64,000 bases of DNA from positions 96,001-160,000 of IMG/VR virus record IMGVR_UViG_3300029319_009044; one strand, written 5' to 3'. Below the pieces are notes generated by a model. The model did no database searches. It was not told where the DNA came from and was given only the letters and a program-made list of their open reading frames with translations. The stretch comes from a virus. Positions within the stretch are counted from its first letter, which is position 1; the number at the start of each line of letters is the position of its first letter. Made by a program: the position numbers and the translations under genes. Shown here in pieces: positions 1-64,000 of the stretch.

Positions 1-1
1 T

Positions 2-385
2 GAAACTAATGCTACTATTAAGCCTGATGAAAAATGGATCGAACTTTATAGAGCTACTTTTACTACTTCACCTAAGTTAACTTCAAATGGTGACCCTGAA
101 AGTAGAACGTATAAGCCCGAAGTATTAAAATGGCATAAAGAAGTAGGTTCAGGTTTTAAGTTTGTTATTACTACTGATAAAGATATAGAGGAGATTTGGC
201 AAAAATATGTTGAAGATGATGTAGTACAAGTTCCTAAATCGAGAATTTGGTTTATGCCTTGTAGTGGTAGTAGAGCTGAGCATGTTGAAAAAGCTCCTGC
301 AGTAGCTGAATATGCTAAAGCTATGAACGTTAATTTTTCACCGAGGCTACATCTACTATTATGGGATATGGCATTAAAGGTTTAA
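2..385 (+). CDS. queE: 7-carboxy-7-deazaguanine synthase QueE-like radical SAM protein, C-terminal part (5' truncated by window)
   Basis: Manual translation of frame 2: ETNAT...TTSPKL...FKFVI...WFMPCSG...NFSPRLHLLLWDMALKV*; the ETN, SPK, FKFV and PRLH..W motifs match the QueE C-terminal half. Not in the ORF track. Confidence 0.8.
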   Translation, partial: ETNATIKPDEKWIELYRATFTTSPKLTSNGDPESRTYKPEVLKWHKEVGSGFKFVITTDKDIEEIWQKYVEDDVVQVPKSRIWFMPCSGSRAEHVEKAPAVAEYAKAMNVNFSPRLHLLLWDMALKV

Positions 386-400
386 TAACCTATATATAAT

Positions 401-1147
401 ATGAGAATAGCATTTTCGGGAACGGGTAATAGTGGTAAATCTGAAACTATAAGAAGTTTCTTATATACATGGACACAATATAAACAACCAAAAAAGACTT
501 ATAGGGATATTTTAAAGGAAGAAAATTTAGATCATTCTACTAAGACTTCAAAAGATACACAAATTAAAATTTTAGAATCTCTTATAGAACAAGTTGAAGG
601 TTATACGGCAGAAGATTTAGTAGTTCATGATAGATGTCCTTTAGATAATATTGCATATACTATGTGGTGTTATGATAAAAATAAAGAAGACTTTACAAAA
701 GATTTCGTTGGAGAGCAAATTGCTTTAATGAGAGAATCAATGAGACATTTAGATATTATTTTCTTATGTCGTTTTGACCCTAGTTTATCTAATGAGGATC
801 CTGGACCAGATATGTTTATCGGTGATAATATTAAAAAAATAGATAAGCAATATATCACCGAAGTAGATAATATTTTTAACTCAATACTAAATCAGTATAT
901 GCAAAATCCTGAAGCTGATATATTTTTTCCAAAGGGTGATTCGCCTGTGTTAATAGATTTACCTAATAGTGCACAAGAAAGAATAGATTTAATTCAACAA
1001 TATCTTGGTAACGACGGTACTTTAATTGAAGATGAACCATCTATTTTAAGTAATGTTGATGAATTAGAAAAACTTTTGTTACAACAAGAAAATGCTTTAG
1101 GAGCAGAAAAGAAAGAACAAGAATTATATAAGAGATTTGGTATATGA
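401..1147 (+). CDS. P-loop nucleotide kinase-like ATPase (AAA_28/NadR-Ttd14 type)
   Basis: N-terminal Walker A SGTGNSGKS and DRCPLDNIAY motif typical of dNMP-kinase-like AAA_28 proteins. Confidence 0.65.
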   Translation: MRIAFSGTGNSGKSETIRSFLYTWTQYKQPKKTYRDILKEENLDHSTKTSKDTQIKILESLIEQVEGYTAEDLVVHDRCPLDNIAYTMWCYDKNKEDFTKDFVGEQIALMRESMRHLDIIFLCRFDPSLSNEDPGPDMFIGDNIKKIDKQYITEVDNIFNSILNQYMQNPEADIFFPKGDSPVLIDLPNSAQERIDLIQQYLGNDGTLIEDEPSILSNVDELEKLLLQQENALGAEKKEQELYKRFGI

Positions 1148-2730
1148 GTATAGGAGTAGGTATAATTACATGCAATAGACCTGACTTTTTTGGAAAATGT
1201 CACAAGTCAATAAAGAGAGAGTGGTATGATTATTTAGTTGTTGTAAATGATGGTGAGGATGTAGATTATAAAAAAAATGATCAATTCCACCATTATATAA
1301 AAACTAAAGGAGGTGAAGGTGTCGGTAAGGCTAAAAATAAAGCTTTGAGACATTTATTAGGAAAGGAGTGTGATTACATCATATTAGTTGAAGATGATAT
1401 GCTTTTTAAAGGTGATATATTTAAAGAGTATATAAATGCTTATAAAAAAACAGGCATAGAGCATTTTATGTTTGGTTATCACGGTCCTGCTAATAAAGGT
1501 ATGGTAAGTAAAGGTGAGCCAATGCCTCGAAAAATTATAGACTATTATGGGGGATTACAAATAGCTTTGAACGAACATTGTGTTGGTGCAGTTTGTTTTT
1601 ATACTAAAGAAAGTTTAGAGAAGGTTGGTTTATATGATGAATCATACACTAATGCTTTCGAGCATGTAGATCATTCCTTCAAGTTAGCTAAGCAAGGTTA
1701 TACCTTACCATACTGGTGGTGGCCTGATATAGCTAATAGTTTAGATTTTGTAGAAGAACAAGCATGCTCAGAAGAGAGTTCTGCTATAAGACCGAGAAAA
1801 GATTGGCAAAACAATATTAACGATTCGTGGTCTATATTTGAAAATAAGCATGGTATAGGACCTACAGATATTCCAGATACACCTTTTAATCAAGTTGCAG
1901 ATTTTTTAAAAGTTAAAAAACCTAAATCAAATATTTCTTTTATAGTTCATTTTAGAAAAGATACACAACATAGAATGGATAATTTAGATATTGTATACAA
2001 CTATTATAAGTCTATATATCCAAGAAGTGAGTTTATTTTTGTAGAAGATGATTCAGAAGAGAGAATTAAAGATTTAGTTAGACCGGAAGATAAGTATATA
2101 TTCTTTAAAAATGATAGTACTTATAATAAATGTATTGGTTATAACAAAGGATTAAAACAAGCTTCTAATGATATAATATGCTTTTTAGATATAGATTGTT
2201 TAGTTAGTATTGATAGCTTAATTAAGGGAGTTAGTTTAGCTAAAAAGGGAATGATTATAATTGGTTATAATGGAACAGCAATTTACGTAGAGCATCCATT
2301 AAAAGATAAAATTAATAATAATGGTACTGAATTGTTTAAATTTTTATCAAGTTATATTGATGAAGATAATGTTGTAACTGGTTATTATGATAGACAAACT
2401 TACTGTGTTGGTAATACAAATGCCGTAGGTGGCTGTTTAATAGGTAGCAAAGAGACATTTAAAAAGATAAATGGATTTAATCCTAACTTTATAGGGTGGG
2501 GATATGAAGATAATGAAATTATTTCAAGAGCTGGTGCATTAGGAGTACCGGTAGCTAAAGTCGGTAATAATAACCCTAACTGGTTTTTATTCCATCTACC
2601 TCATGAAGAGGGTGGCGTCGCAATAAAAGACAAAGATAAACATGATTATTATCTTCATAATGAAAAAGAAGTTCAAAAAGTTGAAGCAATGAGTCAAGAA
2701 CAATTAAAAGAGTATATTAAGTCATGGTAG
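1144..2730 (+). CDS. Tandem two-domain GT-A (GT2-like) glycosyltransferase
   Basis: Two GT2-like domains: IITCNR...VVNDG...LVEDD and IVHFRKD...FLDID...GFNPNFIGWGYEDNE. Confidence 0.85.
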   Translation: MSIGVGIITCNRPDFFGKCHKSIKREWYDYLVVVNDGEDVDYKKNDQFHHYIKTKGGEGVGKAKNKALRHLLGKECDYIILVEDDMLFKGDIFKEYINAYKKTGIEHFMFGYHGPANKGMVSKGEPMPRKIIDYYGGLQIALNEHCVGAVCFYTKESLEKVGLYDESYTNAFEHVDHSFKLAKQGYTLPYWWWPDIANSLDFVEEQACSEESSAIRPRKDWQNNINDSWSIFENKHGIGPTDIPDTPFNQVADFLKVKKPKSNISFIVHFRKDTQHRMDNLDIVYNYYKSIYPRSEFIFVEDDSEERIKDLVRPEDKYIFFKNDSTYNKCIGYNKGLKQASNDIICFLDIDCLVSIDSLIKGVSLAKKGMIIIGYNGTAIYVEHPLKDKINNNGTELFKFLSSYIDEDNVVTGYYDRQTYCVGNTNAVGGCLIGSKETFKKINGFNPNFIGWGYEDNEIISRAGALGVPVAKVGNNNPNWFLFHLPHEEGGVAIKDKDKHDYYLHNEKEVQKVEAMSQEQLKEYIKSW

Positions 2731-3542
2731 AGGTAAATATTAGAGATAAAAATTTTGGTGGTGAGCCTTCATCGTGTCATCAAGGTGTTAATAAGTATGT
2801 AAAATGGAACTTTGGTAACAAGCCGGTAAGTGATACTTGCTTTATTACAGACATGTGTTTAGACGACGTGCATAAAGCATCTGGTGTTAAGAGAAAAGTA
2901 GCTTGGTTATTAGAACCACGAGCAATTCATCCACATATCTATCAATGGATAGAGCAAAACAACAAATTATATGATTTTGTTTTAACTTTTGATGAATATC
3001 TTTTATTAAAAGGTCAAAATTATCTTTATTACCCACATGGAAGATGTTGGATTAATCACTATAAAGAAACAAAAAAAGAAAATAAAATATCAACAATAGC
3101 TTCCGGTAAAAATACTACTGAGGGTCATCAATTAAGACATAAAATTATCTCAAAGTATAGAGACGATATTAGTGTGTATGGCCATGGCTACAATCCAGTT
3201 GAGTTTAAAGAAGAATCTTTACTAAAGTATATGTATTCTATAACTATAGAGAACTGCAGACAGCCTGGTTACTGGACAGAAAAAATTGTTGATTGTTTCG
3301 CGAGTAAAAGTATTCCCTTATTTTGGGGAGACGATGCTGTAAACGATTATTTTGATAAAGAAGGTATTATATATTTTGAGAACGAAGAAGAATTAGGTAA
3401 CATAATAAAAGATCTTAAAGAGAATGGTAAAGAAATTTATAATTCAAAGAAAGAAGCTATTGAATATAATTTCAAAAAGGTTGAAGAGTACAGAATCCCG
3501 GAAGATTGGATGTATTTAAATTACCCATTTTTATTTAAATAA
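2724..3542 (+). CDS. GT10-like (alpha-1,3-fucosyltransferase-like) glycosyltransferase
   Basis: YMYSITIEN...GYWTEKIVDCF...IPLFWG resembles the GT10 fucosyltransferase motif. Confidence 0.7.
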   Translation: MVEVNIRDKNFGGEPSSCHQGVNKYVKWNFGNKPVSDTCFITDMCLDDVHKASGVKRKVAWLLEPRAIHPHIYQWIEQNNKLYDFVLTFDEYLLLKGQNYLYYPHGRCWINHYKETKKENKISTIASGKNTTEGHQLRHKIISKYRDDISVYGHGYNPVEFKEESLLKYMYSITIENCRQPGYWTEKIVDCFASKSIPLFWGDDAVNDYFDKEGIIYFENEEELGNIIKDLKENGKEIYNSKKEAIEYNFKKVEEYRIPEDWMYLNYPFLFK

Positions 3543-4294
3543 TGAATAAAATTTGTATTATAAGGCAGCCAGCAGGATTAGGAGATATTTTACATCTCTT
3601 TAAAGTTGCTGTAAAACTTCTAGAGCAAAATAAGGTGAAAGAAGTTATATGGCCTGTTTATAGCGGCTACAACTATATAGGTGATTATATAAAGCACCCG
3701 GGTATTACATTTATAGATAGTAACGAGGACTACCCATTTAAAGATTTTTTAGAATCTAATGAACCTCGTGAGATTATTAATAATGATGAGCTTATCTATA
3801 TACCTTTTCAGATTGCTGATCAATTAGTTAGAAGTAATAAACCAGGTCCGTTGTACTGTAAATATGAGTTTGTAGGTCTAGACTATACAGATTGGTATAA
3901 GTACCCTAAGATTGAACGTAATTTAGAACGCGAGCAAGAATTAGAAAATTTTTTACAAAAAGAAAATTCATTTGATGTAGAAGATTTTATTTTAGTAAAT
4001 AGATTTTACGGAACAACTCATCAGGAACGACGTGAAGCTAATATACCAAAATTTAATAATGAAATTACTATAAAAGAATATGATTTTGATAGACCTTTTG
4101 ATTGGATAGGGTTAGCTCTTAAAGCTAAAGAGATACATACAGTAGATACTTCATTTTGTTGGTTATTTAGATTATTCAATATTACTAATTTAACTCTATA
4201 TGGTAGAGGAATAAAGACAAATTTTGAGTATTGCAGAGGTTATTGTGATGATAGATGGGAGTTTTGTGGAGATTATTTTGGTCATGTAGATTGA
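3542..4294 (+). CDS. Putative GT-B glycosyltransferase (paralog of 60490..61353)
   Basis: N-terminal QPAGLGDIL and C-terminal FDWIG..LKAKEIHTVDTSF motifs. Confidence 0.5.
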   Translation: MNKICIIRQPAGLGDILHLFKVAVKLLEQNKVKEVIWPVYSGYNYIGDYIKHPGITFIDSNEDYPFKDFLESNEPREIINNDELIYIPFQIADQLVRSNKPGPLYCKYEFVGLDYTDWYKYPKIERNLEREQELENFLQKENSFDVEDFILVNRFYGTTHQERREANIPKFNNEITIKEYDFDRPFDWIGLALKAKEIHTVDTSFCWLFRLFNITNLTLYGRGIKTNFEYCRGYCDDRWEFCGDYFGHVD

Positions 4295-4317
4295 TTTTAT
4301 AAACTTTATACTATAAT
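4291..4317 (+). promoter_or_regulatory. Sigma70-like promoter
   Basis: TTGATT-N15-TATAAT, 5 nt upstream of ATG 4323. Confidence 0.5.
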
Positions 4318-4322
4318 ATTAT

Positions 4323-4679
4323 ATGGTAAATTTACTTGTGGATGAAGCTTTTGCTTTCGACTATATTGCTATTTTAAAGCTTAAAGCTGATAAAGGTTAT
4401 ATAAGTGAAGAAAGTATTGAACAAAACTTTAACCATTTGAGAGACCAAATTGGTAGTGATCTATTTGATACAATTATTAATTCTAATCAATTTAAAAAAT
4501 TATATGATGCTAATAGTGTAACTTTTGATGCTGTGGATGCCGCTAAAGAAGATAAAATGCTAGCTAGTGAAGTAGATAAAACAAATTACTTTAGAATGTT
4601 AGCTAAGACTGAATTGCAAAAACATTTTTTTGAAACTGATTTACAAGAAGTTAAAATCGGTTATGAGAGATTAAAATGA
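4323..4679 (+). CDS. Hypothetical helical protein of the glycosylation island
   Basis: 118 aa ORF with its own promoter; overlaps the gmd start (ATGA-type coupling). Confidence 0.6.
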   Translation: MVNLLVDEAFAFDYIAILKLKADKGYISEESIEQNFNHLRDQIGSDLFDTIINSNQFKKLYDANSVTFDAVDAAKEDKMLASEVDKTNYFRMLAKTELQKHFFETDLQEVKIGYERLK

Positions 4680-5722
4680 AAAAAAATATTATAGTAACAG
4701 GAGTAACTGGTCAGGATGGTAGCTATATGGTAGAGCATCTTTTAGCTAATACTGATTATAATATATTAGGAGGAGTAAGAAGATTAAGTGTACCTAATTA
4801 TAAAAATATTCAACATATAAAAAATAAAAGATTTAAGCTAATAGATTTAGATCTTTCAGATGTTCATAGTATACACGAGTCTATTACTAAATATGTTCCA
4901 AGTTATTTTATTAATTTTGCCGCACAATCATTTGTAGGAGCTAGCTGGTCATTTCCACAACAAACTTTTGATGTTAATGCAACTGCAGTTTTACATATAC
5001 TAGAGTGTTTAAGAAAACATGCACCTGATTGCAGACTCTATAATGCAGGATCAAGTGAAGAATTTGGAAATATTAAATATGTTCCACAAGATGAAAAACA
5101 CCCATCTGAACCAAGAAATCCTTATGCTGTTTCAAAATGCTCAGCTAGGCAGTTTATAAAGATATATAGAGATTCATTTAATTTATTTGCTATTCAATGT
5201 TGGTTGTTTAATCATGAAAGTCCTAGAAGAGGAATTGAATTCGTTACGCGTAAAATTACTAACGGTGTAGCAAAAATACATTTAGCTTATAAAAATAAAA
5301 AAGCTGTAGAACCTATAACATTAGGTAATTTGAATGCACAGAGAGATTGGACTGATGCTCGTGATTGTGTAAGGCTTATTTGGGATATTCTTAATTTAAG
5401 AAGTCCTAATGAATATGTTATTGGTAGTGGTATATCTTATACCATAAAAGACTTTATTAATCCTTCTTTTGAATCTGTTGGTATTAAAGGTAAGTGGGTA
5501 GGAGAAGGTATAAATGAGAAATATATATATAAAGACGATGTATTAATACAGGTCTCTCCAGAGTTTTATAGGCCGGATGCTATTAATTCGTGGCAAGATA
5601 TACGTACAGCTGATATAAGCAAAGCACAAGCTGATTTAAACTGGAACTTAGATTCAAGTTTAAAGGATTTAGCCTATAGTATGGTAGAGAATGATATTAG
5701 CCTTTTACAAAATCTTGATTAA
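4676..5722 (+). CDS. gmd: GDP-mannose 4,6-dehydratase
   Basis: TGVTGQDGSY, AAQSFV, AGSSEEFG, PYAVSK, FNHESPRRG.EFVTRKIT, LGNLNAQRDW, YRP motifs. Confidence 0.92.
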   Translation: MKKNIIVTGVTGQDGSYMVEHLLANTDYNILGGVRRLSVPNYKNIQHIKNKRFKLIDLDLSDVHSIHESITKYVPSYFINFAAQSFVGASWSFPQQTFDVNATAVLHILECLRKHAPDCRLYNAGSSEEFGNIKYVPQDEKHPSEPRNPYAVSKCSARQFIKIYRDSFNLFAIQCWLFNHESPRRGIEFVTRKITNGVAKIHLAYKNKKAVEPITLGNLNAQRDWTDARDCVRLIWDILNLRSPNEYVIGSGISYTIKDFINPSFESVGIKGKWVGEGINEKYIYKDDVLIQVSPEFYRPDAINSWQDIRTADISKAQADLNWNLDSSLKDLAYSMVENDISLLQNLD

Positions 5723-5748
5723 AAATTTATAGTAGCTAATTAATATAT

Positions 5749-7017
5749 ATGTTAGTACATAAACAAAAATGTCGTGTTTGTGGTAATACAAATCTTAAAG
5801 AGGTTATTGATTTAGGAGAGCAATACTTTCAAGGTTGCTTTGTAAAGGATGGTGTACAACCACCACCTCGAAGACCGATGCCTAATGTTATTGTACGTTG
5901 TTGCCCAGAAAGTTATGAAGATGCTTGCGGATTAGTTCAGACGCTGCACAGTATCGACACAGATTTATTATATTGCAATTATTGGTATGAAAGTGGAATA
6001 AGCCAAACTATGCGCGATCATTTAAAGAGTATAGTTGATACTGCGTTAAATATTACTGGATCTACTTCCGGTAAAGTTTTAGATATTGCTTCAAATGATA
6101 ATACTCTTCTTAGAAACTACCCTAAAGAATTTACAAAGATAGGTATTGATCCATCAAGTATTGCAGCGAGACAAACTGATAAAGATATTGAAGTTATTAA
6201 TACAACCTTTCCTTCTAAACAAGTTAATAATTTAATTGAAGATAATTCTGCTGATATAATTACTTCAATTGCTTGTTATTATGATATTGACGACCCTGTA
6301 CATTTTGCAAAAGAAATAAAAAACCTTCTTTCAGAAAAAGGAATCTGGATTTTTGAAGTAGCGTATTGGAAGTCTTTATTAGATAATTTAGCTTATGATT
6401 CTATAGTAAATGAGCATATAGTACATTACCATTTACAACCATTGCAGAAAATTATGGAGTTAGCAGATCTTAAACTTTTTGATGTGCAAAAAACTCCTAC
6501 AAATGGAGGAGCTATTATGTGTTATGTTACGCATAAAGATAATTTTGAATATGATAATCGTGAAAGAAAGCAAAATATACTTAATTTAAAAATTGAAGAA
6601 TATGAAGCATATTTAGATACAGATAAGCCATATATAGAGTTTAGAAATAAAGTCGAAAAGCATAAAGAAGACCTTACAAAATTAGTAGATGATATTGTTA
6701 ATAGACAAAATAAAACTATTCATATATGCGGTGCTTCAACTAAATTGAACACTATTTTAAATTACTGTGGTATAGGGCCTGAATTAATTCCATATGCTTC
6801 TGAGCGCAGTCCAGAAAAACATGGAGCTGAAACTATAAGTGGTATTAAGCTCATATCTGAAGAAGAGAGTAGAGCTATGAAGCCTGATTATTACTTAGTT
6901 GGGCCCTACCACTTTAAAGATGAAATAATAAAAAGAGAGACTGAATTTATAGAAAACGGTGGAGGTTTTATATTCCCATTACCAGAATTAACAGTAGTAA
7001 CTAAAGATAATATATGA
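5749..7017 (+). CDS. NDP-sugar C-methyltransferase (Zn-binding N-terminus, SAM-dependent)
   Basis: CRVCG..L..VIDLG.Q, CGLVQ, VLDIASNDNTLL, YDSIVNEH, GASTK.NT.LNYCG, GGGFIFPLP. Confidence 0.85.
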   Translation: MLVHKQKCRVCGNTNLKEVIDLGEQYFQGCFVKDGVQPPPRRPMPNVIVRCCPESYEDACGLVQTLHSIDTDLLYCNYWYESGISQTMRDHLKSIVDTALNITGSTSGKVLDIASNDNTLLRNYPKEFTKIGIDPSSIAARQTDKDIEVINTTFPSKQVNNLIEDNSADIITSIACYYDIDDPVHFAKEIKNLLSEKGIWIFEVAYWKSLLDNLAYDSIVNEHIVHYHLQPLQKIMELADLKLFDVQKTPTNGGAIMCYVTHKDNFEYDNRERKQNILNLKIEEYEAYLDTDKPYIEFRNKVEKHKEDLTKLVDDIVNRQNKTIHICGASTKLNTILNYCGIGPELIPYASERSPEKHGAETISGIKLISEEESRAMKPDYYLVGPYHFKDEIIKRETEFIENGGGFIFPLPELTVVTKDNI

Positions 7018-7742
7018 AACACGATAAAAAATTATTAAAAACAGTTCATGGATCGCATGAAGGTATAGATAAGCAAGTATATACTAACAGCGTTATACCG
7101 TTAGAAGACATGAAAAAGATAGGTCGTCGGTTTATGGGAGCTGGAATGTCGCAAAGCTATTCAGCTATTTATTGGCAAGAATATTTTATTGAGTCGAATA
7201 GATTTCAATATATAGTAGAATTAGGAAGTCAAAAAGGAGCTTTAAGTACATACTTAGCTAATATGGCAGCAATTACAGAATCTTATTTCTTTGATACTTA
7301 TGAAGCTTTTCCTTATCCACAAGAAGAAACTGATGGAAGTGATATGCAAGCCCGGGCTCATTATAATGGTACAGGTCATTGGTTTAGTAGAGAGCATGAA
7401 GGAGTAGGTCATTGGTTTGAAAAATTAGCTGAAATATCACCATATATAAATATTCACTATAAAAATGTTTTTGATAAAAAGACTTTTAAGCACATCGAAG
7501 AAAATATTAAAGAGTATAAAACTTATATTTTTTGCGATGGAGGTAATAAATTAAGAGAATTAAATTTATATGCAAGATTACTTAAAAGTGGAGATAGAAT
7601 AGCAGTACATGATTGGGGTGTTGAGATTCACCCTGAGCAAGTACAACCAATTCTAGATAAATTTGATTTAGTTTATGATGAACCTTTTGCAAAATCTGCT
7701 ACTGATTTAGGTACATGGATAATGCCTTTTCGGAAAAAATAA
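7014..7742 (+). CDS. Class I SAM-dependent methyltransferase-like protein
   Basis: IVELGSQKG motif I; FCDGG...LLKSGDRIAVHD. Confidence 0.6.
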   Translation: MKHDKKLLKTVHGSHEGIDKQVYTNSVIPLEDMKKIGRRFMGAGMSQSYSAIYWQEYFIESNRFQYIVELGSQKGALSTYLANMAAITESYFFDTYEAFPYPQEETDGSDMQARAHYNGTGHWFSREHEGVGHWFEKLAEISPYINIHYKNVFDKKTFKHIEENIKEYKTYIFCDGGNKLRELNLYARLLKSGDRIAVHDWGVEIHPEQVQPILDKFDLVYDEPFAKSATDLGTWIMPFRKK

Positions 7743-8482
7743 TGAAATATAATCTTAATGATATTTGTTCTGAAGAAGAAGATTTATGGCAAGATCCTTT
7801 AAAGACAAAAATATTTTCATCACTACCAACTAACAGTATCATAATTGATGGAGGTTGCAGAGACGGAGATTGGATTCATGCAGTTACTCACTACTTAAAA
7901 TTAAATTTAAATATAGAAAAAGAAAAATTTATTCTGGTTGGGATAGATCCTATTTACTCACCGAGTATTTTTAGATATAACTTTTATGTAGAGGGAGCAA
8001 TATCTAATGAAAATAAAAAACAGGCTTCCTTTTTTATAGTAGAAAACGAACCTGGTTGTAATTCTCTTAAAAGACCGAGTGATTGTTTACAAGAAAGTAT
8101 ATACGGTAATAAAAAAAGAGAAATTTCTAAAGTAGAAAAAATTAAAACATATAGATTAGATAAAATTATTAGTAATATAATTAATAGAACAGAAGGCTCC
8201 CCCGGTTATCTTAAATTAGATGTACAAGGGTCGGAACTTGAGTGCTTAGAAGGAGCTGGAAAATTTTTAAAAGAATTTATGTTTATTGAAACAGAAATAG
8301 GTTTAGATAAAAATAAAAATTTTTATGATCAAGGTAGTAAATTAGATGAAGTAATAGAAGTATTAAATAATAAAAATTTTGAACCTATACTATATACTAA
8401 ATACTCTAGCAGCCCATTGCCAGAAGGTGAAATAATATTTAAAAATAAAAATTGGAATTTAGATAAAAAGAAATGGATATAG
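7742..8482 (+). CDS. FkbM-family methyltransferase
   Basis: IIDGGCRDG, TYRLD, YLKLDVQGSELECLEGA; start moved to ATG 7742, coupled to the upstream stop. Confidence 0.8.
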   Translation: MKYNLNDICSEEEDLWQDPLKTKIFSSLPTNSIIIDGGCRDGDWIHAVTHYLKLNLNIEKEKFILVGIDPIYSPSIFRYNFYVEGAISNENKKQASFFIVENEPGCNSLKRPSDCLQESIYGNKKREISKVEKIKTYRLDKIISNIINRTEGSPGYLKLDVQGSELECLEGAGKFLKEFMFIETEIGLDKNKNFYDQGSKLDEVIEVLNNKNFEPILYTKYSSSPLPEGEIIFKNKNWNLDKKKWI

Positions 8483-9258
8483 TTATACAAGGTAAAGTAT
8501 TTCCAAATACTTACGAAACTGCTAAATGTTATACTACATTAGATTTTATAGATAAAGTAATTATATCTACTTGGGATAATGAAACGTTAGAATCAGATAA
8601 TAAAAATGTAGTAGTTGTTAAGAGCCCTGTGCCTTATACTCCACCTATGAATTTAAATTTGCAATTAGTATCTGTCAATGAAGGACTAAAACATGTCACT
8701 TCTGAATATACTATGAAGTTTAGAAGTGATCAAATGGTCATGAAAAGTAGTATGAAAATGCTAAAGAGATTTGTAGATAAAAAAGGTTTTGATTGCGATA
8801 TAAAATATACTGATGGTTCAGGTCCTAAAGGTAAAATTTATGCGGTGGGTATGGGTAGTCATTTTCCTTACCACCCTCAGGATCATATCTTTTGGGGTCA
8901 TACTGAAGATATTAAATCTCTATATAGTTGCCCTCTTTATAAAGAAGGGGAGCCAATAACACCAACATGGGAAGGTGGTTTTGAAAATGAAACAGTAAGA
9001 ATACCTTGTTATTTTGGATCACATTATTTTGCTAAATTTAATTCTGAAGTATATGAGCATATAGAAAATTATAAAGATTTTTTATTAGATACATCTCCAA
9101 GTAGATATAGAGCTATGCAAATATCAGAAGAATTAAGAGATAAAATTTTTGGTGTGTTTCCTAGAATTAAAATGTGGTGGGAGAAATACAATACAGGATA
9201 CAAGTATGATCTATATGAACCACAAGGAGAATATTATTATGACGAAGAGTGGGAATAA
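8473..9258 (+). CDS. WavE-like lipopolysaccharide synthesis protein
   Basis: DIVIQG, VIISTW, NLNLQLVSVNEGL, KFRSD, DHIFWG motifs. Confidence 0.65.
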   Translation: MDIVIQGKVFPNTYETAKCYTTLDFIDKVIISTWDNETLESDNKNVVVVKSPVPYTPPMNLNLQLVSVNEGLKHVTSEYTMKFRSDQMVMKSSMKMLKRFVDKKGFDCDIKYTDGSGPKGKIYAVGMGSHFPYHPQDHIFWGHTEDIKSLYSCPLYKEGEPITPTWEGGFENETVRIPCYFGSHYFAKFNSEVYEHIENYKDFLLDTSPSRYRAMQISEELRDKIFGVFPRIKMWWEKYNTGYKYDLYEPQGEYYYDEEWE

Positions 9259-9724
9259 GCTTATTGCACATAGAGGTAATACTACTGGAAAATCAAAGCA
9301 CGAGAATGACCCTCAATATATTTTAAATGCTTTAGATCAAGGTTATGATGTAGAAGTGGATGTAAGTTATAGAGATAAAAACTTTTGGTTAGGTCATGAC
9401 AATAATAAATATAGAGTAAATTTAGATTTTTTAAGCGATGAAAGAATATGGTGTCATTTAAAAGATAAAGAAAGTTTAAAGCAAATAATTGACATTATAG
9501 GTAGCGAAGAAATAAATTACTTTTGGCATACTTCTGAAGATTTTGTAATAACTTCAAAAGGATTTTTATGGCATCATTCTAAATGCCCTCTTTCAGATCT
9601 TACAAGTAAATCTATTATAGTACTTCCGGAAAATAAAAAAATATTTCCAAGAAGAAATAAACTATACAAAAAAATAAATCATTGCTATGGCATATGTAGT
9701 GATTATATTAAGATGTATGTTTAA
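9239..9724 (+). CDS. Glycerophosphodiester phosphodiesterase/PLC-like protein
   Basis: LIAHRGN, GYDVEVDV, WLGHD, WCHLK, YFWH, GICSDY; start moved to ATG 9239. Confidence 0.75.
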   Translation: MTKSGNKLIAHRGNTTGKSKHENDPQYILNALDQGYDVEVDVSYRDKNFWLGHDNNKYRVNLDFLSDERIWCHLKDKESLKQIIDIIGSEEINYFWHTSEDFVITSKGFLWHHSKCPLSDLTSKSIIVLPENKKIFPRRNKLYKKINHCYGICSDYIKMYV

Positions 9725-10184
9725 GCTTTTAATTTTAGATGTAGATGGGGTACTTACAACAGGCTGTAAAACATATGACCTCGAAGGTAATGTTATTAGT
9801 AAGGAATTTAACGATAAAGACTTTACTGCAATAAAACGTTTTAAAGAGAAGGGATTAAAGGTATGTTTCTTAACTGCTGATGATAGAGTTAATCGTATAG
9901 TAGCAAAAAATAGAAATATTGATTTCTACTACGTAAGAGAAATGACTAAAAAAAATAAAGTTGAGACACTTCCTTATCTTACTAGTAAATATAAAGTTAC
10001 TTTAGATGAGATAGCATATATAGGTGATGATCTACCTGATTTTGATATTATAAAAAAATTAAAACATACTTACTGTCCAAGTGATGCAATACTAAAAATT
10101 AAAAACCAAGTTAAAACGATCCTCGAAAGAAGGGGTGGTACTGGAGTTATTGCAGAACTATATGATAATATATTTAATGAATAG
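9717..10184 (+). CDS. KdsC/YrbI-like HAD phosphatase
   Basis: LDVDGVLT, AYIGDDLPD, CPSDA, RGGTGVIAE motifs. Confidence 0.8.
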   Translation: MFKLLILDVDGVLTTGCKTYDLEGNVISKEFNDKDFTAIKRFKEKGLKVCFLTADDRVNRIVAKNRNIDFYYVREMTKKNKVETLPYLTSKYKVTLDEIAYIGDDLPDFDIIKKLKHTYCPSDAILKIKNQVKTILERRGGTGVIAELYDNIFNE

Positions 10185-10866
10185 TATCTCTCTATATGGG
10201 CATTTAACTACTGATACTATTTTTGATGGTAATACAACTTATAATTCGGTAGGAGGTTTAGGTAATGTATGGTTTATGTTATCTAAAATCTGTAAGAATT
10301 ATCAAGTAAATGTTGAGCCTACAAATGTTGGAGAAGCATTAATTTTAGTCAATAAAGATAAAGCAGAAAGATCATCAATAGCAAATTTAAATAAAATAAA
10401 AAGAACACCAGTCATTAAAGATTCAGAATGGTCACATATACTTTACGTAAATGAATTAGATGATATATCATTTATTAAAGATGTAAGAAATAAAAGTAAG
10501 ATAGTTTCTATAGATATTTGTAAAGGTAGACCATTTAAACAGTTTGATATTTTAAAATATATTGATTACTTTTTTATATCTGATGAAGATTTATTTATGG
10601 ATGTAAATGAGTTAGCTAAAAAAGTTAAGGGTTGGGTTATCTTACATCATAAAGGCGGTAGTAGTTGTTTAAGTAAAGATAAAGTATTTGATACATCTAC
10701 ACCAGTTATTGATGGTATAAATGTTTTAGGAGCAGGGGATATGTTTGCTGCAGCAACAATAAACTGCATTCTCAATACAGTTGATAAATCTAATTTGCAG
10801 TATAATATAAAAGAAGCGCACTCTATTACTTCAAAAATTTTAGCTGAAATAAATGAAAAAAACTAA
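10177..10866 (+). CDS. PfkB/ribokinase-family carbohydrate kinase
   Basis: VGGLGNV near the N-terminus and the C-terminal NVLGAGDMFAA signature. Confidence 0.75.
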   Translation: MNSISLYGHLTTDTIFDGNTTYNSVGGLGNVWFMLSKICKNYQVNVEPTNVGEALILVNKDKAERSSIANLNKIKRTPVIKDSEWSHILYVNELDDISFIKDVRNKSKIVSIDICKGRPFKQFDILKYIDYFFISDEDLFMDVNELAKKVKGWVILHHKGGSSCLSKDKVFDTSTPVIDGINVLGAGDMFAAATINCILNTVDKSNLQYNIKEAHSITSKILAEINEKN

Positions 10867-12019
10867 TATACTAATTCCTATAGCTGGTAGAGGTCAACGT
10901 TTTGTTGATCAAGGCTATGTAATGCCTAAACAACTTATAATGGTTGATGATAAGCAAATGATTGATTGGAGTTTAGATTCAATTCTTAAGAAAGAAGAAT
11001 GTAATCTTATATTTGCTATAAGAAGGGATCATATAAGTAACTTTTCATTAGATAAAATTTTAAAGAGTAGGTATGGAGATGATATTAAAATTATTATTAT
11101 AGATAAGATTACTAGAGGGTCAGTAGAGACCTGCTTACAAGCAGAAAAATATATTGATAATGATAATCCTTTAATAGTATATACTCTAGATGTTTTCTTT
11201 GAACCATCTTTTGATCCTACAAAAATAGATCATAATATTAATGGTTCAATTTTAACATTTAAAAGTAACAACCCTGCTTACAGTTATGCATCACTAGATA
11301 AAAATAAAAACGTAATAAAAACAGCTGAAAAAGAAGTTATCAGTGAAAATGCTGCTGTTGGTGTATATACGTTTACTAAAGGTAGTGAATTTGTAAAGTA
11401 TGCTAAGTTAATGATAGACTTAGATCTTACTACAAATAATGAATTTTATATTTGCCCATTATATAATTTAATGATTGAGGATGGTTGTACTATCAAGACT
11501 AAAGATGTAGAAAAAATGCATCTCATGGGAACGCCTGAAGAGCTAAATTTTTTCGTAACTCATACATTAAAAACTTTTGGTGATAAACCAATCGCTCTCT
11601 GTGCAGATCATTCAGGATGGGATCTTAAAGAACAAGCTAAATCTATTTTAGATAAATACGAGTTACCATATACTGATTTTGGTACTTTTGTTAATAAAGA
11701 TTGCGATTATAATGATTACGTTTTTCAGGTTACAGATTTTATTAATAAAGGTAATTGTGATTTTGCTTTAGCTTTTTGTAGAACTGGTCAAGGTATGAAT
11801 ATATCTGGTAATAAGCAAAAAGGTATCCGAAGTGCTTTAGTATTTAATGAATACACAGCTGAATATGCTGTTAGGCATAATTGCGCAAATTATTTTTCTA
11901 TACCAAGTAAATTTGTAGATAAAGAGTTATTAGATGATATGATTTATATCTGGATAACTACTACTTTTGATGGAGGTAGACATGCGACCCGTATTCAAAA
12001 AGCAGAAACTGGTAAGTAA
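10853..12019 (+). CDS. Sugar-phosphate nucleotidyltransferase fused to an RpiB/LacAB-type isomerase
   Basis: N-terminal IPIAGRGQRF...PKQLI...NNEFYICP...MGTPEEL; C-terminal ADHSG, DY.DY, CRTGQGMNISGNK, HNCAN, FDGGRH (RpiB). Confidence 0.85.
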   Translation: MKKTNILIPIAGRGQRFVDQGYVMPKQLIMVDDKQMIDWSLDSILKKEECNLIFAIRRDHISNFSLDKILKSRYGDDIKIIIIDKITRGSVETCLQAEKYIDNDNPLIVYTLDVFFEPSFDPTKIDHNINGSILTFKSNNPAYSYASLDKNKNVIKTAEKEVISENAAVGVYTFTKGSEFVKYAKLMIDLDLTTNNEFYICPLYNLMIEDGCTIKTKDVEKMHLMGTPEELNFFVTHTLKTFGDKPIALCADHSGWDLKEQAKSILDKYELPYTDFGTFVNKDCDYNDYVFQVTDFINKGNCDFALAFCRTGQGMNISGNKQKGIRSALVFNEYTAEYAVRHNCANYFSIPSKFVDKELLDDMIYIWITTTFDGGRHATRIQKAETGK

Positions 12020-12363
12020 TGGAAGTAAAGCATATAGATAATTTTACTAATGGTTGGTTTATTGGTGATTTTGAACCATCATTATTTAAAAATCCTTTTT
12101 TTGAGGTCGCTCATCAACACCATAAAAAAGGTAAAATAGGTGATAAACATTTTCATAAACTTACAACTGAGGTTACGTATATTGTTACTGGTTCAATGAA
12201 GATAAATGATCTTGCACTTAATAGAGAGCGATTTTTAAAAGCTGGTAATATGTTTACTTTCTTTCCTAACGAAGTATCTGATGTAGAGTTTTTAGAGGAT
12301 TCTGATCTTATAGTAGTAAGATGGCCATCTATACCTACTGATAAATATATGGTTGAACTATAA
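12019..12363 (+). CDS. Cupin-fold protein (putative sugar epimerase/isomerase)
   Basis: GWFIGDFEP, HFHK..TEVT cupin motif, PS.PTDKY. Confidence 0.65.
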   Translation: MEVKHIDNFTNGWFIGDFEPSLFKNPFFEVAHQHHKKGKIGDKHFHKLTTEVTYIVTGSMKINDLALNRERFLKAGNMFTFFPNEVSDVEFLEDSDLIVVRWPSIPTDKYMVEL

Positions 12364-12380
12364 TAACCAGTTACTATAAT
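12353..12380 (+). promoter_or_regulatory. Sigma70-like promoter
   Basis: TTGAAC-N16-TATAAT-N6-ATG(12387). Confidence 0.65.
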
Positions 12381-12386
12381 AATTGT

Positions 12387-13463
12387 ATGAAGAAAGCTTT
12401 AGTTTTAGGTGCCGGTGGCTTTATCGGTAATCATTTAGTATCACGTCTTAAAAAAGAAGGTTATTGGGTAAGAGGAGTTGATTTAAAAACTCCTGATTAT
12501 TGTGAATCTGAAGCAGATGAATTTATCTATGGTGCTGCTGGTGATTTAAGAGATCAAAATAACTGTAAACGTTTAGTAAAGTTTGATGGTGAGCAAGGTA
12601 ATTATTATAAAAGTGTACCTGAGCAATATAAAAGACCATTTGATGAAATTTATCAACTAGCTGCTGATATGGGCGGTGCTGGTTTTATTTTTACTGGAGA
12701 AAATGATGCTGATATTATGCATAATTCTGCTTCTATAAATCTTAATATTTTAAATGCAGTAAAAGAATTTAATGAACATAGATTTAATGATAATGTAGAT
12801 AATGCTGATGCATATAATAAAAGCAAAACTAATGACACTAAAATATTTTATAGTAGTAGTGCTTGTATGTATCCTGAACATAATCAGTTAGATCCTGATA
12901 ATCCTAATTGTGAGGAATCATCAGCATACCCCGCTAACCCGGATTCAGAATATGGTTGGGAAAAACTATTTAGCGAACGACTTTATTTAACTTATAATAG
13001 AAATCATGGCATACCAGTTCGCGTAGCTAGATTTCATAATATTTTTGGACCACTAGGTACATGGAATGGTGGTAGAGAAAAAGCACCAGCTGCTATTTGC
13101 AGAAAGGTAATTGAAAGTAGTGGTGAAATTGAAATATGGGGTGACGGAAAACAAACTAGAAGCTTTCTATACGTAGATGAATGTGTTGAAGGTATTAGAC
13201 GTTTAATGGATTCTGATTTTACTGGTCCTGTTAATATTGGTTCAGATGAAATGGTAACTATTAACGAGTTAGTAGATATAGCCTGTTCAGTAGAAAATAA
13301 ACAAATTACTAAAAAGCATATTGATGGTCCATTGGGTGTAGCTGGTAGAAATTCTGATAATAAGCTTATTAGTGAAAAGGTTGGCTGGGCTCCAAATTAC
13401 CCTTTAGCTAAAGGTATTGAAAAAACATATAAGTGGATTAAAGAGCAAGTTAATTTAAAATAA
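12387..13463 (+). CDS. GDP-mannose 3,5-epimerase-like NAD-dependent epimerase
   Basis: GAGGFIG, LAADMGGAGFI, SSSACMYP, YGWEK, RFHNIFGP, GGREKAPAAICRK, WGDGKQTRSF. Confidence 0.88.
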   Translation: MKKALVLGAGGFIGNHLVSRLKKEGYWVRGVDLKTPDYCESEADEFIYGAAGDLRDQNNCKRLVKFDGEQGNYYKSVPEQYKRPFDEIYQLAADMGGAGFIFTGENDADIMHNSASINLNILNAVKEFNEHRFNDNVDNADAYNKSKTNDTKIFYSSSACMYPEHNQLDPDNPNCEESSAYPANPDSEYGWEKLFSERLYLTYNRNHGIPVRVARFHNIFGPLGTWNGGREKAPAAICRKVIESSGEIEIWGDGKQTRSFLYVDECVEGIRRLMDSDFTGPVNIGSDEMVTINELVDIACSVENKQITKKHIDGPLGVAGRNSDNKLISEKVGWAPNYPLAKGIEKTYKWIKEQVNLK

Positions 13464-13466
13464 GAT

Positions 13467-14048
13467 ATGGTTATTAAGCAAGGAGTATACGACGGTAATT
13501 TTATTCATAATAGATTTGCATACGAACAATTTCGTAAAGAAGTTTCTCCGTATGGTAATATTGTAGCTTTTAGAGCTCCGATGTATGTAAAAGATGCTTT
13601 AATAGATCTTGAAGATACACTGAGTAACGACTTTATTCATAGTCAAGATGCGGTTAATTTTTGTTGGGAAATACCTGGCTTGTGTCCATTAGGTGCAGTA
13701 TCTTTTCAAAGACTTTTTAATACAGCAGTAGCTAATATATTGGCTGGTTATATTAATAAAGGTATCGTAATTGATGGTGATGATCTTATGGTGCAAGATG
13801 AGTTTGTGGGTATAGATAATAAAGTTAGACAGTCCGGTAAGGTAAGCGTTTCTATTACTTACTCTAAAGATAATGTTACTCTTGGTCATACTGGTATTAA
13901 TATTACAGCTGGAGATAAAGCGCCGGCTTTTGCTTATTCTTCGAATCTAAGTGATAATGAAGTAAATGATTTTATGCTTAATGTTATTGACTATTTTAAC
14001 GCTGAGGTAAAGGATCAGTTTATTGCGACTACTAAAATTATTGTATGA
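13467..14048 (+). CDS. DUF366-family protein (class II aaRS/BirA/LplA-like fold)
   Basis: IVAFRAPM.V...IDLED, QRLF, DGDDLMV, GKVSVSI, HTGINI motifs. Confidence 0.65.
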   Translation: MVIKQGVYDGNFIHNRFAYEQFRKEVSPYGNIVAFRAPMYVKDALIDLEDTLSNDFIHSQDAVNFCWEIPGLCPLGAVSFQRLFNTAVANILAGYINKGIVIDGDDLMVQDEFVGIDNKVRQSGKVSVSITYSKDNVTLGHTGINITAGDKAPAFAYSSNLSDNEVNDFMLNVIDYFNAEVKDQFIATTKIIV

Positions 14049-14197
14049 CAATTTGGAGACTTTGGGCTAAAGCATTAGGTGAAAAATCAGGATCTAATAA
14101 CGAAGCAGATATAATTGCTTTAATACGTACATTAATTATATTACAAGCTATATTATGTAACTTTTTTATTGTAGCTAATATTGTAAAAAATTGGTAA
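14045..14197 (+). CDS. Small membrane protein (WRLWAKALGEK family seen in T4-like marine phages)
   Basis: Manual translation MTIWRLWAKALGEKSGSNNEADIIALIRTLIILQAILCNFFIVANIVKNW; coupled to both neighbours; below the ORF-track cutoff. Confidence 0.7.
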   Translation: MTIWRLWAKALGEKSGSNNEADIIALIRTLIILQAILCNFFIVANIVKNW

Positions 14198-14571
14198 TGA
14201 ACTTTTTTCAATTACAAAATAAATTATTTTATTCTAAAAAGAATGAAGCTGGTGAATTAGACTCAGAAGGCGAGCAAGCTTTTGTACCGTTCCTTTTTAA
14301 TAGATGGCTTTCCTTTTATAGTAAGGAACTACCTGGTTTTGTTAATGAGACTTTAAATAAATTTGGAAATATATTTGACGATAAACAAGAAGTATATAAA
14401 TTATATTATTATCTTATACCTCGTCTAAAATGGAAGCGCATTTCCTATATTAAGAAAAAGAAAAAAGATAAAGAAGAGATTGAAGGTCTATATAATATAG
14501 CAAAAAATAAAAATATATCTACAAGAGAGATAGAGCAATACGTTGAATTAGATAAAATTTTATGTAAATAG
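14197..14571 (+). CDS. Clamp loader small subunit (T4 gp62-like)
   Basis: FVPFLFNRWLS...VNETLN...LYYYLIP...YIKK pattern and size. Confidence 0.6.
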   Translation: MNFFQLQNKLFYSKKNEAGELDSEGEQAFVPFLFNRWLSFYSKELPGFVNETLNKFGNIFDDKQEVYKLYYYLIPRLKWKRISYIKKKKKDKEEIEGLYNIAKNKNISTREIEQYVELDKILCK

Positions 14572-14575
14572 CTGT

Positions 14576-14995
14576 ATGGCGATGGCAAGTATTGATAATT
14601 TAGCACCTACAAAAAGCTTAATCGACTTAACTCAAAAAGATAAAGGAGATTTTGGACTTGATGATTATGATTTAGACTTTATTTTTGATGATATTCTTTT
14701 AGTTGAATATGTAGATGAAACTGATGAAGGCGATGAAGTTATTCGTAATGGAATTGTAGTACCTACAAATGCTTTAACTAAAGCTTGGCGAAAGGGTAGA
14801 GTTATTCTTGCAGGTCCAGATACTAAACACGCAAAAGAAGGTGATATTGTAATCTTTCCAAATAATATGGGTGTTACTATTTCTAACATTTCAGTACGTG
14901 GCAAAGGTAAAGTTGCTAAAGGTATTTTCTTAAACGAAGAGAGAATGTTTGGTATTTGTAAACATAAAGATGATAATACAAAAAGCAACTCTTGA
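14576..14995 (+). CDS. GroES-like co-chaperonin (functional analogue of T4 gp31)
   Basis: DDILLVE...NGIVVP...GRVILAGP...KEGDIVIFP...FLNEERMFG. Confidence 0.75.
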   Translation: MAMASIDNLAPTKSLIDLTQKDKGDFGLDDYDLDFIFDDILLVEYVDETDEGDEVIRNGIVVPTNALTKAWRKGRVILAGPDTKHAKEGDIVIFPNNMGVTISNISVRGKGKVAKGIFLNEERMFGICKHKDDNTKSNS

Positions 14996-15347
14996 TACCC
15001 TTCTTCAGAATAACGTACTTGAAGTGAGATTTCCTAGAAGAATAGTTAAAGCTGGTTTAGCTGCTACTAGAAGAATGCTTTGTACCAACTCTTTAACTTT
15101 ACTTAATTCAGTTAATGGTAGGATATCTTTAAATTATTTTGCACCTAAAGGACCTCCTAAGCCGTATCTCGGGCCTGATAATTTATCTGTTGCTTGGGAT
15201 ATTATAATGCAAGATTATAGAAATATAAATTGTAATCAAGTAGATTTAATACAAGAAATACCAGCAAATGATGACTTTTGGGTTTATTTTAACGAAAATA
15301 TATATCCAATGTCAGCACAGCAAAAATTAAATTTTATGAATTCATGA
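14970..15347 (+). CDS. Hypothetical SH3/WYL-like beta-barrel protein
   Basis: VLEVRF.R...RRMLCT...VAWDI...YRNI resembles the phage DUF2693/WYL-like family. Confidence 0.45.
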   Translation: MIIQKATLDTLLQNNVLEVRFPRRIVKAGLAATRRMLCTNSLTLLNSVNGRISLNYFAPKGPPKPYLGPDNLSVAWDIIMQDYRNINCNQVDLIQEIPANDDFWVYFNENIYPMSAQQKLNFMNS

Positions 15348-15697
15348 ACGTAAGTTTAGAAAGAGTATCAGATTTTTTAAAGCCCTTTTTATTAAAAGAT
15401 ATAATTATTAGAACTAATAAGAAAGTTCTTAAAAAAGGTAAATTTAAAATATTTCAAATTAAGCAATATTATATTAATTTTACTCTTGAAATAAACGGTG
15501 TTAATAAGAATTACGAAATTCCATATCCTTATAGCTTACAAAATGAAGAAGATATTGGTGTTTTAAATTACCATTTAAGCTCTTTTATACCTAAAGGACA
15601 AATGACAAGAGTAAAATTTTTAGATAGTTCTTCTAAATCAAAACTATATGACAGCCTTGTATATATATTGCCTTCAGATGGAAATATTATAAAATAA
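15344..15697 (+). CDS. Hypothetical protein
   Basis: 117 aa ORF, translationally coupled. Confidence 0.55.
   Translation: MNVSLERVSDFLKPFLLKDIIIRTNKKVLKKGKFKIFQIKQYYINFTLEINGVNKNYEIPYPYSLQNEEDIGVLNYHLSSFIPKGQMTRVKFLDSSSKSKLYDSLVYILPSDGNIIK
15668..15695 (+). promoter_or_regulatory. Sigma70-like promoter
   Basis: TTGCCT-N16-TAAAAT-N5-GTG(15701). Confidence 0.55.
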
Positions 15698-15700
15698 AGT

Positions 15701-17335
15701 GTGATAGGTGGTTTATTAAAAAGCTTTCCGGATAAGTATAATCCGAATCCCGCTCAAATAAAATTGCTTAAAAATATTGATCAAGCATTTACTGATGGTT
15801 ATAAATTTGTTATTTGTAATGCCCCTACAGGATCTGGGAAGTCATTTATATCAAAAACTATAGGTAATGTATCTAGAGAACCAACAAAAGAGTTTAGAGA
15901 GATTGTAACAAATTATTTAGTATATAAGAGATCCCATGGAGGTGGGTATATGTATGAAGATGAATGTAATAGTGAGCAAGCTTTTGGATGTACAGCTTTA
16001 ACTATAACTAAGGCATTACAAGATCAATATAAAGAGTTATTTAATGATATAAAGATTTTAAAAGGAAAATCAAACTATCAATGCGAAGTGGATGATAGAT
16101 TTACTGTTGAGCTAGCTCCTTGCTTGCATTTACCTAAAATTAAAGAAGAATGTTGGGCTAAAAATAAGTGTCCTTATTATGAGGATAGAAATACTGCACT
16201 AACTTCAACTTTTAGTACTTTAAATTATAATATGTTTTTCTCTTTACCGGATCATTTAAAAAAGAGACAATACATTATATGTGATGAAGCTGCTGAATTA
16301 GAAGATCAATTAGTAAAAGAATTTTCTTGTTCTATTAATTTTGAAAGCTTAACTAGAATGGAAGTTAACATTAGACCTTTTTATTCTAGAAATAGTTTAC
16401 AAGTAGTAAAGTGGATAAATGAACTTATTTTAGATTTAAATGATAGAATAGAAGAATTAAAAGATGTAACAAACAATAATAAAATAAGTAAAAAATTTAT
16501 TATTGAGTCAAAGAAGAATTTGATTTCGTTGAGAAATTTACATTCAAAACTATCGCTTATAATAGATACTTGGAATGAAAGTGAATACCTATATGAAACT
16601 GATAAAAAAGGTATCAATTTTATGCCTTTAAAGGTTGATAAATTGGCTAATCATTTATTTAAACATGCTGATAAGGTAATATTAATGTCAGCTACTATTA
16701 TTGATCCTAATAATTTTAGTAAAAGTTTAGGTATTAAAAAATTTAAATATATAGAAGCTGAATCTTCATTTGATTCTAAAAATGCTCCTATCTACTGTAA
16801 TACTAAAGTTAAATTAAATTACCATAATTTAAAACGCAGTCTACCTAAAGTTGTAAAACAAATAGAAGAAATTTGCGATTTTCATAAAAGTGATAAAGGT
16901 ATTATTCATACTCATAATAATATTATTACATCTTTCTTATCAGATAAATTAACTGATTCAAGATTTTTAATAAGAGAGCCCGGAGTTAGAAATGAAGTTA
17001 TATTAGAGCAACATTTTTTAAATAATGACCCTACTGTTTTAATATCCCCTTCTATGTCTCATGGTGTTGATTTAAGAGATGATCTTGCAAGATTTCAAAT
17101 CATAGTTAAAGCTCCATTTTTACCTACTAAAGATAAACGAATAGAAAAATTAATGAAAGATAACTTTGATTGGTATATCAATAAGATGCTTTGTTCGTTA
17201 ATTCAATCATGTGGAAGAGGTGTAAGATCTCATAAAGATCACTGTGTTACTTATATTTTAGATGGTTCTATTGCTGAGAGTGTAGTTAATAATAGACATA
17301 AGCTACCTAAATATTTCATTGATAGGTTTTTGTAA
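15701..17335 (+). CDS. DinG/XPD-family SF2 helicase with a putative Fe-S cluster
   Basis: APTGSGKS, KGKSNYQC...C...C...CPYY, DEAA, LMSAT, GVDL, QSCGRGVR. Confidence 0.85.
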   Translation: MIGGLLKSFPDKYNPNPAQIKLLKNIDQAFTDGYKFVICNAPTGSGKSFISKTIGNVSREPTKEFREIVTNYLVYKRSHGGGYMYEDECNSEQAFGCTALTITKALQDQYKELFNDIKILKGKSNYQCEVDDRFTVELAPCLHLPKIKEECWAKNKCPYYEDRNTALTSTFSTLNYNMFFSLPDHLKKRQYIICDEAAELEDQLVKEFSCSINFESLTRMEVNIRPFYSRNSLQVVKWINELILDLNDRIEELKDVTNNNKISKKFIIESKKNLISLRNLHSKLSLIIDTWNESEYLYETDKKGINFMPLKVDKLANHLFKHADKVILMSATIIDPNNFSKSLGIKKFKYIEAESSFDSKNAPIYCNTKVKLNYHNLKRSLPKVVKQIEEICDFHKSDKGIIHTHNNIITSFLSDKLTDSRFLIREPGVRNEVILEQHFLNNDPTVLISPSMSHGVDLRDDLARFQIIVKAPFLPTKDKRIEKLMKDNFDWYINKMLCSLIQSCGRGVRSHKDHCVTYILDGSIAESVVNNRHKLPKYFIDRFL

Positions 17336-17352
17336 TAAATATATAAGACGGT

Positions 17353-18525
17353 ATGAAGAATAGAGCTTTTCATTTTGAAATTAAAAATTTACTAACCCAG
17401 TTTGTTGCTGCATTTGATGATACAGTAATAAGTAGGTTTGATAAAAACAGAAATGCGAAGTCAAATATAGAGGTTAGATATGTCTTTGCGCCTAAGCAGC
17501 GCGTTATGTACGATATAGTAAATAAAGCTCAAAATTTAACCCTTCCAGTTGTAGCAATTAATTTAGATAGTGTATCACGAGATGAAACAAGAGTTTTTAA
17601 TAAACTAGCTACTTCAATGATACCTGCTCAAGAAAAAGATGATCCTAAATCCTCTACTAAATTTCTAATGCCGGTACCAGTAAATCTTGAAGTTAGTATG
17701 TCTATTCTTGCAAGATACATGCAAGATGTAGATCAAATAGTTTCAAATTTTGTTCCATATAATAATCCTTATATTATACTTTCTTGGAAAGTACCCGAAG
17801 ATATAGGTGCAGAGTATGATCAAGAGATAAGAAGTGAAGTTCTTTGGAATGGAAATTTAACTTACTCTACTCCAACAGATACAACTTATTCCGAAAAATT
17901 TAGAATAACAGTTGATACATCTTTTACTATAAAGGGTTGGTTATTTCCAGAAGAAAAAAGTAACGTTGGTAATATATATCAAATCGATAATAATTTTATA
18001 GCAGTAGATTTACAAAATAGAATATACTCTCCTCTTGAAGAGCAGATATCAGTAGAATCTTATACCAATCAAGGTTATGGAGCTTTATCGGGTTATGATA
18101 ATAGTGTACCTACTAATTATTCAGAAACTATATCTATATCAGGTGTACCTACATTTACAAATATATTTTATACTACTTCAGGTGTTTTTGAACAATTAAG
18201 AAATGAAACATCTGTACTATCCTCTCAAACTAATAATTTTATATTATATGGAAAATCATTAAATTATAGTAATTCACTTTACATAAGTGCTAATAGATTA
18301 AATTTCTTTACAGATTTCCAAAAAGTAACTTCTGCTAAATTAGATACTATAAGCGCATATAAACTTGATGATAGTCTTTATAATATAGCTACTGATAATA
18401 TAGTAAGTATATTCTTACCAACTTCTACTTTAAGTGGTACCGGTAAGTTTACTTTTGTAACAGCTAACGAAGCTGGATGGGCTTCTTCTTATCAAGCTGC
18501 TAGCTCTATCCTTAACTTAGAATAA
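17353..18525 (+). CDS. Tail terminator/sheath stabiliser (T4 gp15-like) with C-terminal extension
   Basis: FVAAFDD...YVFAPKQR...LPVVAI...PVPVNL..SMSILARYMQDVDQIVSNFVPY. Confidence 0.75.
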   Translation: MKNRAFHFEIKNLLTQFVAAFDDTVISRFDKNRNAKSNIEVRYVFAPKQRVMYDIVNKAQNLTLPVVAINLDSVSRDETRVFNKLATSMIPAQEKDDPKSSTKFLMPVPVNLEVSMSILARYMQDVDQIVSNFVPYNNPYIILSWKVPEDIGAEYDQEIRSEVLWNGNLTYSTPTDTTYSEKFRITVDTSFTIKGWLFPEEKSNVGNIYQIDNNFIAVDLQNRIYSPLEEQISVESYTNQGYGALSGYDNSVPTNYSETISISGVPTFTNIFYTTSGVFEQLRNETSVLSSQTNNFILYGKSLNYSNSLYISANRLNFFTDFQKVTSAKLDTISAYKLDDSLYNIATDNIVSIFLPTSTLSGTGKFTFVTANEAGWASSYQAASSILNLE

Positions 18526-18534
18526 ATATAAATA

Positions 18535-20346
18535 ATGGCAAGACCTGATTCATCAACATCATCTCCTACTAATCGTTCTTATGTAACGAACGATGGGCGG
18601 GCATCTACATTTGGTAGAAATTTAATTCAATATATTCAAAATAGATTACCATATTCAAATGTAGCTCCTGAACAAGATAATCTCAATCCTAAGTATAATA
18701 TATTTAAAAAGACAGGAATGAAGAGAGCAGAAGCTTTAGCAAAAGCTTCAGTTTCTTCTTCTAATCCATACAACAATATACCTATAGGTGATTTCGCAAA
18801 AGACTCGTCTTTTGGCGATGTAATGTATGCTAATATACAAGAAGATAAACAAGGTAGGTTAAGAGATTATAGAATAATTGCTGCTTATTCTGAAGTAGCT
18901 GATGCATTAGATGAAATTTGTGATGAAACAATTAATCCAGATGAATCTGGGTGGGTTACAAAATTACATTTAAAAGAAATTGATTTAACTATAGAAGAAA
19001 AAGCTGAACTAGATAAACAGTTTCATAGATATGTAGAATATTATGATTTAAAAAATAAAGGCTGGCAATATTTTAGACAGCTTCTTGTAGAAGGAGAGTT
19101 ATTTTTTGAACAAATAGTTCATGAAGGGTATTTAGAGGATGGTATATTAGGGGTAATTAATTTACCTGCTGAGATAATTGACCCGGTTTATAACAATATT
19201 CAAAATATGCTAGTAAAGGGCTTTATTTACAGAAAGCCTATTTTTAGTATAGATAAACCTAATAAGATTGAAAAAATTGAATTTATTCCTATGGATCAAA
19301 ACCAGATTACTTATGTTAACTCTGGTGTATATAATGAAACTAAAAACTTTGTTGTACCATTTTTAGAAAATGCTAGAAGACCTTATAGGCAATTATCTTT
19401 AATTGAAGATGCTATTGTAATATATAGATTAGTAAGAGCGCCAGAGAGATTAGTTTTTAATGTTGACGTAGGAAACATGGCACCTCCTAAAGCAGAAGCT
19501 TATCTAAGAAAACTCATATCAAATTATTGGTCAAAGAAAACTTTTGATTTGGATCAAGATAATGTAGTTAAAAAATTTAACCCTCAATCAATGCTTGATG
19601 CATTTTGGTTTGCTAGGAGACAAGGTTCTGAAGGTACAACTGTATCACAATTAGCTGGAGGTGCTAATTTAGGAGAACTATCTGACTTAATGTATTTTAT
19701 TAAAAAGCTTTATAGAGCTCTTAAAGTACCTTCAACTAGACTTGATCCTAATGACCAGGCTTCTGCTGACGGATCAACTATATTAAGAGAGGAGTTAAAA
19801 TTTGCTCGTTTTGTAATGAGACAGCAACAAAGATTTGGAGCTGGTCTTAAAAAAGGGTTTATTACACATTTAACATTAATGGGTCTATTTAAGAAATATG
19901 ACTTAAATGAGCAAAATTTAGAAATAGAGTTTAATGTACCTACTAATTTTTATGAATTAAGAGAAAATCAAAGATTAGAATTAAAAGCAGGTAATTTTAA
20001 CAATCTAGCCTCATCAGAATTTGTATCAGCTACATATGCACAAAAAAAATATCTTGGTTGGAGAGATAAGGATATTCTAGCTAATAGAGAGTTTTTAAGA
20101 AAAGATGCTGAATTACAGTGGGAGTTATCTCAAATACAAGCAGCAGGACCGGCATGGAAAGAGCAAGCAGTAGCTGGAGAAGTAGCAGGAGGTGAAGCTG
20201 CTGTTGGCGGTGAAGGTGCTGGGGTAGGAGCTAGTGGAGGAGAAGGTGGTATTCCTGAGTTTGGTGGAGGACCAGCAGATACAGGAGATAATGTAGAAGT
20301 AGCAGCTGAAGCTGAACCTGATACAGCTGAAACAGCTGAGATTTAA
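18535..20346 (+). CDS. Portal protein (T4 gp20-like)
   Basis: EVADALDEI, QLSLIEDAIVIYRLVRAPERLVFNVDVGNM..PKAEAY, DAFWFARR, KKLYRALKVP, REELKF; acidic G/A-rich tail. Confidence 0.95.
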   Translation: MARPDSSTSSPTNRSYVTNDGRASTFGRNLIQYIQNRLPYSNVAPEQDNLNPKYNIFKKTGMKRAEALAKASVSSSNPYNNIPIGDFAKDSSFGDVMYANIQEDKQGRLRDYRIIAAYSEVADALDEICDETINPDESGWVTKLHLKEIDLTIEEKAELDKQFHRYVEYYDLKNKGWQYFRQLLVEGELFFEQIVHEGYLEDGILGVINLPAEIIDPVYNNIQNMLVKGFIYRKPIFSIDKPNKIEKIEFIPMDQNQITYVNSGVYNETKNFVVPFLENARRPYRQLSLIEDAIVIYRLVRAPERLVFNVDVGNMAPPKAEAYLRKLISNYWSKKTFDLDQDNVVKKFNPQSMLDAFWFARRQGSEGTTVSQLAGGANLGELSDLMYFIKKLYRALKVPSTRLDPNDQASADGSTILREELKFARFVMRQQQRFGAGLKKGFITHLTLMGLFKKYDLNEQNLEIEFNVPTNFYELRENQRLELKAGNFNNLASSEFVSATYAQKKYLGWRDKDILANREFLRKDAELQWELSQIQAAGPAWKEQAVAGEVAGGEAAVGGEGAGVGASGGEGGIPEFGGGPADTGDNVEVAAEAEPDTAETAEI

Positions 20347-20721
20347 TTATCTTATTGGATTAGAGCTAAAGAACTGAGTCCTATAATAAAGAGTACCAGC
20401 TCCAGTACCAGTTTTAGCTGAAACTTGATTAACGTTAGTTAAACCTCTTAAAGTAATACTGTCATTATCATCAAGTAAAAAACCTCTGCTTACATTTATA
20501 GCTTCGGCATCACCCCAAGCATCTGATCTATCAAATAAAGTAACTGTTTGACCTGTCTTATTTACTATGTATACTTCTGAGCATAATTGACCTAAAAATG
20601 GTTTAACTGAATCAACACCTGATAAACGAGTCATACCTGTAGTTACACGAATATTAAATGATCTACACTCATTATTATTAAAATATGTACTTCCGTTATT
20701 AGTAGTTAGAGCTTCTGGCAT
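20347..20721 (-). CDS. Hypothetical beta-rich late protein (possible virion component)
   Basis: 124 aa ORF preceded by TAAATA-N5-ATG. Confidence 0.55.
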   Translation of the reverse strand: MPEALTTNNGSTYFNNNECRSFNIRVTTGMTRLSGVDSVKPFLGQLCSEVYIVNKTGQTVTLFDRSDAWGDAEAINVSRGFLLDDNDSITLRGLTNVNQVSAKTGTGAGTLYYRTQFFSSNPIR

Positions 20722-20754
20722 ATTATTATTTATGCTAGAATAAATAATTTTATG
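20719..20754. promoter_or_regulatory. Back-to-back divergent late promoters
   Basis: CAT-attat-TATTTA-tgctagaa-TAAATA-atttt-ATG. Confidence 0.65.
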
Positions 20755-21984
20755 GCACTTGCATGTACTATTCAGCCTCTTTCAGCATTTTTATCTACTA
20801 ATTTAAATTCTAAAGTAGAGACTTACGATAGACTCGGAGATAGAATTAAAAGAGCTCTAGGTTACCCGATAGTAAGTTTAGAGATTCATACTGATCAATT
20901 AAGAGAAAATATTCAAATAGCAGTAGAATATTTTACTAAATATGCTGGGTTTACACAAGAATATCTAATCTTTGATTCTAATATGTATGAAAAAAATAAA
21001 GGTATTCGTTTAGATTTATTATATACGTTAGCTAATACAAATTTAACTACTAATGCAAGAAAAGTAGCTGGTACTAATCCATTAGGACCGGGGCCTGAAT
21101 TTATAGGCTCAACTCCTGAATCAGTTTATGTAAGTACATCATCAATATTATCAGGTAATTTTCATACATCAAAGTACCCAGTATATTCTGGTAGTACTGC
21201 AGTTTTATCAGGCTCTCTTTCAGCCACATTTACTCCTTTAACTGGAGGTCAAAACGGTATTAGGAAATTTGAATTGTTTGATCAAACATTAGTCTCAACT
21301 ATTACATCTCTTAAAACAACAAGTGGTTCACTTTTAGGTCAATCGCTATCGAGTCACTTTACAAAAACCACTAGACAAACTATAACTCAACAAGGATCAG
21401 CTTCAGAAGCTGTTTCTTTTCAAAATGTATTTGATTACGATATTATGGATTATAGAAAAGTAGTTGATGTTACTGACTTTGAAGAAGGTTCCACTACTGG
21501 TATTAATACATTGTTTACATTAGAGCAAACTCTAGCTCAACAAACGTATTTTAGTTATGCTATGGGTAATTATGGATTTGATTTAATTTCGTGGTATACA
21601 TTAAAAAATTGGATAGATACTCGTGAAAAGGTATTAGCTATAAAAAGAGACGTAAAATTTGATGCTCGAACTCAGTATATGACAATGTACCCACAACCTG
21701 GTAACGAAAGATTTTACGGAGTCGTTTCATGTTATTTAGAAAAACCTATAAGAAATGTTATTATGGAACAATGGGTTTATGAATATTCACTAGCTCTTTC
21801 AATGATAACTATAGGAAGAGTAAGAGGTAAGTTTGGTTCAGTTAATCTTTTAGGTGGAGGTGCTCTTAATTATGATTTACTTCAAGAAGGTCAGCAGAAA
21901 AAAGCTGAATTAGAGCAAAAATTATTAGATGGAGCATCACCTGGACTTGGCGATTCTGATCCTACAATGTTCTTTGTCGGGTAA
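20752..21984 (+). CDS. Neck protein (T4 gp13-like) with an S/T-rich insertion
   Basis: IKRALGYPIVSLE...QL...I..AVEYF; WVYEYSLAL...IGRVRGKF..V.L.GG..LN; MFFVG end. Confidence 0.85.
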   Translation: MALACTIQPLSAFLSTNLNSKVETYDRLGDRIKRALGYPIVSLEIHTDQLRENIQIAVEYFTKYAGFTQEYLIFDSNMYEKNKGIRLDLLYTLANTNLTTNARKVAGTNPLGPGPEFIGSTPESVYVSTSSILSGNFHTSKYPVYSGSTAVLSGSLSATFTPLTGGQNGIRKFELFDQTLVSTITSLKTTSGSLLGQSLSSHFTKTTRQTITQQGSASEAVSFQNVFDYDIMDYRKVVDVTDFEEGSTTGINTLFTLEQTLAQQTYFSYAMGNYGFDLISWYTLKNWIDTREKVLAIKRDVKFDARTQYMTMYPQPGNERFYGVVSCYLEKPIRNVIMEQWVYEYSLALSMITIGRVRGKFGSVNLLGGGALNYDLLQEGQQKKAELEQKLLDGASPGLGDSDPTMFFVG

Positions 21985-22421
21985 TGAACAAGTGGCGACA
22001 AGGTATATTTATACCTAAAAATTCTCATAAATTTATAGGTGATAAAGCTATTTATAGATCCGGATTAGAATTAAAATTTTTTCGATTCTGTGATAATAAT
22101 AATAATGTTAAAAAATGGGGTAGCGAAAATGTAATAGTACCATATTATAACCCTTTAGATAATAAAGGTCATAAGTATTACGTTGATAATTATATTGAAA
22201 TTTTAGAAGGTAATAAATTAGTTAAATACTTAGTAGAAATAAAACATTCAAGGGAAACAAAACCACCAAGAACGAAGTATAGAAACCGTAAACATCTAAT
22301 TTATGAACAAAAAACTTTTGTAACTAATCAAGCAAAATGGAAAGCAGCTAAAGAATATAGTAAAAAAAGAGGGTATAAGTTTATTATTTTAACAGAAAAA
22401 GAGCTTATTTTTAAAAGATGA
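21984..22421 (+). CDS. Head completion nuclease (T4 gp4-like, TnsA-like fold)
   Basis: G.F.PKN..KF.G, YRSGLE..FF.FCD, WGSE...PY, YYVD, VEIK, NQAKWKAA, FIILTE. Confidence 0.9.
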   Translation: MNKWRQGIFIPKNSHKFIGDKAIYRSGLELKFFRFCDNNNNVKKWGSENVIVPYYNPLDNKGHKYYVDNYIEILEGNKLVKYLVEIKHSRETKPPRTKYRNRKHLIYEQKTFVTNQAKWKAAKEYSKKRGYKFIILTEKELIFKR

Positions 22422-22433
22422 ATAAATAATTGT

Positions 22434-23099
22434 ATGGCTTTAAAACTTAATTTAGTTGTAGAAAAACCTGACATAAACGATGAGTTCGAATATATTGAAG
22501 AACAAGCAGATAGAAATGCTGAATCGAGTCTTTTTATAAAAGGTCCTTATATGATGGCAGAAGGTGTAAATCGTAATAATAGGCTTTACCCTTTAGATGA
22601 ATTAAAAAGAGAAACTGAACGTTATATTGAAGAAATGGTTAAACCGGGAAGAGCTATGGGAGAACTTAATCACCCAACTACAGCAGATGTAGATCTAGAA
22701 AGAGCATGTCATATGGTTACTGAATTAACACAAGAAGGTAATATATTCTATGGTAAATCTAAAGTTCTATCAACTCCTTGCGGGCAGGTAGTAAGATCGC
22801 TTATAAATGATGGAGTAAAAGTAGGTATGTCTTCAAGAGCTTTGGGAACTTTAGAAGAGGGATCAGATCACAGTACAGTTAAAAATATGAAACTGGTTGC
22901 TATTGATTGTGTAGCTGATCCATCTTATCCAAGTGCTTTTGTAGATGGAATTTTAGAATCTAAACAATGGGTTGTCACAGGTGATAATAGATATGAAGAA
23001 ATATATGAAGATTTTGAAAAATCTATAAAAACATTACCTAAAAAAGAAGTAGATTCATTTTTACGTAACAGAATTTTAAACTTTATTAAATCTTTATAA
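22434..23099 (+). CDS. Prohead protease (T4 gp21-like)
   Basis: NRNNRLYP, AMGELNHP, GMSSRALG, DCVADPS. Confidence 0.95.
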   Translation: MALKLNLVVEKPDINDEFEYIEEQADRNAESSLFIKGPYMMAEGVNRNNRLYPLDELKRETERYIEEMVKPGRAMGELNHPTTADVDLERACHMVTELTQEGNIFYGKSKVLSTPCGQVVRSLINDGVKVGMSSRALGTLEEGSDHSTVKNMKLVAIDCVADPSYPSAFVDGILESKQWVVTGDNRYEEIYEDFEKSIKTLPKKEVDSFLRNRILNFIKSL

Positions 23100-23110
23100 T
23101 AAATAATATT

Positions 23111-23257
23111 ATGGCTAATCAAAAAAACAAAATTATAAAGTTTATTCAAGAACTTTCTAGTAAAAATTATGCCGAGGCACATAAATATTTAAAGAGCGTA
23201 ATTGAAGACAAGATTACAAAGAAAATCAATAACGCTACAGAAAAACCACTCTTTTAA
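23111..23257 (+). CDS. Small prohead core-like protein (48 aa)
   Basis: Manual translation MANQKNKIIKFIQELSSKNYAEAHKYLKSVIEDKITKKINNATEKPLF; TAAATA-N5-ATG upstream; lies between protease and scaffold. Confidence 0.6.
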   Translation: MANQKNKIIKFIQELSSKNYAEAHKYLKSVIEDKITKKINNATEKPLF

Positions 23258-23258
23258 T

Positions 23259-24113
23259 ATGAAAAACGAAAAATCATTACCCGAGCAGGCAGAAGAAGTA
23301 CTTACTGAAGATTCAGTAAAAGAAATAGAAACTGCCATTGAAGAAAAAATTCAATTATCAGTTGAAGCAGCACTGACTAATCAAGACGAGTTATATGCAG
23401 AAAAACTTGAAGAGTTAGTAACAGCAATTGATAAAGATCATACTGATAAATTAAAAAGAGTGGTTGAAGCAGTAGATCATAATAACGCTAATAAGCTTGT
23501 ACATGTAGTTAAAAAGTATGAAAATGAACTTAACGATAAAGCAGATTCATTTAAAAATACTTTAGTAGAAAGTGTTTCAGATTATTTAGATGAATATCTA
23601 GAAGAGTCAGTTCCAACACAAGCTATTGAAGAAGCTACTAAAAATAGAACAGCTAGAGAAGTTCTTTCTAATTTAAGAAAGGTACTTGCTGTTGATTCAA
23701 GTCTTATGAGTGAGTCAGTCAAAGAAGCGGTATTAGATGGTAAAACTCAAATTGATGAATTAACCTCTAAAGTTGATGAATTACATAAAGAAAATGTACT
23801 TCTAAAAGAAGCTTATGATAAGCAAACTTCTACTTTACTGTTAGAAAATAAAACTGCAGGTATAAATGGTAAGAAGAAAGAATATCTACTTAAGATTTTA
23901 AGTGATAAATCGCCTAAGTTTATTGAAGAGAATTTCGAATATACTTGTAAATTGTTTGATAAAAAAGAAAATGAAAGACTTTCAGTACTAAAAGAGGAAG
24001 CATACAAAAAGCGTAAAGTTAAAACAGATGCTCCAGTACAACCAATTACAGAGGAGAAAAAGCCTGAGATTTCTAACCCTTATTTAGCGGAATTAAAAAG
24101 ATCTCACAAATAA
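23259..24113 (+). CDS. Prohead scaffold protein (T4 gp22-like)
   Basis: Acidic coiled-coil, LVESVSDYLD motif, immediately upstream of the major capsid gene; start moved to ATG 23259. Confidence 0.8.
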   Translation: MKNEKSLPEQAEEVLTEDSVKEIETAIEEKIQLSVEAALTNQDELYAEKLEELVTAIDKDHTDKLKRVVEAVDHNNANKLVHVVKKYENELNDKADSFKNTLVESVSDYLDEYLEESVPTQAIEEATKNRTAREVLSNLRKVLAVDSSLMSESVKEAVLDGKTQIDELTSKVDELHKENVLLKEAYDKQTSTLLLENKTAGINGKKKEYLLKILSDKSPKFIEENFEYTCKLFDKKENERLSVLKEEAYKKRKVKTDAPVQPITEEKKPEISNPYLAELKRSHK

Positions 24114-24195
24114 TTTCACCCCTGAACAATGAGGTGCTTGCCACCTGAGTAACTTGGGACTAGATCCCATGAGGTAAAATGAAAGGAAACGTCTA
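24114..24195 (+). other. Structured 5' leader of the major capsid gene
   Basis: Hairpins AGGTG-cttgc-CACCT (24132-24146) and TGGGA-ctaga-TCCCA (24155-24169), twin ATGAGGT, SD-like AAAGGAAA. Confidence 0.5.
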
Positions 24196-25692
24196 ATGAA
24201 TAAACCACAATCATTTATTGATAGAGATAGAGCAGATTCACTTCTTGAGAAGTGGGCACCTGTTCTTGAGTACTCTTCCGATAGTGTTAAGCCCATTGAA
24301 GACGATCACACCCGCCTTAATACTGCTATTCTTCTTGAGAACCAAGAGCAGTGGTGTATTGAGGAAGCCAATTCCGCTGGTAACGGCGGAGCTCTTGGTA
24401 GTGGTGGTACTAACTCTGGTATTTATAATCCAACAGCTGCTGGTAACTCCTATGTAGGAGCTCCTAACGCTGATACTTATGCTGCTGGAGATGCTCGTCT
24501 TCCTAAAGTGCTTATCCCAATGATTCGTCGTACGTTCCCTGAGCTTATTACTAACGAAATCGTCGGTGTTCAGCCAATGTCTGGTCCTGTTGGATTAGCA
24601 TTTGCTCTTCGCTACGCTTATCAGTCTACTACTCTTGGTAGTGGTATTGATGGTGGTGCTTCCGGCGGTGGAAGTGGTGCTGGTATTTCGCATGCTAAGT
24701 ATGCGGGAGCTGGTGGACTTCCTGGTGATGAGCTTGGATACCAGCTTCTTGATACTCGCTTTACTGGTTCATCTGCTCACAATCTTAGTGGTGTAGGTGG
24801 TTACTGGGAATTCGCAGATCAAGATAAAGGTGTTGCGCAAATTCTTTCTGCTTTTGAAATCACTGGATCCATTCCTCAGGTTGAGGTTAAGTTCGAAAAG
24901 ACCGCAGTTGAGGCCGGTACACGCCGCCTTGGTGCTCGCTGGTCTGTTGAACTTGAGCAAGACCTTAAGAACATGAACGGTATTGATATTGATGCTGAGA
25001 TCACGAATGCTATGTCATACGAGATTCAAGCTGAGATCGACCGTGAAATGCTCATGAGAATGATTCAAGCTGCTTTCAGTGGTGGACTGAACAAAGGCTA
25101 CTCCGTATGGTCACCTGCTTCTGCAGATGGTCGTTGGATGGTCGAGCGTAATAGGGACTTTTATCAGCGTCTTATCATTGAAGCCAATCGTATTGCTGTA
25201 CGTAACAGACGTGGAGCTGCTAACTTTATTGTTGCTACTCCTCGTGTTTGCGCCATCCTTGAGATGCTCCCTGAATTCCAGTGGGTACCTGTACAGGGTG
25301 ATGTAAATACCCAGCCTGTTGGTATTGCTAAGGTTGGTTCGCTTGGTGGAAGATTCAACGTTTACCGTGATACTCGTACAGAGGTTCAGAATAGCACTAA
25401 CTACGGAGGTGACAACGCTGGTGAATACAGCGGTGGTACATCTGGAGTTGAATATGCACTCCTTGGTTACAAGGGACCTGAATTCTACGATACTGGTATC
25501 ATTTATTGTCCTTACATTCCTGTCATGGTTCAGAGAACTATCGGTCCTAACGACTTCGCTCCACGTGTTGGATTGCTTACTCGTTATGGTGTTGTTGACA
25601 ACATCTTCGGTGCTGATCTCTACTACCATGTCATTATTGTTCAGGGACTTGGTACTGCGTTTACGCCAGCTTCACAGTCGGTGTACTTCTAA
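24196..25692 (+). CDS. Major capsid protein (T4 gp23-like)
   Basis: LLEKWAPVL, LLENQ, LIPMIRR.FP.LI..EIVGVQPMSGPVGLAFALR, WSVELEQDL, EIDRE, YCPYIP, TRYG. Confidence 0.97.
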   Translation: MNKPQSFIDRDRADSLLEKWAPVLEYSSDSVKPIEDDHTRLNTAILLENQEQWCIEEANSAGNGGALGSGGTNSGIYNPTAAGNSYVGAPNADTYAAGDARLPKVLIPMIRRTFPELITNEIVGVQPMSGPVGLAFALRYAYQSTTLGSGIDGGASGGGSGAGISHAKYAGAGGLPGDELGYQLLDTRFTGSSAHNLSGVGGYWEFADQDKGVAQILSAFEITGSIPQVEVKFEKTAVEAGTRRLGARWSVELEQDLKNMNGIDIDAEITNAMSYEIQAEIDREMLMRMIQAAFSGGLNKGYSVWSPASADGRWMVERNRDFYQRLIIEANRIAVRNRRGAANFIVATPRVCAILEMLPEFQWVPVQGDVNTQPVGIAKVGSLGGRFNVYRDTRTEVQNSTNYGGDNAGEYSGGTSGVEYALLGYKGPEFYDTGIIYCPYIPVMVQRTIGPNDFAPRVGLLTRYGVVDNIFGADLYYHVIIVQGLGTAFTPASQSVYF

Positions 25693-25738
25693 TAGGAGTC
25701 ATCGCTGGTTGAAGCAGCAGTCGCAAGACACAATCACT

Positions 25739-25772
25739 AAACAGCAGAGCGAAAGCTCTGCTGTTTTTTTTT
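25739..25772 (+). terminator. Rho-independent terminator after the major capsid gene
   Basis: AAACAGCAGAGC-GAAA-GCTCTGCTGTTT followed by a T run. Confidence 0.92.
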
Positions 25773-25825
25773 ATTTTTATTGACATAAAGCTTATAAAAG
25801 AAGTTAAAAAGCTATAAATATTCAT

Positions 25826-26425
25826 ATGGCCGATTACACAGACATTAATAAAGCTTTTACAGACGCACTATACGGACAGCGTATTTCAGCAGATTCAACA
25901 AACACAGGTTTATCTGCATTTGGTTCTCCAGCACCACTTAACAATACTGATAGAAGTGATGGTAGAGGAGGATTTTTCTCTCTAAGTGCAGCTAATAATT
26001 CAATGCAACTATTATCTTCTTCTGAATATCATACATTTGCTGATGATCCGGTAGTTGGTCTACTTTATAACTTAGTTCCAACTGCTAGTGGTGCTCATAA
26101 ATTTACTCATCACCTTGCTGATCCAGTAACCGGAGGTGGTACTGCTGGCACTAACAAGCATGCTGCTGCTACTATTAAATTTGCAGGTACTTACTTTAAC
26201 GGTGGGTTCCATGGCAAACATAGAAAACTCGCTTTAGTTACTAAAAAGGGTAATACTATTTTCTATACTATTAATAAGCATGAAACAGCACATGGTAGAC
26301 ATACTTTCACACCTACTGGTTCAGCAGGATCAGACTTCAACCTAGGCCTTGGAGCTGGTGCAACTGGTGATCCTCCAGCTATTGGTGATAATATGCGTAG
26401 ATTAGTACAATTAGGTTATCGCTAA
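25826..26425 (+). CDS. Hypothetical late protein (possible capsid decoration protein)
   Basis: Follows the capsid gene; TATAAATA-N5-ATG; G/T/H-rich. Confidence 0.55.
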   Translation: MADYTDINKAFTDALYGQRISADSTNTGLSAFGSPAPLNNTDRSDGRGGFFSLSAANNSMQLLSSSEYHTFADDPVVGLLYNLVPTASGAHKFTHHLADPVTGGGTAGTNKHAAATIKFAGTYFNGGFHGKHRKLALVTKKGNTIFYTINKHETAHGRHTFTPTGSAGSDFNLGLGAGATGDPPAIGDNMRRLVQLGYR

Positions 26426-26459
26426 GCGTCTCCCTTATTCTCCACGTAATAAAGTATAT

Positions 26460-26708
26460 TTACAGCTGTTGATCTCGAGCTTGTCTTACTATCTCTATTT
26501 CATTATATAAAATATAATGATCTTGTTTATTACTGTCCCAATATGCTGATGCTGTAGCATAATCGCTAAAGTGATGCTCTTGCAAGAAGTTATCTGATAC
26601 TCTAAAGCCAGTATCATCTACTGTATATTCTACTAGATCTACGTAATAACCACTTAAAGGCTCTCTACGAGGATCGCATTTTGTTATATTCCAATCGTAT
26701 TCTTTCAT
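26460..26708 (-). CDS. Hypothetical protein (possible fibre chaperone)
   Basis: 82 aa, last gene of the fibre operon, coupled to the upstream stop. Confidence 0.5.
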   Translation of the reverse strand: MKEYDWNITKCDPRREPLSGYYVDLVEYTVDDTGFRVSDNFLQEHHFSDYATASAYWDSNKQDHYILYNEIEIVRQARDQQL

Positions 26709-27553
26709 TAGCTTATATTATAAAAGTCCATTATATTTTTTTCTAGAGCTGATTTTACAGTACTACAGTCTTCTCTATATACTAGTACCTCAGCAACCCT
26801 ACCATCAAGTGGATAAGCTGCGACACTACTAGCACCTCCTATACCATACACACCACCAGAATCATTACTCTCTAGAGGAGTGGTTCCAATAGAAGAACCG
26901 TCAATAGAAGGTTGCCAGTTACCTTGTGTAGAACCAGCTATACCTGTAAATAGATGTACATTTGTATCAGCTGTTTGATCTTCTGCATCAAAATCATCTG
27001 CGTATCCAAAGTTAAAATTACCTTGCCACCCACTAGGCATAAACCATCTACCATTATTATTAGTCCACCCTAAAGAAAGCATCATCTGCTGTGCACTAAA
27101 AGTTGTTGTATCAAATTGACCTACACAAAAAGAACTACATTCTCCAACGTTAATATCAGGTAATGCACTATTCAAAGGCATAAAATCATTACCACCATCA
27201 AAATCCATTGCTGGTAAGCCATTACACGTTTGTAATGTACCAGATGAATTTACAATTTCCGGCATGTTAAATCTAGAAGTTTGTGAGGCATCGTTACCGT
27301 TTCCACTCTGATCATATAATATTTTAACTCGAACTTTTCCTCCCCCACCAAATGTTGTTAATGTACCATCAATAATGTCAGTAACACTCATATCTTGTGT
27401 TGCTCCATTACTATCTTTATACGCCTGAATGATTGGCCCGTTATACGCTCTATTTAAATATCTTGCAGTACTATACATACCATACGCATCAGTAGAAAAT
27501 ATATCCATTAAAAGATCTCTCCTAGAACTAAGTATACCTGCTTTACTTCTCAT
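26708..27553 (-). CDS. Concanavalin A/LamG-like (arabinofuranosidase-B catalytic-like) lectin-domain virion protein
   Basis: YSTARYL..AYNGP.I, VKILYDQSGNG.DA.Q, FDG..D, LDGRVAEVLVY, LE.NI..FY. Confidence 0.65.
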   Translation of the reverse strand: MRSKAGILSSRRDLLMDIFSTDAYGMYSTARYLNRAYNGPIIQAYKDSNGATQDMSVTDIIDGTLTTFGGGGKVRVKILYDQSGNGNDASQTSRFNMPEIVNSSGTLQTCNGLPAMDFDGGNDFMPLNSALPDINVGECSSFCVGQFDTTTFSAQQMMLSLGWTNNNGRWFMPSGWQGNFNFGYADDFDAEDQTADTNVHLFTGIAGSTQGNWQPSIDGSSIGTTPLESNDSGGVYGIGGASSVAAYPLDGRVAEVLVYREDCSTVKSALEKNIMDFYNIS

Positions 27554-27556
27554 ATT

Positions 27557-30500
27557 TTATGCTGTTAAATCACCTGCTATTAGCCATTCGTCAGTAGCTA
27601 TTTTAGTTAACACTGCTGTACTATATTGGACACGAGTTTTTAATTCATTATCAGCTGAACGTGCTGTTACTCCAGAACCTGCTAATATTGTAACTTGACC
27701 TGCTCCTCCTTGAAATAGTGTAACTTCAGCTCCAACAGGGAAAGCTACCGAACTATTAGGAGGTATTGTCACGCATACTGCACTTGATTTATTCATTTCT
27801 ACTAATTTACCATGATCAGCTAATGCTAATGTATAATCAGCAGTATTACAGCTAATACCAACTGCTTGCCTTACCATTCCAGTAACACATACATTATTGT
27901 TAAATGTTGCAGTACCAGCATCAGAACCATCGATTGTGAGAGCAGTTATACCACTACCACCATCGTTAACTTGAAATTTTATATCACCGTTCAATATTGG
28001 ATTTTTTAAAAAGAAATGATCACTAGATTTGAATAAGTCAGCAAAATTTGTACCATCAGCTAGTAAGCAAATATTATTACCTGCAGCATCTAGATTAATA
28101 TCTCCACCTACATCAATATAAAAATCCCCAGCATCAGTAATATTAGACCCATTAAAAGTCATATCATCTACAACTAAAGAACCAGTTATAGTTGCATCTG
28201 CAACTACACTTAATCCATCTGCTGTAACAGTACCATCAAAGTATGCATCTTTAAATTCATTACTTGAACTACCTAAATCTATGCTATCATCAGCAACAGG
28301 TAGTATAGCTCCATCTGTAATTTTTAACTGTGTATCACCATCTGTACCACCAGAACCTAGATGTACTTCACCGCTAACAGAGGTTAAAATTAAATCACCG
28401 CTAGTAGTTTCATTTCTAATAACTACATCACCTAAAGCTGCACCATTAGAAAAGGCACCACCACCGCTAGGTATACCAATTCTAAGAACACCACTATCTG
28501 TAACACTACAGTTACAACCAGTAAGAATTGTACAGTTACCGCTACCTGCTGGATTTAATTGAAGAGATGTATTCCCTCCTGTAACACAAAGACGACCGGT
28601 TACTACTGTACCAGACGCATCTGTGTTAAGCATTGTTGATCCATTATGCATTAAGAAAGATGAACCACCATCGGTGAACTGTGCCATTGCATTACCATCA
28701 GTATCTTGCAAATAAATTGCAGGGCCATCTGTTTGTAGGTATAAACCTCCATCACCTATATCTTTTATATAACTATGGCTTCCATCGTGGTAAAGTTGTA
28801 GATCATTCCCACCACCTAAAGATAACCTTGTATTATCCGTCAGTTTTAACCTATCCTCTGACTGAACCCATCTTAAAAAACGATCTGCAGTAGCTCCATA
28901 AAACTTTACATCATAGCCTGTATCATTAACACCAACGGTTAGGGTACCATCTAGTTGTACATTCCCATCAATATCAACTGCATCAAGATTAGTAGTACCG
29001 TCGACGTCTAAATCAGTTCCAACATATAATTTTTTAGCTATTCCTACTCCACCTAGGAAACGAGCTGCTCCTGTAGATGAACTTGATGCATCAGTTGCAG
29101 TACAAACGCAAAATAATCCTGTTTCAACATCTAAGTTTCCAACTGATACATCATTCAAAGTTGAATTACTAACAACAGTAATATTGTCTAAGTGACCGGA
29201 TTTCCATCTAGCAGAACTAGTACCTAAATCTACATCACTATCTGTTTCAGGACCAAAAACACCATCAGAAACATAGACTTGTTCGGCGTTAGCAGCATAA
29301 AAATGTATTTCATCAGCTGTCTCGAAGTCAATCTTGGTCTGATCATCTTCACCTATCTTAAGATCAGTTGCAAGGATAGATGTTATACCTGTTTGAGCTG
29401 CAGTAACAGCAACATCGTTTGCATTAACTGTTATACCAGTTCCTGCACCAACTGCTAAATTACCCGATGAAGTAACAGAACCTGTTAATCCATCTCCGCC
29501 TCCTACACATGTTACTAAAGAAGATTTTCCATCTAATAAGTTAAGCTCTGCTGCTGTAGCATCAACTGCTGTACCATTAAGAACCAGCTTACTGTTACCC
29601 ATACAAACTTCATCTGCGAAAGTTGCCTTTTGTGTAGGAGATAAAGTTAAAGCATGAGTATCATTAGTAAATATAACAACTTCGCCATCGCTCTGACAAG
29701 ATCCTATATAAAACCCGTCGGCTCCTCCACCACTAGTTGGATCAGTTGTTCTTATTTCATAATCTACGGCACCAGTGTTATTCACAAATTGAATACTATG
29801 ATCATCATCATCTGTAGAATCAATTAAACATAACTTAGGTCCCCCGTTCTCAATACAAATATTACCACCGGTATGAATTGTATTATTAAAGCATGCCATA
29901 CCGGCATTAGACATATCTAATGTTAAAGCTGTTATAGTTGCCCCATCATCATTACCTTTAAATAATATGTCTTTATTGCTTGTTGCAGATTTGATAACGA
30001 AATCAGAAGATACCCTTTTGAAACTGCCAAATTCAGTACCGCCGTCTTTTAATATTATATCAGTTCCATCTGCATCAAGTATAATATCCCCACCAGCATC
30101 AATAGTAAGATCACCAGCATCTGATATAGTAGAATCGTTAATAGTAATATCATCTACAGTAAGAGTTGTAAGCGTACCTAAAGATGTTATATTGGTTTGA
30201 CTTGCTTGTGTTATACAACCACTGAAATTACCCGAAAATACTGTAGCTGTTACGGTTCCAGTAGAAGGGTTATAATGAAAATCACCATCTGATTCTAAAG
30301 CAACATTACCGGTTGAACCAGCATCAGCAATGAAAGGTATTAAGTCATTTTCATCTGTACTTTCATTGTCAGCTATATTCAACTTACAAGAGTTAGTAGC
30401 ATTTTGAGCATTAGTTACAGTAACTCCAGCAATAACCGTATTAAGTGCTGTACCACCTACTGTTATTGCATCCGCTTCAAGAGTGCCATCAAAATCACCA

Positions 30501-33500
30501 TCTACTGCGTCAATGTTACCTTTAAATACTGTAGCTGTTACAGTACCTGATGATGGATTATAAGTAAAGTCTCCATCAGCTTCAAGACCTCTGTTAGCGG
30601 TACCACCCGCAGCGTTCTCTACGAAAGCAATTTGATTTTCTTCGTTAGTGCTTTCATTATCAGTAATACATACATGAGCTGCGTTAGTTGCATTAGTTGC
30701 ATTAGTAACAGTTGTACCTTCAATAACAGATGCTAAAGTAGCGCCTCCAACTGTTATTGCATCAGCTTCAAGAGTGCCATCAAAATCCCCATCAACGGCA
30801 TCTATATTACCTTTGAAAATAGTAGCTGTTACGGTTCCAGTAGAAGGATTATAATGAAAATCACCATCTGATTCTAAAGCAACATTACCGGTTGAACCAG
30901 CATCAGCAATGAAAGGTATTAAGTCATTTTCATCTGTACTTTCATTATCAGCTATATTTAAGTTGCAAGAGTTAGTAGCATTTTGAGCATTAGTTACAGT
31001 AACTCCAGCAATAACCGTATTAAGTGCTGTACCACCTACTGTTATTGCATCCGCTTCTAATGTACCGTCGATGTCTGCGTTACCGGCGACACATAACCCA
31101 GCAGCGCCCCCGAGTATTAAGTCATCTGCTGAAGCATCCCATAACATATATGCGCTAGCTGTATCACCAAAGAACTTAACGTCGTAGCCTGTATCGTCAG
31201 CACCTACATTAATAGTATTATCTATTTGTACAGCACCGTCGATATCAACTGCATCAAGATTAGTTGTACCGTCGACGTCTATATTACCAGGCAGAGTTAA
31301 ATTACCACCCTGAGACAAAGTCATAGCAGTTGCTAGACTACCTCCACTACCATTACCATGCATCCATTTCCACGTAGCATTGGTGTCAGATGTATTACTA
31401 TCCCACTGTAGAAACCTTGTTTCCATTGAACCACTAGTTTCATCTTGCCTATGTATTATGTTTGCGCATCTATCATTAACAACAACACCGTAATATTGAT
31501 TTGTACCTCTACCAACTTTTAATTGAGGCTGTGAAGATTGTTCAGCCGCATTAGTGTAAACTTCAAGACCTACACTTTCGTCTGTATGAACGATTTTAAG
31601 TTTTGCTTCACTAGTATCCCATTGCATGTATTCTCCAGAAGCATCGCCAAAGAATTTTACATCGTATCCTGTACCATCAGAACCTACGCATAAAGTACCA
31701 TCTACTTGAACATTACCGTCGATATCAACTGCATCAAGATTAGTAGTACCATCAACATCTAAATCTGTTCCAACATATAATTTTTTAGCTATTCCTACTC
31801 CACCTAGGAAACGAGCTGCTCCTGTAGATGAACTTGATGCATCAGTAGTATTACAGCTGCAAAATAAACTAGTATTTATGATGAGATTATCATTAACGGT
31901 AATATCGTCAAAATGACCATGTTTCCATCTGACACTGTTAGTACCTAAATCTACATCACTATCAGTTTGAGGACCAAAAACACCATCAGCAACATAAACT
32001 TGTTCAGCGTTAGCAGCATAAAAATGTATTTCATCAGCTGTCTCAAAATCTATTTTTGTTTGATCATCTTCACCTATCTTAAGATCAGTAGCTAAAATAG
32101 AAGTAATACCAGTTTGAGCTGCATCAACAGCTATAGTACCAGAGTTAGTTATAGTACCACCATTTAATCCTGTACCAGTACCTATACTTGTTACTGTACC
32201 TTCACAACAAGCACCCGGTATACTACCTAAGCCATCAAGCAAGTTAAGTTCTGCAGCAGTTGTTGTAACAGCAGTTCCTCCTATTTTTAGTTTGTCTTTT
32301 ACTATGTCAACAAAAGCACCGCCCGCTGTTTTAAGAGTATCTTCAGATTGATCCCATTGTAAATATGCACTAGCAGTATCACCATAAAAAATTACATCAT
32401 GACCCGTTCCATCTACACCAACTGTTACATCTCTTTTAAATAAATTAGTTTCAGCACTACTATCTATTCTATAATATTCATGAACAGTCCCGCTACTATT
32501 TTCAGCGCAAAAAGCTATATCATCACCATGATCATATTGGTAAAAAATAATATTACCACCATGACTTTCAACACGATTACTAGTACCATTATGAAAAATT
32601 CTAAAATTATCACCATCACCTAATCTCAACTGACAACTAGTTGCTACGTTTAAAGCACCACTAGCGGTAGTTGAACCTATATTTACAGGGCATAAAAATA
32701 CATTATTACCGTCAGATCTTAAACATACTTTATTATTACCACCACTATCATTAATAATAAATTGTCCATGGTTACTACTCCTTTGCATAGTAACTACCTG
32801 AATACCAGAAGTATTCAAAGTTGTTATTTCACCCTTAACGGAAAGTTCTTGAGGAGGTGTAGTAGTACCTATACCTACTGTACCTGCAAAATAATTTATA
32901 CTATCAGCACATGTAGCACTTAATCCTCTATTACTACTACCTTGAATTATAGCAGATCCAGCAACATCGAGTTTTGTATCAGCCGTGGGTGTTGTTGTAC
33001 CTATACCAACATCTCCATCTGAACATACACGAATTTTTTCTGCACCTTCTGTACCAAAAGTTAAAGCATCATCCGCGTGACGATATCTAACCCAACCGCG
33101 ATATGGTTCACTACCAGATGTACCATCAGCAAAATATAAATTACCATCTTGTGAAGTACCTGAAGCTATAGTAATACCAGCATGGCCGGTCCTTTTAATA
33201 ACTAAATCATCAGCATTTGCATTATAATCTGTAGGTGAATATGTACCTATACCTACTCTTCCATTATCATCAAATACTATATCATCACCATCAAAATCTA
33301 TAAAATGAGCTATTGGCTGTGAACCATCTTGCTTTACAGTTAACGCGGGTCCGGTACCAGCATTAACTACTGATAAAGCTGAAGTTGTTGAAATATGAGT
33401 ATCTATAAAGGTTTGATCACCATGAACACTAAGATTTCCCATTATAGTAGTATTGTCTGATATATAAACTGATCCAGCAACATGTAAAGATGATACAGGA

Positions 33501-34408
33501 TCACTAGTGCTTATTCCAACCTTTCCATTTGGACATATAGAAATTTGATTTTGATTGTTTGTTTGTATATGAAAAGTATCTGCGCCTTGTGTTCCTACAT
33601 AACCATCAGTAAGTGCCTTTATATTAACTGTTGAACCACTACCTTCAGCTCTCATTTCTACACCATTAGAGGTGTCTTTTACGTGTAAAGCCTTTCTACT
33701 ACCAGTTGTAGGCTTTGGAACATTAGTACCAATACCAACGTTACCATCAAAGTAATTAGGATCAGAACCAGCAGCACTTAAACTTCCACTAGCGCTAATG
33801 TTACCATCTACAGTTAGTTTTTCAGCTGGTGATGATGTTCCTATACCTACATTATCTCCATTAGAAGCATTAAGAAGTGTATCACCATCAGCCTTTAAAG
33901 TAATTTCAGCACCCCCAGTACCTTGGTATGTAATAAAAAAATCAGAATCATTACCACCATCAGCGTGATAAAAATTAACATTATCACTACCACCGCTTCC
34001 ATTATCAATACGCAACCCCCCTGTACTTCCATGACCTTGTATGTGAAATTTTGCGCTCGGGGTACTTGTACCTATACCAACATTCTGACTAGTATCAATA
34101 GTCATAGCTGTTGTATCAGCAGTCTCAAAAGATAAATTTTTACTAGCTATTGTGCCAACCTCTAAACCGTTAGCATTATTATATCTAATAAGAGAGCTAT
34201 TGCTCGCTTGACTTAATCTTATAGCAGCACCGTTAGTGTCGCTATTAATATGTAATGTAGTTTTAGAGCCGTTTGCAGAGGGAACATTAGTACCAATACC
34301 AACGTTACAAGCAAAATAATTGGGATCACCACCATTTCCATTGGCACTTAAAGAACCAGCAGCACTTATTCCAGCTGTAGAAGTAATCTTTACACAATTG
34401 TTAGCCAT
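27557..34408 (-). CDS. Long tail fibre-like protein A (2283 aa, modular repeats)
   Basis: Multiple NVGIGT.P repeats, repeated 60-100 aa modules, C-terminal YTLALAD.GK...TIPPNSSVAFPVG...W...GDL domain common at phage fibre ends. Confidence 0.8.
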   Translation of the reverse strand: MANNCVKITSTAGISAAGSLSANGNGGDPNYFACNVGIGTNVPSANGSKTTLHINSDTNGAAIRLSQASNSSLIRYNNANGLEVGTIASKNLSFETADTTAMTIDTSQNVGIGTSTPSAKFHIQGHGSTGGLRIDNGSGGSDNVNFYHADGGNDSDFFITYQGTGGAEITLKADGDTLLNASNGDNVGIGTSSPAEKLTVDGNISASGSLSAAGSDPNYFDGNVGIGTNVPKPTTGSRKALHVKDTSNGVEMRAEGSGSTVNIKALTDGYVGTQGADTFHIQTNNQNQISICPNGKVGISTSDPVSSLHVAGSVYISDNTTIMGNLSVHGDQTFIDTHISTTSALSVVNAGTGPALTVKQDGSQPIAHFIDFDGDDIVFDDNGRVGIGTYSPTDYNANADDLVIKRTGHAGITIASGTSQDGNLYFADGTSGSEPYRGWVRYRHADDALTFGTEGAEKIRVCSDGDVGIGTTTPTADTKLDVAGSAIIQGSSNRGLSATCADSINYFAGTVGIGTTTPPQELSVKGEITTLNTSGIQVVTMQRSSNHGQFIINDSGGNNKVCLRSDGNNVFLCPVNIGSTTASGALNVATSCQLRLGDGDNFRIFHNGTSNRVESHGGNIIFYQYDHGDDIAFCAENSSGTVHEYYRIDSSAETNLFKRDVTVGVDGTGHDVIFYGDTASAYLQWDQSEDTLKTAGGAFVDIVKDKLKIGGTAVTTTAAELNLLDGLGSIPGACCEGTVTSIGTGTGLNGGTITNSGTIAVDAAQTGITSILATDLKIGEDDQTKIDFETADEIHFYAANAEQVYVADGVFGPQTDSDVDLGTNSVRWKHGHFDDITVNDNLIINTSLFCSCNTTDASSSSTGAARFLGGVGIAKKLYVGTDLDVDGTTNLDAVDIDGNVQVDGTLCVGSDGTGYDVKFFGDASGEYMQWDTSEAKLKIVHTDESVGLEVYTNAAEQSSQPQLKVGRGTNQYYGVVVNDRCANIIHRQDETSGSMETRFLQWDSNTSDTNATWKWMHGNGSGGSLATAMTLSQGGNLTLPGNIDVDGTTNLDAVDIDGAVQIDNTINVGADDTGYDVKFFGDTASAYMLWDASADDLILGGAAGLCVAGNADIDGTLEADAITVGGTALNTVIAGVTVTNAQNATNSCNLNIADNESTDENDLIPFIADAGSTGNVALESDGDFHYNPSTGTVTATIFKGNIDAVDGDFDGTLEADAITVGGATLASVIEGTTVTNATNATNAAHVCITDNESTNEENQIAFVENAAGGTANRGLEADGDFTYNPSSGTVTATVFKGNIDAVDGDFDGTLEADAITVGGTALNTVIAGVTVTNAQNATNSCKLNIADNESTDENDLIPFIADAGSTGNVALESDGDFHYNPSTGTVTATVFSGNFSGCITQASQTNITSLGTLTTLTVDDITINDSTISDAGDLTIDAGGDIILDADGTDIILKDGGTEFGSFKRVSSDFVIKSATSNKDILFKGNDDGATITALTLDMSNAGMACFNNTIHTGGNICIENGGPKLCLIDSTDDDDHSIQFVNNTGAVDYEIRTTDPTSGGGADGFYIGSCQSDGEVVIFTNDTHALTLSPTQKATFADEVCMGNSKLVLNGTAVDATAAELNLLDGKSSLVTCVGGGDGLTGSVTSSGNLAVGAGTGITVNANDVAVTAAQTGITSILATDLKIGEDDQTKIDFETADEIHFYAANAEQVYVSDGVFGPETDSDVDLGTSSARWKSGHLDNITVVSNSTLNDVSVGNLDVETGLFCVCTATDASSSSTGAARFLGGVGIAKKLYVGTDLDVDGTTNLDAVDIDGNVQLDGTLTVGVNDTGYDVKFYGATADRFLRWVQSEDRLKLTDNTRLSLGGGNDLQLYHDGSHSYIKDIGDGGLYLQTDGPAIYLQDTDGNAMAQFTDGGSSFLMHNGSTMLNTDASGTVVTGRLCVTGGNTSLQLNPAGSGNCTILTGCNCSVTDSGVLRIGIPSGGGAFSNGAALGDVVIRNETTSGDLILTSVSGEVHLGSGGTDGDTQLKITDGAILPVADDSIDLGSSSNEFKDAYFDGTVTADGLSVVADATITGSLVVDDMTFNGSNITDAGDFYIDVGGDINLDAAGNNICLLADGTNFADLFKSSDHFFLKNPILNGDIKFQVNDGGSGITALTIDGSDAGTATFNNNVCVTGMVRQAVGISCNTADYTLALADHGKLVEMNKSSAVCVTIPPNSSVAFPVGAEVTLFQGGAGQVTILAGSGVTARSADNELKTRVQYSTAVLTKIATDEWLIAGDLTA
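30252..30946 (-). repeat. Tandem ~96-97 aa repeat units within fibre A
   Basis: ACGGTTCCAGTAGAAGG.TTATAATGAAAATCACCATCTGATTCTAAAGCAACATTACCGGTTGAACCAGC... near-identical at ~30252 and ~30831, with a diverged copy between. Confidence 0.85.
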
Positions 34409-34429
34409 TTATTATATTTAATCTTAAGT

Positions 34430-37400
34430 TTACATCTTGCGAACCATCGCTTTTACTATGTGAGATTCACCATTACCACTTTCTAATGCTTGTGCGATAA
34501 TAGTTCCATGAATTGTATTTGTAGATCGTTCACCATGTCCAGGTTTATTAGACGTGGTTATATAATCCCCTATCTTAATTTCTCCAGTTACTAACACAGG
34601 CTCAGCTCCTAGAACTATTGGCTGTTTAGCGCCTTTTTGTGTTACACCAAATACATTCTTATCATTTCTCTTAGTAGAAAGTATTAATTTACCATCTTTT
34701 CCTATTACTACTAAAGAACCGGTTTCATACTCTGCTAATTCATCATTAGCTGCTTTTTCCTCAAAGTATCCTCCAGCTATAACACAATCAAAATAACCAT
34801 TTCCTGAAGCACATACATCACCAGTAACACATACACCACCAGTTGTAGTCTGTATTTTTACAGAGTTGTTATAGTAAAGATTTACTGCGCCAGCTCCACC
34901 TGCAGTAATCATATCTTGTCCATCTTTATCTTCTATCTGTACAGTGTTACCTGATCCTGGTCTTATATATAAACTACCAGCTCCACCTTCAGCAGTTATA
35001 AAATTGTGACCACCACTATGGTAAATTTGTAAATCGTCATCATCTCCAATTTTCAAATGAGTATTATCAGTCAAACATAAAGCATTTTCGCTTTCATCCC
35101 ACTTCAAGAACCTATCAGCTGTTGCTCCAAAAAATTGAACGTCATAACCTGTATCATTAACACCAACAGTTAGGGTACCATCTAATTGTACATTACCATC
35201 GATATCAACTGCATCAAGATTAGCTGTACCGTTAACGTCTAAATCAGTTCCAACATATAATTTTTTAGCTATTCCTACACCACCTAAAATTTGAACGGCT
35301 CCTGTAGATGAGCTAGATGCATCAGTTGCAGTACATACACATAGATTTCCAATCTCTACATCTAAGTTTCCAACTGATACATCATTCAAAGTTGCATCAC
35401 TACCAACAGTAATATTGTCTAAGAACCCACTTTTCCATCTAACTGAACTCGATCCTAAATCAACATCACTATCTGTTTGCGGTCCAAAGATACCATCAGC
35501 AACATAGACTTGTTCGGCGTTAGCAGCATAAAAATGTATTTCATCAGCTGTCTCGAAGTCAATCTTAGTTTCGTCATCTTCACCTATCTTAAGATCAGTT
35601 GCAAGAATAGACGTAATGCCAGTCTGAGCTGCATCAACATTTAAAGTAACTGTTCCTGATGTACCTCCGCCATTTAAACCTGTACCGGCTGTTACACCTT
35701 CAATATCACCTGTAGTTGGTGTATGCCAACAGATTCCACTACCAGTAGAAGCTAATACTTGACCGCTACTACCTTGGGACCCAGCAATAGTTAAATTATC
35801 TAATTCAACTGTACCATCAAAGAAAGCATTATTAAATTCTAAAGCATCTGTACCTAAATCTACAATAGCATTTGAACCTGGTGTTAAAAACCCATCAGTT
35901 AATATTAATTGCTTTTCGTCTCCAGCATAAAAGTTTATTGTATCTGCTGTCTCGAAGTCAATCTTAGTTTCATCATCTTCTCCTATTTTAATATCAGTTG
36001 CAAGAATTGATGTTATGCCTGTTTGAGCTGCAGCTACTGCTAAGTTTCCAGCTGAAGTAACAGCTCCCGTTAACCCAGTACCAGCTCCAACACATGTTAC
36101 AGTACCAAGACAATCTGTAGCAGCATTAATTTGAGCAGCTGTTCTTGTAACAAGAGTAGATCCTATGGTTAATTTACTTTCTGGTAGAGTTAGACCAGCG
36201 GCACCTCCAAGTATTAAATCGTCTTCTGAAGCATCCCATAACATATATGCACTAGCCGTATCACCAAAGAACTTAACATCGTAGCCTGTATCATCAACAC
36301 CAACAGTTAATGTACCATCTAATTGTACATTACCATCGATATCAACTGCATCAAGATTAGCTGTACCGTTAACGTCTAAAGTAGTTAAAGTACCTAAAGA
36401 TGTTATATTGGTTTGAGCTGCAGTTTGTAGAGTACCTGCTAGTTGTGTTGCTGTTACTCTTCCAGTAGAAGGATTATAATGCAAATGGCCATCCGATTCC
36501 AAAGCAACATTACCAGTTGAGCCGGCATCAGCAATGAAAGGTATTAAGTTATCTTCATTAGTATCTTCGTTATCAGCTATATTTAACTTACATGAGTTAG
36601 TAGCATTCTGTGCTGTGGTTACAGTTGTTCCTTGAATAACAGATGCTAAAGTAGCCCCTCCAACTGTTATTGCATCAGCTTCAAGAGTACCGTCGATGTC
36701 TGCATCACCGGATACGCATAACCCTGCGGCGCCCCCGAGTATTAAGTCATCTGCTGAAGCATCCCATAACATATATGCGCTAGCTGTATCACCAAAGAAC
36801 TTAACATCATAACCTGTATCGTCTACACCAACAGTAACAGTACCATCTATCTGAGTAGTACCATCTATATCAACTGCATCTAAATTAGTAGTACCGTCGA
36901 TATCAACATTACCTGATATCTCTAACTCCGTTGCAATAACCTTATTGTTAAATGTAGCAGCTCCCGCCTCAGACATGTCAAGAGTGAGGGCTGCAATAGC
37001 TGAACCATTATCAGAACCACAAAATTTAATATCTTTATCATCGATTAAACTTTGTATTAAAAAATTATCACTTCCATCTTTTCTTAATTTACCAAAAGCT
37101 GTACCATCTACTAATAAACAAACATCGTTTCCTGCTGCATCGAGTTTAATATCACCTCCGGAGTCTAATATCATAGTACCACCATCTGATATAGTTGAAC
37201 TATTAATAGTAATACCACCAGCAACTATTTTATCAACGTAAGCATCTTTCCATCTAACTAAATTTGTACCTAAATCAACATCGCTATCAGATTGTGGACC
37301 AAATATATTATCGCCTAGATATACCTGTTCTGTATTATTAGCATAAAAATGTATTTCATCAGCTGTCTCGAAGTCAATCTTAGTTTCATCATCTTCACCT

Positions 37401-40400
37401 ATCTTAAGATCAGTTGCAAGAATTGATGTTATACCTGTTTGAGCTGCATCTACACTTAATGAAGGTGTTGTACCACCCGTTGAAGTTAGTCCTGTACCAC
37501 CAGCTACACTTGTTACTGTACCAAGACAATCTGTAGCAGCATTAATTTGAGCAGCTGTTCTTGTAACAGAAGTGCCCCCTATATGTAAACAGTTTTGAGG
37601 AATACATAATTTAGCTGCTTCTAAGCATAGATGGTCGTTACCATCATTTGCACACCAACACATATAAACTCCTGAACAAAGACCAAATAATTTTACGTTT
37701 TTGCCTTGAGTATTACAACCAACAGTTAATGTACCATCTAGTTGTACATTACCATCTATATCAACTGCATCTAAATTAGTAGTGCCATCTACATCTACAT
37801 TACCAGCTACGCATAACCCAGCTGCTCCACCAAGTATTAAGTCATCTACTGAAGCATCCCATAACATATATGCGCTAGCTGTATCACCAAAGAATTTTAC
37901 ATCATAACCTGTATCGTCTACACCAACAGTTAGAGTACCATCTAGTTGTGAAGCGCCATCAATATCTAAAGAGTCACCTTTAACCTCACCAGTTACATCA
38001 ATACCAGTGTTTGTTGTTTCTAACTTCTTAGAGTTGTTAAAATATAAATCAACAGAGTCTCCTTTATTAAGAACAGCCATATTATGGCTATTGTTATATC
38101 CTTGAATTTTTACCTGATCGTTCGCTCTTAAAATAAGATCGCCAGTATCTGTGTCATCAATATAACTATTACTACCATCATGATAAATTTGTAAGTCACC
38201 ATCATCTCCTATTTTTAACGGAGTGCTATCAGTTAAACATAATGCATCTTCACTTTCGTCCCACATCATGAAGCTACCAGCTGTTGCTCCAAAGAACTTA
38301 ACATCATATCCCGTGTCATCTACACCAACAGTAACAGTACTATCTATTTGTACAGCACCGTCTATATCAACTGCATCAAGATTAGTAGTACCATTAATAT
38401 CAGCATCGCCTTCTATATCAAGCGAAGCAGCATCTAATTCACCAGTTAGAGTTATATTTCTAAAACCTGTTATATCTTTATTTGTATCAACAATAACTGC
38501 TTTATTAGCAGCAACTATGCCATCGGTTATAGAGTTAATTTGATTAAGCTCTGCAGCAGTAGAATCAACTGGAGTACTATTCAGAACTAATTTAGAGTCT
38601 CCTATACAAACTTTATTATTGAAAGTAGCAGTACCAGCATCAGACATATTAAACGTAAGAGCAACTGTTTGTACACCACCATCATTTCCGCAGATAATTA
38701 AATTTTGATCACTAATTTTACTTTCTACTACAAAATTACTACTATTATTTCTTAATCTTCCAAACTCTGTACCACCGTCTTTTAAACAAATATCACCGCC
38801 ATTAGCATCAAGTACGAGATCTGCTTCAGCGTCTATTATTAGTGTACCACCATCTGATATAGTTGAACTATTAATAGTAATATCACCAGCAACTATTTTA
38901 TCAACGTAAGTATCTTTCCATCTAACACCGCTAGTCCCTAAATCTACATCACTATCAGTTCGAGGACCAAAGATACCATCAGCAACATAAACTTGTTCAG
39001 CATTAGCAGCGTAGAAGTGAATCTCATCAGCTGTCTCAAAATCAATCTTAGTTTCGTCATCTTCTCCAATTTTAATATCAGTAGCTAGTAAAGATGTAAT
39101 AACTGTTTGAGCAGCATCTACATTTAAAGTAACAGCTCCTGATGTACCGCCACCATTTAAACCCGTACCTGCTGTTACACCTGTAATATCACCTGTAGTT
39201 GGAGTATGCCAACAGATTCCGCTACCAGTAGAAGCTAATACTTGACCGTTAGCACCTTGAGAACCACAAATTTTTATATTATCTAATTTAACTGTACCAT
39301 CAAAGAAAGCATTATTAAACTCTAAAGCATCTGTTCCTAAATCTACTGCAGCATTCGAACCCGGTGTTAAAAACCCATCAGTTAATATTAATTGCTTTTC
39401 ATTATCGGTATAAAAGTTTATGGTATTTGTATCTTCAAAATCAATCTTAGTTTCATCATCTTCTCCTATTTTAATATCAGTAGCTAAAATAGAAGTAATA
39501 CCTGTTTGAGCAGCAGCTACGGCTAAGTTTCCAGCTGAAGTAACGGCTCCTGTTAATCCAGTACCAGCTCCAACACATGTTACAGTACCTAAGCAATCTG
39601 TTGCAGCATTAATTTCTCCGCCTGTTTTTGTAACAAGAGTAGATCCTATGGTTAATTTACTTTCTGGTAGAGTTAGACCAGCGGCACCTCCAAGTACTAA
39701 ATCATCAGTAGATGCATCCCATAACATATATGCGCTAGCAGTATCACCAAAGAACTTAACGTCGTATCCTGTATCATCAACGCCAACTGTAACTGTATTG
39801 TCTATTTGTACAGCACCGTCTATATCAACAGCATCGAGATTAGCTGTACCATCTACATCAAGATCAGTTCCAACATATAATTTTTTAGCTATTCCTACAC
39901 CACCTAAAATTTGAACGGCTCCTGTAGATGAACTTGATGCATCAGTTGCAGTGCAAACACATAGATTTCCAATCTCTACATCTAAGTTTCCAACTGATAC
40001 ATCATTCAAAGTTGCATCACTACCAACAGTAATATTGTCTAAGAATCCACTTTTCCATCTAACTCCAGTTGTACCTAAATCTACATCACTATCTGTTTGA
40101 GGACCAAAAACACCATCAGAAACATGAACTTGTTCTGTATTGTTTATATTAAAAAATAAACATTGACCGGATTTTGCGTTTAAGCCAGTTGCTCCACTTG
40201 CATTCTGTTTAACAGCATAATTTGTTGAAGTACCATTATCAAAATGAGAAAAATAGGCATTGTCACCTACATAATTACCAATTCTTGACTGACCTATAAC
40301 AGCATTTGTTGGGTTATCAGCATTTACACATAAATTATTTCCTGAATAAAGAACACCGCTAGCACTTATATTACCAACAACTGAGATTTTTTCACCGGGG

Positions 40401-41212
40401 GTGAATGTGCCTACTCCAAGCTTACCATCATCTGCAAAAATTATATCTCCTCCATTTTTATCTATAAAATGAGCAATAGGTTGTGTACCGTCTTGACGAA
40501 CAAATAATGCAGGACCGGTACCTGTATTAACTACAGATAGAGCTGATGTAACACTAACGTTAGTATCAATATAATGCATGTCTCCATGCACGCTTAGATT
40601 ACCTAATATTGTACTATCACCGTCAATATTTAAATTACATCTAGCACTTAAATTACCATTTACTTCAATAGTAGTACCGAGTTCACTTATGAGACTATCG
40701 CCTATACAAGATGAAGCGGTAAACTTAGGTATTTTATTTATAGTACCAGCTCCACCTACTCCACCTGCCGCTCCACCTGCGCCAAATATGTCTAAAAGAT
40801 CTGTACCACCAGAAATAAAAGAAGAAGCAGCAAAAATTGAATTAGCACTTAAGTTACTTCCCGCACTTATAAATCCTGTAACCGTTAAATTACCTTCAAT
40901 ATCATTTACACTACCACCACTTCCAGTATTTTCTACAAATTTAACTCCACCTTGCCCATCAGCTGCTAATATTAACCCTTCAGATATATTAGTAGTTTTT
41001 AAATCAATACTTTCTACTACTACTTGATCACTACTTAATGGCTCACCTCTCCATTTACCTAGATAACTTCCAGAAGATATACCTGTACCAAATATAGTAT
41101 TAGAAGAACTAATACCTCCTGCTACAGTAAGTTGTTGCTCGGGTTTAGTCCCTATTCCTATTTTACCAAGGAATACGTTATTTTGACCTTCAAATGTTCT
41201 AATGAGCCCCAT
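34430..41212 (-). CDS. Long tail fibre-like protein B (2260 aa, paralog of A)
   Basis: Shares modules with fibre A; C-terminal G.LV.IG..GK...VFGV...GAEPVLV.G.IK.GDYITTS..PG.G...IIAQALE resembles a fibre C-terminal/chaperone-like domain. Confidence 0.8.
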   Translation of the reverse strand: MGLIRTFEGQNNVFLGKIGIGTKPEQQLTVAGGISSSNTIFGTGISSGSYLGKWRGEPLSSDQVVVESIDLKTTNISEGLILAADGQGGVKFVENTGSGGSVNDIEGNLTVTGFISAGSNLSANSIFAASSFISGGTDLLDIFGAGGAAGGVGGAGTINKIPKFTASSCIGDSLISELGTTIEVNGNLSARCNLNIDGDSTILGNLSVHGDMHYIDTNVSVTSALSVVNTGTGPALFVRQDGTQPIAHFIDKNGGDIIFADDGKLGVGTFTPGEKISVVGNISASGVLYSGNNLCVNADNPTNAVIGQSRIGNYVGDNAYFSHFDNGTSTNYAVKQNASGATGLNAKSGQCLFFNINNTEQVHVSDGVFGPQTDSDVDLGTTGVRWKSGFLDNITVGSDATLNDVSVGNLDVEIGNLCVCTATDASSSSTGAVQILGGVGIAKKLYVGTDLDVDGTANLDAVDIDGAVQIDNTVTVGVDDTGYDVKFFGDTASAYMLWDASTDDLVLGGAAGLTLPESKLTIGSTLVTKTGGEINAATDCLGTVTCVGAGTGLTGAVTSAGNLAVAAAQTGITSILATDIKIGEDDETKIDFEDTNTINFYTDNEKQLILTDGFLTPGSNAAVDLGTDALEFNNAFFDGTVKLDNIKICGSQGANGQVLASTGSGICWHTPTTGDITGVTAGTGLNGGGTSGAVTLNVDAAQTVITSLLATDIKIGEDDETKIDFETADEIHFYAANAEQVYVADGIFGPRTDSDVDLGTSGVRWKDTYVDKIVAGDITINSSTISDGGTLIIDAEADLVLDANGGDICLKDGGTEFGRLRNNSSNFVVESKISDQNLIICGNDGGVQTVALTFNMSDAGTATFNNKVCIGDSKLVLNSTPVDSTAAELNQINSITDGIVAANKAVIVDTNKDITGFRNITLTGELDAASLDIEGDADINGTTNLDAVDIDGAVQIDSTVTVGVDDTGYDVKFFGATAGSFMMWDESEDALCLTDSTPLKIGDDGDLQIYHDGSNSYIDDTDTGDLILRANDQVKIQGYNNSHNMAVLNKGDSVDLYFNNSKKLETTNTGIDVTGEVKGDSLDIDGASQLDGTLTVGVDDTGYDVKFFGDTASAYMLWDASVDDLILGGAAGLCVAGNVDVDGTTNLDAVDIDGNVQLDGTLTVGCNTQGKNVKLFGLCSGVYMCWCANDGNDHLCLEAAKLCIPQNCLHIGGTSVTRTAAQINAATDCLGTVTSVAGGTGLTSTGGTTPSLSVDAAQTGITSILATDLKIGEDDETKIDFETADEIHFYANNTEQVYLGDNIFGPQSDSDVDLGTNLVRWKDAYVDKIVAGGITINSSTISDGGTMILDSGGDIKLDAAGNDVCLLVDGTAFGKLRKDGSDNFLIQSLIDDKDIKFCGSDNGSAIAALTLDMSEAGAATFNNKVIATELEISGNVDIDGTTNLDAVDIDGTTQIDGTVTVGVDDTGYDVKFFGDTASAYMLWDASADDLILGGAAGLCVSGDADIDGTLEADAITVGGATLASVIQGTTVTTAQNATNSCKLNIADNEDTNEDNLIPFIADAGSTGNVALESDGHLHYNPSTGRVTATQLAGTLQTAAQTNITSLGTLTTLDVNGTANLDAVDIDGNVQLDGTLTVGVDDTGYDVKFFGDTASAYMLWDASEDDLILGGAAGLTLPESKLTIGSTLVTRTAAQINAATDCLGTVTCVGAGTGLTGAVTSAGNLAVAAAQTGITSILATDIKIGEDDETKIDFETADTINFYAGDEKQLILTDGFLTPGSNAIVDLGTDALEFNNAFFDGTVELDNLTIAGSQGSSGQVLASTGSGICWHTPTTGDIEGVTAGTGLNGGGTSGTVTLNVDAAQTGITSILATDLKIGEDDETKIDFETADEIHFYAANAEQVYVADGIFGPQTDSDVDLGSSSVRWKSGFLDNITVGSDATLNDVSVGNLDVEIGNLCVCTATDASSSSTGAVQILGGVGIAKKLYVGTDLDVNGTANLDAVDIDGNVQLDGTLTVGVNDTGYDVQFFGATADRFLKWDESENALCLTDNTHLKIGDDDDLQIYHSGGHNFITAEGGAGSLYIRPGSGNTVQIEDKDGQDMITAGGAGAVNLYYNNSVKIQTTTGGVCVTGDVCASGNGYFDCVIAGGYFEEKAANDELAEYETGSLVVIGKDGKLILSTKRNDKNVFGVTQKGAKQPIVLGAEPVLVTGEIKIGDYITTSNKPGHGERSTNTIHGTIIAQALESGNGESHIVKAMVRKM

Positions 41213-41254
41213 TTAACATATTTAATGGGGAGTATATGTATTAACTAGTACATA

Positions 41255-42190
41255 TTATTGCTTAGGTGTTTTGATATGAGGAACATCTACTTGACTTAAA
41301 GTATGATGTAAAAGCTTCTCATGGGATACACGCTCCGGATTAATATCAATACCACCACGTCGAGCATATAAACAACGAACAGCAAGCTCATCAGGTTCTA
41401 TAGCATCCATTAGTCTCTTATAAACAGCTTCACAAATTTCTTCATGAAAATGACATTCATCTCTAAAAGATACAATATATTGCAGCAAAGAGATAGGATC
41501 TACAGTATTTTTACCTTTCATATAGATATAAACATCACCCCAATCAGGCTGCGAGGTTACCCTACAATTAGATTTAAGAAGCGCACTATGATAATATACT
41601 TTTTCAGAAGGAGCGTCTTCTATCTCTCTTAGTAAGTTAGGATCTTCAGCATATACAGTAAATTCTACATCTTCAATAGGGTATTCATCTTCAAGAGTTA
41701 TATAACTCGGAGTACAATCTTCACCATGCATCCATTCTTTTTTAGCAGTAAACAAATTAGTATCAGATAATACGTATGCATTAGTATGAACTTTAACTTG
41801 AACTTTAGTTTCAAGCAATTTACTTAAGTCCTGAGAAGCAATATCACTAATATTTTTTAATACCTCATCAGTAGTTTCACCTAATCGAGTCATATTAAAC
41901 GAATTAAAATATAATTTAATAGATTTAGATTCTACAATATACTTACTACTACATGGATAAACTACTTTAGCTACACCAACTACAGGGAGACCATTTACAG
42001 TTAGAGCAGAAATTTCATACGCATTCCAAGTATCATAACCTAAAAAGGGAAGATTATTATCATCAATATTTAAATGAGTTCTATTAGACTGACGAGGCTC
42101 TTTAACTAAGAGCGTAGCATCATACTTTGATTTATACTTAGACGTCTGCCCAAGATGCTTACTAATATTGCTGTTATCAAGTTTTACCAT
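41255..42190 (-). CDS. queF: NADPH-dependent preQ0 reductase QueF (bimodular, YqcD type)
   Basis: DTWNAYEIS, QueF motif VESKSIKLYFNSFN, catalytic LKSNCRVTSQPDWG, FHEEICE, YARRGGIDINP; start moved to ATG 42190, 5 nt after a -10 box. Confidence 0.93.
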   Translation of the reverse strand: MVKLDNSNISKHLGQTSKYKSKYDATLLVKEPRQSNRTHLNIDDNNLPFLGYDTWNAYEISALTVNGLPVVGVAKVVYPCSSKYIVESKSIKLYFNSFNMTRLGETTDEVLKNISDIASQDLSKLLETKVQVKVHTNAYVLSDTNLFTAKKEWMHGEDCTPSYITLEDEYPIEDVEFTVYAEDPNLLREIEDAPSEKVYYHSALLKSNCRVTSQPDWGDVYIYMKGKNTVDPISLLQYIVSFRDECHFHEEICEAVYKRLMDAIEPDELAVRCLYARRGGIDINPERVSHEKLLHHTLSQVDVPHIKTPKQ

Positions 42191-42191
42191 A

Positions 42192-42785
42192 TTAAATTTT
42201 AATATCAATATTATAAGATTCAAGAGTACTCTTAATACATTCTAGTCTTTCCTCTACTGTACCTTTTAAAATTACTACTTTAGGACCATCTTTAATAAGA
42301 TCAAATTTCAAATACATATCAAAGAGACCAATAATATCATTACGAAATATATTATCAACACTTCTTTCACCATCATCTACTAGCTTAACATCCTTATGAC
42401 TAGTATAAAAAATAACATCATATTTGTTTATAAGCTTTTTATACATGAGATCACAAGCATCATAAGTAGCTCTATTAATTTTGCCTTTATTTAAAAGATA
42501 ATGACTATAAACTATACCATCTAATGCACATCTATCAAATATTTGATGAACTCCTCTTAAAAGACGATCAGCTCCACCTCTAAAAATATTTCTAACATGC
42601 TCAGTCATTATAAGCAGTTGAGTCAGATCATTGCCGCTTTCATTGATATGCATATTATATTCTCTTTTAATTAACCTTGTAACTTCAGGAACAAACTCAA
42701 ACGGATACATACCGTTCTCTTTATACAAATGCTTAAGTAAAGTAGTTTTACCTGTACACTGAGCTCCAGTAAACGAAAAGATCAT
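42192..42785 (-). CDS. P-loop nucleotide kinase-like protein (AAA_28 type)
   Basis: TGAQCTGKTT, DRCALDGIVYS, YDVIFY, DDGERS. Confidence 0.7.
   Translation of the reverse strand: MIFSFTGAQCTGKTTLLKHLYKENGMYPFEFVPEVTRLIKREYNMHINESGNDLTQLLIMTEHVRNIFRGGADRLLRGVHQIFDRCALDGIVYSHYLLNKGKINRATYDACDLMYKKLINKYDVIFYTSHKDVKLVDDGERSVDNIFRNDIIGLFDMYLKFDLIKDGPKVVILKGTVEERLECIKSTLESYNIDIKI
42196..42223 (-). promoter_or_regulatory. Sigma70-like promoter of queF
   Basis: TTGAAT-N16-TAAAAT-N5-ATG(42190) on the minus strand. Confidence 0.6.
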
Positions 42786-43342
42786 ACCTTATTATATAAA
42801 CGTTCCTTTAGAAAACTACCCCAAGTTGCAAGAGAAGTTGATCTTAAAGCACTATACATTTCATCTAATGTTAATATATTAGCTGTAGAAACTTCAGAGT
42901 ATGTATCAATTTCACCTGCATCTACTTCTTCTACTACCTTATGCACAACACTACCTACCATATCATACTTATGAATATCTGCCCACGCTCTTTGCTGCGG
43001 GTCTTTTCCTTTAAGTTCAGGGTATTTAGTTATAAGACCTGGATGACCGTTATAGATGTTATACTTAGCGCATTTATCTGGAGGCACTATTCGAAGCCAA
43101 CCATTTAAAGTTATCAATGTATCATCTGCAGATTCTACAACCTCGTCTAAGATATCTAAGGTTTTAGCCTCTTTACCAAAAGTAGTTAACCATCGATATT
43201 CTACGCCTTTCAGAATATTAAAAATATTACTTGGATGGTTATTCGAAATAATAAGATCAGGTACTCTATTTATTTGATTTGATATATCTATTATTTCTTG
43301 ACCTGTTTGAGAAAATAATGCAATCCAATTATTATACTTCAT
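42782..43342 (-). CDS. PurN-like formyltransferase (candidate preQ1 formyltransferase, DpdN-like)
   Basis: ALFSQTG, LNGWLRI, YNGHPG, GSVVHKV..EVDAGE formyltransferase motifs; cotranscribed with the kinase and queF. Confidence 0.75.
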   Translation of the reverse strand: MKYNNWIALFSQTGQEIIDISNQINRVPDLIISNNHPSNIFNILKGVEYRWLTTFGKEAKTLDILDEVVESADDTLITLNGWLRIVPPDKCAKYNIYNGHPGLITKYPELKGKDPQQRAWADIHKYDMVGSVVHKVVEEVDAGEIDTYSEVSTANILTLDEMYSALRSTSLATWGSFLKERLYNKV

Positions 43343-43722
43343 TATAAATATTCTAATGCCAAATAATTAATTAGCAAGTGTATGGTATTATCACAAGCTA
43401 CTAATAACCAAAGTGAAAGCCATTGTGGTACTTCTTTATGGTAACCTGTTTCTTTACAATCTTCCCACTTATGCCAATATTTTTTAGGGCTAAGGCGACT
43501 TTTAGCAAACACTACATAACGCGCTAATCTAAATCTATCAATTAAAAAATGAGTAATACAAATTACCGCAAAAGCTTCTAAAGAAGGGCATAATATCAAG
43601 AAAGGTAAAGAGTATGTGATCGCATGCGCTGCAGCTGCTTTACTACACTTCGTTTTATTAAGTGCCATCCAATCGCTCTGAAGAAGATAGTCACCAATTA
43701 GATGGAGTATTAACTGGAGCAT
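43342..43722 (-). CDS. DUF3307-like membrane protein
   Basis: HLIGDYLLQSDWMA.NK, H...HFLIDR, DNTIH. Confidence 0.7.
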   Translation of the reverse strand: MLQLILHLIGDYLLQSDWMALNKTKCSKAAAAHAITYSLPFLILCPSLEAFAVICITHFLIDRFRLARYVVFAKSRLSPKKYWHKWEDCKETGYHKEVPQWLSLWLLVACDNTIHLLINYLALEYL

Positions 43723-43779
43723 TTATTTATTATTTTATACAAGGAAGCATAATTTTCAAGGTGTATATTAAATAATTTT

Positions 43780-44061
43780 GTGGAAGAGTTTTTTAAGCTA
43801 GTAACAGAAGTAGGATTTCCAATAGCAGGTGCTGTTGTATGTGGAGGTTTTGTATTTATTATTTTAAAATTTATATTGAGTGAGATAACTAGCTCAGTAA
43901 AAGGATTAGGGAGTATGATTAAATCATTAGAAAATAGAGTTCAAACTATGAATAACGATATAGTAAAAATTGATACTTTAGTTTCTTATGCTTTTAATAA
44001 ACAACCTAATTTAGATAGACTAGCAGCTAACGAAGGGAAGGAGGATGCAAGAAAAGACTAA
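43780..44061 (+). CDS. Small single-pass membrane protein with coiled coil (GFPI motif)
   Basis: EVGFPIAG + hydrophobic helix + LENRVQTMNNDIVKID; TAAATA-N5-GTG upstream. Confidence 0.7.
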   Translation: MEEFFKLVTEVGFPIAGAVVCGGFVFIILKFILSEITSSVKGLGSMIKSLENRVQTMNNDIVKIDTLVSYAFNKQPNLDRLAANEGKEDARKD

Positions 44062-44360
44062 TGACTGATACTATTGTAAAAATAATAAATGATTTTGGTT
44101 TTCCCATTTTTGCAGCTTTTGGGTTAGGATATTTTGTTTACTATACTTGGAATTGGGTAGTAAAAGAAATAAAGCCTGTATTAGATGAATCTACAGGAAC
44201 TTTGATAGGGCTTATCGATAGAATAAGAATGTTAGATAATGATATGATTAGACTTAACACTAAGATTCAAATGATACTACAGGAAAAAGATAGAATTAAA
44301 GAATTAGAAAAAAAAGAAAATCGAAGAAAAAATACACATATTTTAGATACTAAGCTCTAG
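44061..44360 (+). CDS. Small single-pass membrane protein, paralog of the preceding gene
   Basis: DFGFPIFA + hydrophobic helix + LIDRIRMLDNDMIRLN. Confidence 0.7.
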   Translation: MTDTIVKIINDFGFPIFAAFGLGYFVYYTWNWVVKEIKPVLDESTGTLIGLIDRIRMLDNDMIRLNTKIQMILQEKDRIKELEKKENRRKNTHILDTKL

Positions 44361-44390
44361 CCATATATATTAATAGAGGTAAATAGAGTT

Positions 44391-44855
44391 ATGAAGTGTT
44401 TATGTTTCTTAATACTTTTATGTAGCAGTAGTCTAGCTAATGAATTAACATTTAGGTTTAAATCTCCTTCATTTAGTGGTATTGGATACAGTGCGCATAA
44501 AATAAATCTAGAAAATATATCTGCGGCCAGAAAGAAAACAATTAGAGATGAATTAAAATCATTAGAAATTCAAGCTAATTTAGCTGCCCAGAGAACTCCA
44601 TTGAATGTATTTATGACAAATTTACAGTCAAGGATTTATTCAGAGCTCTCTAAACAGGTTACAGAGCAGCTATTTGCTGATACTGGTTCTGATTCAGGTT
44701 CTTTTAATCTTGATGGTAATACTATATCATGGTATAGATTAGCTGACCAAATAAATCTGACAGTAACTGATACTGATGGTGATCTTACTAACATATTAAT
44801 TCCTATTGGATCACTTCTATTACCTGAGCCAACTAATGAAACAACTACTGAATAG
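44391..44855 (+). CDS. csgF: Curli assembly protein CsgF-like
   Basis: Signal peptide then ELTFRFKSPSFSG, F..NLQSRIYSELS..V...LF, GSFNLDG, I.LTVTD..G..T.I.IP. Confidence 0.8.
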   Translation: MKCLCFLILLCSSSLANELTFRFKSPSFSGIGYSAHKINLENISAARKKTIRDELKSLEIQANLAAQRTPLNVFMTNLQSRIYSELSKQVTEQLFADTGSDSGSFNLDGNTISWYRLADQINLTVTDTDGDLTNILIPIGSLLLPEPTNETTTE

Positions 44856-45720
44856 TCTTTTAAGTTTAACACTTTTAAGCGGTTGCGCAACTTTTAATGA
44901 TAGTGAACTTAATAAACCTCCTATCGTAGCTCCAACCCCTTTAAAAAATAAATTAACTACTATACCAGAATTAGATGGTGAGCCTATTTATATTGGAGTT
45001 AATAGCTTTAAAGACTTAACTGGAGCAAGAAAACAAGCTGATAATTATGCAAGTTTCTCTTCTGCAGTTACTCAAGGTGGTGAAGCATGGTTAATTGAAT
45101 CTCTCTTAGAGTCAAATGGTTGGTTTAAAGTTTTAGAAAGAGGTCAATTAGATACAGTAATGAGAGAAAGAGCTTTAGTTCAACAAACTAGAGAAGACTT
45201 TACTGATGATGATGAAACTGGATTAAAACCTTTATTATTTGCTGGATTGCTTATACATGGAGGAATTATAAGTTATGATACTAATATGATTTCTGGTGGT
45301 GTGGGAGCTGCCTACTTAGGTATAGGTGCTCATGAACAGTACAGGAAAGATGTAGTTACTGTATCATTAAGATTAGTGAGTACGTTAACTAGTGAGATTC
45401 TTTTATCTTCAACTGTATCAAAAACTATATACTCAACCTCACTAGGATCAGATGTATTTAAATTTGTTAACCAAGCTTTAGATTCACTTGAATTTGAAAT
45501 AGGATATGCTAAAAATGAGCTAGTATCGGTAGCTACTAGAGCAGCTATAGATTTAGCTATTTTAGATTTAATTGAAAAAGGAGAAAAAAATAAAATGTGG
45601 AAATTTAAAAAGAGCACTGTAAAAAAATTACCTAAAATAACTGAAAAAGAACAAGTTAAAAAAGAACCATTAAGTAAAAATAAGAAATATAAGTCTTCGT
45701 TTAATAAAATAAAAAGATAG
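44836..45720 (+). CDS. csgG: Curli secretion channel CsgG-like lipoprotein
   Basis: Lipobox LSGC; FKDLTG.RK, SSAVTQGG, WFKVLERG.LD....ER, GGIISYDTN..SGG.GA.YLGIG...QYR.D.VTVSLR.VS; start moved to ATG 44836. Confidence 0.92.
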   Translation: MKQLLNSLLSLTLLSGCATFNDSELNKPPIVAPTPLKNKLTTIPELDGEPIYIGVNSFKDLTGARKQADNYASFSSAVTQGGEAWLIESLLESNGWFKVLERGQLDTVMRERALVQQTREDFTDDDETGLKPLLFAGLLIHGGIISYDTNMISGGVGAAYLGIGAHEQYRKDVVTVSLRLVSTLTSEILLSSTVSKTIYSTSLGSDVFKFVNQALDSLEFEIGYAKNELVSVATRAAIDLAILDLIEKGEKNKMWKFKKSTVKKLPKITEKEQVKKEPLSKNKKYKSSFNKIKR

Positions 45721-45739
45721 ATTTTTAATAAATAATTTT

Positions 45740-46570
45740 ATGAACATAAAATCTATTTTAACAGCTATTCTTTTATCTAGTGGTTTAGTATTCTCTTCAA
45801 ATGAAATTTACTTAGATCAGATAGGTAGTGCAGGTATATTTAATATATCTCAAATTGGATCTAGTAACAAATTAGGAGAAGGTAATAATCGATCTAGAAT
45901 TGAAGGAGAAGAAGTTATTTTTAATGTAGCAACTATAGGTAATGAAAATTTAATAGATATTGACTCTATAGGAAATGAAGAAGTAGTAAATCTTCAAGTA
46001 GAAGGCGATGCTAATGACTTTATTTTAGCTCTTGAAGGTGATCAAAATACTGTAAATGCTTTTGTAGCAGGAGATACTAACAGCATTTTAATTGCAGGAG
46101 ACCAGGAAGATACACAAAAAGCTACTGTAAATAATGGATTAATAAATTTAAATGTTGAGGGTGCTTCAAATGATATAGAGTTATTACTATTTGATACATC
46201 ATATACTTTTACAGATTATTTTATTGGTGGCTCTTTAAATACCATTAGCTCTTATCAAGAAGGTCATGGTGGTTTAATTGGACATTCACAACTAGTTGAT
46301 GTTTTTGGTAGTAGTAATAATTTATTAATATCTCAAGTAGGTTCTGAAAGTCAATTTATTGAGCTCTCAGTTTTAGGAAATGAAAACACATATCAAATAT
46401 ATCAAACAGATGGAAGCTTTGATCCATCATTCATGCCTGAGCAAATTGGTAACGAGGTTAACCCAGTTAACGATTTTTCAAATCCCGATGGTATTCCAAA
46501 AGTTCCAACACTTGTTATCGAGCCACGTCCATTATTACTCGAAGGTATTGTTCTCGAACAGGGTCAGTAA
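45740..46570 (+). CDS. Secreted curlin-like beta-solenoid protein (CsgA/CsgB-like)
   Basis: Signal peptide; NEIYLDQIG...ISQIGSSN and ~11-residue x-x-G-x-x-N periodicity throughout. Confidence 0.7.
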   Translation: MNIKSILTAILLSSGLVFSSNEIYLDQIGSAGIFNISQIGSSNKLGEGNNRSRIEGEEVIFNVATIGNENLIDIDSIGNEEVVNLQVEGDANDFILALEGDQNTVNAFVAGDTNSILIAGDQEDTQKATVNNGLINLNVEGASNDIELLLFDTSYTFTDYFIGGSLNTISSYQEGHGGLIGHSQLVDVFGSSNNLLISQVGSESQFIELSVLGNENTYQIYQTDGSFDPSFMPEQIGNEVNPVNDFSNPDGIPKVPTLVIEPRPLLLEGIVLEQGQ

Positions 46571-47471
46571 TATAGTTCTTATAATAAGTTTTATCTTATT
46601 ACCTATACTTGCTTACGCTGACATAGGCAGTGTAACGTCTCAAACTAAAGCAGCTAGAATTACCCGTAAAGGGGATAAATTTCTTACTGAAGTTAATACT
46701 TTAGTTGAAATGAGAGATTTAATTGAAACCTTAAAAGGTAAGGCTAATATAAAATTTATAGATGATACTAAAGTAAGTGTCACGGAATATTCTAAACTTG
46801 TAATAGATGAATTTGTTTATAACCCAGAAAAGAAAACAGGTAAACTATCGTTAAAAGCAGCATTAGGTACTATAAGATATTCTTCAGGTAAAATTGCTAA
46901 GAATTCTCGACAAAATGTAAAGATAAAATCTCCAACTGCTTCAGTTACTGTTAGAGGTACTGATTTTACTATGAATGTTCAAGAAGATGGAGCTAGTAGT
47001 TTTCTATTATTACCATCAAAGGATGATGCTGGTAACTCATTTGTTGGATCTATAGATGTTTCAACTCTTGGAGGTACTGTTACTTTAAATAAAGCGTATC
47101 AAGCAACTACTGTTACTTCAGCTATAGCAGCACCAACACCACCGCAAGTTATACAACAAGATGGTCCTCAAGTAAAGAAAGATAAAAATAAAAAAGAAAA
47201 TATAGAAGAAGATACAAAACCAGAAGATGATGAAAAACAACAAGATTTTGAAGATATTAAAATAAAGAGAAAAGAAAAGAAAGCCAAAAATGCTTTTTTA
47301 AAAATGGATGATGGGAGATATGTTTTCTTTTCTAAAGATAAAGATAATATTATTTCTCTTATAGTAGAAGATGGTAGCAACGTTACAGTAAATTATGATA
47401 ATAGAGGCAGTATTATTAACGCTAAGATGAACTCAGGTAATAACGTACAATTTAACATAAAACAACAATGA
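46380..47471 (+). CDS. FecR-domain periplasmic protein (true start probably ~46488-46548)
   Basis: Signal-like IVLIISFILLPILAYA; D.IET..G...I.F.DDT...VTEYSKL.IDEF.Y, GTIRY.SG.I, IKSPTASVTVRGTDF. Confidence 0.8.
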   Translation: MKTHIKYIKQMEALIHHSCLSKLVTRLTQLTIFQIPMVFQKFQHLLSSHVHYYSKVLFSNRVSNIVLIISFILLPILAYADIGSVTSQTKAARITRKGDKFLTEVNTLVEMRDLIETLKGKANIKFIDDTKVSVTEYSKLVIDEFVYNPEKKTGKLSLKAALGTIRYSSGKIAKNSRQNVKIKSPTASVTVRGTDFTMNVQEDGASSFLLLPSKDDAGNSFVGSIDVSTLGGTVTLNKAYQATTVTSAIAAPTPPQVIQQDGPQVKKDKNKKENIEEDTKPEDDEKQQDFEDIKIKRKEKKAKNAFLKMDDGRYVFFSKDKDNIISLIVEDGSNVTVNYDNRGSIINAKMNSGNNVQFNIKQQ

Positions 47472-49525
47472 AATTTTTTAATATAAATGCTTATGCAATA
47501 TGCTTAGCAGTTACTGTAGTTATGGTTCTATTAAGAATATTTGATCCTTTTTTTATAGAAACTGCTCGACTTAAAGGTATAGACTATTATCAAAATAAAC
47601 AAGAAAAAGTTATATCAGAAAATATAGCTATTATTGAAATTGATGAGAATAGTTTAGATGAATATGGTCAGTGGCCTTGGAATAGAAGTTTGATTGCTGG
47701 GGGTATAGCAAAAGCTTTTGAAAGTGGAGCTCAATTAGTAGTGGTACCTATTTTATTTGCAGAAAAGGATAGACTTGGAGGTGATAAAGACTTAGTAAAT
47801 TTATTAAGCGAAGCACCAGTTATTATAGGCCAATCAGCAAGTACAAAAGGTAAAGGATCTCCAGTTCCAAGAGGATTAGCTACTATTGGTGAACCGTTAG
47901 GAGACTGGCTTTATGATTACCCTGAAGCTATAGGACCTGTAAAAGAGTTAGGAGAAGTTGCTGCTGGAGTAGGTATGATACTAACAGCTCCAGAATTAGA
48001 TGGAGTAGTTAGAAGAATGCCTTTAGTTATTCAAATAAAAGGTGAAGCATACCCTACTATACCTTTAGAAGTTATAAGATTATTTTCAGGTGAGCAATCT
48101 TATCAGGCTAAAGTTGGTTTAGGCGGTGTTGAAGCTATAAGAGTTCCAGGATTTGATCCTATAGCTACTGACGAAAACTCTAGAGTTTGGCTCAATTTTA
48201 AATATAATTTTAATAAAGTATCTTTTAATGAAACTGATTGGTCAGTAGTTAAAGATAAAATTGCTGTTATAGGGTTAACAGGGGAAGGTTTAGCTAATAC
48301 AGTAGCTACTTCAACAGGTATAAGCTATGGACATGAAATTACTAGCCAAGCTTTACAAATGCTAATTGATGAATCTAGATTACAAAGACCTACTGAATCC
48401 ACTATATTAGAAGTAATTATTACAGCATCATTCTGCTCGCTTCTTATCATTGGAGCTCTCTGGTTATCCTATAAGTTTAGCTTAGTATTAATAATAGCTT
48501 CTTTAGCTGCTGGACCATTTATCGGAAATATCTTTTATAATAATAATGGTTGGTTAATAGATTATACTTGGCCTTTTGCATGTATATTTGTTACCTGGGC
48601 TTGTGCAACATTCATAAGATTTATTAATGAAAGCAAATCTAAACAACAGATAAAGAAACAATTTGAACATTATCTTGCTCCTCCCATAGTTAAATTATTG
48701 CAAAAGGATCCTACATTACTAAAGCTTGGAGGCGATACTAGAGAGTTATCTATATTGTTTAGCGATTTAAGAGGGTTTACTTCTATAAGCGAACATTTTA
48801 AAAGCAACCCTCAAGGTTTAACGGAATTAATAAACAGATACCTTACTCCGATGACAGGGTGTGTTATAGATCACAATGGTACAGTAGATAAATTTATTGG
48901 TGATGCTTTAATGGCCTTTTGGAATGCACCGTTAGATGTAAAAGACCATAGAGAAAAATCTATATACTGCGGTATAAAAATGTTTGATTTACTAGCTAAA
49001 CTTAATAAGGAAGTAATTAACGAAGGTTTAGATGAATTAAAAATAGGGGTAGGTATTAATACTGGTGATGTAGTAGTAGGTAATATGGGATCAGAACAAC
49101 GGTTTGACTATACATGTTTAGGCGATGCAGTAAATTTATCTTCTAGATTAGAAGGTCAGACAAAAGATTATAGAGTAGGTATCATAGTGGGTGAAGGAAC
49201 AGTAAAAGGAATAGAAGATAGATTTAAATTTGTAGAATTAGATAAAATAGCAGTCAAAGGAAAAGAAGAAGGGGTAAGAATTTACACCATTTTAAATAAT
49301 ACATCTAGATGTGCTAATGGAGGCGATGTAACTCATCATAATACATTCTTAACATTCTATAGAAAACAACACTGGAATAGAGCATTAAAAATGATTGATT
49401 TAAATCAAATTACATACCCGGAGTTAAAAGGTTATTATGAAATGATGAGAGAGAGAATAGAAACTCTCAAAGTTAATAAGCCTGGAAAAGGTTGGGATAC
49501 AATTTATAGAGCTACTTCGAAATAA
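47468..49525 (+). CDS. CHASE2-domain membrane adenylate cyclase (class III)
   Basis: IDE.SL..YGQWPWNR, DGVVRRMPL, three TM helices; LFSDLRGFT, DKFIGDALMAFW, GINTG...VGNMGS, DYT.LGDAVNLSSRLE, VKGK. Confidence 0.93.
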   Translation: MKFFNINAYAICLAVTVVMVLLRIFDPFFIETARLKGIDYYQNKQEKVISENIAIIEIDENSLDEYGQWPWNRSLIAGGIAKAFESGAQLVVVPILFAEKDRLGGDKDLVNLLSEAPVIIGQSASTKGKGSPVPRGLATIGEPLGDWLYDYPEAIGPVKELGEVAAGVGMILTAPELDGVVRRMPLVIQIKGEAYPTIPLEVIRLFSGEQSYQAKVGLGGVEAIRVPGFDPIATDENSRVWLNFKYNFNKVSFNETDWSVVKDKIAVIGLTGEGLANTVATSTGISYGHEITSQALQMLIDESRLQRPTESTILEVIITASFCSLLIIGALWLSYKFSLVLIIASLAAGPFIGNIFYNNNGWLIDYTWPFACIFVTWACATFIRFINESKSKQQIKKQFEHYLAPPIVKLLQKDPTLLKLGGDTRELSILFSDLRGFTSISEHFKSNPQGLTELINRYLTPMTGCVIDHNGTVDKFIGDALMAFWNAPLDVKDHREKSIYCGIKMFDLLAKLNKEVINEGLDELKIGVGINTGDVVVGNMGSEQRFDYTCLGDAVNLSSRLEGQTKDYRVGIIVGEGTVKGIEDRFKFVELDKIAVKGKEEGVRIYTILNNTSRCANGGDVTHHNTFLTFYRKQHWNRALKMIDLNQITYPELKGYYEMMRERIETLKVNKPGKGWDTIYRATSK

Positions 49526-49682
49526 TAAACGAAGCAAGTGCCCAAGCTGGACCAACCATTAAGGTAATTCCAACTATCCATACTAAAGTATATAATAAGA
49601 ATCTTTTAAAAGGATGATTTACTAAAGGAAAAAACTCTCTATCGTTTGCACGAGTTATAATTGTCTGATGATTTTCTTTCAC
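49512..49682 (-). CDS. Small membrane protein (56 aa)
   Basis: Manual translation MKENHQTIITRANDREFFPLVNHPFKRFLLYTLVWIVGITLMVGPAWALASFIISK from GTG; TAAATA 6 nt upstream. Confidence 0.5.
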   Translation of the reverse strand: MKENHQTIITRANDREFFPLVNHPFKRFLLYTLVWIVGITLMVGPAWALASFIISK

Positions 49683-49691
49683 TTTATTTAT

Positions 49692-50483
49692 TTAATCTAT
49701 AATAAGCTTTTTGAACTCATCTACATTGTAAAGAATATCTCTCTTCTGTTCTTCATCTACAGAAGAGTTAATAAGATCAGCTAAAAGTGTTTTAGGTTTA
49801 TCTAGTAATCCAATACCTTTATAGTATCTTTTACCAAGAAGACCTGCTACAACAGGGTTAGAAGTATCTACAGATCTAATACTGCTAATATACTTATAGT
49901 CTTTAAACTCACGCGCTAAAGAACAACCTAGCAAATGATGCGGTTTACTATGATCCCATATACCATCATCAATAAGCATCTTAATAAGACGTCTTCTACC
50001 CTTCATTTGCTGTTCTAGTTTACAGCCTATATTAGAGAAAGTAATAGTTTCATACCAAGAGTAATCAAAAGAAATAGCAATATAGTCAGCATGATTAGCC
50101 ATAAACCTATAACACTCTACTAACTCTTGATACGTTTTACCTTGTACAACTCCTATCTTTAAGCCAGGTAAGTCAGGGTAATTTAAAGTAAACTTATTAA
50201 ATGAAGAGCAAGTTTGTTGACTATCTTCTAGTACATCAGGAACAACATAGTATGTAGGTTCTAACTCCACAACATACTTAGCAAATTTCTTAGGATCAAA
50301 TGAATGACCTAATTCAAAAATAGAATTATCTAGTAAAACTTCACGACCTAAGGTTAAAGAAACTTTAAAGAAGTTATAATATTCAGGCTCTTCATCAAAT
50401 AAATGTACAAGAGCGTAATCATAATCATTATAATTACGAGAATCATATAACATCGATATAGGAGATTCATGACTTACAAGCAT
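49692..50483 (-). CDS. TGT-fold 7-deazaguanine insertion enzyme (phage DpdA-like)
   Basis: LLDNSIFELG, PDVLED, IGVVQG, HHLLG, IRSVDTS match TGT/DpdA barrel motifs; co-occurs with queE and queF. Confidence 0.7.
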   Translation of the reverse strand: MLVSHESPISMLYDSRNYNDYDYALVHLFDEEPEYYNFFKVSLTLGREVLLDNSIFELGHSFDPKKFAKYVVELEPTYYVVPDVLEDSQQTCSSFNKFTLNYPDLPGLKIGVVQGKTYQELVECYRFMANHADYIAISFDYSWYETITFSNIGCKLEQQMKGRRRLIKMLIDDGIWDHSKPHHLLGCSLAREFKDYKYISSIRSVDTSNPVVAGLLGKRYYKGIGLLDKPKTLLADLINSSVDEEQKRDILYNVDEFKKLIID

Positions 50484-50488
50484 ATCTT

Positions 50489-50516
50489 ATTATAGGTACT
50501 TGTGTTATAAGTTCAA
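50489..50516 (-). promoter_or_regulatory. Sigma70-like promoter of the DpdA-like gene
   Basis: TTGAAC-N16-TATAAT-N5-ATG(50483). Confidence 0.7.
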
Positions 50517-50533
50517 GGATTAAATATATGTGA

Positions 50534-51685
50534 ATGTACGTAAGAGGTTCAGATAAAAATGTTGAATATAAAAGAGATCTAAATGGATTTTTTAGAGGTA
50601 TAGTAGTTTCTGATTTTGATCCATTATATTTACAAAGAGTAAAAATTTTTATACCTGAAATAACTAATATTGAAACTGGGGCTGATATGAATCAATTTAT
50701 TGCTCCTGATAAAGACGGGTCTATAAAGCCTAATTTTCATCAAAAATTACTAGATCTGCTCCCATACGCTGAGCAAGCTTCTGGGTTATGGGGTGAAAGA
50801 GGGGTTAGTCATTATAGCGCTAAAGAAAAAAGCCAAGTTAGTAAAGCAACATACGTAGAAAATAATACACGAAATAAAGTACCTAATAGTAAAGATGGTG
50901 GAGTTTATCCTCGCATGACTATAGCTAATAGAGATAATACTGGAGCTGGTTCTTCAATTGATGATTTTGCAAATATTAATCCAAATGCAGCAAGTTATAT
51001 ACCCGTCAATTCTGGACCACTAACTAGTGGATTTTATGGTGTGCCATCAGTAGGAAGTAAGGTGTGGTTATTTTTTGAACGAGGGGATATTAATTTACCA
51101 ATTTATTTTGCATCATGTCCTAATATGAAAGAGACTATGCAAGTAACTAAAGATGGTACATCAGGTGCACCCGCAGGGTACAGTACAGATTATAATCCAC
51201 AGGGTGCAGAGGATACTCCGCCAGAACCATTAGGTGCTAGAGTTGTACCTGGTCAAGATGTCCCTGGTACTGATCTTACAGAATTTGTAAAAGAATTTGA
51301 AGGTTATAATCCAAATTCTTATTGGGATTATGGGCAATATTCTATAGGCTATGGTACTAAAGCTAAACCTGGAGAAACAACTATTACACAAGAAGAAGCA
51401 ACTAGTAGATTAAATTCAGAACTTAGTGAAGCTAGAGGATATGTTGAACGTTATAATGCTTCTCAAAATAGAAATTGGTCTGAAAATCAAATAGATGCTT
51501 TAACTTCTTTTACTTATAATACAGGACCAGGTAACTTACAGACTTTATTACAAGGAGGTAATCGTAACAATCAACAAGTTGCAGAGGCTATGCTTTTATA
51601 TAAGAAAGCAGGTGGTAAGACTTTAAGAGGATTAGTAAGAAGAAGGCAAGCTGAACGTCAATTATTTTTAGAAGGTTATAGTTAA
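50534..51685 (+). CDS. Baseplate spike gp5 N-terminal part: OB-fold plus GH24-type lysozyme
   Basis: FRGIVV..DP..LQRVKIFIP and VPSVGSKVWLFFE.GD...PIYF (gp5 OB fold); KEFEG...YSIGYG...GLVRRR.AE..LF (lysozyme). Confidence 0.85.
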   Translation: MYVRGSDKNVEYKRDLNGFFRGIVVSDFDPLYLQRVKIFIPEITNIETGADMNQFIAPDKDGSIKPNFHQKLLDLLPYAEQASGLWGERGVSHYSAKEKSQVSKATYVENNTRNKVPNSKDGGVYPRMTIANRDNTGAGSSIDDFANINPNAASYIPVNSGPLTSGFYGVPSVGSKVWLFFERGDINLPIYFASCPNMKETMQVTKDGTSGAPAGYSTDYNPQGAEDTPPEPLGARVVPGQDVPGTDLTEFVKEFEGYNPNSYWDYGQYSIGYGTKAKPGETTITQEEATSRLNSELSEARGYVERYNASQNRNWSENQIDALTSFTYNTGPGNLQTLLQGGNRNNQQVAEAMLLYKKAGGKTLRGLVRRRQAERQLFLEGYS

Positions 51686-51686
51686 T

Positions 51687-53423
51687 ATGAATAAGGAAGC
51701 ATTAGAAGCAAATCAAGATTTATATAAAAATAAAGCTGTATTTAATCAACGTGGAGGTTCATTAGAGTTTAATAATTCTACTGGAGAAGAGAGTATATAT
51801 CTAACTAATTATCACGGTAGTAATATAAAAATTACACCGCAAGTTACTTCAGAATATGCTAAAGAGAATAAACAGCTTTTGGTGGTTAATGATAATTTTG
51901 AAACAGTTAGAAACGATAAGCATTTATCTGTAGGTGGTAATTATGTTAAAAAAGTTACAGGTTCTACAGTATATCAAAGTGGCTTTTCTAACGAAGAGCA
52001 AATTAAAGCTATAGAAGATTGGAAAGAAGAGTATAGACCTGTAGCTGAACGTAATTCAATGTTTGCTATTCAACGTGGAGGAGAGAGTTATCCTAATGGA
52101 GTTGTAACTCCTAAATCAGGTACAAAGAGTCAAAATCCTTCTAAAAGTCAAGAAATTTATTTGAATGAAGATCAAGGCTTTCCTTCTACAAATGCTTCTA
52201 GTTCTGAAGTTAATAGTAGTAGCAATCAAGTAAATTCTTATTCAAATTATAATGTTCAACCCTCTCGTAGAGTAGTTCTCAACCCTTCGGTAGCTGATTA
52301 TGGTGACGATGAGAATCCGGCTACAGAAGGAGGAAGTTTTGACCCTACTATTGAAAAAGAAAAATTAGATGAAGAAATAACGAGACTACAAGAAGAAAAA
52401 TTAACTGATTTAGAACTTAAAGCATTTGGCGATGGTCCTAATGTAGGTGGAGATGATCAAGAGTTTACTTTTAGAAATAAAGTTATTATGGTTGGAGCTA
52501 CTTTTAATGATTATCCATCTATTAGATTTGATGATACAGGAAGATCGACTCCAGGAAGAGTAACTGTAGGTACACATGCAGGTGCGTATGTAGATGTAGA
52601 GTCAGTTCCTCATGTAGAAGAAGTTGATAATAGTAAATTTCCAGTTGGTAACTATACTGTACAGGCAGCTAACAAATATAATATTAGTGTAGGTTCTGGG
52701 GGTATAGATGTAAAAACTACTGGACCTGTCGAAGTAGGTGCTACAAGTTATAAACTAGCTGCCCATAAAGTTACTATTAACTCTTCTAAAGGTATACATA
52801 TAGGTAGTGAAAATTTAGTTGAAATAAATTCTTTAAAAAATATTTCTCTTCGCTCTAATAAACAAATTTATATCGAACCAGGATTAGGAGTTAAAAATAA
52901 TTTAATAGTTGGTGGAGGTAGCTATCTTCAAGGAGAAACTTATTTACATCATGTAACTGCTCCTGCAGAGTTACAACAAACAGAAGATACAACAGTATTT
53001 GGTAAATTAGTAAATGGGTTAAAATTTAGAGCTGATATAGATTTAGGATTTCCTCTAGGTACTATTCGTAATTGTCCTATAACTATTAGATCTAGTGATA
53101 ATGATATAATAGAAATGGTTCCTCATTCACATCACTTTAAAAATCTACCTTTAAGATTAACAGAATCTGGAGCTAATATAAGAGAGATGGCTAGTGCTGA
53201 AGATATAAATGTAGATGGTTTTAGTACACCAGCATTGCCTATAGGACATGGAAAAAAGAATCCTAGTACTACTCCAGCTGCTCCTATACCATTAGAACGA
53301 GAAAATGAAAGTACCTTGCTACCTCATGATAGAAGAAGAGTTACTATTGATGGTGATATAAAACCGCCTTTTCCTCAGGTTGAAAAAGATGGTTCTTTTG
53401 CTAAAGAAACGCCTACTAATTAG
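51687..53423 (+). CDS. Baseplate spike gp5 C-terminal beta-helix-like protein
   Basis: GGSLEFNNSTGEESI.L....GS, then V.ND.F.TV.ND.HL.V.GN beta-helix repeats; HSHHF near the end. Confidence 0.65.
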   Translation: MNKEALEANQDLYKNKAVFNQRGGSLEFNNSTGEESIYLTNYHGSNIKITPQVTSEYAKENKQLLVVNDNFETVRNDKHLSVGGNYVKKVTGSTVYQSGFSNEEQIKAIEDWKEEYRPVAERNSMFAIQRGGESYPNGVVTPKSGTKSQNPSKSQEIYLNEDQGFPSTNASSSEVNSSSNQVNSYSNYNVQPSRRVVLNPSVADYGDDENPATEGGSFDPTIEKEKLDEEITRLQEEKLTDLELKAFGDGPNVGGDDQEFTFRNKVIMVGATFNDYPSIRFDDTGRSTPGRVTVGTHAGAYVDVESVPHVEEVDNSKFPVGNYTVQAANKYNISVGSGGIDVKTTGPVEVGATSYKLAAHKVTINSSKGIHIGSENLVEINSLKNISLRSNKQIYIEPGLGVKNNLIVGGGSYLQGETYLHHVTAPAELQQTEDTTVFGKLVNGLKFRADIDLGFPLGTIRNCPITIRSSDNDIIEMVPHSHHFKNLPLRLTESGANIREMASAEDINVDGFSTPALPIGHGKKNPSTTPAAPIPLERENESTLLPHDRRRVTIDGDIKPPFPQVEKDGSFAKETPTN

Positions 53424-54034
53424 ACTATTTCATCAACTAGACCATATTCTAAACATACTTTACTATCAAACCATAAGTCATGCTTAAGAATTTCATCAAG
53501 CTTTTTCATCGGTAAATTAGTATACTCTTTGTAAATCTTTTTTATAGTAGCCATAAGATGTTTATTATTTTCCATATCATCTTCAAGCTCTGTATACTTA
53601 CCGTATACACCAGCGCTTAATTGATGTATAAGCATCTTAGAATATTTTCCTATAAATCTCTTTTTACATGCAACAGAGATAATAGTAGCTGCAGAAGCAG
53701 CTGCTCCTTCTATATAAGAATGAACATCACATTTTAAATTTCTAATAACATCAACAGTAGCTAGTCCAGCAAAAAGTGAACCTCCGTATGAATTTATTCT
53801 TAAATTTATAACCGGTTTTATATCTAAAAATACTTTAGTAACTGAAAGTTTTTTATCTAATTCATATAAAGAAGCATTTAATTCTAATGCATTACTTTCT
53901 AAAATATCACCATAAAAATATATGTTATTCTCTACAGTTTTAGTTACTGACCCTCCTCCGGATGCTCCTGCATTTATATATTGTGATGTATTAGTTTCAG
54001 TACCTTCTTCTTGATTATCATATTTCCATTTCAT
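53420..54034 (-). CDS. ClpP-like serine protease
   Basis: IYFYGDI, INSYGG, GAAASAAT (Ser), MLIHQ (His), DLWF...CLEYGLVDEI; start moved to ATG 54034. Confidence 0.85.
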   Translation of the reverse strand: MKWKYDNQEEGTETNTSQYINAGASGGGSVTKTVENNIYFYGDILESNALELNASLYELDKKLSVTKVFLDIKPVINLRINSYGGSLFAGLATVDVIRNLKCDVHSYIEGAAASAATIISVACKKRFIGKYSKMLIHQLSAGVYGKYTELEDDMENNKHLMATIKKIYKEYTNLPMKKLDEILKHDLWFDSKVCLEYGLVDEIV

Positions 54035-54047
54035 ATTTAAATTGAGT

Positions 54048-55694
54048 TTAACTTTCGCATGATGTGCATTCATTTAAAGAACGAGCTAACTCTTGCGCAG
54101 GATTAGCACTCCGTTGATAGTATAATGACTTAATACCGTTTTCCCAGGCCCATACAATAAGTTCATTTACTTCTTTAGGTTTAGTTTTAGGAGGAACTTG
54201 TATATTAATAGATTGACCTTGGTCAATATATGGTTGACGTTGAGCTGCTTGAATAAGAATTTCTTTTTGAGATATTTCTCCAAAAGTTTTAAATACTTCT
54301 TTTTCGTGATCAGTTAAAAACTTTAAGTGTTGAACTGATCCACCTTTTTGCAATATACTTCTCCAAGTAGGTATATCATCTTTATCATACTGCTTGAGTA
54401 CTTTAGTAAGTTCAGGATTTTTATAAGTAAATTTACCTTTTGCGAGGTCTTTAGTAAAGTAATTACTATTAAGAGGTTCTATTGAAGGGCTAATTTGACC
54501 TAAGATAAATGAGCTACTGGTAGTAGGAGCTATAGCTACTAAACAACTATTACGTAAGCCATACCCTTCCATGAGTGAAGGTACACCATATTCGATTGCC
54601 ATCTCTTTTGAAGCAACAATTGTTCTTTCTTGAATAGTTTTAAAGATAAGAGAATTTTCTAGCTTAGCTTCCATTGACTCAAAAGCAATACTCTCTTGCT
54701 GTAAATATGAATGCCAACCTAATACCCCTACACCTAAAGCTCTTTGCGTTAAAGCAAACTTATGAGGTGATTCCATATTCTTAACTCCTCTAGTTTTATT
54801 AATAAACTCTGTCATAACTGCATCTAAGAAGTATGTTAGAGTTTCAATGGCGTCAGTTTCTACAATCTCTTTCCATTTAGCAAGATTAAGAGAGGAAAGA
54901 TCACATACAAAAGATTCGTCTGCTTCAGATGATAGAAAAATCTCAGTACATAAATTTGAAGCATGAATACGCTTACCTTTATCTTTATATACCTGCGGTG
55001 CATTGTTATTTGCATTATCTGAAAAGAAGATATATGGGTATCCAGATTCGTATCGTTTTTTAATAACTTTACCCCATATGCTTCGTTTCTTTTTGTCACC
55101 ATCTAACATAGACTTCATCCACTCATCATTTACAGTAACACCTATAGATAAGTCTTGTATAGCATTTCCTTCACCTCTTATGCCTAAAAACTCTTCAATA
55201 TCACCATGATCAATAGGAATATAAGCAGCAAAAGAGCCTCTACGTACATTACTTTGTGAAATATAGTTTGTTAAAGCATCAAAAACTGTTAACTGATGAT
55301 GAACACCAGTAGATGTTCCACCTGTTGAAATTGCAGCTCCTCTTGGTCTAACATCACCGAAATAAGCAGATGTACCACCACCTACTTTAGACATAGTACC
55401 TACTTCAGCGATCTTACCTAGAATTTGCTCCATATCATCAGGGATATAAGATCCAAAACATGATATAGGTAAACCTCTTTCTCTACCAAAATTTGACCAT
55501 ATAGGAGATGATAGAGAATAGAATCCCTTATGCATATAGTCTATGAACTTATCTGCCCATCCATCAATACCTAAATATTCTTGCGCTTTATATGCAATAT
55601 CTTCTATTCGTTGTTCAGGATTTTCACCAGGTAATAAATACCCTCTTTCAAGAAACTTACGAGAATCTTCGTTAAGCCAATAAATTTCACTCAT
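54048..55694 (-). CDS. nrdA: Ribonucleotide reductase class I alpha subunit (no ATP cone)
   Basis: PISCF, RRGS, SNLCTEI, CDLSSLN, AIAPTTSSS, IDQGQS, KSLYY, C-terminal CTSCES. Confidence 0.95.
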   Translation of the reverse strand: MSEIYWLNEDSRKFLERGYLLPGENPEQRIEDIAYKAQEYLGIDGWADKFIDYMHKGFYSLSSPIWSNFGRERGLPISCFGSYIPDDMEQILGKIAEVGTMSKVGGGTSAYFGDVRPRGAAISTGGTSTGVHHQLTVFDALTNYISQSNVRRGSFAAYIPIDHGDIEEFLGIRGEGNAIQDLSIGVTVNDEWMKSMLDGDKKKRSIWGKVIKKRYESGYPYIFFSDNANNNAPQVYKDKGKRIHASNLCTEIFLSSEADESFVCDLSSLNLAKWKEIVETDAIETLTYFLDAVMTEFINKTRGVKNMESPHKFALTQRALGVGVLGWHSYLQQESIAFESMEAKLENSLIFKTIQERTIVASKEMAIEYGVPSLMEGYGLRNSCLVAIAPTTSSSFILGQISPSIEPLNSNYFTKDLAKGKFTYKNPELTKVLKQYDKDDIPTWRSILQKGGSVQHLKFLTDHEKEVFKTFGEISQKEILIQAAQRQPYIDQGQSINIQVPPKTKPKEVNELIVWAWENGIKSLYYQRSANPAQELARSLNECTSCES

Positions 55695-55708
55695 AATAAT
55701 ATAATCTT

Positions 55709-56692
55709 CTAGAATAGATCATCTTCATCAAATGACTGACTCTTTTTAGAGTACTCAACAGGTCGTGAATGAAAGAAATCAGTCATATTGTTTCCAAGAA
55801 GTTCTTCTTCAAACCACATTGTAGCCTCTAGAAGTTCATTATCAACGTCAAATACGGGTTTAAATCCAATTTGTTCAAGAGAAGAATTAATTCTATTCTT
55901 TATAAATTCTTTTACAGTATCAGCATCTAGACCAGGCTCTTTAATACCATTAATCATCCAATCAACTATTTTAGCCTCTGAGTTATATGCTTCAATAGCT
56001 TCTCCTCTTATGCGTTCTTCTAACTCATCATCAAATAGCTCTGGTAATTCTTCGCGTATAGTGTTTATAATTTTAATACCTACTAAAGCATGAATATTTT
56101 CTTCATTTCGGGTGTATTTAACTTGCTGATCAGTATCTTTTAACACGTTTTTAAATCTTGCAAACCAGTTTATAACATAAAATTGTGAAAAGAGAGAAAC
56201 ATTCTCAACAAATAAAGTAAAAAGTGTCAAAGCATATAAGTATTGCTTTTTAGAACTGCTATAAAACTTATGTGTGTATTTTCTAAGATACTTTACTCGT
56301 CCTTGAATAAAGTCAAGTTTAAGATTTTTCTCAAATATATCCTCCATATCAAGTACAGTTAGAAGTCTTTCATAAGCATTATTATGAATTACTTCAGTAT
56401 TAGCCATAACATAACCTAAATCTTGAAGTGCTGGGTGTGGTAAATTTTCACCTAACTTAGCCCAAAAACTTTTTACAGCAACTTCAATTTGACCAATAGC
56501 AGATAATACTCTTACAACAATCTCTCTTTCTTGATCAGTAAGCTGTGTCTTAAATTGTTGAACGTCTGACGCAAAAGAAAACTCTTTATCAGTCCAAAAT
56601 CCATTATGCATAGATTCTATAAATTGTTCCGTCCAAGGATATAGATTTGGCTTTCTAGATAACTGTTCCGTAAATATAGTACTCCCGTCCAT
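55709..56692 (-). CDS. nrdB: Ribonucleotide reductase class I beta subunit
   Basis: QIEVAV, EVIHNNAY, VENVSLFSQF, EENIH, DFFHSRPVEY. Confidence 0.95.
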   Translation of the reverse strand: MDGSTIFTEQLSRKPNLYPWTEQFIESMHNGFWTDKEFSFASDVQQFKTQLTDQEREIVVRVLSAIGQIEVAVKSFWAKLGENLPHPALQDLGYVMANTEVIHNNAYERLLTVLDMEDIFEKNLKLDFIQGRVKYLRKYTHKFYSSSKKQYLYALTLFTLFVENVSLFSQFYVINWFARFKNVLKDTDQQVKYTRNEENIHALVGIKIINTIREELPELFDDELEERIRGEAIEAYNSEAKIVDWMINGIKEPGLDADTVKEFIKNRINSSLEQIGFKPVFDVDNELLEATMWFEEELLGNNMTDFFHSRPVEYSKKSQSFDEDDLF

Positions 56693-56706
56693 TATATACT
56701 CCTACT

Positions 56707-56940
56707 TTACTGTACTGGAATTGAGGTTTGTAAACTACCATGTGGGAGAGCAAAAGTCTTTACATGCTTTTTTCCTGCTGCTTCAACTGTAACAGTTAGT
56801 ATGTGGCCGGCTATGTAAGGTTGAGATACTATATTACCACCAACAGTAATAACTCTATATAATTGTCCGGTTCCTGCTTCGAATATTTTTACTGTAGTAT
56901 TCGAGCCCTGCTGTGCGATAAATTGTTTAGTCTTGCTCAT
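56707..56940 (-). CDS. Hypothetical protein
   Basis: 77 aa ORF in the operon; TATAAATA upstream. Confidence 0.5.
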   Translation of the reverse strand: MSKTKQFIAQQGSNTTVKIFEAGTGQLYRVITVGGNIVSQPYIAGHILTVTVEAAGKKHVKTFALPHGSLQTSIPVQ

Positions 56941-57295
56941 AGTCTCTGATATTATTTATAAAATGAGTAACTTCTGGATCAGATTTATGTGTAGCAAAGT
57001 TTAAAGTATTTGATATTTTTTTTGCAGTATGAGAAGCTTGAATCTTATGAAACTCAATGAGTTCTACCAACACCTGAGAATCAGCGCCCGGAATTCCTTC
57101 CTCATTTACATTTAATATATTTCTTATTTCTTGAATCGAATAACCTTTATTGAGATAGTTTTTAGCTTTCTGGGTTATAAAATATTTTTTAAGATTATTT
57201 TCATCGGTATAGTCTCTTACTTTTTTATCATAGTAGTCTTGACTATAAGTATAACTCTTACCAGTTATTAAACACGTAATTTTTCTGCTAGCCAT
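56927..57295 (-). CDS. Hypothetical protein
   Basis: 122 aa; TTGTTT-N16-TAATAT-N5-ATG upstream. Confidence 0.55.
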   Translation of the reverse strand: MASRKITCLITGKSYTYSQDYYDKKVRDYTDENNLKKYFITQKAKNYLNKGYSIQEIRNILNVNEEGIPGADSQVLVELIEFHKIQASHTAKKISNTLNFATHKSDPEVTHFINNIRDYEQD

Positions 57296-57308
57296 ATATT
57301 ATATTAAT

Positions 57309-57746
57309 CTATTCCCACGGAAAAACAATCCACTTATCATCTGGTACAACACTTGCATAATAATTAAGGTAATCCCGATGCTTTAATTTTGTAAAAATAC
57401 AAGCTCTACAATGTTCAATATCTGCTAAAGTTAATCTGTTACTCAACCACTTTACAGTCTCACCTGTATCGCATATATCATCAACAACTAATAGTTTACT
57501 ATCTTTTGTAAATTGATTTAGTTTAATATCATGATTAACTTTTATTTCATTTTTTTCCTTACCAATATAAGAGCTTACATTACAAGTTAATAACGGTAAA
57601 TCTAATTCATAACTAATTATAGTACCGGGTATTAAACCACCCCGTCCAATGCCTAATATATGAGTAAAGTTACCCTTTTTAGCTCTTGAGCCTAACAACC
57701 GAGACATAACATTTATTTCATCAAAAGAAAACTTTAAAACTTCCAT
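57309..57746 (-). CDS. Type I purine phosphoribosyltransferase (Gpt-like)
   Basis: GIGRGGLIPG, PRPP loop LLVVDDICDTGET, C-terminal WIVFPWE. Confidence 0.88.
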   Translation of the reverse strand: MEVLKFSFDEINVMSRLLGSRAKKGNFTHILGIGRGGLIPGTIISYELDLPLLTCNVSSYIGKEKNEIKVNHDIKLNQFTKDSKLLVVDDICDTGETVKWLSNRLTLADIEHCRACIFTKLKHRDYLNYYASVVPDDKWIVFPWE

Positions 57747-57751
57747 AACCT

Positions 57752-57779
57752 ATTATATAGTAAAACTTATTTTTTTCAA
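57752..57779 (-). promoter_or_regulatory. Sigma70-like promoter of the PRTase gene
   Basis: TTGAAA-N16-TATAAT-N5-ATG(57746). Confidence 0.7.
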
Positions 57780-57790
57780 TAAATATATAT

Positions 57791-58159
57791 GTGAACGATT
57801 TTGAAGAGTTACAGAAAATATATGAAGGATATAGAGGGTTAGATTATAATCCTGGTCCTAATGCTAAATACACTGCTAACATGTCACCTACTGGTTATTC
57901 TTATAGAAAGGGTCAACTACCTACTGGTTACCCAGGAGCAGGAGGTTATTCACAATATAATGCAGGGCAAGCAGGTTATTATCAAACACCTACCGTAGCA
58001 ATAATAGCAGATGAAGAGATTGAAGCTGCAGAAATTATTAACTTAGATGTTATAGAAAAGGTCGACCAGCTAATGGAAGAAGCAGAAGAAGATGGTATGG
58101 AATATGCTGTTTTACAGTTGTCGAGATTAAAAGAGCATATTATTTCTCTTTCTCAATAG
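57791..58159 (+). CDS. Hypothetical late protein with a G/Y/Q/N-rich low-complexity core
   Basis: TAAATA-N5-GTG; composition. Confidence 0.55.
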   Translation: MNDFEELQKIYEGYRGLDYNPGPNAKYTANMSPTGYSYRKGQLPTGYPGAGGYSQYNAGQAGYYQTPTVAIIADEEIEAAEIINLDVIEKVDQLMEEAEEDGMEYAVLQLSRLKEHIISLSQ

Positions 58160-58460
58160 GGTATACTTTGTTGAGTAGTATGCTATTAACTAGATAGATA
58201 AGATAGCAACTGCTACTGCTATACAAAGCAAAAAGAATATTATTGTAACTGCTAGCATAAGTTCCTATGATAAGACCGGTCCAGAAACCTGTGCAAAGAG
58301 AGCAGCTTAACAAATCCTTAAAGAATTTAATTTTAGTAATTTTGTCTCTAACAAAATTTAAAATTTTTGCCTCCATTAAAATATAACAGAGACCATACGA
58401 AGCTAATGTATAAAATATTAAATCAGCCACAGAGAAGTTCTTCATCTCCGTCAATAGCAT
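58140..58460 (-). CDS. Small membrane protein with a CxxC-GFW motif (DUF1360-like); true start probably GTG 58430
   Basis: LLSCSLCTGFWTG flanked by hydrophobic helices. Confidence 0.55.
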   Translation of the reverse strand: MLLTEMKNFSVADLIFYTLASYGLCYILMEAKILNFVRDKITKIKFFKDLLSCSLCTGFWTGLIIGTYASSYNNILFALYSSSSCYLIYLVNSILLNKVYPIEKEK

Positions 58461-58623
58461 TGACAGCGTCTCCCATAAGCTTTAGCTCTTCTTTTTTGAC
58501 TATAATAGTATTACCATCATCATCAGTTACCTTATAATGATCATCATCAATTTTTTCAATAACGGGGCAACCTTGTTTTCCGCAACATACTTTAACACTA
58601 TTTTCTGTTAGCCTTTTAATCAT
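58423..58623 (-). CDS. Small hypothetical protein (CC..CP)
   Basis: VKVCCGKQGCPVIE; TAAATA-N5-ATG. Confidence 0.55.
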   Translation of the reverse strand: MIKRLTENSVKVCCGKQGCPVIEKIDDDHYKVTDDDGNTIIVKKEELKLMGDAVNAIDGDEELLCG

Positions 58624-58627
58624 ATAA

Positions 58628-59368
58628 TTATTTATTCAAAGCTGCTTCTAAGGCACTTCTTAATTTAGCTTCTGCTTTAGAACCTATATCATCTTTTCTT
58701 CCGGGGGATATTTCTCTGTGTGTGGTAACAGTAGATAAATCTTTAGGCCATCCCCATTTTTCAAATCTCGGCACTAACCACTCTACAGCAGATGCAACTT
58801 CGTCATCAGTAAGCTCTCTAGTATTAGTATTACCACTGAAAGCTAATCCAAGTAAAAACCCATTACAATTAGTTCTTCCATTGAAATTAGATTTACCTGC
58901 ATGCCAACATCTACGATCATCATCTGCAAAAATTGTTCTTTCTCCATTAGTATCTATAATGCAGTGATACGATACTTGAGACTTCGTTTGACATATCCAA
59001 CTTACTGATCCAGCATAAGATCCTGAAGAATGATGTAATACCACACCTTCAGGTCTAATTCTAGATGAAGATATATTAGGTGAAGGTTTACTTACTTCTG
59101 GGTATGTTCCGTCGACGGCACTTGATGCGACCTCAACCACTGCGGGTTGTTTACTTAAGCCTAACGCTTCTGAAATAGTTTTTGCTGTGTTAGGTCCATA
59201 AGCACCATCTGGAAGGGAATCTGTTTTTTTCTGAATAATTTTAGTAAGTTCTTCTTTAGTAAATCCTAGCTTACTTATAATTTTTAACGCAGTATTCTTA
59301 CCATAAATACCATCAGCTGTAGCGCCTACAGCTTCTTGAATCTTTTTAGTAGTTTCTTTTAATGACAT
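58628..59368 (-). CDS. Endolysin: peptidoglycan-binding repeats plus N-acetylmuramoyl-L-alanine amidase (Amidase_2)
   Basis: Two DG.YG.NT PG-binding motifs; VVLHH, SYH..I, WHAG, N, TTHREISPGRKDD. Confidence 0.88.
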   Translation of the reverse strand: MSLKETTKKIQEAVGATADGIYGKNTALKIISKLGFTKEELTKIIQKKTDSLPDGAYGPNTAKTISEALGLSKQPAVVEVASSAVDGTYPEVSKPSPNISSSRIRPEGVVLHHSSGSYAGSVSWICQTKSQVSYHCIIDTNGERTIFADDDRRCWHAGKSNFNGRTNCNGFLLGLAFSGNTNTRELTDDEVASAVEWLVPRFEKWGWPKDLSTVTTHREISPGRKDDIGSKAEAKLRSALEAALNK

Positions 59369-59424
59369 AAAAGTATTTATTAAAAAAGTTGTAAAATATA
59401 CTATGTATGATAAATACTTTTATG
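59366..59424. promoter_or_regulatory. Perfect 15-bp inverted repeat forming divergent late promoters
   Basis: CATAAAAGTATTTAT (59366-59380) and ATAAATACTTTTATG (59410-59424), each ending in a start codon. Confidence 0.75.
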
Positions 59425-59676
59425 GATATGATACTAGAATTCATTAGTGACAAACCTTGGTTTGGTCTTATAGCCGCAATTATTGCTGCAGCAGCTGCCT
59501 TTTGTGCAGCTACTCCAACACCTAAAGAGGGTGGTTGGGTGTCTAAAGTCTATAAAGTTATAGAGTTTTTGGCACTTAACATTGGAAAAGCTAAAGCTAA
59601 AGCAGAAGTTAAAGAAGCTGTAACTGATGCAGTAACTGACGCTGTTAAAAAGGCTACTACCAAAAAGAAGAAGTAA
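59422..59676 (+). CDS. Putative holin-like membrane protein
   Basis: Hydrophobic A-rich helix, ATPTP...YK.IE.LALNIGKAK, basic C-terminus; next to the endolysin; start moved to 59422. Confidence 0.55.
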   Translation: MDMILEFISDKPWFGLIAAIIAAAAAFCAATPTPKEGGWVSKVYKVIEFLALNIGKAKAKAEVKEAVTDAVTDAVKKATTKKKK

Positions 59677-59687
59677 CTAATAAGCAA

Positions 59688-59960
59688 ATGGGTGGCGGCA
59701 TTATTAAAGGAGTCTTAAGAGCCTTAACTGCATATTTAGAGTTAAGGAATAAGACTCATTATCACCGTGTCGTTACAGAATCTCGTGATAAACAAAAAAA
59801 ATTAATAAATGAAATTGAAACATTACGCACTGCTGGCGACGTCGATTCTAATGATAGGGCTGACATCTTGCGGGACGAGCTCCTCGACGAAAAGCGGCAC
59901 CTTGAACATTTATCAGCCTTCTACATTAAATCTTGCGGCGGGGATACCGATCCAGAGTAA
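59688..59960 (+). CDS. Coiled-coil protein, candidate i-spanin-like partner
   Basis: Overlaps the downstream lipoprotein in another frame; lacks a clear TM helix. Confidence 0.4.
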   Translation: MGGGIIKGVLRALTAYLELRNKTHYHRVVTESRDKQKKLINEIETLRTAGDVDSNDRADILRDELLDEKRHLEHLSAFYIKSCGGDTDPE

Positions 59961-60063
59961 AGCTGGAGTATACACCCCACAGACTGATGAAGTATGGCAT
60001 TCAGATACTCGTTTCAGAAAGCTTGAAAGGCAGCTATACTTTAAACCCACATCAGGTAAATAG
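59809..60063 (+). CDS. Lipoprotein, candidate o-spanin
   Basis: MKLKHYALLATSILMIGLTSC lipobox; overlapped in the lysis cluster. Confidence 0.6.
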   Translation: MKLKHYALLATSILMIGLTSCGTSSSTKSGTLNIYQPSTLNLAAGIPIQSKAGVYTPQTDEVWHSDTRFRKLERQLYFKPTSGK

Positions 60064-60099
60064 TAGACTTTTATCTTTAGTATAGTATAATAAAGCTAT

Positions 60100-60306
60100 A
60101 TGAGTAAAGGAGATAAACCTAGACCACTTTCTATATCTTATAAAGAATATAGCGACAATTGGGAGGCTATATTTGGAAAAAAAGAAGAACAAGAAATTGA
60201 TGGAATATCTATGTCTGCAGAGGAGGAAATAAAAGCAGAAAAAAGAATGGATATTATAGGTCAAAATGGTAATGAAGGTCTTCATTACGATGATATAGAT
60301 GGATGA
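60100..60306 (+). CDS. Small phage protein (KG.KPRP...NW..IF type)
   Basis: MSKGDKPRP...YSDNWEAIFGKK; upstream TAGACT-N16-TATAAT. Confidence 0.6.
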   Translation: MSKGDKPRPLSISYKEYSDNWEAIFGKKEEQEIDGISMSAEEEIKAEKRMDIIGQNGNEGLHYDDIDG

Positions 60307-60490
60307 TTTAGAGTACATCTATCCTCAAGATTTAAAAATGTGGGCAAAATGCGCGGGTCGTAAATTTTTAGAGGCTGAAGAAAAAATTAAAACTCTATCT
60401 ACTAAAAATATATCAGCCAGCGCGTATTGGGATAGAGATAGTAACATTGCAATTTTATTAGAGTGCGGTAAAATATATACGTATAGTTAA
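60299..60490 (+). CDS. Hypothetical protein
   Basis: 63 aa, coupled to both neighbours. Confidence 0.45.
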   Translation: MDDLEYIYPQDLKMWAKCAGRKFLEAEEKIKTLSTKNISASAYWDRDSNIAILLECGKIYTYS

Positions 60491-61353
60491 TGAAAAATGT
60501 TATTATAAAACAAGGAGGAGGTATAGGTGATATATTATATTCTTTAAAAATAGCTCAAAAAATTTATAAAACAAATAACTGTAATATTATATGGCCTATC
60601 AATTCACATATACTTTCTGATTTTCAAGACTATATAAAAATACCTTATATAGAATGGGTAGATGAAAAGGATTATAAATGGTTAGATGATTATAACTATT
60701 TTGTAAACGGGGAGTTAATACCAAGTAGTTTAAAAATTGATAAAGAAACTGTAGTCTTTCCTTTATGTGAAGCAGCTAATAATCCCGACGGATCTTTTAA
60801 AGGAGGGCCTATAATGGGCAAAAAATATTCTACATTTAAATTAAGTCAGGCTAATTGGCAAGACAGTATAAAGATAACTAGAAATGTAGAAAAAGAAAAT
60901 GAGTTATTCTATAAAGTGTTGAATCTAGATGATAATTGTAAGTATGTTTTTGTACATAAAATATACAGTACCCCGAGCCATGGATTATTAAAAAGTACAT
61001 TTATGCCAGATGATTTTCTTCCTGATTGGGAAAAGGATTATGAAGCTCTAGTAACAGGAGCTTGTTTAGAAGAATATTCTGTATTCGACTGGATTAAAGT
61101 TTTTGAAAATGCTGCTGATATTCATGTAGTATCAACTTGTTTATTTTATATATTTGAATCATTAGAAAAAAAATTACCTGAAATCAAAATTTATAATAGA
61201 GATCACTACACTAATTTAGGTCAATTGTATTGTATGAAGCCAACTTTAAGACAAAAATGGAAGTTTCAAGAAGCTATGGAACGACACTATCGTGGTAATG
61301 CAAAATCAAAAAAAGCTAGTCATAATAAAATTCTAATAGAAAGAGAAGCTTAG
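60490..61353 (+). CDS. Putative GT-B glycosyltransferase (paralog of 3542..4294)
   Basis: KQGGGIGDIL...IIWP...RN.EKE.EL...FDWIKV.ENAADIHVVST. Confidence 0.5.
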   Translation: MKNVIIKQGGGIGDILYSLKIAQKIYKTNNCNIIWPINSHILSDFQDYIKIPYIEWVDEKDYKWLDDYNYFVNGELIPSSLKIDKETVVFPLCEAANNPDGSFKGGPIMGKKYSTFKLSQANWQDSIKITRNVEKENELFYKVLNLDDNCKYVFVHKIYSTPSHGLLKSTFMPDDFLPDWEKDYEALVTGACLEEYSVFDWIKVFENAADIHVVSTCLFYIFESLEKKLPEIKIYNRDHYTNLGQLYCMKPTLRQKWKFQEAMERHYRGNAKSKKASHNKILIEREA

Positions 61354-61360
61354 AGTAGTT

Positions 61361-61867
61361 ATGATAGATACGATACTATATAAAAATAAACATTATCCTA
61401 AATTTCAAACGCTTGGTAATGCTGCGCAATTTGCTATACCATATGCTTTACACGTATGTAAAGGTGAAGGAGTTGATATAGGCTGTTCAAAAGTAGAATG
61501 GGCTTTTCCTGGAGCTAGACCTATTGATTTAAATTTTAATGATAATTATGATGCTTATAATCTACCTTATGATAAAAATTCTTTAGATTATATATTTTCT
61601 TCTCATTGTTTAGAGCATCTTCCTAATTGGGTTGAAGCATTAGATTATTGGACTTCTAAATTAAAAAATGAAGGTACTTTATTTTTATATGTACCTCATT
61701 ATAGTCAAGAATATTGGAGACCGTGGAATAATAAAAAACACATCCATTGTTTTACAGGGGAAGAAATTGTAGATTATTTAAACAGCTCTGGTTATAAAAA
61801 GGTTTTTAGATCTATGCCTGATTTAAACAATTCAATAATGATAACTGCAGAAAAAAATAATGAATAA
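61361..61867 (+). CDS. Class I SAM methyltransferase (type 11-like)
   Basis: VDIGC, LDYIFSSHCLEH, LK..GTLFLYVPH. Confidence 0.8.
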   Translation: MIDTILYKNKHYPKFQTLGNAAQFAIPYALHVCKGEGVDIGCSKVEWAFPGARPIDLNFNDNYDAYNLPYDKNSLDYIFSSHCLEHLPNWVEALDYWTSKLKNEGTLFLYVPHYSQEYWRPWNNKKHIHCFTGEEIVDYLNSSGYKKVFRSMPDLNNSIMITAEKNNE

Positions 61868-62252
61868 TAAAGTTATTTTTACTAATGGTTGTTTTGATAT
61901 TTTGCATATTGGTCATATTAGACTTCTTAAATATGCAAAATCACTTGGTAATCATCTCATAGTAGGTCTTAACTCTGATGAAAGTATAAAAAGATTAAAA
62001 GGTTATGATAGACCCTTTAATAAGCTTGAATATAGAAAAGAAGTTATCGAGAGTATAAAGTGGGTAGATGAAGTAAGAATATTTACTGAAGATACACCTT
62101 ACAATTTAATTAAAGACTTAAAACCTGATATAATGGTTAAAGGTGGTGATTATACTCCTTCAACTGTAATAGGTAGTGATATATGTAAAGTAGAGATTTT
62201 TAATTTAGTAGGTAATATATCTACAACACAGATTTTAAATCATGTCAAATAA
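61860..62252 (+). CDS. Heptose-1-phosphate nucleotidyltransferase (RfaE domain II/HldC-like)
   Basis: FTNGCFDILHIGH, VGLNSDESIKRLKG..RP, PDIMVKGGDY, STT. Confidence 0.9.
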   Translation: MNNKVIFTNGCFDILHIGHIRLLKYAKSLGNHLIVGLNSDESIKRLKGYDRPFNKLEYRKEVIESIKWVDEVRIFTEDTPYNLIKDLKPDIMVKGGDYTPSTVIGSDICKVEIFNLVGNISTTQILNHVK

Positions 62253-62988
62253 TATTTTACTTATAGGAGAGCATTGCATTGACGTGTACCATTACGGCAA
62301 ATGTAGTAGATTAAATCCAGAAGCTCCTGTACCTATTTTAAATGAAGAATATATAAGAAAAATAGAAGGAATGGCATCTAATGTTAAAAATAATTTAGTA
62401 AATTTAGGATTTAAAATCGATCATTACAAAAATGAGGAAATTATAGAAAAGCATAGACTAGTAGATATAAATTATAAACAGCAGCTATTAAGATATGATA
62501 TCGAAAATAAATTAAAAAAAATAGAAGTAAAACATATTGAGGGGGATTACGATATTGTAATCATAAGCGATTATGATAAAGGACTCATTACAAGAAATGT
62601 TGCAGAGTATATTTGTAATAAGTACAAAGATAAACCTATATTTGTGGATTCAAAGAAGAAAGATCTTACGTGTTATAGTAATTGTTTTTTAAAAATTAAT
62701 GATAATGAATATAATAATTTAAAATCATATAATAAGAGTAACTGTGAGCTAATAATCACAAAAGGTAGATTTGGAGCAACATATAAGTTTAAAAATTATC
62801 CAGCTGAAAAAGTTGATGTTTATGATGTTTGTGGAGCAGGTGATGTATTTTTAGCGGGACTTGTATATGGCTATTCAAAAAGTAAAGATATAATAGAAGG
62901 CATTAAGATAGCAAATAAGCTAGCAAGTATATCAGTAAGTAAATTTGGAACTTATGTTTTAACTATAAAAGATATAAACACAATTTAA
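62242..62988 (+). CDS. Heptose-7-phosphate kinase (RfaE domain I/HldA-like, PfkB family)
   Basis: RLNPEAPVP, GMASNV..N, ISDYDKG, VDSK, DVCGAGDVF. Confidence 0.88.
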   Translation: MSNNILLIGEHCIDVYHYGKCSRLNPEAPVPILNEEYIRKIEGMASNVKNNLVNLGFKIDHYKNEEIIEKHRLVDINYKQQLLRYDIENKLKKIEVKHIEGDYDIVIISDYDKGLITRNVAEYICNKYKDKPIFVDSKKKDLTCYSNCFLKINDNEYNNLKSYNKSNCELIITKGRFGATYKFKNYPAEKVDVYDVCGAGDVFLAGLVYGYSKSKDIIEGIKIANKLASISVSKFGTYVLTIKDINTI

Positions 62989-62989
62989 G

Positions 62990-63358
62990 ATGAAAAATTT
63001 TGCAGAGATAAAATACGTACCTAAAGGATGGGGTTATGAGAAATGGATAGTAAACAAAGATGAATATTGTGGCAAAATCTTATGGTTCTCAAAAGGTAAG
63101 AAATGCTCATGGCACTATCATAAAATAAAAGATGAAGTATTTTACGTACGTAAAGGTAAGCTATTAGTTCGATATGGTTTAGATAAAGACATAACTAAAT
63201 GCGATGAAGTATTACTAATTCCTGGAGATAATTTTCACGTACCTGTAGGACTTATACACCAGATGGAAGCTATTGAAGAAACAGAAATGTTTGAATTTTC
63301 AACTAAGCATAGAGATTCTGATAGTTATAGAGTTCTAGAAGGGGATGTAATTATTTGA
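62990..63358 (+). CDS. Cupin sugar isomerase-like protein
   Basis: PKGWGYEKW, CSWHYHK.KDE.FY, H..E, EFST.H.DSDSYR. Confidence 0.7.
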   Translation: MKNFAEIKYVPKGWGYEKWIVNKDEYCGKILWFSKGKKCSWHYHKIKDEVFYVRKGKLLVRYGLDKDITKCDEVLLIPGDNFHVPVGLIHQMEAIEETEMFEFSTKHRDSDSYRVLEGDVII

Positions 63359-63386
63359 TTGCATTAACTCATATATAAATTATAAT
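63359..63386 (+). promoter_or_regulatory. Sigma70-like promoter
   Basis: TTGCAT-N16-TATAAT-N5-ATG(63392). Confidence 0.7.
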
Positions 63387-63391
63387 AAGAT

Positions 63392-63532
63392 ATGGCAAAA
63401 AAGACTAATAGTACTACCTGGAAAGTTAGCGATAAAAAACCTAAAAAAACTAGACAAGGAATCTCTAGAAATTCTAAAGGTCATAAAAAATATCGCGGTC
63501 AAGGTGGTCCCTGTAAGCGAAGAAAGAAGTAG
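63392..63532 (+). CDS. Small basic protein with KKTRQG...KKYRGQG motif
   Basis: Manual translation MAKKTNSTTWKVSDKKPKKTRQGISRNSKGHKKYRGQGGPCKRRKK; has its own promoter. Confidence 0.7.
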   Translation: MAKKTNSTTWKVSDKKPKKTRQGISRNSKGHKKYRGQGGPCKRRKK

Positions 63533-63563
63533 TTTTCTACGTTAACAACGCATAAATATTGTT

Positions 63564-64000
63564 ATGGTGAAAGCTATAACAATATTTTTATGTCTACTTT
63601 GCTCTAATATTCTAGCAAATCAAATAGATCATAGTAAAGAAATAGATAAAATTATTGCTAATGATCTTAAAAATAAAAGAATTGAGTTACCTATAGTAGT
63701 TAACCCCTTTGTATTTGTAAGAAGAGCGTATATCGATATTGCTGGTAGAGTTCCAACATATCAAGAATGGAAGACGTTTATAAAGAGACCTGATAGGAAA
63801 AAATTAATTGAAGATCTTCAAAACTCTAAAGGTTATACTGAAAGTATGTTTAACTTTTATGCTGATCTTCTTAGAATAAAGAGACGTCTTTCAAACAATA
63901 TTGATGGTGATACATATATAACTTGGGTTAAACAAGAAATAGAAAATAATACACCATATGATGAGTTTATTAAAAAGATATTAACTGCAGAAGGTAACAT
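63564..64000 (+). CDS. Secreted DUF1549 (PSCyt2)-domain protein, 3' truncated
   Basis: Manual translation: signal peptide, FVRRAYIDIAGRVPT..E...F, RKKLIEDL..S..Y, ADLLR, Y.TW......NTPYDEF...ILTAEG; TAAATA-N5-ATG. Confidence 0.8.
   Translation, partial: MVKAITIFLCLLCSNILANQIDHSKEIDKIIANDLKNKRIELPIVVNPFVFVRRAYIDIAGRVPTYQEWKTFIKRPDRKKLIEDLQNSKGYTESMFNFYADLLRIKRRLSNNIDGDTYITWVKQEIENNTPYDEFIKKILTAEGN

Follow-up and report, generated by a model that had tools for sequence, protein, structure and literature searches.

A viral curli secretion region in a T4-like marine phage combines an exporter with a FecR–CHASE2 cyclase pair

Why would a phage carry, in one run of genes, the parts of a curli exporter together with a FecR-domain protein and a membrane adenylate cyclase? 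We addressed this question for a locus within a 64,000-nt window (the whole stretch of DNA analysed) of a T4-like virus, an uncultured marine phage whose record comprises 171 kb and is 81% complete. Inspection of the sequence recovered seven co-oriented ORFs on the + strand at 43769-49525, all as described in an initial annotation of this DNA, which had read them as an outside-to-cytoplasm signalling chain. The block is not new: it is a further copy of the pelagiphage viral type VIII secretion (T8SS, curli) region that Wittmers et al. 2022 (PMC9599517) reported, complete with FecR and cyclase, from podo- and myophages of SAR11, that is also treated in Zaragoza-Solas 2020 (PMC7029224), and that is annotated in Pelagibacter phage HTVC008M (KC465899) and Methylophilales phage Melnitz (MZ577097). 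The initial annotation was aware of csgF and csgG in marine myophages but had missed the 2022 publication of the full cluster. According to that publication, the cluster is expressed in metatranscriptomes, is transferred as a unit and accounts for ~0.1% of the viral proteins assembled from global ocean viromes (PMC9599517). Few accessory modules are as widespread as this block in phages of the most abundant bacteria of the ocean.

In the exporter half, a CsgF homolog with a signal peptide (44391..44855, + strand; Pfam CsgF, 5e-18; phrog_35372) was assigned from the Pfam profile alone, as phmmer against the PDB returned no CsgF chain. The following gene, overlapping csgF by 20 nt, encodes CsgG, the outer-membrane pore lipoprotein of type VIII secretion (44836..45720, + strand; Pfam CsgG, 5e-50), which matches E. 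coli CsgG over residues 5-260 (256 residues, E 2e-40) and retains F56 of the constriction, with N55 replaced by Ser. Its start is most likely ATG 44836, which gives the lipobox LLSGC, rather than TTG 44806. The 171-kb record held no match to CsgE (PF10627), in agreement with the earlier claim that csgE is missing.

The next gene (45740..46570, + strand) encodes a secreted 276-aa protein that has no Pfam match of its own. The profile of its phage family nevertheless matched the solved curlin-repeat CsgA 8c50 (E 1e-14) and E. coli CsgA 8enq (E 2e-3), and the protein shows QxGxxN periodicity. AlphaFold models it (pLDDT 84) as a solenoid of strand-turn-strand repeats; because Foldseek yielded no more than weak matches to beta-helices (best E 0.075), the CsgA match of the model required a Foldseek-independent search, in which 8c50 was the best structural match (VIA Z 19.1). 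The protein is thus a genuine curlin-repeat beta-solenoid, a CsgA/B-like fibre subunit, as the family profile, the model and the VIA alignment together bear out for what had been called a secreted curlin-like solenoid. Curlin subunits are therefore present, which corrects the published Melnitz account to the contrary.

The sensor half begins with a secreted FecR-fold protein (46488..47471, + strand; Pfam FecR, 3e-9), most likely starting at ATG 46488 or the alternative TTG 46548 rather than at 46380. Its signal peptide ends in AYA, and the mature protein, which begins DIGSV, is composed of a FecR/PupR-type domain, a disordered charged linker and a small C-terminal beta domain. Foldseek searches with its model (pLDDT 83) gave borderline E-values, and VIA re-alignment made the match to the PupR C-terminal signalling domain clear (CCSSD, 6ovk_R; Z 15.5, rmsd 2.4, 129 residues), with BDI_1681 (4m0n) at Z 14.5. 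The profile of the C-terminal domain found nothing in the PDB; its hhalign comparison with the curlin family (probability 43%, E 2.5e-4) gives a merely suggestive resemblance to curlin repeats.

Overlapping the FecR stop by 4 nt (ATGA), the last gene encodes a 685-aa fusion of a CHASE2 receptor with a class III adenylate cyclase (47468..49525, + strand; Pfam CHASE2, 1e-35, and Guanylate_cyc, 7e-21), and gene overlaps group curlin, FecR and cyclase into a single unit. The cyclase matches a solved cyanobacterial cyclase domain at E 7e-40 and keeps all six catalytic residues as previously claimed (the metal-binding D433 and D479, with K475, T549, N556 and R560), so that it looks catalytically competent from its sequence; the Melnitz cyclase has Ser where the catalytic Asn is expected. 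The description of its membrane part as "3TM" holds only roughly, in that one N-terminal TM helix is seen and the remainder is a hydrophobic block at ~313-385. The closest true bacterial cyclases are from Alphaproteobacteria (30-36% identity), mostly without an adjacent FecR gene. Removal of CHASE2 has been reported to render the cyclase CyaD1 constitutive (PMC5498481).

Preceding csgF are two small membrane proteins, of 93 aa (43780..44061, + strand; phrog_18771) and 99 aa (44061..44360, + strand), each with a GFPI motif and one TM helix, the former also with a coiled-coil tail. The two are paralogs (BLASTP E 8e-13, 26% identity), and the start of the second overlaps the stop of the first (TAATG). 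The pair is always linked to the block, being upstream on the same strand in 27 loci and downstream on the opposite strand in 14. The first protein corresponds to the "HK" of Wittmers et al., and we correct this published histidine kinase label (PMC9599517): at 93 and 99 aa the proteins matched no HisKA, HATPase or other Pfam kinase domain even at E 10, and His never exceeded 30% in any alignment column of the family (114 members). For the second protein the nearest ESM Atlas cluster carries the name "Holin family protein" (0.97), which is an automatic name only, and YvrJ scored 0.87, which is a lead only.

The timing of expression was approached through promoter-like motifs. TAAATA was confirmed at 43769..43774, 44380..44385 and 45729..45734 (all + strand), in each case with 5 nt between motif and start codon (first small membrane protein, which starts with GTG; csgF; curlin gene), as the initial annotation had it. 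Across the gene starts examined, 13/61 carried TAAATA at -11/-12 against an expectation of 0.1 to 0.4, a placement far beyond chance, and the genes concerned include those for portal, neck, giant fibre and endolysin, so that the motif is common to structural genes; a late sigma factor of gp55 type is likewise encoded in the record. The exact TATAAATA was not enriched in the window (10 found, 21 expected), and it is the shorter TAAATA, set at a constant spacing from the start codon, that is informative. A scan of the region for sigma-70 promoters and terminators remained at background level. Judged from these motifs, the genes of the block are probably expressed late.

Whether these genes belong together was addressed by a synteny survey. 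CsgF, CsgG and FecR were all present in 71/71 unique cyclase-centred phage loci (6 kb or more of sequence upstream of the cyclase), FecR and cyclase in 41/41 CsgG-centred loci (5.5 kb or more of sequence downstream of csgG), and CsgF upstream of csgG in 77/77, a strict synteny despite protein identities of only 35-55%. Among myophage loci, co-occurrence was 100% in both directions, and the FecR-cyclase gap ranged from 0 to 4.8 kb and contained cargo genes; Melnitz and HTVC008M each have a second curlin-repeat gene, placed between FecR and cyclase so that both modules are interleaved. The initial annotation had stated that a lack of conservation of FecR and cyclase beside csgFG would count against it; since the two were always linked to csgFG in related phages, conservation is what was found, and the block is one conserved unit.

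Bacterial genomes present a different arrangement, in which the two modules stand apart. A FecR ORF adjoined the CHASE2 gene in 44/70 bacterial loci from several phyla, and CsgG or CsgF lay beside bacterial FecR-CHASE2 in 0/70. The FecR proteins of these loci often bear lipoprotein-type barrels or have an OmpA-family neighbour. Published examples include a cluster of CHASE2 cyclase and FecR outer-membrane protein in Campylobacterota (PMC9239204), a LysM-FecR with a CHASE2 kinase in a Burkholderia operon (PMC5192318) and the S. meliloti outer-membrane protein NsrA, which feeds the CHASE2 cyclases CyaD1/D2/K (with Clr; PMC13001267). FecR-domain proteins and CHASE2 receptors are thus a real and widespread bacterial sensor pair. 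As a CsgG-based scan of bacterial genomes gave two loci only, both of them phage-type contigs inside MAGs, alphaproteobacterial CsgG loci were sampled separately, and FecR or a CHASE2 cyclase was found within ~9 kb in 0/7 of these curli-type loci. Because bacterial loci keep the modules apart, their union is phage-specific in this sample.

Taken together, we lean towards a reading in which the pelagiphage-type region joins two bacterially separate modules, a curli exporter and a FecR-CHASE2 sensor that reports the state of the envelope via cAMP. The first module would be an exporter of alphaproteobacterial type (CsgG lipoprotein pore, CsgF and curlin-repeat subunit) and the second an envelope sensor pair (secreted FecR-fold protein and CHASE2 membrane adenylate cyclase), with the small membrane paralogs travelling with both. 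Late in infection, the Sec pathway would export CsgG, CsgF, curlin and the FecR protein, and curlin would leave through CsgG/CsgF to form fibres on the infected cell. The FecR domain would remain periplasmic and bind the CHASE2 domain of the cyclase, and the FecR protein may be tethered to pore or fibre through its C-terminal curlin-like strands. The resulting cAMP synthesis would then report an envelope state tied to secretion, to the fibre or to entry through the CsgE-less pore. The Ser at the catalytic Asn position in Melnitz and the usual lack of a FecR gene beside the closest bacterial cyclases weigh against this reading.

Unlikely, and still deserving of weight, is that two functions merely travel together, with FecR acting as a CsgG adaptor or gate in place of CsgE, the cyclase serving host takeover independently, with a CHASE2 domain that responds to a general periplasmic cue, and no information passing from pore to cyclase. 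The missing CsgE and the variable FecR-cyclase gap with its cargo genes are consistent with such independence, as is the report that FecR always follows the curlin gene and the cyclase is only "frequently" present (PMC9599517); some podophage versions retain FecR without the cyclase (PMC9599517), so that FecR may have its role in the secretion system itself. Alphaproteobacterial curli operons, however, likewise lack CsgE and yet have no FecR, and in the present phage FecR and cyclase overlap, and co-occurrence holds both ways throughout the myophage loci. Furthermore, FecR-CHASE2 adjacency is kept across bacterial phyla without any T8SS, which argues that the usual partner of FecR is CHASE2.

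A more elaborate form of coupling, to which we assign a small chance, would make FecR a tether that crosses the outer membrane, such that fibre assembly, load or contact raises cAMP for a phage-encoded, non-canonical receiver. Its C-terminal curlin-like strands would leave via CsgG and be templated into the base of the fibre, and the charged disordered linker would thread the pore with the FecR domain held periplasmic on CHASE2. Contact would here be aggregation or adsorbing virions. The receiver would act in a host without a cAMP system of its own, for which the always-linked small membrane paralogs would be the obvious candidates.

Any such output raises the matter of what cAMP would act upon. 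No cNMP-binding domain was found in the phage record (81% complete), and such a domain was missing from 115/121 SAR11-family genomes (present in 6/121), noting that SAR11 may not be the host of this phage; if it is, the cAMP receiver is probably not a host CRP. As SAR11 genomes are nearly without cAMP receptors and cyclases, the sharper question becomes what reads a messenger brought only by the phage. The signalling chain of the initial annotation is accordingly plausible and partly supported, with the conserved unit, the intact cyclase site and the real FecR-CHASE2 pair in its favour and the missing cNMP-binding domain against it.

Improbable is a device for the timing of lysis, in which CsgG/CsgF would be a gated pore or pinholin, the small paralogs holin and antiholin, and the cyclase the element that sets the time of lysis. 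This idea merges what Buchholz et al. 2022 argued from synteny in Melnitz (PMC9004378) with an earlier analogy to T4 lysis inhibition, and it draws on the late-type motifs and on a language-model search in which the small TM proteins resembled holin-like clusters. It is weakened by a separate lysis cassette of conventional type at 58.6-60.1 kb, 14 kb from the small membrane proteins; besides an Amidase_2 endolysin (58628-59368), this cassette encodes a TM protein that is holin-like and a spanin-like pair in which a lipoprotein is embedded. The T4 analogy found no direct support, and since the phage encodes a true curlin substrate, the pore has something to secrete. The neighbouring "lysozyme" gene does not help either: 50534-51685, an endolysin by PHROG match, was rejected as such, forming with the next ORF a gp5-type baseplate hub with lysozyme (50534-53423).

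Least probable is uptake of iron or cofactors, which Wittmers et al. 2022 (PMC9599517) raise among other ideas, whereby the CsgE-less pore would import siderophores or cofactors under FecR as iron regulator: the Pfam name FecR and the absence of CsgE from the record invite it, whereas the FecR protein has no N-terminal cytoplasmic anti-sigma part, no STN domain was found in the record (81% complete), the sole sigma region 2 match there (Sigma70_r2) is the gp55-type late sigma rather than an ECF sigma, and bacterial FecR proteins of like kind pair with CHASE2 receptors, not with iron transport. Viewing FecR and CHASE2 as a borrowed bacterial sensor pair instead of an "iron regulator" yields a concrete hypothesis, that of a curli-coupled, cAMP-making envelope sensor.

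Comparison with known systems places this reading in context. T4 lysis inhibition, in which the RI antiholin senses superinfection, shares only the idea of late envelope sensing, none of its components being homologous to proteins of the block. FecA-FecR-FecI and PupB-PupR share the periplasmic FecR/PupR fold and a similar logic of inward relay from an outer-membrane protein; their FecR has a cytoplasmic anti-sigma domain and a TM anchor, whereas the phage FecR lacks both, a cleavable signal peptide directly preceding its FecR domain, and neither their ECF sigma nor their TonB-dependent transducer with STN was found in the phage record (81% complete). Their output is a sigma factor, where that of the phage would be the cyclase. 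With type VIII secretion the block shares CsgG, an outer-membrane lipoprotein that has the lipobox and the CsgG fold; the periplasmic gate CsgE, for which the phage record held no match, belongs to the gammaproteobacterial type only. Alphaproteobacterial curli operons come closer, with adjacent csgG, csgF and curlin-repeat genes and no CsgE, as in the phage, and with neighbours matched by the phage-derived curlin profile; unlike the phage block, they have no small GFPI paralogs. The cyclase has the full set of class III (IIIb) residues, namely two metal Asp, substrate Lys and Thr, and transition-state Asn and Arg. Bacterial FecR-CHASE2 pairs share an exported FecR protein encoded beside a CHASE2 membrane receptor, which in many cases is a class III cyclase, and are often linked to an outer-membrane-associated part; they are accompanied by cAMP receptors or phosphodiesterases, whereas the phage record has no cNMP-binding domain. 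Papers on the viral T8SS region leave the CHASE2 domain, the bacterial FecR-CHASE2 pairing and the late promoters unmentioned. It is to this region that the block corresponds most fully: a second curlin-repeat gene between FecR and cyclase, frequent and not universal there, is missing here, and the gene set and order are otherwise the same, from small protein(s) through adjacent csgF and csgG and the curlin-repeat (CsgA/B) gene that follows csgG to FecR and then adenylate cyclase, with the Melnitz and HTVC008M proteins 35-48% identical to those of the present phage.

All seven ORFs that the initial annotation had placed in one co-oriented block were recovered in a single orientation (43780-49525, + strand), encoding two small membrane paralogs, CsgF, CsgG, a curlin-repeat protein, a FecR protein and a CHASE2 cyclase. 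The IMG/VR virus contig from which they come (170,908 bases, of which the window covers bases 96001-160000) encodes T4-type portal, major head, sheath-stabiliser and helicase proteins, the phage has a G+C content of ~30%, and its sole related isolates in the phage collection, HTVC008M (a Pelagibacter phage) and Melnitz (a Methylophilales phage), share ~40% protein identity with it in the block region. Directly upstream, divergent minus-strand genes (41255-43722) encode GTP cyclohydrolase-like, thymidylate-kinase-like, formyltransferase-domain and DUF3307 membrane proteins.

Relatives were identified in at least 457 viral contigs by a cyclase-centred scan and in at least 584 by a CsgG-centred scan. 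The synteny survey that the initial annotation had pointed to as a check upheld the block from both sides: CsgF, CsgG and FecR were present in 71/71 loci extending 6 kb or more upstream of the cyclase (drawn from 137 unique loci fetched), and FecR and the cyclase in 41/41 loci reaching 5.5 kb or further downstream of csgG, CsgF being found in all 77 CsgG-centred phage loci. Since protein identities across these loci fall to 35-45%, this synteny does not merely reflect recent common descent. The FecR-to-cyclase gap ranges from 0 to 4.8 kb, and the small paralog pair is usually there but shifts in position: in 27 cases it lies upstream in the same orientation, in 14 it lies downstream of the cyclase and is oppositely oriented, and in 8 it was not found within the locus.

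CsgF, CsgG, FecR, CHASE2 and Guanylate_cyc were matched far over their Pfam cut-offs; phage CsgG also aligns with E. coli CsgG (E 2e-40) and gains a lipobox if its start is taken as the ATG at 44836. The two small membrane proteins are paralogous (E 8e-13) and both belong to phrog_18771, a phage family without assigned function that features a conserved GFPI motif, one TM helix and an L.DR.R.LDND.IRL coiled-coil motif. The 276-aa protein returned no match in a Pfam search. Alignment of 36 phage homologs displays curlin QxGxxN periodicity, the resulting profile matches the CsgA of Pontibacter (solved structure 8c50; E 1e-14) and of E. coli (E 2e-3), and AlphaFold models it confidently as a strand-turn-strand solenoid (pLDDT 84), for which 8c50 is the top structural match (Z 19.1, VIA comparison). 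The Melnitz and HTVC008M counterparts pass the Pfam Curlin_rpt cut-off. HTVC008M encodes a second curlin-repeat protein (L002:9193-10518, its fetched locus), in which a PA14 (carbohydrate-binding/adhesin) domain precedes the curlin repeats.

The cyclase (47468-49525) keeps the catalytic residues that had been claimed for it (D433, D479, K475, T549, N556 and R560) and aligns with a solved cyanobacterial cyclase domain (E 7e-40). In the Melnitz cyclase (L001:10566-12617), the catalytic Asn-Arg pair has Ser in place of Asn (GDSVSTAARIE), whereas Asn is retained in the window phage and HTVC008M; this substitution bears on the choice of experimental model.

The FecR protein (46488-47471, alternative start 46548) comprises a signal peptide, a FecR domain (model pLDDT >94), a disordered charged linker (model residues 207-245) and a 58-residue C-terminal beta domain of paired 7-residue strands. 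Its N-terminal domain resembles the cell-surface signalling domain of PupR (Z 15.5) and a Bacteroidetes anti-sigma factor (Z 14.5). Unlike FecR of cell-surface signalling, the phage protein is without a cytoplasmic anti-sigma part, and neither an STN domain nor an ECF sigma was found in the phage record. The C-terminal domain terminates in a GxxNxIxIxQ motif with invariant Gln; hhalign places it in register on the final two curlin repeats (E 2.5e-4, probability 43%), which is no more than suggestive of a relationship to them.

The TAAATA motifs reported earlier lie exactly 5 nt ahead of the starts at 43780, 44391 and 45740. Across the whole window, TAAATA occupies -11/-12 of 13 of the 61 gene starts, 5-6 nt before the start codon (e.g. 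18535, 20752, 22434, 25826 and 63564, and 27557, 34430 and 58628 on the minus strand), the genes so preceded including portal, neck, two giant fibre genes, amidase and a holin-like gene. Given a background of ~1 per kb per strand and six occurrences at all other positions up to 40 nt upstream of gene starts, only 0.1 to 0.4 would be expected there. The T4 late promoter is TATAAATA, and a gp55-type late sigma factor is encoded in the record just beyond the window; on these grounds, TAAATA before the block genes is likely a late promoter. Motifs and gene overlaps delimit three units: the paralog pair (overlap TAATG), csgF-csgG (20 nt) and curlin-FecR-cyclase (ATGA between the last two). If TAAATA acts like its T4 counterpart, transcript 5' ends would coincide, or nearly coincide, with the start codon; late mRNAs would then have little or no leader, too short to accommodate a Shine-Dalgarno sequence.

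A reading of the pore or small paralogs as the lysis machinery is weakened by the location of a conventional cassette elsewhere (58628-60063), with a minus-strand Amidase_2 endolysin and, divergent from it, an 89-aa TM protein and a spanin-like pair made up of a 90-aa protein and an embedded 84-aa lipoprotein. Immediately downstream of the block, the genes at 50534-53423 specify a gp5-type, lysozyme-containing baseplate hub, split over two ORFs (an OB domain plus phage lysozyme, then the gp5 C-terminal trimerisation domain). The pore or paralogs may have a modulatory role in lysis.

To place the block among bacteria, 80 cyclase-side loci from bacterial genomes were considered, of which 10 resemble phage contigs that had been binned into MAGs (several carry the small paralogs or the complete module) and were set apart. 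Among the remaining 70, a FecR-domain ORF adjoins the CHASE2 gene in 44, and CsgG/CsgF was detected by HMM beside none. These FecR partners often carry TbpB/FHBP-type lipoprotein barrels, are large proteins of 800 aa, or lie beside an OmpA-family neighbour. In Hyphococcus/Parvularculaceae (L113:7522-9945; similar loci L118, L120-L122, L124, L127, L129 and L141), an 800-aa protein directly upstream of the CHASE2 cyclase opens with a FecR domain, the long rest of its sequence being unannotated, and may be an outer-membrane type of partner. On the curli side, a CsgG-family match occurs in 52 of 401 alphaproteobacterial genomes; in seven curli-type loci, csgF and curlin-like genes adjoin csgG as in the phage block, and no FecR or cyclase lies within ~9 kb. 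Because the modules are separate in every bacterium sampled, the phage block amounts to a fusion of two bacterial modules. Module-bearing MAG contigs (loci L087-L093, L098, L100, L102, L167 and L168, most also with small paralogs) come from MAGs assigned to Bacteroidetes, Flavobacteriaceae, Legionellales, Pirellulales, Rhodobacteraceae, Synechococcus and Neomarinimicrobiota, and are most likely mis-binned phage contigs.

Regarding cAMP output, no cNMP-binding domain was found in the phage record or in three near-complete cultured Pelagibacter genomes. Among 121 Pelagibacteraceae genomes (G001-G121), six hold such a domain and three a class III cyclase domain; one of these cyclase matches contains seven in-frame TGA codons. 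On the assumption of a SAR11 host, this phage would introduce a second messenger that its host has no usual means of reading.

Collectively, of the complete outside-to-cytoplasm signalling chain first proposed, the supported part is an integrated unit with a credible FecR-CHASE2 sensor pair; the signal, the coupling to the pore and the output are putative. The curli/FecR/cyclase block is already known. Zaragoza-Solas 2020 (PMC7029224) and Buchholz 2022 (PMC9004378) describe CsgF/CsgG only, leaving FecR and the cyclase unmentioned, and the whole region, in pelagiphages of both Podoviridae and Myoviridae, is the subject of Wittmers et al. 2022 (PMC9599517), in the order one or two 'HK' (the small paralogs), CsgF, CsgG, CsgA/B, FecR, second CsgA/B and AC, with alphaproteobacterial origins, transfer between virus families, global distribution and metatranscriptome expression; some natural podophage versions are without the cyclase. 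There, FecR is treated as an iron regulator, and CHASE2 and promoters are unmentioned. FecR-CHASE2 clusters have been described in Campylobacterota (PMC9239204) and Burkholderia (PMC5192318), and in S. meliloti, CHASE2 cyclases receive their signal via the outer-membrane protein NsrA (PMC13001267) and deletion of CHASE2 yields constitutive cAMP (PMC5498481).
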